This document shows positions 1-36,162 of a stretch of DNA of 36,162 nucleotides, piece after piece (position 1 is the first letter of the stretch; each line of letters begins with the position of its first letter). The translations under genes and the position numbers were made by a program. The stretch comes from Hyphochytrium catenoides (Eukaryota > Protista > Hyphochytriomycota): NCBI GenBank assembly GCA_900088475.1, contig FLMG01002561.1:1-36162 (forward strand). The letters are read 5' to 3'. Below the pieces are notes generated by a model. It did no database searches and had not been told where the DNA came from. It was given only the letters and a program-made list of their open reading frames with translations.

Positions 1-352
1 AGTCGGAGCTCAGCTCCAACATCGATCTTGCACTTGAGATCACTCCCTCATCGTACAAGTACAGGGTTTGAAGAGCAGTAACCGCTCTGAGGAAGGACTA
101 AAGGCAGTCAGTCATCAATCAGCCCTCTCCAGAGAGCCGGTAACCGCTGGGACAGCTTCTCATCTACTCCGTAATACAAAAATTCGAAAAACTCATTTTC
201 TCCTTTGTGTCTCTGTAATTCGAGACGGAGCATCAGCGGCATTGGAAACTCTTCCACGTAGAGATTATTGGCAATAGCAACTTAAAAATCGGCCTGGAAC
301 CAGCAGCTCGGTGTCTTTTTGAGGCTGACGGGCCCAAACGGAGCATCTTGCC

Positions 353-3300
353 ATGGGGAGAGCCACGCGCACGGGTCGGGGATCAATGGGTGGTGGGATG
401 GAAACCGAACAAGGGACGGAGGTAGAGATGCACCGCATCTTCCATGAGTGCCAGAAATCCTTCGCGCCACATCGTAAATCGGCTCTGCTGCTAAAACAGC
501 TCTACAAAAACAGCAGCGAAGATGACTTCTTCAACCTGCTGGATCAGCATATCCGCCCGCTGCTCCTGGTATGTGCTGTCAGCTCCCAGTTGAGACAAGT
601 GCCGTCGAACTAAGATAGATCAATGTCTGCAGGTATTCAAGAAGGAGCCATCCGTGGAACGACTCGTGCAGTTCGTCACGCACTTCATAGCTTCGTGTGA
701 CAAACCACTGTCACCCGAGGACGAATCGCCAACCATAACAGTTTCCTTGGTATCTAAACTCATTCAGGTACCTGGTTATCTTCTCTCTAGCCTATCTACA
801 TTATGCAGATCTGACAATACATTCCTCCTCCAGAGTCTTATTAACTACTCAACGGCAAAGGACAAAGCTGTGAGGTTTCGTTCTTGCCAGTTAATTGGCG
901 AAATACTGAATAACCTTGGCGAGGAGACAGAGCTAAGGTGCGATCGCGTTCTCAATCGTAACAAACTGAAGGCCGCGAGCTCCTAGATATGCACTTCCAA
1001 CTTCTCTCCGTCCTTCAACATCCCCTTACAGAGTAAGATTTGCATAACTTGATTGATCTACAGTGATGATATCTGGAGCCAACTGGTAGAAAGTCTCATC
1101 GCCCGCTGTCGGGACAAGATACCGTCAGTCAGAGTCCAAGCAGTCCATGCTTTAAAAAGGCTCCAAAATCCTGCCGATATAAATGATCCTGTGACATCAG
1201 AGTACCGCAGACTTTTAAAGGCAGACAACAGCAAGTAAGTGTTCGTCTTAAGTCTTTGCAAACAAGTCTGAGATTTCGCTGTCTCCTTAGCCTTTGGCAT
1301 TGAATTCTTGTTTGTGACCTCGTTCGCTCTCAGAGACGTACGCAAAGCCGTTCTACGTAGCATCGGCATCACGCGGTTGACTCTGGAGGATCTCCTACTG
1401 AGGACGAGAGACATTAAGGAAGACGTGAGGGGTCTAACATACGAGATTCTAAGTGCCAAGGTCCAAGTCAAGCAACTGTCCATCTCCCAGAGGATTGAAC
1501 TTGTTGAGCGTGGGCTGCGGGACAGGTACCCTAAAAGCCAATATATGCAATATCTTCATCTAACACCAATCTGCAGGAGTGAGGTTGCAAGAAGAGCTTG
1601 TCAGCAAATGATCTTGGACGGATGGCTCATCACGCTGAACAATGACCTCCTTGCGGTAAGTTAGCCTGCAATTGGCTAAGGTCATCTTAACCACGATGCA
1701 GAATATTTCAAGGGACATCCTGAGCTAAGTCCGACATGCGAAAAAGTTGCCATTCTTATACCTTACTTTTTCTACTCCCCTTATGCAGTTGATTGAAGCG
1801 CTGGATCCAGAGCATTTCGAGGATGCGGCAGCTCTGGCAGTGAGGTTCATATTGGAAGAGTCTAAGGGCGCGGAGATTGAGATTCCTCTTTTGTCTCTTG
1901 ATCGCCTCCCGGCGCTCAACGCAGAGCAGGCGATCCTTTGGAGGCTCCAATGTCACGTAAGGGGACCCTTACAGCCACTAAAAAGGACCCTATCTGATAT
2001 CTGCCTTCATACGCAAATGTCTATAGGTGTGGAGAAATGAGCCCGAAAAGTTGGACCAATTGATAAGTGACACCGCTACCTTCAGTGATATCCTGCGTTC
2101 AATATTTGGGCTGGTAAGTCTTTGGAGCTAAGATTATTGAAAGCGCAGAGGCTCATGTTATGCTTACCTTGGTCCTTTGTTCCTGCCCTTCATCTATACT
2201 TTACCACTATACCTGGCTTGCACAGTTCTCCAACAAGCAGATATCCGCAACATTTGCAACTAAGCAGCTCCTTCTTGGAGCACGGTATCTCGACTTTCAG
2301 GACGAAATTGGGCGGAGAAGTATTTTACAATTGCTGAGAGAGATGCTCTCTGACGTGAATACGGACGATGTCCTCCTGCTGCCGCTGCTGGGCCTTTTGA
2401 GCACTATCATTGCTAATGAGTCCAGCTTCATTCAGTGAGAAGCCTTAAAAACTTGACTGCCGCAATTGTTCGTCCTAACCGTGCACACCTGTTTTCAAAT
2501 TCTTTCCTTCCCTCACGTTTTAAGGTTCATTATGGAGATCATCGCAGATCTAAATGAAAGCGATGAGGAGCTAGAAGATGATGAAGAAGAGACTAGTAAT
2601 GGCGTGGGTGAGAGGGACAAATGTGAAGCGGATTCCCCAAAGAAGAACGAAGAGAGGGAACAGGTGCAAGCCCGACTCGACGGCCTTTATCAGCGATTGG
2701 CGGAAATCGAGCAAACAGAGTCGCCAAGTGAAGAACTCATCAAGGTAATCGCTCTCCATGGGTTCTAGCTTGTTTAGAGGGCTGAGAGGGATCTGTTTAG
2801 GAGTATGAAGTGCTAGTAGCTGAGGCTGAGAAGGTTCAAGAGGCAATGGGTCTCCCAGAAGCCAACAGGCTTGCACGCAGCCTAGCTCTTGCTGAGTGCT
2901 TGCTAAAAAACGCTGGCAAGGTATGCTGACATATCGCCACAATTTCGTTCAACGATCGCCACTTACCGATCCCTCATTCAGATAAGAAATCCTGCTATCT
3001 TGCAACTGGATTCACTTATCCTTCCTGGAATCCAAAATCCCTTTCCAGCTGTCCGAGAGAATGCTGTCCGCTGTCTGGGTCTTTACTGCCTTATTGATGA
3101 GGTAAGCCCATCCACGTGAGAGCAACGGAAGGACTTAGGGTCCGATGTAATAGCCAACAGAAGTCTAAGTTTGGTAAAACGAGCAGGCCTTGGCCGGGTA
3201 ATCTAGAAATACGTGAAACGACGGTGATCTGAAAAAATGATATGTCAGGCTGACTAATCTTTCCCCTAAGGACAAGGCTCGTCGACATCTTCCAATACTT

Positions 3301-5094
3301 TGTCCTACTTTGAGAGCAGAGGAGGAGAAAGAGATCCGCATAAGTGGCTTGAGAGCCGTGTTTGACATCTTATTCATATATCCGGGCCTCTATCAACAAA
3401 GTGGAGATATAGGTAGATCATACATGGTGTTTATTCCCAATAGCCGCTGCTCTACGTTACTCCGAGGCTCTGTACTTGTGAAACCATCCTCATGGTCTGT
3501 TCCGCAAATTTTATGGCGGTCATGCATCTCTGCTAAGTCATCGTCCTCTGTCTACAGCTCCACCTGATCTGTGCGGTCCATTGCTGAAAACTCTCGGGGA
3601 GGCCGATCCGGAACTGAAAGCTCTAGCAGTGGAAGGGCTGGCGAAACTCATCTTTGTTGACCGTTTTCCAAGATCAAAGGTCCATCGAGACTGCTATGTC
3701 GTCTTTTTCTTGCCCCTCCCTGATGGTGTCTTCCCTCTCCCTTGTAGGAGGTGCTACATCAGGTTATCCCACTTTTCGTCCTTGGAAACCAGCATGAGGA
3801 AGAAAGGATATCCCAGGTCCTCAGCGTATGGTTCCCAGCATTTGCATTCTCTTCCAAGGCCCATCAGGAGGTGATTTGCTCGGTGGCTGGGGATGTGTTA
3901 TCAGACGCCATGCGGCAAAGGGAAATGGAGTCCTCTTCTCTCTCTAAAATTGTTAAGTTTTTGCTCTTCCTTCTGGAAGAATGCGAAGAAGATAATGAGA
4001 GCAAGCAAGCAATGGCTGAAGAACCGGATGCTGATGATGCCGAAGTCGCCAGTAATGACGAGCGGTGCGATCTAACATCATGTCAAAAGGAAGACTCGCG
4101 ACTGACGTGCGCTTTATATTCGCAGAGAATCAACTGCCCCGCCACGTTCCACAGCCATCGGAAGTCCTTTTCATACTCGACTCGCATTGCGGCTTGCAAT
4201 GCTGATAAGAGAGTACCTCGGTGGTAATGTCAAATGCTGAGTGGAAAGGCCAATGTTCAGTCGTTCTGTCCCAATCTTTCTATTAACATGTGCTTCACCA
4301 TGGTGTAGATTCTCGAGTCAAGGAGCTGGCCAAAACTCTCTCATTCTTCCGAATTAGTCCAGCCGACCAGTCACTCATTCGTTCGATCCTGCTCGTGTTA
4401 GAGGATGTACTCTCGGTAAGGTCCTACACCCGGTTCTGTTGCTTCATCGCCTAGAGTTGCTAATTCTTGTCCTCATGCGAGTAGGTCTGTCAGGACAAGG
4501 TCCTCTGTCGCAATATTGAGAAGTGGAGGGATAACATTGCGCTGTTAGAGGTGCAAGGCACTGATTCAATATCTGGGGAGCTGGAGAGCGAGATTGCCAA
4601 TCAGCTAGAGAAGCTTCGACTGCAAACTGATGGTGAGACAGACATGCTCATGCGTCGGTCCACCTCTGTGACGTGAGCGCTTCTGAAGGATGGGTTTACC
4701 TTTTGATTACTTTAAATTGAGTCAGCGCTGAGTATTTGGACTGTTCTCTTCTAATTATTTAACTCCCAGGGTTCAGCGCCAGCTTTAATTTTCCAGCATT
4801 CTCTTACCCTCATCTCTCCCCCAGCCCAACAACCCACACGGAAGAGGAGGGTGAACACAAAGTCCAGCAAGGCTCCACAGGAGGAAGTTGAGCAGAGCGC
4901 CACGAGGACTACTCGTCGATCCCAAAGGTAGTATAAGTCTCCATAGCCAACTGTACAATGACCTAAGGCACCTGTTACGCAGGAGTTCCGTTCTAGTGGC
5001 AGCGGAGGCCATCCGTCAAACATTAGCCGAGGAAGCAAGTGAAGGTGACGAAGACTACGAAAGCTGCCTGGACGAGAGTGAAGAGGAATATTGA
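353..5094 (+). CDS. NCAPG: Condensin I complex subunit G (CAP-G/Ycg1/Cnd3), HEAT-repeat protein, ~20 exons
   Basis: GT-AG introns (e.g. 569-632, 768-833) join one frame: IFHECQKSFAPHRK...PLLL|VFKKEPSVERLVQF...AKDKAVRFRSCQL...RCRDKIPSVRVQAVHALKRLQ...DVRKAVL...RTRDIKEDVR...LDFQDEIGRR...VRENAVRCLGLYCL...AVEGLAKL. It ends in a basic then acidic tail at TGA 5092-5094. These motifs match the CAP-G family. Confidence 0.93.
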
Positions 5095-5474
5095 AAGCTA
5101 GCTAAAAGCTGGGGATTGGTCCCATTTGAATTGAGGTTGTTATTGAGTGGATCAATAACATCCTCCAATCTTTATAAAGCCACTAGATTACGTCGAACAA
5201 CATTGCAAAACTAGCTCGACATCCACGGCAGTAACCACCACTTCAACATCAATGCCCCGGTTCACGTACCGACCGAATAAGGCGGAGCTTATTCATGCAT
5301 GGTTCCCTCATAGTAGTGGCCAGTCTCAGCGGCGACAGTAGAGGCAAGGCCTCAACATATCAGGATGAGACAACAGCCACCGGGTGATGACCACTCCTTG
5401 GATGTTTTCGCTCCTGACAAACCAAGGGTTTCCCGTGCTTTATGGGACAGAGGCTCATCTCCGGCATTTAAGAC

Positions 5475-8112
5475 TCAGGCCCTCGACCTCATCTCCAAAG
5501 TGCTGATATACTTCTCAATCTCTACTTGAATTGCCTCCCTAGCGGCTAAGCCTTGGATCAGATGATCAGGAATTCCCTGCATGCCATGCGCTGCGCCAAG
5601 AAGAGCGCCCAGCAGGGAACCTCGCGCCACATTTTCTCCTCCAGCGTTTGCGTTAGCAAGTAGGCAAGCTTCGAAGCTATGAGCGTACCTAGATGAAGGA
5701 TGGAAAAGTAGCCTCAGCACTGCACTGGTCGCACAATCTTCGTTTCGCCGCCTATCCCCTAATTCCAGTCCTGCCTGCCATCATCAGTCTCTTTCCGCTC
5801 CCACAATAATCAGCAGTCTGGATCTTCATAGCTCTTCACCTCCTTCAAACTTACTTGTATGCAAAGTGGAGAAATGCTGGGAAGGAACTGTCGATGTAGC
5901 ACGCCGTCATGGGGTCCTCTGACGATTCGTTTACCTCTCGCTTAATGTCCACTCCTCCTTCTCTTCCCACCTCCTGCAGAACAGCCTGTAGGTCTCTGCC
6001 CTCGAGAACTTGGACCATCAGACGAGCGAACATGCTTCCGTATTTCCCTAAAACTCTGGAGGAAAGTCAGTCTGGCGCCTTGCCCTATTGTCAAAGCTCT
6101 CTGATAGGTGAAGCAGTCTCCCGTGCTTTCTCGCTTCCACTGCTGGGCCAAGTTTCAAGATACTCAGTCCCCTCAATTTGAGCGCAATCTGCAGTCTAGG
6201 TGGCAGAACCAGTCTCAACACACTTCCCTTCTTCCTTGCTCAAAATACCTGGATCTCCTTAGACTACCGATGACGCTCTCAATGGCGCTCTCCGTTTCCC
6301 CTCGTCCATTCCATAGGCCCATTAAAATGACAGGGGGAAGCAGAGTAAGCCCGTCTATTGCGTCCGTGTTATGCCCGTCGTTATCAGCGCAGTCCTCTGG
6401 CTTCTTGCCTTTTTGAAAGTTGGCAAAGAACATTCTGTGTGCCGTGGAGGCGTATGTGTCATTGTGGGAGCCTGGCGTCGTCATGAACTGAATATATGAC
6501 TGCATGTGATCGCATTGAATATGAGTCATAGACAGGAGAGGGGCCCCGGATCCTTAGCTAGCTTCCCACAGGAAGTCTGCTTCTCTGAGCTCTTCTGCAC
6601 GTTTCTCTTCCTCCTCTCTTTCTCGTCGTCCTCTTTCTCTTTCAACTTCTCTCTCTCTCTCTTTCTGTGTCTCTCTCTTCTTCTTCTTCTTCTTCAGTCT
6701 CCTTTTAGTCTGTGTTTCCTTCTCTCTTGTCTAGTTCGCTCTTGCTTGCCTCAGCTAACTACTTTCTTTCGCCCTCCTACACACCTGAAGCCAAACGCTC
6801 TTCACGAAGTTTCCCCCTTGCTCTGTGAGATGGCGCATCAGAAGACGTGTCAGCTGGGCTTCCAAAGTGTTTTCGCCTGCCTCCATGCCGTGATGGTAGT
6901 GGTAGCTGGAGGGAGAACACAGAGATAAGAAGATCGAAGGAAATTGCTGACAGCAGAGCAGACTCTGAAGATCTCTAGGCTACAAGCAGCTCAGGAACAA
7001 AGATAGTTAGGAAGCCAATATGTAAAGCATTAACAACTCTCTACCTCTGGGTCGACTGTCGTCTAGTAACGAGCCGAACAGTAGGGAACATGAGAGAAAG
7101 GAGCCCAGTGAACAAAAACCTTTAGCAGATGCCCAAGCACTACTTCCCAATCCTTTACCTTCCTCCTCGCATCCAGAACTTCTTCTTTCCATGCAAGATG
7201 ACATCTCCCACAATGCTCCCAGCATCAGATCCTCTGCCTATCAAACCCAATGAGAGACAATGGTTCCGGAACAAGAGACAAAGAGAGAAAGCGGAGAACA
7301 AACAAAATAACATATGTCAATGCCCGAGCAAGCGCTTGGCCCCAGCATCTATCTTTTCTGGCAAAAAGTGTGGAAGAGATTGCTTGCGGGAAGGCTAGGT
7401 CGGTTGCTAGTGAAGGTATTCTTTTCCTTCCGCAACCCTTTCGCTCTTCCTCTCTGTCTAACAGCCTCTCTGTCTCTCTCTTTCTGCCTTTCTTACATCG
7501 CTTCTTCAGCATTTCAAGATATACAGAGAGACGTGCCCTCCCTCATCAAACTGGGATAGGTCTCTCTCTCACCTCCTCCGCCTGTGTTAGAGAGGTTCAT
7601 GATGGAGCCCGGAAAGGAGGCGGGTGGAGCTCTATAACCAGTGATAGTCCCAAAATCGTTCCTGAGCCTACGTCGGTCATAGTACCAATGCTGGGGGCAG
7701 AAAGCATTGTCAGAAGCGTAGACCGATGAGAAAGGCGCAAGCTAGAGAAAGAAGGAACCAGAAGAAACAGAGACACCAAGTGCGAAAGGAGTGAATGTCT
7801 GCTAATTCACCTTACCACTGGCATTGCAAGCGCATCACCGATGAACAAGCCCCAGAGAGCGGCTCTAATGCGGTCTGCGGTATCTTTCGACAAAGGCGAC
7901 ATCTCTTCCCCGTGTCCTTCTCTCTCCAAGGCTAGAACTCCCTGAGCAGGCGGAAAGCAAGCGGCAGACACCTCTTGAGAAGGAAGAAGAGCGACCGGAC
8001 TGAGGCTGGAGTCGCTCTCGTAAGAAGAGGCGCCAGAGATAGAAGACCAGTGATAGAGAAGGGAGAGCTGGGCGATGATGAGAAGAAGAGGCGGAGGTGC
8101 GATCCGGCCCAT
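5475..8112 (-). CDS. ADP-ribosylglycohydrolase (DraG/ARH, crystallin J1/SelJ-like) family protein with hydrophobic N-terminal extension, 7 exons
   Basis: Spliced product: DRIRAALWGLFIGDALAMPV|HWYYD...GSIMNLSNTGGG|RGSD...YHHGMEAGENTLEAQL...YIQFMTTPGSHNDTYA...HRMFFAN...DAIDGL...ACYIDSSFP...ANANAGGENVARGSLLGALLGAAHGMQGIP. GDAL and the C-terminal GALLGA..G..GIP motif are ARH-fold hallmarks. Confidence 0.88.
6600..6730. repeat. (CT)/(CTT)n low-complexity tract in an ARH intron
   Basis: ctctctct and ttcttcttc runs. Confidence 0.75.
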
Positions 8113-8209
8113 CGCAAGCTTTATAAAGCTGTGAATCAGGAGCTGAAAGATGAAGGAAGATGCTTGTGTGAAGATGCGCAGACCTGTACAAGTAGGAGTG
8201 ACGTACCAC

Positions 8210-8320
8210 TCTCCCTCTCTCTTTGTGTCTCTTTCTTCCTCATCCTCTCTTCCCTCCTTTTCCCTCTCTCTCTCTGTCTCTCTCCCCCTCTATCTTACCT
8301 CTTCCTCTCTCTCTGTCTTC

Positions 8321-8364
<44 letters not shown>

Positions 8365-8395
8365 CACTCTTTCTCTCTCTCTCTGTCTCCCTTCT
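8210..8395. repeat. Imperfect (CT)n polypyrimidine microsatellite in the divergent ARH/DCN1 intergenic region
   Basis: About 185 nt almost entirely C/T with long CTCTCT runs. Confidence 0.9.
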
Positions 8396-8430
8396 CAGCA
8401 CATAATAACGGAATCACTTCAACTTTGATA

Positions 8431-8460
8431 GCCGGTAACCCCTATCCTGCCGGTAACGGC
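8431..8460 (+). promoter_or_regulatory. Tandem GCCGGTAAC motifs, candidate (Myb-like) promoter element
   Basis: GCCGGTAAC at 8431-8439 and 8449-8457. The same 9-mer is at 136-144 upstream of CAP-G, and GCGGTAACGG is at 26358-26367. Confidence 0.35.
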
Positions 8461-8754
8461 TATAAGCATAGTTTTTGTGAGTCGCACAACATCTTCAGCA
8501 GAAGAAGAAAAGCACTTTCTCCCGCCACTGGCAGCTCATCGAATAATATCTGCAGACCATCGGCAGAGCTTTATTGAGATCGTAGAGCGCTCCATGTCTC
8601 TTTCTTCCAGTGCCTGACTCTTCTTAATGCTTGCCACCCTGTGCTGGACGACGTCTGCGTGAACAGATAACATTCCGGAGGCTGCAGGGAAGCTTGGTTG
8701 AGGACCTGGTTGTCTTTGGTGGGATTCCACCTTTTGATCTTAGAGAAGGGACTG

Positions 8755-10695
8755 ATGGCCTCCAAGTGGCGGCAGATGACGGTGAGGCAGCTCCAGGATG
8801 AGCTAAGGGCTCGCGGTAAGCTGTGAGCCTGCCCTTCTCTCACTTAGAGCTTAAGCTAAGAAGTGGGGTGCAGGATTGAGGACAACAGGTCGCAAAGACG
8901 AGCTTCTCCAGCGATTGCTGGCCATGACAGGCATGGACGTATCAAGCACCTCTACAAAGAGAAAGCTCGCCGATATGGGCGGAGATCAAAGGGTGGATAT
9001 CTCGTACCCCCATCTAGTGAGTAAGAAGTCCAAAGATGAGCCATCGAGAAAGATCGAAGAGCTCTTTCAAAGATATGCAGGTGGAGTGCTTTGAGACCTT
9101 TGTCGACGTCTGCTTCCTTCCTCTTTCCTATTCAACGCGCTCGCGGCTCTGTCCAAGGTTGGAAGCCGAGCACGAAGCGCGCTGATAACTGCCATTGTCA
9201 ATCAACAATATGCGGCTCCTAATATCAAGCTGTCTCCCCGCATAGACCCTGATGACCCTGACGTGATGTCTGACGATGGACTCATGGCATTTTGTGAAGA
9301 CCTTTCCGTGGACCCAGCGGTACGATCGACGAATTATCTGACAGCTAAAGTAGACAATTTGAAGGAAGGAGAGATGAAAAGGAGTAGCCTGAAGAGCACC
9401 TCCATATCAGAGTGAGGATGGACTGCTCATTTTTTGAAGGACGAGAGTAGGGAGTTCACAGACGGTAAACTTCCACTGTATGAGAGGAATGACGGTCCAG
9501 CCCAGGCGAGAACAGAGAGAGAGAGAGAGAGACGGCCCGCGGTTTGGAGACAGAGTACATTGTCCAGCATTGTAGAAACTTAGACCTCAAATGTCTCTTC
9601 TGTGCAGGATCCCGTGATGTTAGTCATAGCTTTTCACATGGGCGCCAAGAATATGAGCTCGATCAGTAAGAAGGATGTTGCCCAACTGTTTGAGAAGCTG
9701 AGGTAGGTTACACTTTCTCGGTCTTCTTCTTGGCGATCTCTGGGCCTCATCTTCTATCGCTAACATGTGCTCTTCATCCTTGGCTGCATCCCTCCTGATC
9801 CCTGTTTGTACTCTGCCGATGAGCAGGTGTGGGTCAATCAATGAACTGAGGGACAAGCTTGGATTTCTGCGTCAGGATCTTTATAACGACAAATTTCCCA
9901 AAATATACACAGTAAGGCTCAGAAGATTAACGTCGCTCAGATGTGGGATCCAGTCCAACCTAACTCTGCTGGCTTCTCTTGCTGCCGTCCCTTTCTTTTC
10001 GCTCTCAATATCATTTCCCAGTTTGCATACACTTTCTCTTTAGAAGAAGGTCAGAAGAGCTTAGCTATGGACGTGGCACTAGAGCTTTGGCCAATGCTCC
10101 TTAAGGATAAATTCTCCCTTCTGCCCCAATGGATAGAGTTTGCGAAGGTAGCAAGCTCTTTCCTTAGCAAATACGTCTTCTCACCGCAATCTTTGGTTTG
10201 GAAGAGCTATTTTGGTCGTGAGTCTCCATACTCTTTGAGTTTGACCCGCAACGCCCATCTACGTCAAGGGATGATAGTCTACTAATGTACGTTTCCTTGT
10301 CCACTAGTCTCAGAATAGGAAAGCGGTATCACGGGACACGTGGTGTCAGCTCTGGGAATTTGCTAAGCAGAATAGTTCGGACCTCTCGAAGTATGATGAG
10401 GAAGGTAAGACGGGCTGCAGTTCCCGCTCTCGGCACTTGCATCTTCGAGCTTCTTTCTACGGTGGTATTAATACCTTGTTGCGTTTGCTTGGTCTGCTAC
10501 CATCTTCTGGTCCGCGAAAATGGCTCCTCATCTCTTTAGGTGCATGGCCAGTGATGATAGATGACTTTGTCGCTTGGATGAAGGAGAAAGAGAAGAACAA
10601 GGTGATCAAGGCCCCAGCTTATCGTCGTACTGCGCACCTTCAATGCTAAAACTCCCCTTTGTTTGACATAGGAGGAAACCAAGGAGAGCTCATAA
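8755..10695 (+). CDS. DCN1-like (DCUN1D) cullin neddylation co-E3 with an N-terminal SAP domain, ~9 exons
   Basis: Exons 1-2 give MTVRQLQDELRARG|LRTTGRKDELLQRLL (SAP consensus). Downstream is the PONY/cullin-binding domain: IEELFQRY...DGLMAFCEDLSVDP...FAYTFSLEEGQKSL...VSRDTWCQLWEF...YDEEG|AWPVMIDDFV. The last micro-exon (10672-10695) is uncertain; without it the stop is at 10649. Confidence 0.9.
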
Positions 10696-13600
10696 GTTAT
10701 AGAGGAGAGTCAATTGCTTGACTCGTCTCTCTCCATNNNNNNNNNNNNNNNNNNNNNNNNNNNNNNNNNNNNNNNNNNNNNNNNNNNNNNNNNNNCTCAT
10801 GCTCTGACCACCATCGTCATACTCTTCTTTATCAGTCTCCTCCTCTTCCTCTTGCTCCTGATCTTGTTCCTCTTCGGAGGTACTTATAGAGTCCGGTCCT
10901 TCAGTTGAGTCGAGGGACCCCGTGTCCTCCTCCCCGGAGTCTGACTCTGACTCGCTGCTGTCCTTCGAGACAAGCTGCTCTCTGCAGGAAGATGGAAAAG
11001 TTGGGATGAGAAATAAAGTACTCTTCTATTAGCTTTCTACCCCTTGCTTCTCAGTAGTTTCTCTCTATGACCATCAATTCGCTGGCTCCCTATGTATAAG
11101 GGATCACGTATATGGTTGGCCCTAGATCGAAGTCTCCGTCCTTCACCCGACCTCTTCTCACTCTTATCTTTAGGTACGATTTGTGCCTCTTTCTGTCTAT
11201 TTACCCGCCTCAACCGGTTGTTTCCTCACTAAACACCCTGTCCCTTACAGTCTTACCGAAGGATGGTGAACTGCGTCTTCCTCTCCTTCCACCAGGAATT
11301 ACCTAAGAAGCTAGTCTGCAGTTTGTACTGGACTTGGATCAGTGGAGTCATCAAGCTCATATATCTCGTGTTAAGTTCCGTGAACTTGGGAGGGAAGCGG
11401 AAGAAATGTAAGGACTATGGAAGCTAGCGGACAGGTCAACTGCTAGAATGCTCCCCAAAAAGGTAGAGTCACCCAAGATAAGGATTGAGCCATGTTGGGC
11501 AAGTATTATTGAAATTGAGCTGTAAGATTGGAGGAGAGCCAGCGGTGGCGCCACATTGGGTGACGACTTCAGTGAAGCACTTACCTTTTCGAATGTCAGC
11601 TTATCGGTACCTTGGAGCTCCTTGGTGACGAGCACCATCAGGTTCTGCCCGACACCCAGCACCTTCAATAGCTCAAAGTATTGAGCAGGAGTGGCGTTGC
11701 CGTCCAGAGAACGGTCGAAGCCAGTGAAGAGGAAGTTATAGAGCTGGACGATAAAGAGGTCAGAGACAGGAATGAGGCGATTGACGGAAGAGGGAGAAGA
11801 CTTTGCAGCTTGATGCCAAGGGCAAAGTGAACCAAGAGAGTACGGAGTGAGCAGGGGGGGTTAGAACCCTCTTTACTGAACAACAGGTGTAGACGGGGCA
11901 AAAGCACTTAGACAAAGACACACACATACGATGTATCTAAAGCCGCCAAGGGACGGGAAGTCATGCCAGAGTGCTGGAAGACACAATAGGTACGCACCTC
12001 GCTGACGCCAAACATGCAGAACGTTCCAAGTGAACAGACGAACTGTCCGAAGTCAAGCTCCTTTATCTCCTCCCCGAGAGAGAAATTGAAGACTCGCACA
12101 GTGACAGAGTTCCGGGGAATCTAGTGATGGACAAAGCTTACTTCTCAGAAGGCAGGCTGTGGACAGAAAGAGACTGCTCCTGCACTCCTTCGCCTTCTCC
12201 GCTAGTTTCCTATCTTTTTTCTGCCTCTTCCCCTTCTCTGTTTCTCTCTCTCTTCCTCGTGGTTCCAGCGACGGTGAGCTGTCTCTTACCCTGGTGTACT
12301 GAAAGAACTCTGTCAAGCTTATGGTTCCGCCTCCATCGGCGTCCATATGTCTGAATAGCTGCTGGAGCCGTTCAATGTCGAGAGAGGTTAGAGCCAGGAA
12401 CTCCACAGCAGACTGTGGAAACAAGAGAAAGCGAACGGTAAGTGTGGCATAATGAGGAGCTCTCTAACACCAGAAGACGCTGTCAAATGAGGATGCATCC
12501 TGGGCATATGACGACGGTAAGCTCAACAAGGGATAGATCACGACTAATAATAGCACCATCAGTGGGCTCTGCTTTCCCTTGGCTTGCTGTCGTTCTTGGA
12601 CCTCTCTCTCCGCCTCCTCGATCTCAAATTCGGCGTCGGCCAGGGCTTCCCGAACTTTCTTGTTAGCTTCAAACCAGGAAAGACAAAACCCAAATCAGTT
12701 GAGAGCTTGTGGAAGGAGAGTAACCCATCTATGCCGTATTAAGCGCGGAGCGTAGAAGGATTAGGAGACGGGAGGGAGAAGAGGGAAGGCTGGAAGGAGT
12801 CAGGAAAGGCCCGCAAGCTATCTGCTCACCAGGATCCGCGGCAAGAATCTTTCTTAGCTCTACAATGTTCCTGGTCTGGTCCTTGATGTTGATCTTCCCT
12901 GTTGTTGTCCTTCCAGCTGACGCCTTCCGCACCCAGAGATACATCCCGGAGGCAAAGCCGAAGTGCCCTAAGTCTTCATCAATGCGCACGAAGTTTAGGC
13001 GAGCAAGTCGTGTCTTTAAAGCCCACCGCCGTTTGTCGGAGAGAGAAGAAGCCAGAGCAGAGGCACAGACAAGACACAGAGAGAGAAAGAGGGAGAGAAA
13101 AAGGAAGGAAGACCGATATTAGGCCTTATCGTGTGAAGTCTGTTGGTGGTTGCATGAAAGAGAAGAAACTCGGTCTGTCAAGATCAATGAGTTGTTTCTC
13201 TCCCTCCCTCGACACAAGATCCTTCTCACTCTCTCACTCCTACCTCCTCCTGCCTGGTATAGGATACTCTAATATCTGCCAGCATGTCGTCGTCCTTCAC
13301 TCCTCTGGCGCCTAGAACCAAAGAGGCTGCTCGCGGCTGGGCTGCTGGCCCGTTGAGCAGTGGATGGGAGAACGTCTTAAAGCCCAATGACTTTAGGTCC
13401 ACGTATCTCGGAGATAAAGGGTCAGCGTGAGAGAGACGAAGCTCTGTAAAGGGCTGTACACCTGGTGCAGCGGGAGGTGGTATATGGCAATGAAGAATGA
13501 GAGATGGGGAGAGAGAGAGAAGGCGTTAGCCTACAGAGGCCACACTCACACCAGGGATAGCAAGCTGCAAAACGCTCGAGTGAATTTCTCCTCAGAACTC

Positions 13601-16600
13601 CTATGCTTTTACTTCTTTTCCTTTCCTTCTGATCACTCTCAGCTCTCGTCTTCTTGGTGTTAACTCCTTTGTAAACTTTCATAGCTCAGATGCTCTCAGA
13701 TTCCAGGTTATTGACCCTTCTCTCTTTCCCCTACAGGCCACTTTCCCTTTCCCAGTTCTGCCTTTAATCACTCTTGGCATGCCCTCGCTCGCCTGTCTGC
13801 CTCAGCTCACCCTTCTCTGCTGACTTCTTCACCCAGATGTACACCGGCGCGTGCAGTCCCAAATCTTGAGGCAGTCTTTTGAAGCCACCTTCCTCCGTCA
13901 GGTGCAGCGGTGCCTGCGATGCCTCGAACTCCTGCAGCTCCGCCAGGCCCACAGTCAGGTGAAGATCGACAATACCCACTATCAGCAAGTCGGACCAGTG
14001 ATAGGAGACAGTGGAGAGACGTTTGTTAGTGTTTAATCACAAGGAGGGACATACCCTGAGGAGCCACAAGACATGTGCAGGGGTATGATACGGGTCAATA
14101 ATGGAGGAGGCAGACGTAAGTCTCAAAGTGCCACGAAGAAGAAGAAGCGTAGGAAGAAGGGAGACGGAGTGGTGTTCGTGGGCAGTAGGCATTAGATCTA
14201 GATGCAATCCCTGAGGGTCGAATCAGAGAACTAACAGCAAATGTAGACGGAAGAACGCTGCAAAAAGGCGGACCGCGTAACGAATGCCGAACAAGGCTAC
14301 AGCATAAGCAGTGGGAAGCATGAGACACACACGGAGCGAGAGAGAGAGAGAGACAGAAAGACTTAGAAATGGGCAGAGCTATGGCCATAAGAGGCAAGAG
14401 AACTTCTCCGTCACGTACGAGGCTTTTTCAGTGTTGTCGCCTGCCTCTCTCGAATGACAGCCCGTATCCTTTCCCTGTAGAGGAACTGCTGCTGACGCCT
14501 CGTTGAAGCTTTGAAGAGCAGTCGCTCGGAGAAAGAGAGTGTGAGGAGGTGCTTCTGGATCTTCTCTTCCTCCTTCTTCCTCAGAGTCAGTAGAAGAGAC
14601 TGTCCCATTCTCTCGTCTACCTCCAATTTCCTTGTATCATTCTTCTCTTTGACTTCCATGTCGGTCTGCTTCTTCTTTTCCTCGGCTTCAGCTCTCCTTC
14701 TGGCTTCTTCCTTGTAGGCCCGCACCTTCTCTCTGTAGATCAAAATAGGGCTTGGGTCGATTCTCTTTTCTATTGCCTTGGCGGGTTGCTTCCTCCCTCC
14801 GCTAATCTTTGGCAGCATTGATGACTTTGGTAGCGTAGGCGTAGGCTCCCAGAGCTTCTTATTCACGATATTTTGCCAGTGCTCAATGGAGAAGTGTGAA
14901 GGGAGAGAGGAGGATGAGAGCTCTACGGAAGGGAAGACGGCGTCGAAGACTAGCTGTTCATTGTAAGTTGAGCTCAGCTTTCTCTGGATAACAAACAGGT
15001 CTTTCGCTTCCAGCTCAGCCGCTACCTGGAGGTCCGAAATCTCTTCCTCGATCTCTCTCTCCCTCTCTGCAGCGAGGGAGAGCGAGGAGAACACGTGGTG
15101 TTCATGCCTGGCGGTTAAGCTCTTCGCTTCCCGCAAGGACTCCAAGTGCGTATTTTCCATGGAGAAGATGATCTTCCGGTTAACAACTTCAAGTTTCTCA
15201 TGGAGCAGCTGCAGCGAGCGCTGACCGCGGTCTCTAAGCTTCAAAAGGCTGACATTATGCGAGGAAATGTTAGGCTGGAAGGGCATGCAAGGGCCACCCA
15301 TGGAAGGAACATGACCTAGGAAAAAACAGAATAGAAAGAGGAAAAGGCTCTCCAGGATAGATTTTTTTAGAGTGTGCGCTCTCCTCTGAACCACTGCCAA
15401 TGAGCCAGGAGGAGAATGAACTGGTAAAGACCGAGTATAAGGATGGGAAGAGTGAGAGAGAAGGACAAGCAGACGGATGGCGTGCTGATAGGAGAAAGAT
15501 AGCAGTTGGTGCTCCTCGGATGTGAAGATATAGGGAGAGAGAGAGAGAGAGACAGAGAGAGAGAGACAGAGAGAGAGACAGAGACAGAGACAGAGAGCAG
15601 AGAGAGAGAGACAGAGAGAGACAGAGAGAGAGAGAGAGGAAGGACTAACACAGCGAGGGACAAAGAACTCTGAAAGCGCATCTGTAACAGTAATAGAGGA
15701 TAAGCTACAAGCCTCGAAGACGAGAAAGGGGAATGATGAGAGCGATCAAGAGACTGGAAAAGAAGAGAGCGGGCCTGACTTACCGCCGCTTGGTCACCGC
15801 CATGCTCGCCTTTACCTCTCCGTCCAGGTCAATGAGACGCTGAGCAACCTTCCTTTTTCTCTCCAGAAGCCATAGAATTTGCAGCCGCAACATCTTTAGC
15901 TGGTCATCCCGGTCTTCTGCTTCGTCGTCTTCCGCCTCCCGCTCTTGTTCCCTCTTTCGTTCCTCTCTCGCGGAACGTAGAGAGTCCTCAACCGCAGTGA
16001 GGACGGTCTTCAAGCTGGCTAGCTCTTCACAGAGCCATCGAAGGTACTGCGCTGAAGAGGCCGCATAGAGAGATGCAATTGCCCTTATCTCTCTCACTTC
16101 GCTCTCTCCACTTTCTAGCACTGCGTGAAGCTCGAGCAGACCTGCTGCTGCGAGGCTTCGCGCTGCTTTACACAGCTGCAGACGGGTTGAGCTCTTCTCG
16201 TTCCCGTCTTTGCAGAGTGGCCGGTACTGGTCTTTTTCGGCTCTTTCGCTATCCGGAGAATCTGGCTTGCCCTGTCTAGGTTGAAGAGAAGGCAGCGCTT
16301 TGTCCCCTGTCTCTTCTCCATCTTTCACTTGCTCTCCTGCGAGGAGTAGTGAGTCGCCATTCTTTGTGTCTTGTTTGGCTCCAAGAGTCATGGATTTCTC
16401 TCCAAGCTCTGGACTATCTAGTTCCTCTTGTTTGACTGCTTCTGTCCTTTCGCTCACTATTCTTCTCTTCTCTTCTTCTATGGCCTTCATTGTCCTCGGG
16501 TGACTGGCTATTCTAAAGAAGGGAAGTCTCTTCATTTCCTCCTGTAGAGCTCTGAGATGCTCATCCAGGGAAGCGAGGAAGAGGAAGGTAAAGCTGTCTA

Positions 16601-19600
16601 TCTCTTGTACCTCTCTAACCCTTTCCCTTCTGCATGCTTCACCCAGCAGCTGCCTTCTCATCCTCAAGGGAAGGACCTTCTTGTCTCTTTCTGTCTCTTC
16701 TCCCTCTTTCCATTTGGCATTACGGAGCCCTGCAATCGCAGCGCTAGTCCTTTGCCGCACCTGGTGTCCTCTGAAGACTCGTTGGATATAAATGGCAGCT
16801 GCTGCTCTACCTCCTTCTGCATCTTTCCTTCCTTCTAAGATTCCCAAAGCATGGCTGCTAGATAACCGGGGCCCTAGGAAGGCAGTGGAGGGTGATCTAC
16901 TTGAGAGAGCAGACAAAGAAAGGTTTTTAGCAAAGGGAGATGTAGGAGAAGAAGGACGAAGATTTTGACGGCCCTTGTTAGCAGAGAATACAGAGCGCCG
17001 TCTAACTTTGTCCAAATACTTCCTCATAGTCCTTTGAAGCATTAGCGCGGCTCCTACGAGCTTTCTCTGTCTCCTCTCTTCTTCTGTCAAGGATTGGCTG
17101 ACATCTGTCCCATCCAGTGCCCGCTGTAAGAGGATAGCGGAGGCATTTGCAGAGTAAGAGATTGGTCCCGCCCTTCCGGCCTCGGCGAGAGAGATCGCTT
17201 CTTTCATACTTTCTTGGAGCATCCTTGCTCTCTGTAGGGCCGATAACAGCGGAGCGCTGTTGTCTGACGCTGCTACTCTTTGAGCAGCAAGGAGAGCGTC
17301 TCTTTTGTCGCTCTCCTCCTCCTTCTTCTTGAGCGCTGCAGCGAAGGCTGACGAAGAAAGAAGAACCGAAGAAGAGGAAGTATCCTTTGGGCTAAGAATG
17401 AGAGAACGGATAAGCTCTTTCCTTCTCTTCACTTGGATCTCCGCCATCACCAGGTCATTAGTGGTGATCACTCGCTGGTCTTTGCCTCCTCCTGTCGCTC
17501 CAGACTCTGTCTTTCTCTCTCCTAGCGGAGAGGTACAGAAGGGGAATGAGTGAGAAGGTGAGAAGCAAAGCGGACAGACGTGCACGAGCACTTCTCCGTT
17601 GCTTGTCTCGTGATAGGCAGAATATCGTAGAGGACACTGCCCACCGTTCCAGGCCCGGCAGACAACGAGACCAGAGAAACCAGCTGAAGGGACAAAGAGG
17701 GAATCCGCAGCATTGTATCTACCAGGAGGCCCTGGTCTCTCTCTCTCCTGCGCTGCTGTTCTCTCTACTGCTTGTCTCTCTGAGGCTTCTCCTATCGTAA
17801 AGAGCCGTTCGTAGGCATTGTACTGAAGGGTTGGAAGTTTCCGAAAGAAAGAAAGAGAGAGAGACTCGGGAGGCGTTTGAAGGACATCTAACACCGCCAG
17901 CGTCTCTTCACTCTCAGCATCGCCGTCTTCTAGAGACATCTCTCTCTGTCTTTCTCTGAGCTCTTTTCTGCCTTCATCATACGCCTTGGAAAGAGCCGAA
18001 AGAGGAACTTTGTCTCCTACTGCGAATTGCATGACAACGAGTCTGCCCATATAAAGGCGGAGCCTTTCTAGCTGTGCGGGACCGAGGTAACCGCCTCCCT
18101 CTTTCTCTTGTTCTGTTCTTCTCTTTCTCCGTCTCCGTCTCTTCAAAAGTCTCGCAGATGGAGGTTGTCTCTTGGCTGGTCCTAGAGTTTGGATCAAGGT
18201 GTCTTTCAGTCCTTTGATGCTCTCTTTCAACTCTGAGAATTCTTCTCTGAAGACTGCATCGTCCTGTAGCTCTACTATGGCCCGACGCCTTCCCACGGTG
18301 ATCTCTTCTGTCGTCTCCTCTCCAACTTCCGGGCGAGAAGACTGAAGATGTGATTGGAGATACTCCTTCGCGTCTTCGTCGTCTTCACTCTCTTCTCCAT
18401 AACGTTCTTCCTCTACCGGCCAAATGTCTTTAACAAAGAAGAAGATGCCCAAGAAAAGGATCACACTCTTAAGCTTCGCTCTTAGTATCCTGATCCGCCT
18501 CTCTTTCGCCAGCCGTGCAGCAGCAGTGTTTCTATCGATCTGTTCCCTCTTTCGTAGGACACCTAAGACCCTCAAGTGGTGCTGAAGGCGCCGAACGACT
18601 GAGGAGAGAAAGATACTGTTCAAATGGAAGGATTCCCTCTCCGCCAGAGCTTCGTGCTCCGCAAAAGTGAAGCCCCATTCTATCACTCCAGGACGGGAAG
18701 ACAGAGGCGAAGGTTGCAGCAGAGGCTGAGGAAGAGACGATGAGAAGAGAGGGCGTACATAGAGAACTCTTTTCTCTTCGATGAGGGCATTGACTAACCT
18801 CTGCCGTTCCTCAGCTTGCTCTAGATCGCCTTTCTCCCTTATTTTCAGCGCCCTAAGAGCTGGAGTGATAGAGAGTAGAGGAGATAGCGCCGAAGGGAGA
18901 GAAAGAGTGCCACAGCAGACGATTTGAAGCTCTTTCAGCCTAGGCAAACATCCTCGAACCTTCATCTCCTCAATGCGAAGGAAAGGGAAGTGGGCGAGGT
19001 GAAGCAGCTCAAGAGAAAGAGAAAGGCCGTGGCCGAAGAGTAGCGTTCCAAGACTGGAGGCCGAGAGAGTCACTTCATCCTTCTTCCTAGGCAAAGTCCA
19101 GGAGGCCGCAGAGATAAGGCGCAGTTCTCTTAGACCTTGACACCAGGAAAGCATGCAGGGAGATGCCTCCTGGAAGAGAGGGTACTGGAGAGAGCGGACC
19201 CCATGAAGAGCGAGGACTTGAAGGCAGGAGTAGCGGGCTAGAGCGTGGACCGACTGCTCGCTAATGAAGCTCTCCTCCCCCTCCAGCCTCACGACTCTAA
19301 GCTGGTCTATAGCGGCAAAGTGTAAGAAGAGAGCTCTGGAAGTGTTGCGTGATCCACGGAGCCGACAAGAGAGAAAGATATCAGAGAGAATGGAAGCGGA
19401 CAGTGAGAGAGGAAGAAATGGGGACAGAGAGCTGGGAGAGACAAGCACCTAGAGGATAACAAGAAAAAAAAAAGAGGAAGAGGAGGACATAGAGGAGCCC
19501 AGGAAGTGTCTCCTCCTTGTGCAGTATCTTACTTACCGGCAGCGTACTGCAGGAGCCAGAAGAGGAACTCATCATTTGCTCTATTTACCCCTACCCAGAT

Positions 19601-20115
19601 ATCTAGAAGTGACCCTCCGGCCATCGGTTCAGGGCCGTCCGTATTGTTCTCCTTCTGGGGAGTGCCGTGAACCACAAGCTGCTGAGCGTTGACCTGAGGG
19701 AAATCCAGGAGACAGAGGGAATGGAGCTGAGGGAGGAAGGAGCTTAACAGAACGGAGAGCCCTAAGTGGGAGACTTTTTCTAGGCGAGAGAGGGACAAAT
19801 GAATGATATGAGGAGCACCCAGCGTGAGCATTCGAAGCCCGTCATCCGTCAGCTGATCTAAGCTTGACAAGGAGAGAGTGTGGAGAGAGATGGCGCTCGG
19901 GATCGCTCCCCTCATCAATGCTCGTGACAAAGAAAAATCGTCAAACCCTGGCTCAGAGCCCTTCAAAACCAGCGCATGTAACTGGGGACAACTGCGCAAT
20001 ATCCTAGCCCAGGGCACGAGCATAAAGGAGATGAGGGAGTGGAAGAGAGATGGTCAAGAATGAACCACAGAGGTAGTGAAGGGGCAACAAGGAAGAAGAG
20101 AGGAAAACAACGTGG

Positions 20116-20146
<31 letters not shown>

Positions 20147-21343
20147 AGGAGATAGTATGAGCAGATCGGGAAACGAGAAATTGATGGATAGAAGCATCAG
20201 ACGAAGGAGCACGGCTAAGCCTAGGTACCAGGTTAGGGATTGAGGGCTGAGGAAGCGACAGTCTGAGACGTCGACTCTCCTCAAAGTAGTGAACCTCTCA
20301 GAGTCATTGCTTGAGGAATGAGCGGGAGGGCTTGAGCTTCTTTTGTAGGGGCTTTTATCTCCCTCGACTGGTGCCCCTCCGTCATAATCCCTCGCCTGTT
20401 GAGATGAACAAACAGAGAAAGGCTCTCCCGTGATGCTAGTGCCGGAGAGGAGCATAACAGTGAGCTTCCTGCAGTGATGCAACACCGCCTGGAGGCCTGG
20501 GTCACAGAATCCGAGGCAGCCCGACACGTCCAAGTATTGAAGGTCCTGCAATCGCTCGCTGGAGGAGATGATCGTGGCATCGTCAAGGAGAGAAAGTCCA
20601 GTCATTCTCAAGGTCTGCAGACGGGTCAACGCTCCGAGGGTATCAGCCAGACTCTTTTCCTCCTCTTCTCTCGGGACACGGTTACGTGAGGACGTACCCG
20701 TTTCCTCTTCTCTCCTTTCTTGGAAGGAACAGTAGCTAATGTCAAGAGAAAGAAGAGTGTTGCCGGCTCTTCTTATCGTTGCCAGGCCAGCGAGTGAAAG
20801 AGAGGAGCAGTATGAGAGATCTAAAGAGGCCAGCTGTCTGCAGTTCATAAGAATGCTCTCCAGTACTCCGTCAGTGATATCCGCATTGCCTCTGCAGCTG
20901 ACAGTAAGGAACAGATTGTCATATCGTTGCAGAGCGCCTTGTAAACTCGTGGTTGTCAGTCTCCAGGGCGCAAGGCTCAGCGTAAACTTTTTCCCATTTT
21001 CGTCTTTAGCTGTCTTCGTGGCATCATCCATCCCTTGCTCAGTGCCAATCTTATACCAAGTCTCACCTTCAATGGTCGATGCGGTCTGCAGCTCAAGTTG
21101 GTGAGAAAGCAGAAAAGGGCCAAGGTCACACTGCCTGCTTTGCTGTGACTGAAAGTAGGAGGCATGCCAATGGTTCGCTGTGGGGAAAAATTCGGTGGCT
21201 GGGTCCTTAAAGAGGCGAAGCGCTGTGGCGCGGGCTGTTGAGCTGGAGGCCTCTTGCAGCTTCTTCGCAGCCCCAAATCCCAGATCTACAGCCCGCCTAC
21301 CTACGGGAGGACCATCTCCTGCCAAAGACGGCCCCAGCTCCAT
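10690..21343 (-). CDS. Giant (~2,500 aa, ~14 exons) multidomain protein: F-box/AMN1-type LRRs, Zn knuckle, IQ motifs, coiled coil, MABP-like repeats, EF-hand module, acidic tail
   Basis: LRRs: LASLDLSYCSSLS, LQYLDVSGCLGFCD, LRRVDVSDCRFLS, LSLSSLDQLTDDGL. IQ motifs: LQRTMRKYL, IQRVFRGHQVR. The apparent stops at 15780 and 14411 lie inside donors (CG|gtaagt, C|gtacgt), and phase-compatible acceptors continue to GIVDLHLTVG..., ADIRVSYTRQEE|TRL...YLWVRK and DADGGGTISLTEF. The 3' end runs into the N-gap at 10737-10795, so the stop is approximate. Individual exons are more secure than the single-gene model. Confidence 0.68.
10737..10795. other. Assembly gap (59 N) in the last exon of the giant gene
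   Basis: Run of N. Confidence 0.99.
15535..15640. repeat. (AG)n/(AGAC) microsatellite inside an intron of the giant gene
   Basis: gagagagaga gacagagaga... over about 105 nt. Confidence 0.9.
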
Positions 21344-21637
21344 TACTCCCCAGTTCGCCGGTTGAAACCCGGATAGGATGGTTAAGTGCTATGCGGGCGT
21401 GATGCGGTCTTCCTGCCGCCGTTGGTTGCCATTCCCGCCTTTCTCGCCACGGATGGCTGCAGCCATGGTTATGTCTTATTATACTTGGATGGGTGAGGAA
21501 GTAGGCCTTTCTTCTGCCCTTTTGTTTCTTTCGCCAACTCGTCCTTGAAGGTTAAAACTCGTTCCATGCTGACGAAGGAAAGACAGTAGATGACCGCAAG
21601 CTAGCCAAGAGCTATTATCATCGACAGCATGAAGTAG

Positions 21638-21707
21638 NNNNNNNNNNNNNNNNNNNNNNNNNNNNNNNNNNNNNNNNNNNNNNNNNNNNNNNNNNNNNNN
21701 NNNNNNN
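21638..21707. other. Assembly gap (70 N) abutting an (AG)n run in a divergent intergenic region
   Basis: Run of N followed by agagagagag. Confidence 0.99.
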
Positions 21708-22148
21708 AGAGAGAGAGAGAGAGAAGCACGGTTGGACAGCATCCGCATCCGCCTCTGGTCCATCTGCTGGTACCCTCCGTGCCCTCATGGCGGGAGACAA
21801 ACTTCATCGAGCGCGAAAGGTCATAGAGTAGTTCATCACTAAGTACAAGTATAACGAAGACTTTACTTTAAACCATAATCAAAGTCAAGAACGGTGAACA
21901 GGGAATATAGTATGAGACTTATGTAAGTTGATGTACTTATCTTAAGGTAAAACAGTAGTGCTTGCCAACGCCTGCGTGTGCCCTACCGCGGTCGTTACTG
22001 GACTACCGAAGAAGTGCACTTTTCATCCGACTAATAAGAGCTGTGGAGCTGCGATGCGAGCCACCGTCCGATGAGTCAAAGCCTTCTAAAGCCTATTCCT
22101 GGGAGAGAGAGAATGGATAAGACATGATGAGATGGTTGAGACCAAGCG

Positions 22149-25100
22149 ATGCTTGCTACCGCCGCTGCTGACAGCAATGTGGAAGACAGAGCAGACTGTA
22201 AGACGAACGAGAGCAGCCGCTGCTGACCAGTAGAGTCCGTGAGCACTGCAGCCCTAACCAAACGGGTATACTAGCTGGCTCCGCGCCGCCTATGGAGGAA
22301 AACGGCAATTCACTTCTCGAGGAACCCGCAGACAGTGCTCAGCAAGCCTTCGGGGAGAACGGCGTCTCATTTTACCAGTATGGTATGGCGCTCGTTATGC
22401 GTTGCTGTCGTGGATTTTTGCTAAAAAGCACCTCCATGCAGATCACTCGGAGCTCATAAGCAGCCTTTACACTTCTACGGAGCGTGAACTTATTGACAAG
22501 TTAGTCTATAGTGAGCAGAATCTTAGAATTAGGCCGACGGGAATCAGCGGAGGCCGGCACTATGAGGACTTCTTCGACTTCACAGAAGACAAAGTGGTTC
22601 GAGCAGGTATACGTGCGCAAAATTTGTGGCGTCCTGGTCCCTCTTCTGCTTGCGCTATCCGGCTTACTTTGCGAGGTTGCATCGGTAGGCTGGGCAGAGA
22701 ATCGGCATTGGCCCGTTCAATGGAGCGGTGGCACAATCCACTCAGGACTGCCAGACGCGATGTTCGATGGCAGTGCAACCACCCAATGGAACCCAGTTGG
22801 AGCGCGGCCTAACCAAGAGCATGTAAGTAAACTCAGCGCCCAATTGGGCCGCCCTATTACGAGGGTACTTTAGGTGCGAACAACAGATGCTCATGTCAGG
22901 GAAAAAGCTATGAGGATGAGAGCTAGTATTACGGTTAGGTGGAAAAGCAATAGATTCGGCGAAAGAGAAGAGGGGCTTCTTTCTGAAAAGAAGGAAGAGA
23001 GACGGTAAGGAGAGAGAGAGAAGGGGTGGGAGATAGAAAGAGAGGCAGAGAGAGCGAACGAGAGAAAGTGAAGGAGAGCCAGAGACCGATGAGAGTTGGA
23101 GAAAGCTGTACACAGGGGCGGAAGGTCTAACCTCTGCCATCTGTCCCTTAGTGGGTTGTCTTGTGCTTCGGCGGTCCAAAGACTATCCACGGCTTCCGGC
23201 TGCGCTCTAACCCTAGCAAGAAGCACACCGTGATGCACTTCCGTTTAGAGGTAGGCGACACGGAGGACGGCCCATGGTCGGTGATAGGCTTCTTCGAGCA
23301 CCGAAACAAGGATCCAGTCTTAGGCGACTANNNNNNNNNNNNNNNNNNNNNNNNNNNAGCAGCTCAACCTCAGCGGTCGGCACTTCAGCCCCACGTCAAG
23401 CAAGAACATCGTGAAGCTGTTCCCTTCATTCACTGATAAAAAGGCAAAAGAGAGGAGTTCCCCTATCCCTCTCCAAGTGACAGTGCTACGGAGTTCTCCC
23501 ACGGAGCTGCTTCTATCCATAGAAGGGCTGTGTGAAGATCATCTAGGACCACTGAACGCCATGGTTGAGTCGGACGACATCATTGGCATGGACGAACCCG
23601 TTGTGATAGCCGTCGTAGTGGAAGGTGCGGCTCTTGATCTACCGCTTAGAAGGTGTCCAGTGTTCGCTATCTATCTTTCTTTCTTGCATCATTGACCTTG
23701 TTCAGGCCTCCCTCGAACCAGTTCTTTAGTTCTGTCAATACGCTCATCGGTTCTTCTTGTTCCATTATGCGTGGGGTGCAGAGGTGAAGCCCAATGCACA
23801 CGCTTTCATCGAAGGAAAGAAGGCCGCGGGAGGAGTAGATGCAGTTGTCCGCGCCATGCGGATGCACTCCCAGGACCAGGGAGTGCAGTTATGGGGCTGC
23901 CACTACCTAAGGGGTGTCACCTATCGAAGTAAGCCTTTAGGAGGTCTGGGTAAAGCCAGAGGTACCCCGCAGTGCCTACCTGCTTTCTAATTGCCTATTT
24001 ATGAACGTACGCTAGATCGTGAAGACAGGGCCCTTCAGGAGCTATTGGCCTTCCTTGGGCATATGGAGAATCTTCTTACGGACAACAAGTATGGGATTCA
24101 GATCAAGACCGCAGCTTGTGAGGCCATGACCAACATGATGCAAAATGGCAAGTGATAGCGTCCTGAACGCTAGAGCAGTCCTGGTGGCGAGCAAAGTGAG
24201 GGTGATGTAGGTGAAGGGCTGAAGAAGGGCGTGTACACAGAGGGTGGCAGGACGAATACTGGAGAGGTAAACGTAAAAGAGAGACGTCAGAGAAGAAGGG
24301 AACGGAACCACCGAGGCTTACCAGCTAGAGCTTTCACTGACTTGAGAGACGGTAGCACTAGAGAGCTAACAAGAGAGAGTTGAGCACCTCAGAGGCTTAT
24401 TGGGTCGCACTTCTCTTAGATCAACTCCAGCGTCTTATGCTGACCCGAATTGGGAACTGGCTCGAAGCCTGTCTGAAGCTTGTGGAGCGGCATGCTGATG
24501 ATGCCAGGCGAAGAAAAGAATCGCTCCTTAAGAAGGGCCAGACTGGCTCTCAGGGCGAACTAGAGCTCTCAGGAGGAATGAAGATGGTCTTAGCTGGCCT
24601 CAACCTTCTCAACGCGGTTTGCGCGCATGGTAAGGCATGCTGACACATAAAGCCCGGTCATTTAGTGTCTAAAGCAATCTCTTCGAAAAGAAAAAACTGT
24701 GGGCGGCGTCGGCTCTGTCTACGGGCTCAGAGTCTTGACCAAGATCATCCAAACCTTTGATGAGGAGCCGCTGGTGGCTAAGGCAGGTTGCGAAGTGCTC
24801 CATAACTGTCTGGTCTACAACGGTCAGTGGCCATCAGAAGCCTTTCTTCGGGTCTCTCTTCCTGTCTTCTGCTACTGAAGAGATGCAAAATACCCCTGGG
24901 ACGCTTCCGCGACCTTCTCGAGATAGTATATGTACCTGACACTGTCATGATCACTCCTGCTCAATAGCCCATGCCCATGCCAATGCCCTGAAGCTCGACA
25001 TGAATAGTTTGGTCAAGGTAATTCTCGAGCGCTTTCAAGACTCAGACGACGTGCTATGTTGGGCGCAGCGTGCCACTCTTGCCCTCCAGCCTGATGGGTG

Positions 25101-25164
25101 GCGCGCTCAGCACCTGGACCGTCCGGTAGGTAGCGCAGTGAAGCCTAGCTCAGTACCTCATTAA
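22149..25164 (+). CDS. Hypothetical protein with F5/8-type C (discoidin/DOC-like) domain, IPT/TIG-like domain and armadillo-like repeats, ~10 exons, spans an N-gap
   Basis: Discoidin-like: AMFDGSATTQWNP...|WVVLCFGGPKTIHGFRL...FRLEVGDTEDGPWSVI. IPT/TIG-like: QLNLSGRHFSPTSSKNIVKLF...VTVLRSSPTELLLSI. ARM-like: GGVDAVVRAMRMHSQDQGVQLWGC, IKTAACEAMTNM, LVAKAGCEVLHN. Stop TAA at 25162-25164. Confidence 0.75.
23331..23357. other. Assembly gap (27 N) within the discoidin/IPT/ARM gene
   Basis: Run of N. The protein-like frames on either side do not match a 27-nt gap, so the true size differs or the gap hides an intron. Confidence 0.97.
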
Positions 25165-25540
25165 GTTCCATTATGTGATGCTTATAAAACATAGTTAATG
25201 TAGACATCTGCACCCTCGGCACAAAAAGACAAGCCACGCCTGTTCTGTCTCGCGACCGGAAACAGCTGTCTTTTATCTATCTCGTTAACCGATCCAACGT
25301 TATGCCGAAGCCCCCTTACTTTGCACGTCTTGATGATTCGATGGCAGCTCTTCCTCAAACAAGATCCTGGAAAGCCACTCCCTCCTGAAGAGCTGCGACA
25401 GGAAACGGGGAAGAAGTAACGATGCTAGTGATACCTGTGGTGGCACGATTGCCGGCACGGCTAGTAAAGTTTTGATAGAGGAACCCCTCAGTTGGTTCCA
25501 CGTTGAGAGGGTGACAGGCGGGAGACTACAGGTAGAGCTA

Positions 25541-26020
25541 TCATACATTCTTCGTCGTCTTTGTCTTGGCATCAAAGCATGAGCAGCAGAGTGAACCCTT
25601 TTTGCTGCAGTCACAGCGGTATACGTAGCCCGAACAGCAGTCACATGTCCGTGACGAAGGGAACCACTCATCCTTCCACGACTGATCTGCTTCAATCTCC
25701 TTCTGTAGAGATTCCATTTTCCGCAAGTCATCCTCTCTTTCTTGATCGTCGTCCTCCTCGTAGGAGCAGCCACATATTCCCAAACTCTGACAGGAGGCTT
25801 CTGAGCAGCTGTAGATGAACCCTTGACAACAAGAGCAGTCCTTGGCTTTGGGAAACCAAAATTCCGCGTTCGGGTCCGCCGCCGCCGCGTAACCGGAGAA
25901 TGCAGCTCCTCCATAGCCAAGGCTAGTCTGGCCGCGCTCGTCAATTTCCCTGGAGTCTGGATGTCCAAACCAGCAGTCCTGCCGGGTGCATTTCCTTCCG
26001 TATCGACAGACTTGCGCCAT
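25541..26020 (-). CDS. Small Cys-rich protein: Nab2/ZC3H14-type CCCH finger plus two WFP-x4-CxCCxG[FY]xYxC modules
   Basis: 159-aa ATG ORF. CRYGRKCTRQDCWFGH fits C-x5-C-x4-C-x3-H. Repeats are WFPKAKDCSCCQGFIYSC and WFPSSRTCDCCSGYVYRC. A possible donor AAT|gtatga near the stop could add a last exon ending at 25300. Confidence 0.82.
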   Translation of the reverse strand: MAQVCRYGRKCTRQDCWFGHPDSREIDERGQTSLGYGGAAFSGYAAAADPNAEFWFPKAKDCSCCQGFIYSCSEASCQSLGICGCSYEEDDDQEREDDLRKMESLQKEIEADQSWKDEWFPSSRTCDCCSGYVYRCDCSKKGSLCCSCFDAKTKTTKNV

Positions 26021-26933
26021 GCTTCTTCACCCCAACGCCTTCAATGACTTGCCCAAGCTAAGTGCTAAGATGGTGGCTCTTTCGGAGCGCCGTCCCCTGC
26101 CTGTAACACGGCTGCTGTGAAGGATACTATTATTAAGCTTGGCTTGAATAGTTTACCTCTCCCTTACCACGGCAGCATTGCTAGAGATCTCTCAGACGCT
26201 TCTTCAGCTCATAAATCCTTTTGACTATGAGACTTACGACGGAGGCAAAGCCTCACATCACAGCTGGAGAGCTGGAGACTTGCAGTTCATTGTTTAGAGC
26301 TGTGCCTTCAAGAGTAATGCGGTTCAGTTCTGCAGTAGTAATGCCTTGGGCGGCGCAGCGGTAACGGACCTTGAGTTTGCGTTTCTCCTGAGTGAAGGCT
26401 GCGGCAAGGAACACAAAGGCCGTGAGTTATCACGACCCAAAATAGCAGTAAGCGCTTTCACTGATCTAAAGAATCAGTTCAAGAGTAGTTACTGGGCAAG
26501 ACATTCTTTTGATCTTTCCTGATTGATCTGTGAGGGTTGATGTGTCGCTTGAAGATCTCTGTCCAGGGCGTTATTTATCATCTCCGACGATGTGAAGAGA
26601 GAAGAGAAGAGAGCTTGGTGGTCTCCGCAGTCTTGCCTGCTGGGCGCTTGCTCCTGCGCTTTCAGCTGCAGGGGCTGCTGGAGGACCTAATGGTGCGAGC
26701 TTCTCACCAGATGATGGAGACGGGAAGCGCCTGATGAAAGCTCAAACACAAGCACAATGCTTGAGCCCGTCATCGTTACTTGGTCTATCCGTTTGCCCCC
26801 GAAGTTTCGTCTTCTAACAGGTTCTGGGAGCCCTGTGGAGGCCGTCGTGTCTCATGCCCAATAGATTGACTGAGCTTTGGCTCTTAGCTTTGCTGCATTT
26901 ACCTCCGCGAAGTGAGGCATACGAGTGATCGTC

Positions 26934-29900
26934 ATGTCTGTGGTGACGGGATCCGCTGTACCTCCTACTCCTGCAACTAGGAAGCGTGCGAGTTTCACCT
27001 CCACGCCCGACATCAGTTGTGAGAGCTTGGTGGTGAACATCGCCGAGAATGACCAGATCACCTCTTCCGTGCGCACTGCCATAGAGAATGGGCTTGAGAG
27101 CACCTTGATCTGTAAGTATCTCAGCTCTTTTACGACTGATACCCTGATCCGGATTAGTTAACCTAGCGATCTTCCCTCGCAGCCACGTTATCAGCCTACA
27201 TTGATCGTACCAACCTTGATGTGGAAAATGTTTGCAACCGAAACTTCTTGGACTTCATCAACTCGGTGCAAGAGCTCCTGAGTATGAAGGCTCAAGTCTC
27301 TCAGCTTAAGGTAAGGATTGACAGGATAGTTGCTTCAGCGGTGACCGGTCGCATAGGTAACTTTCTTTACTCTGTAGAACCATATTGTGCAGCTTAACGA
27401 GGAGCTTCAAAGGACTGGTTCCGAGGCTTTAGACTTAGCAGAAACCCTTGTTAAACATCAGAAAGCTGTGGACAACATTGGTACCACTAGCCAAGTACTA
27501 CGGCATCATCTTCACCTGGTATACCTGTTGCTGCTAGTGTCTGAGGCTAAAGTTACGGGCTATTCAAATTTTCTTTGACATTCTAGGTCAAGTTAGCTCA
27601 GACTATCGAACGCTTGAACGAGAGAGGAGAATATTATCCTGCACTCAAAGCCCTGGACAAACTCAGAGGAGAGCTGCAAAAACAAGCTTACGTAAGCCTG
27701 AGTCTCCCCATTTCTTATAAGCCATCATTCCCTCCCCCAACTCCCCTCTCACGTTCTCAAGCTTCCTCTCTAGCTCGATTGTTCTCACATAGCAGAACCA
27801 TAGTCAGTCTTGGTGCTCTGCTTGGGGCCTTAGTGCCAGCTACCTAACTCACAGTCTATTAATCTAGTCGACAAAGTTTGAGAAGCATTTGCACCTCTGG
27901 ATTCCAGCGATGATTGTTCGGGTGAAACGCTCCGTCACCAAGCAGCTTACAGAATGGATGTTGGAGATCCGAACCGGCTCCTATGATATAGGCGAGAGAG
28001 CTATGGCTCTATGTGCAAAAAAGTACGACGGAGACAGGGGAGGAGGTACATATCCATCTACCTTTCTTCCTTTTCTCCTCTCCTCACTCACTCATCAATT
28101 TTGTGAACTAACAGAAAGACCAGACGAAGAGGAGGAAGCGGATGCCATAGAGGTGAGGTGGAAGAAGCTCCTCGTGACATAAAGCATACATAACCACAGG
28201 CTTTTGGGGACCTAATGAATGGGGAAAGGGAGTCTGTCAACCGCAGCTGCGTGCAGGCTGGAAGATAGAGGGTAGAGGCATGTAAAGTAGATTGCCAGGT
28301 AACGGAACTAGATAAGGGAACTAGCACCAGCCGAAGGAGACGCGGAATATCTTCAGGCCCGTGGTCCCTTTTAATTGGATGTATGGCTCATCGGCAGGCT
28401 ATTATCCACCGTCTAAGCCCAGTATACAAGTGCCTCCATGTCTACACTCTTCTCGGGCAGCAGCGGGAATTGTCAGACTATTATAAAGCGAATCGCTTGG
28501 TGAGCTGAGCAAAGACTATTCTCCTTTTACCTTAACACATTCACCTCACATTCTTATATCAACCTCAAGCCTCAATTGGAGCTTCAGACTATGCTTGGCG
28601 CAGATCTATACAGCATGTCGACCGACCAATTTGTCAAGCAGGTAAAGCTCCATGAGGACAGCTGGAACCCATAAACTTCCTCTTCGCCCTCATCTCTGCT
28701 TATTATCAGCATGAAGCTTTGTTCCGGAGGTTTGCGGCGTTCTTCCTCGTGGAACACGTCGTCATGAAAACCTGTGATGACATTATCACTAAGCAAGAGG
28801 TCAGAATCTCACCCTTCGCCTATTGCATCCTAGCTGGATGCCCAGAACCTTTAAGCCCATTCCCTTTTCTTTGCTGCTCCTCCATTAACGCCTCCTTAGT
28901 TCCCATTTTCTCTCTTTCTACAGCGCCTCACCCACCGTCACCCTTTAGGTGGACTCTCAGCTTGCAGTCTGCAGTGAAAAGCTCTGCACCCTACTCAGCC
29001 AACACCTTAATGCCGTTTCCGACCCAGAGAACATAGTGAAGATGAAAGAAACTGGAATCCTCTGCGCCAGGACCTTACAGTCTGGCGCTTATGGAGGTGG
29101 TTTTGACAATCAAACACTGCCAAACTTCTTCCGTGCCTCGACTACCGTAATGGAGAAGGCAATCGTGAGGAAAACAGAAGTGTAAGGAGCCTGCGCTGGT
29201 TCTTATTATTCCAGAAGACTTTGACACGACCTCACCTAATAGCCTGCCTGAGAAGACAATCTAGTCCTCCCACTTTTGTCTCTATCCTGCTTCCTCCTCA
29301 TGCCGTGGGTCAGCATTACCTCCTCGTTGCGTTGGAACGTTTGCCCCTTGGCGGTTATCACTCATGCGATCGTCCTCTTCCATTTGCAGGTCCTTTCGAA
29401 AGCTCCTGGAGAAGGAACGCTACGAACCAACGCGCATCAAAACGGAAGAGGAGTATCTTAAGGTATATAGGGTGTTCTCTCTTGTTTCAAGTGCCTTTGA
29501 CATATATCAGAGAACTTTAAACTGCTTGGTCATTGACGATACCTTACGCTCTCCTTCTCACTGTATAGATTATAGCGCCGTTCGGATTGAGCCAGAGCGA
29601 CCCTCACCAAAGAAGGAGGTCCGCTGAACGCCTCCTTAACTTTCCTGCTACATTTCCGTTCTCGCTGGTAAGGCTCTTAGTTTTCAATTATGCCCATCTT
29701 ATTAGATCTTCCACTAATCTCACTTCCTTTCTCTCAAGACTGTACCCAGCACATGCTTCCTAGTCCAGGAGGAAATCGTTCTATTCACATCGCATTGCAG
29801 GTAAGAAGGCCCTAGCTCCGGGCGCCTGACGTCTCTTAATAGCCCTGTGTAGTTCTTTTAGCGATAACCAGCTCGATCCGTATTCCAGCTAGGAGCTTTC

Positions 29901-31882
29901 CGTACCTACTTGCATCCTGCATATGCTGACTTGTGCTCACCCCGCCTCATCTTGCCGTTGTACCTTAGGGATTTGGAACTGCATAACTTCGGCTCTCTCC
30001 TAAGTCATCTTCTAAACGAGATCCTTCTAGCCATTGACCGTGTGCTAAATGAGCTCTTGGACAACAGCGGTGACATCCAGATCTCACAGGTAACTGTCAA
30101 CTGGAATACTAGTCCTACATTTCTGGGTCTCGTCGCTTTTCTAACAAATGCCAGCTCTTGGCTAATAACTTCGATTGTGTGCTATCCCTCTTGTTGTTTG
30201 TGTCTCAATGGGCTTGTGTCTCACCAGCTTTCGCATCTCTGTTCACTCAGGCTTGCCAGTTTTCAATAAATGCTGCTGCCCTCGCCCGAGCATGCCCATC
30301 GTTTTCCTCCTTTGTCACATCTGCAGCTCTCAAATACAGTCAGGCCCGAAGGAAGGCAGCGGAGGGTGGATCTGCAAGAGAGGAACAAGATAGCGCAAGC
30401 GAGGAAAATCAGGAGGAAGATTGTAAAACAGCAAATGACCTTCTCCCTGGAGAGAGAAAGTAGGCACTGCACTCCAAATAGTCTGACGCTCTTTATTCGT
30501 TTTCTTTTTACCCCCTCTCTTGTTCTCTCTGCTTCCTACTCCATTGCCCGTTTTGCCACTCCACCACGCTAACCGCGATCGGGTTCCCTCAAATGTCTTG
30601 TTCCAGGCTGCAGTCTACATCCTCGAAGGCCCAAGATTTAGTCTTTGAGGTGGTGGTGAGTAAGAGTCAGAAGCGGGGAGATAGCACTAAAGAGATAGCG
30701 ATGATAGTAAGTTCTAATCGCTCTAACTCGCTCCACAATTTCTCTTCGATGTCTCTCTCTGCCGTAGGTTGGCAAGATAGACAGTCTTCTCTCTTCTGTT
30801 TGCTTTGTTGAGTGGACACCTACCATCCCGGCGACAAGTCCACACTCTTATGTGGAAGACATTATGTCATACCTGCAGGTCTGCCTAAACATTCACTCTT
30901 CACCAGCACTCCCCATCCATGTCCTTGGGGTTAAGCGCTGGTCCACACATCCTTGCGGCTCAGGCAACCCACTCAGTTCATTGATATCAAGTTTACTAAC
31001 TAGTTACCTGTTTGGCGTACTGCATCCCTCAGCCTCTAATTATCTTCCTCAGCCGCTGATTCCTGGCCATTTCCTGTTCTTAGTCATCCTTTGAGTCCAA
31101 CTGACCCACCGCCGGCTCCTCAGGTGACGTTTATGTGCCTCACATACCTACCTCAACCTGTGAGAGAGTCAATCCACTTCGCATCTTGCGGGCACATCTC
31201 CTCGCAGCTGATGGTACTCATCATGGGACCACAAGTACCACATATTAATATGATTGGGTTATACAACTTCAGCCTGGACCTCAGTAAGGACTGAACCTTG
31301 TTATCTCCTCAGTATTCTCCCTTTGTGCAACCTCAGCTGCTCAGTTCTCTCTTTCATCTTCATCTTTGGGGCCCAGAACGGTCGCATCCAGGGTCACTTT
31401 ATCCTCTGACAAGTCCTTTGCTGCCCTCACAGACGCTTTGATAGTCTTTGCTGACACATGCGGGGTGCCGCAACTTCGCGACTGCTTCGGGCCCCTGGAA
31501 CAGCTTATTAGCCTCATTCTTAGTGGAAGGCCGGAAGAGATCTTAGATGATAGCTTAAGGTTCGTAGAGAAAGGAGGATGAGAAATCTGTCCTTATTTGG
31601 ACCTCCCCCCTAAGATGAGTTTTCGATACTTATCGCTTTTCCTCTGTAATCTTATCTTACGGTTGCAACGACATAACGCAGTCTCCGTGATATCCTGACT
31701 AACCCCTCTTCTCTAGAATCAAGAAATATGCCAAAGTCCAGCCTGACAACGTCGTCACCCTGTTATCAAAGTACAAGGATCTTTCCACCTTTGACAAGCT
31801 CAAGGCAGCGGGCAAGCTGCATGAAAATATCCCGCACCTCAAAAAGAAGCAGGTGGAAGCTGTACTCAAGCAGCTAAAGTAG
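26934..31882 (+). CDS. SEC15: Exocyst complex component Sec15/EXOC6, ~20 exons
   Basis: About 19 GT-AG introns give a continuous frame: VENVCNRNFLDFINSVQELL...YYPALKALDKL...LTEWMLEIR..S.DIGERAM...LSPVYKCLHVY.LLG...YYKANR...FAAFFLVEHVV...FPFS|.VP...IMSYLQ|VTFMCLTYLPQPVRESIHFASCGHIS...LRDCFGPLEQLISL. Stop TAG at 31880-31882. Confidence 0.93.
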
Positions 31883-32081
31883 CCAGAAGCAGCCCTTGGC
31901 TGTATAAATAAGTTAAATTGAGAGAAATATCAGTCCAACTGCCTATTTGTGACCTCTGTTGCGAGGCATATTCCAGCAGACGAGTAGCGGCGCCAATTGT
32001 TTCTCTCGTCCATCCTCTGTCAGAGGAAGGCACTCAAGGAACCCTTAGCCCCGGCGCACTGTGGTCCATTAATGTCGCCCA

Positions 32082-35000
32082 TCATCTCCGGCGCTTTGAT
32101 TGGTTCCCTTTTGTAGGTTGGAGGTTACGTTTGGTGCCTGCGCCATTCTGGCTTTTTGACTGCTGCTTGGCTACCTTGGCGTCACTTTCATCGCTCTCTT
32201 CTGAGTCATCCTCATAATCCTCTTCGTCTTCGCTATCTTCTAATTGGTCCTCCGAGTGGTCCTCTTCCTCATCTTCGACATCATCTTCTTCCTCATCATC
32301 TTGTTCATTTTCATCACTGCTCGACTCGTCATGTCGCCTTGTAATCTCCTTAGGGCTCTTTGTGGTTCCTTTGCCGTCTTCACTATCTCCTTCACTGTCT
32401 ACTCCCTCGCTCTCTCCCTCTGTCTCCTCTTGCGCGTTCTTGTCCATTGACCGATCTTTCATCGAAGGTGACTTGCTCTTCTCCTTCTTGTCCGCTGCTT
32501 CCTCACTCTCTTCGCCTTCGCTTTCGCCAAACTCCTCGCTATCCTCGCTCTCTATGGCGTTTCTAGTTAGCGTTTTTGAGAGAGAGCTTATAGAGAAGAG
32601 GAAAGACGAGGAAAAGGACACCTATCACACGAAGCAGAGCGGGCAAGAGAGCGGTGACTCGATGAGGTCTTCTCGGGCAAGGGTAAATGTTAGCAGAGAA
32701 AGTATCCCATCACAGGGAGAAGAAGAAGAGCCGTCCACAGCAGGAACTCAGAACATGGAATATATTACCGCTTCCAATAGCGAGTCCTTGATATTCCTCC
32801 TCTTCCTCCTCGGACTCAGGCTCAGCAGACTGTTTAGTGGCAGAGGTTCCCTTCTCCTCCATATCAGGACAGAAGAGCGAGGCTGTCAACCTTTGTTTGA
32901 GGTAGGCTGTCTTCTTCAGCTGCAGACAGGAGAAGGGCACCGAGCAAAATGTGAGAACACGCAACAGGGTTCGAGAAAGCAGAAGGGGACATAAATCGTC
33001 TCTGAGCTCTCAAGTGACGAATGAAGGAGATGCAGGGAGGGAACCAGAGTAAACTTGCGACACGAGTGCGAAATCACCGTAAAGCACAGCAGTTCAAAAG
33101 ACGGCGAGCCAGTCGTTAGAAGAGGGCATCTGGCTGCATCAGTGCCTGTCAAAGAGATGTGACGGGTGCTTTCGGCATTACCTTCCTGGTTCTTGTGTCA
33201 TAGACGTAAAGACTTCTATCAAGGCTAGCCACAGACAGATAAGGCAGACTTTGATGGCAAGATAACCTGTCCATGTAGGGGAATACAACAGGAACGAGAC
33301 AATGGTTTTTTGAGGAACGTTAGGACGGCTATTCATATTCAGCTCGCGAGATCTCAGACAAAAGGAGGCGAGCGATGGCGAGGGTGAGACTTGCAGGGGA
33401 GACGGCCAGTCAAACCGTACAAGAATAAGCTAAAAAGCGGAGACAAAAGGCGCAGGATCAGAAGAGTAAAGGCACAGAGGGTGAAAAACCGGAAAGAGTA
33501 AGAAACAATAGAGGGAAAGGTAAGGAGGTCACTTAAGCCTCCGACTTACGATCGAATCGACCCTCCAGGCCCGACGAATCGAGCAACCTGCCAAAGATCC
33601 CCCGAGAAGACACGGGTGGTCAGTACTATGTGTAATTTAGAGGACTGAAAGCAGAGAAAAGGTGCACGTAGTGTATCGCCAACAAGAGATAAAAGAAAGC
33701 GTTAAGTCACTCAGCTCGGTCAAGAGTCTCAAGTCCCGGGGTACAAGTGTCTGCGTCTCCCTGGCGGAGAAAAGGCCAGGAAAGCATCAAGAGGTACGAC
33801 GCATACCGGCTTCATGGCTCTAAGATCAAAGGCAGTCACCGTGCCAATGGTATCTCCATAGTATAGCTCGTTTTCGGATGATGAAAGGCAGATCACTTGT
33901 ACTGGGTGCTCGCCCACCTCTACAAACGCGGGACCCGGGGGAGGGAAAAGAGAGAAAGAGAGTGAGAGAGACATAGATAGAGGAAGGGAGCCACAGGGAC
34001 GGACAGATGGAGAGCAAGCGAGACGGATACAGAGACCGCAGAGGACGAGAGAGAGACTGTTATTAGTTACCTAGGCCTTCGCAGAATGAGAAAGGGATAG
34101 CTGATATAGTTGGAGGCTTTGAGGAAAGGGTGTAGGAATGGAAGAGCAAGAGACATGTGCTGCCGTCCAGAACAGCTATGAACTCACCAAAGTCATGAAC
34201 GGGTCTTCTTTTAACACTGGTGTCGTAGAGGCGAATCTGTCCGTGGCCAGTGCCAGTGATTAACTTGAAGTTCTCTCCTGACCCTTGTCCTAGGAACTAG
34301 ACATATACAGTCGATGTGAGAGGAGGGAGAAATGATGCGACATGGAGAGCACTAAGTGATGTGACAGAGGTGCAACTAAAGGCGAAGACAGTGAAGGAGT
34401 AGGAAAACCGAAAGAAAGAGAGAGAGCCGCAGAGAGACAGAATATGGGCCCACATAATAATAGCAACCCAAGAAGGACATGTTATTCTACCTTGACATCC
34501 TTGATCCACACCGGCACTCGAAGATCTAGCTTGTCGTGCGGCACATTCTTGGCCTGGACCAACAGAAACAGATGAGGAGAGTGACAGCCAACTTACGGAA
34601 AAGTTTATCTAAAGGAGGAATGCCCTCAGTAGGAGAGAGTCAATGAAGAAGACGTATGAAAAAAGGATACGTATGAAATGTCAGGTAATCAGCTGGGATG
34701 ATAGCATGAACAGGGGATGAAGGGGAGAGAAACAGCACCTTGAAGATGCTTTGCTGCTTCTCGAGGCTCCACAGTCCTAGATCATGCTCCTTGCCACCCA
34801 CAGCAATGACTGAGACGAACAATTTTCTCTGAGCACACCCTTCTCATATCAGTAGCGTTCAAGATAGTATCCCTACCTGCAGCCTCGTGCGGCTCTAGGG
34901 TCATCCTACATACACTCTTCCCAACCTCAAACTACGACACCGAGGGAGACGCATGAGCAGGGAGAGAGAGAGAGATGCACAGTACGTTCACGCCGGTAAA

Positions 35001-35588
35001 CAGAAGCAGAGGAGGCGTTGGTTGCTAGGTACAGGGTAGGCACAGAGACAAAGGAACTAACGTGGGGAGACACCGGGACATGACATCACCATGTGAGACA
35101 TAAAGCGACCAAGATCCCCTTTTAAAGAGGGAAAGACACAAAGAGTTTAGGTTGACAGACAAAGCTGGAGAGCATACCTGTGCTGCTGACGCATCAGAGT
35201 CCAAGTGCTTCACTTGCACCAGCCCATCCTCGGTGCAGGAGACTGCTGAACGGAACTTCTCGATGACGCTTAGCCCCACCGCTTTGCCCTGGATCTTATA
35301 ATGAGACAGCTGCTTCCCTTGGTCTCCGTCCCAAAGCTGCACTACGCCGTTTCTAATGAAAGAGGGCAGATATTGAGACAGTCACACTCCGACTAAAGTG
35401 GCCATGCTTTAACTCGGTTAGCACTCGTACCTTCGAGCCACAACGAACTCATCGTCGTTGCCGCACCAAGCCAGCGCATCTATGCACTCCGAGCGGTCCT
35501 GCTGTTGCCCCGGCCAAAGGTCTATTCTACCTGTTTCTACCGTGGTCTTCTTCAACAGCCCCGTCTCATCGCCTGATATCACCTTCAT
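32082..35588 (-). CDS. WDR74: WD-repeat 60S ribosome biogenesis factor WDR74/Nsa1 with long acidic C-terminal tail, ~11 exons
   Basis: MKVISGDETGLLK...IAVGGKEHDLGLWSL...|AKNVPHDKLDLRVPVWIKD...TGTGHGQIRLYDTSVKRRPV...GGSIRS|LSCHQSLPYLSVASLDRSL...YLKQRLT. These are the characteristic Nsa1/WDR74 motifs. Confidence 0.92.
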
Positions 35589-35865
35589 CTGGCTGATGTG
35601 GGGAGCAGCTTAGCCTTCGTTTCTAATCGTAGGTCAAAGGAAAGGAGCTTGCACTGCTAAGAGAAGAGATTGGGAAGAGATAGCAACCACGCTGCAATGC
35701 TGCGCGTACGACCCGAAAGAGCGAGCGGGTCCGGGGCCAGCAGGATGTTGTACTTCTTTGTTCTCTTCTCTCTCTCTTCGTTATGGAGTCACACCTGATA
35801 TCTATGATGCGGCTCTCGTCCTTCCTAGAGCTTGGTGCTGGTGCCTGCCAATGCACTCTCCCCCA

Positions 35866-35912
35866 CTCTCTCTCTCTCTCTCTCTCTCCTCCCCTCTCTC
35901 TCTTTTTCCTCT
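35866..35912. repeat. (CT)n microsatellite upstream of WDR74
   Basis: ctctctctct runs; a second (CT)n run starts at about 36143 and reaches the window end. Confidence 0.85.
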
Positions 35913-36162
35913 CCTATAAGGAAGGGAGGAGCTGGGTGTCAGACAGCGATCAGAACTCCGACGAAGCGGTGTGAGAACTTGCCCAACCACCAACCACCCA
36001 ACTGTGGGAATAGCTAACTCCTGAGAAGGAGGAGCCCTTGTATTACATAGAGGCTTACAGGGGCCAAGGTCGTGGGAATTAAGAACCGATGTAACGGTCA
36101 GTTGCAGTACAAATTCTGCCTTCTCTGCTGATGGCTCCTTCCTTTCTCTCTCTCTCTCTCTC

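Follow-up and report, generated by a model that had tools for sequence, protein, structure and literature searches.

A 13-exon gene of Hyphochytrium catenoides that probably joins FBXL-type leucine-rich repeats, an IQ motif, beta-rich repeats and an EF-hand in one protein

Hyphochytrium catenoides probably carries one 13-exon gene that joins FBXL-type leucine-rich repeats (LRRs), an IQ motif, beta-rich repeats and an EF-hand in a single protein. Within the window (the whole analysed stretch of contig FLMG01002561.1, 36,162 nt) the predicted gene spans 21343 to approximately 10700 on the minus strand. By direct reading and with scripts we followed 13 exons from 21343 to a run of Ns at 10795, amounting to 7361 nt, or 2453 codons before the gap. 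All exon junctions (12/12) are canonical GT..AG, the phases are consistent and the chain contains no in-frame stops. A first-pass annotation made from the sequence had proposed a long hidden spliced gene here, which the exon chain, the phases and codon usage bear out; the phase-consistent exons that it described after 13978 were also recovered, with GT..AG boundaries as far as 10981-10796. The 13 exons are labelled E1-E3 and E5-E14, and a contested micro-exon lies between E3 and E5. The exons and other features are:

E1, 20229..21343, minus strand: start codon ATG at 21343-21341; cysteine-containing FBXL-type LRRs that follow some 140 residues with no recognised domain; donor TG/GTACCT
E2, 19537..20003, minus strand: further FBXL-type LRRs, the repeat pattern running unbroken over the E1/E2 junction
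E3, 15784..19333, minus strand: 3550 nt; the final LRRs, then a long L/R/E/A/S-rich region, probably helical or disordered
Cys-rich segment of low codon score in E3, 17522..17671, minus strand: possibly an in-frame GT..AG intron of 150 nt (159 nt if an alternative donor is used, with the intron starting at 17680)
Second relaxed IQ-like match, 17406-17438, minus strand: relaxed regular expression
IQ-like motif (LQxxxRKxxxK), 17007..17039, minus strand: relaxed regular expression only, no Pfam match
Canonical IQ motif (IQxxxRGxxxR), 16755..16787, minus strand: strict regular expression; Pfam IQ below cut-off
E3-E5 spacer, 15249..15783, minus strand: CT/CTGT microsatellite, 72% C+T overall; read by preference as a single phase-2 intron of 535 nt
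E5, 14419..15248, minus strand: charged linker, probably coiled-coil; donor C/GTACGT; no Pfam family
E6, 13811..13978, minus strand: beta-rich repeat copy 1 (GF.R...DLG....YIWVKK); no ATG
E7, 13244..13461, minus strand: middle of the beta-rich module; copy 2 by eye only
E8, 12830..13013, minus strand: beta-rich repeat copy 3 (NF.RI.EDLG....YLWVRK)
E9, 12557..12666, minus strand: short charged linker
E10, 12290..12412, minus strand: EF-hand, its 12-residue loop (12308-12343) near-canonical
E11, 11998..12120, minus strand: probable partner EF-hand with a degenerate loop; relaxed regular expression only, no Pfam match
E12, 11585..11743, minus strand: EF-hand-like, with a non-canonical loop; relaxed regular expression
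E13, 11257..11384, minus strand: helical segment past the EF-hand region
E14, 10796..10981, minus strand: acidic Ser/Glu/Asp-rich tail, open into the assembly gap
Assembly gap, 10737..10795, no strand: 59 N inside the last exon
Three candidate stops past the gap, one per frame, 10712-10710, 10699-10697 and 10692-10690, minus strand: direct reading

The flanking genes lie on the opposite strand, with a Cullin_binding (DCN1-like) gene ending near 10649 and plus-strand ORFs running from approximately 22292. A single gene would occupy the whole interval between the convergent DCN1-like gene and the divergent plus-strand gene. An additional 5′ exon upstream of 21343 is unlikely, because the divergent gene begins approximately 950 nt upstream of this position. 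At the 3′ end every frame stops 8-14 codons past the gap. Therefore, the uncertain part of the protein is only the last ~10-35 residues of the acidic tail. A stop codon does occur at 10690 (10692-10690), where the first-pass annotation had ended the gene, but its use assumes a gap of exactly 59 nt.

Codon usage was scored after training on E1 and E3, so that the remaining 11 exons served as the test set. The predicted frame gave the top codon score in 11/11 test exons (chance approximately (1/3)^11), although this score is confounded by purine richness and intron 10 likewise scores well. Introns range from 144 to 535 nt in length, which is compatible with the published H. catenoides mean of 208 nt. 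On the sense strand C+T reaches at least 62% in 8 of the 12 introns and 57% in intron 7, three introns are purine-rich (34-41%), and the exons tested contain 33-57% C+T. CT tracts are present also 5′ of the first ATG and are therefore not unique intron markers. Published gene models and a transcriptome exist for H. catenoides.

That E3 continues into E5 is plausible, but this link is the weak point of the model. The first-pass reading of the exon ends themselves held: the stop of the 1222-aa ORF (TAA 15782-15780) lies inside CG/gtaagt, with the donor GT at 15783-15782 in a perfect GGTAAGT; the 329-aa ORF ends at C/gtacgt (GT 14418-14417, with TGA 14413-14411 just after); and splicing from the 14418 donor to the 13978 acceptor (..gatag/TG) keeps the phase. 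E6 has no start codon, therefore splicing to an upstream exon is required, and without E5 its repeat module would be cut short. From E3 to E5 there are at least four phase-compatible paths, and an in-phase path alone is therefore no evidence. Candidate 5′ boundaries of E5 are 15248, 15274, 15315 or 15383, with direct in-phase joins from 15784 to 15248, from 15816 to 15274 (phase 0) and from 15784 to 15383. Judged on the sequence, the E3 to E5 link would most simply be one 535-nt intron (15783-15249) with no micro-exon. This would be the longest intron in the gene, and the spacer resembles the C+T-rich introns in composition. A mini-exon near 15393-15316 was rejected; it has a locally good codon score, but no convincing donor, and the purine-richness confound applies.

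The first-pass annotation had bridged the same spacer with a 32-nt micro-exon at 15681-15650, leading into an E5 that starts at 15315. The arithmetic of this path is correct, and the micro-exon has ttacag as its AG acceptor and GTTAGT as its GT donor. However, one intron would do the work of two introns plus a micro-exon, an exon type that is itself rare. C+T makes up 69% of the micro-exon, which scores better in another frame than in the predicted one, and 15315-15249, with an in-frame score of -0.38 per codon, resembles a polypyrimidine tract ending in CAG. The micro-exon is thus unneeded and scores as non-coding, and we consider that exact path very unlikely. It is possible, if doubtful, that the locus instead holds two neighbouring genes on the same strand, split between E3 and E5. 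Gene A would then comprise E1-E3 (LRR and IQ, ~1,710 residues) and end at the TAA at 15782-15780, and gene B would run from E5 onward (coiled coil, beta-rich repeats and EF-hand, ~750-790 residues) from an ATG at 15291 or near 15159. A real stop codon terminates the 1222-aa ORF and the 329-aa ORF does contain these in-frame ATGs; moreover, with many in-phase alternatives phase compatibility is cheap, and an LRR-less MABP and EF-hand protein has been described in the stramenopile Phytophthora (PITG_06630). Yet the stop that would end gene A falls within a perfect GTAAGT donor, a setting that by our own estimate favours an intron over a true terminus roughly tenfold. The 3′ UTR of gene A and the promoter and 5′ UTR of gene B would have to share only ~490 nt, against a mean intergenic spacing of well over 1 kb (our own arithmetic from the published gene count). 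The 15291 ATG lies in a stretch of 64-69% C+T with a non-coding codon score. Good coding signal is seen at 15250-15160, which has no ATG of its own. One minus-strand gene of 13 exons and ~2,450–2,490 residues remains our preferred reading and, taken whole with its proposed scaffold role and single-intron link from E3 to E5, is moderately likely.

All domain and homology searches were run exon by exon. The LRRs, assigned by the first-pass annotation to the F-box/FBXL type, are indeed of the FBXL/Skp2/RAD7 type. In phmmer searches of the PDB, E1 matched FBXL2 (6.8e-9) and also COI1 and SKP2, and E2 matched RAD7 (5.6e-8) as well as FBXL5, FBXL17 and FBXL2. Moreover, E1 scored 23.9 bits against Pfam LRR_1, above the cut-off, and its ESM Atlas neighbours were FBXL-type clusters (0.92-0.94). 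No F-box or F-box-like match was found in E1 with Pfam at E up to 1, and its first 140 residues fall into no family; therefore we draw no link to SCF ligases. FBXL2, Skp2, FBXL5/17 and yeast RAD7 share cysteine-containing LRRs of ~26 residues with the H. catenoides protein, which is however four to six times longer than FBXL proteins and has IQ, beta-repeat and EF-hand parts that these lack. CEP97 and the LRRIQ proteins resemble the H. catenoides protein in being long and largely helical, with LRRs ahead of a calmodulin-binding IQ motif. Unlike it, they have SDS22-type LRRs and no EF-hand or beta-repeat module. This likeness is one of layout, and no sequence relationship was found here.

Where several IQ motifs had been proposed, one canonical motif stands and the two others are relaxed-pattern matches. 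The strict consensus [FILV]Qxxx[RK]Gxxx[RK] gave a single match, at 16787-16755, which scores 18.3 bits (E 0.0019) against Pfam IQ (PF00612), with a cut-off of 20.3. No relatives of E3 (1182 aa) were found in a word search, in HMMER searches of 1.84 billion protein representatives or in a metagenome locus scan; the metagenome scan with E1 was also empty. On these searches the predicted 1182-residue middle region is lineage-specific, without detectable relatives.

The C-terminal EF-hands fared similarly, in that E10 has one genuine loop and the remaining loops are degenerate. E10 scored 24.5 bits (E 1.6e-5) against Pfam EF-hand_1, for which the cut-off is 25.4, and matched calmodulin structures in the PDB at 4e-13 to 1e-10; its loop (12343-12308) fits the regular expression, with Gly at position 5. 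E11 and E12 match the relaxed loop pattern only, and E12 gave weak matches to CML18 (E 0.71, PDB) and EFCAB10_C (E 0.13, Pfam). Calmodulin-type EF-hand proteins can thus be aligned to E10, but the H. catenoides EF-hand, in contrast to those of calmodulin, sits in a giant protein and its adjacent loops are degenerate.

The beta-rich module had been called a MABP-like beta-prism, a label that finds no profile or PDB support and rests on a two-copy repeat and on resemblance by eye. E6 and E8 match each other in BLASTP (E 3e-5), whilst E7 matches neither. Searches of the PDB with phmmer were empty for E7 and E8 at E up to 10, and E7 was also empty in the ESM Atlas and had no Pfam match; Pfam searches with the single exons gave no MABP match either. 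A search of the whole genome with the PF10240 profile gave no match at this locus, where the module is divided among three short exons; this profile is reported to miss non-MVB12 MABPs. There are no paralogues of E6 or E8 in the same genome, and a weak match of E7 to another locus, whose ORFs are of Rossmann type, was for that reason discarded as spurious. MABPs carry a PxGY signature on the second strand, and in most eukaryotic ones subdomains 1 and 3 each have a conserved Cys. E6-E8 read GF, GF and NF at the PxGY position with no Pro, and E6 and E8 (copies 1 and 3) contain no Cys. These departures, together with the empty profile, PDB and language-model searches, set the module apart from MABP proteins (MVB12A/B, DENND4/Crag), which likewise have a module of ~180 residues built of repeated strand-like motifs. 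The H. catenoides module adjoins the EF-hand region, as does the MABP domain in PITG_06630 of Phytophthora, a protein with 8 EF-hands.

Judging from the domain types, the protein would be a cytosolic scaffold whose LRR arc would bind a protein partner, and the IQ helix would carry calmodulin or a calmodulin-like light chain. The beta-rich repeats and EF-hand at the C-terminus would form a separate end, possibly Ca2+-sensitive and possibly membrane-facing. The first-pass annotation had gone further and suggested a self-contained Ca2+-switched membrane scaffold, whose IQ helices could be clamped in cis by the EF-hands at its own C-terminus. The predicted polypeptide does contain both an IQ motif and an EF-hand, and MVB12 probably touches membranes through its MABP domain, as structure work on MVB12B reportedly indicates. 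However, the module is at most a candidate MABP domain, only a single Ca2+ loop is near-canonical, the IQ motif and the EF-hand lie ~900 residues apart, and free calmodulin is the usual ligand of IQ motifs. The lone good loop and the ~900-residue spacing do not favour a cis clamp over ordinary calmodulin binding, and we regard this mechanism as highly improbable. In FBXL2 the LRRs reportedly compete with calmodulin for docking on IQ motifs (PMC3646851), and it is therefore conceivable that the LRR arc or the EF-hand module binds the internal IQ motif in cis. Displacement by Ca2+/calmodulin might then switch a membrane-facing beta-prism end, which by analogy we would offer only as a long shot.

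In summary, if the single-gene model is true, this locus would present an undescribed arrangement of common parts, namely F-box-less FBXL-type LRRs, an IQ motif, beta-repeats and an EF-hand. Were cis self-regulation also true, stramenopiles would have a type of autoregulated scaffold not described before. The source organism belongs to a poorly studied sister lineage of oomycetes, and long intron-rich genes with orphan middle regions are ones that annotation may miss or split. What hyphochytrid and oomycete cell biology gains from this work is chiefly a curated gene model and, with it, a candidate scaffold linked to Ca2+/calmodulin.

The minus strand from 21343 to a run of Ns at 10795 carries a real, long and spliced gene, which is probably single. 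Its exons, rebuilt by hand and checked by script, keep the numbering of the first-pass annotation, in which the missing slot 4 belongs to a disputed 32-nt micro-exon.

Exons of the large gene
Exon 1: 21343-20229, minus strand
Exon 2: 20003-19537, minus strand
Exon 3: 19333-15784, minus strand
Exon 5: 15248-14419, minus strand
Exon 6: 13978-13811, minus strand
Exon 7: 13461-13244, minus strand
Exon 8: 13013-12830, minus strand
Exon 9: 12666-12557, minus strand
Exon 10: 12412-12290, minus strand
Exon 11: 12120-11998, minus strand
Exon 12: 11743-11585, minus strand
Exon 13: 11384-11257, minus strand
Exon 14: 10981-10796, minus strand

All 12 introns are GT..AG and span 144-535 nt, the phases agree and no exon holds an in-frame stop, giving 7361 nt (2453 codons) of coding sequence up to the gap. 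The leucine-rich repeat (LRR) pattern runs unbroken over the junction of exons 1 and 2. The splice sites that had been proposed at the ends of two long ORFs were accurately placed: the terminal TAA of the 1222-aa ORF (19448-15780) lies within CG/GTAAGT, and the TGA that closes the 329-aa ORF comes two codons past C/GTACGT at 14419/14418, a donor that splices in phase to the acceptor at 13980-13979 and so sets the start of exon 6 at 13978. With no ATG in exon 6, the C-terminal module depends on an exon further upstream. The Hyphochytrium catenoides genome paper gives a mean intron of 208 nt, a mean exon of 228 nt and 3.64 introns for each gene, and describes MAKER gene models and a 454 transcriptome. 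The same paper lists three genes for type-I rhodopsins, two of them numbered consecutively, with which the three loci found by Pfam in the present genome agree (C2531:7223-8107 and C2531:15707-16882 on one contig, and C3799:6417-7183). We therefore regard the organism as probably H. catenoides.

GT and AG are frequent, which makes agreement of phase by itself weak evidence, and therefore the codon usage of the exons was tested in three frames. With a codon table trained on exons 1 and 3, the predicted frame had the top score in 11/11 of the other exons (chance ~(1/3)^11), and introns mostly scored about zero or below in every frame. Introns run GT..AG, and many of them have a sense strand rich in C+T; in this gene 8/12 are 62-75% C+T, the tested exons being 33-57%. 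Introns 6, 10 and 13 are purine-rich (34-41% C+T) and intron 7 is 57% C+T. Intron 10 (12121-12289, minus strand) has one stop-free frame and a codon score like that of coding sequence, showing that the score is confounded by purine content; a longer exon reading through this interval is an alternative.

The junction of exon 3 with exon 5, across the spacer 15783-15249, is where the chain is disputed. The micro-exon placed earlier at 15681-15650 is arithmetically valid, but it is not required; three other paths are legal. From donor 15784 (GTAAGT, carrying two bases) one 535-nt intron leads in phase to acceptor 15248, and donor 15784 to acceptor 15383 and donor 15816 (GTAAAG, phase 0) to acceptor 15274 are legal too. 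The micro-exon has a C+T content of 69% and scores higher in another frame than in the predicted one. The segment 15315-15249, previously read as coding, has a codon-usage score of -0.38 per codon and resembles a polypyrimidine tract with a CAG end. We tentatively prefer the single 535-nt intron. The spacer holds a long CT/CTGT microsatellite (15540-15660, minus strand), and tracts like it are found upstream of the gene and in introns 1, 5 and 7.

We lean towards one gene across this junction. Two genes could instead meet at the spacer: 15780 is a true stop, in-frame ATGs for a second gene exist at 15291 and close to 15159, and ~490 nt of spacer separates stop from ATG. We consider this less likely: that stop is embedded in a donor with a perfect consensus, the spacer is short for the intergenic distances that follow from the number of genes published, and coding potential is poor around 15291, whereas the stretch 15250-15160 has coding character and lacks an ATG. 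Within the 10.6-kb interval between the neighbouring genes we find only the minus-strand exons listed above.

Downstream, the last exon enters a 59-N gap (10737-10795) still open. Past it every frame stops within 8-14 codons (10712-10710, 10699-10697 and 10692-10690), and therefore the gap touches only the end of the acidic tail; the stop earlier set at 10690 is that of one frame and presumes a gap of exactly 59 nt. The downstream neighbour is a convergent plus-strand Cullin_binding (DCN1-like) gene (9941-10649; Pfam 2.4e-8). It seems to end ~40-60 nt from the possible stops, so the 3′ UTRs overlap or are very short. The start codon has a second gap (21643-21706) ~300 nt upstream of it, clear of coding sequence and flanked by a (CT)n tract within a ~950-nt divergent intergenic region. 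Plus-strand ORFs follow from ~22292, where a divergent multi-exon gene occupies 22292-25200; Pfam searches of two of its ORFs gave no match.

Domains were searched exon by exon. Exon 1 has Pfam LRR_1 above cut-off, matches FBXL2 (6.8e-9), COI1, SKP2 and TIR1 in the PDB and has FBXL-type clusters as Atlas neighbours; exon 2 matches RAD7 (5.6e-8), FBXL5, FBXL17 and FBXL2. The FBXL type first assigned to the LRRs is thus borne out; no F-box was found. One of the IQ motifs reported fits the strict consensus (16787-16755), at 18.3 bits against a Pfam cut-off of 20.3, and two others fit a relaxed pattern only. Exon 3, in which L, R, E, A and S are abundant, had no relatives in a word search, among 1.84 billion representatives searched in full or in metagenomes; it resembles a fast-evolving linker specific to its lineage. 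Within it, 17522-17671 (minus strand) is Cys-rich (C-x7-C ... C-x2-C), scores low in codon usage and has GT at one end and a pyrimidine-rich AG at the other (150 nt, or 159 nt from another donor at 17680); this is an in-frame intron or else a small zinc-binding insert. As for the EF-hand module, a predicted Ca2+ site in exon 10 is credible (near-canonical loop; Pfam 24.5 bits against a cut-off of 25.4; calmodulin matches at 4e-13); a full four-site module is tentative: exons 11 and 12 fit a relaxed pattern only, with no significant matches.

A repeat is common to exons 6 and 8 (E 3e-5), and by eye exons 6, 7 and 8 each hold a strand, a G/N-F, a DLG-like and a Y-x-W-V-K/R-K element, a set that recalls the three-fold MABP prism of de Souza and Aravind. 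However, the PxGY signature lacks its Pro in exons 6-8, exons 6 and 8 lack the Cys that most eukaryotic MABPs have there, exon 7 matched neither of the others, Pfam, PDB and Atlas searches of single exons returned nothing, and PF10240 gave no match here. Therefore, we do not file them as MABP, as had been suggested, and regard them as a beta-rich three-part repeat, possibly MABP. The pairing of MABP with EF-hands would not be new for stramenopiles, since de Souza and Aravind described such a fusion in Phytophthora PITG_06630.

Judged by its domain types, the product may be a large cytosolic scaffold, in which an F-box-less FBXL-type LRR arc would bind protein, an IQ helix would take calmodulin or a light chain, and the C-terminal end would combine beta-repeat and EF-hand. 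The clamp of EF-hands on IQ in cis put forward in the first-pass annotation is speculative and improbable. The LRRs of FBXL2 are reported to compete with calmodulin for docking on IQ motifs (PMC3646851), and hence an LRR-IQ contact in cis is at least as conceivable, although cis autoregulation of either kind has a low probability. The gene represents a new arrangement of known domains.
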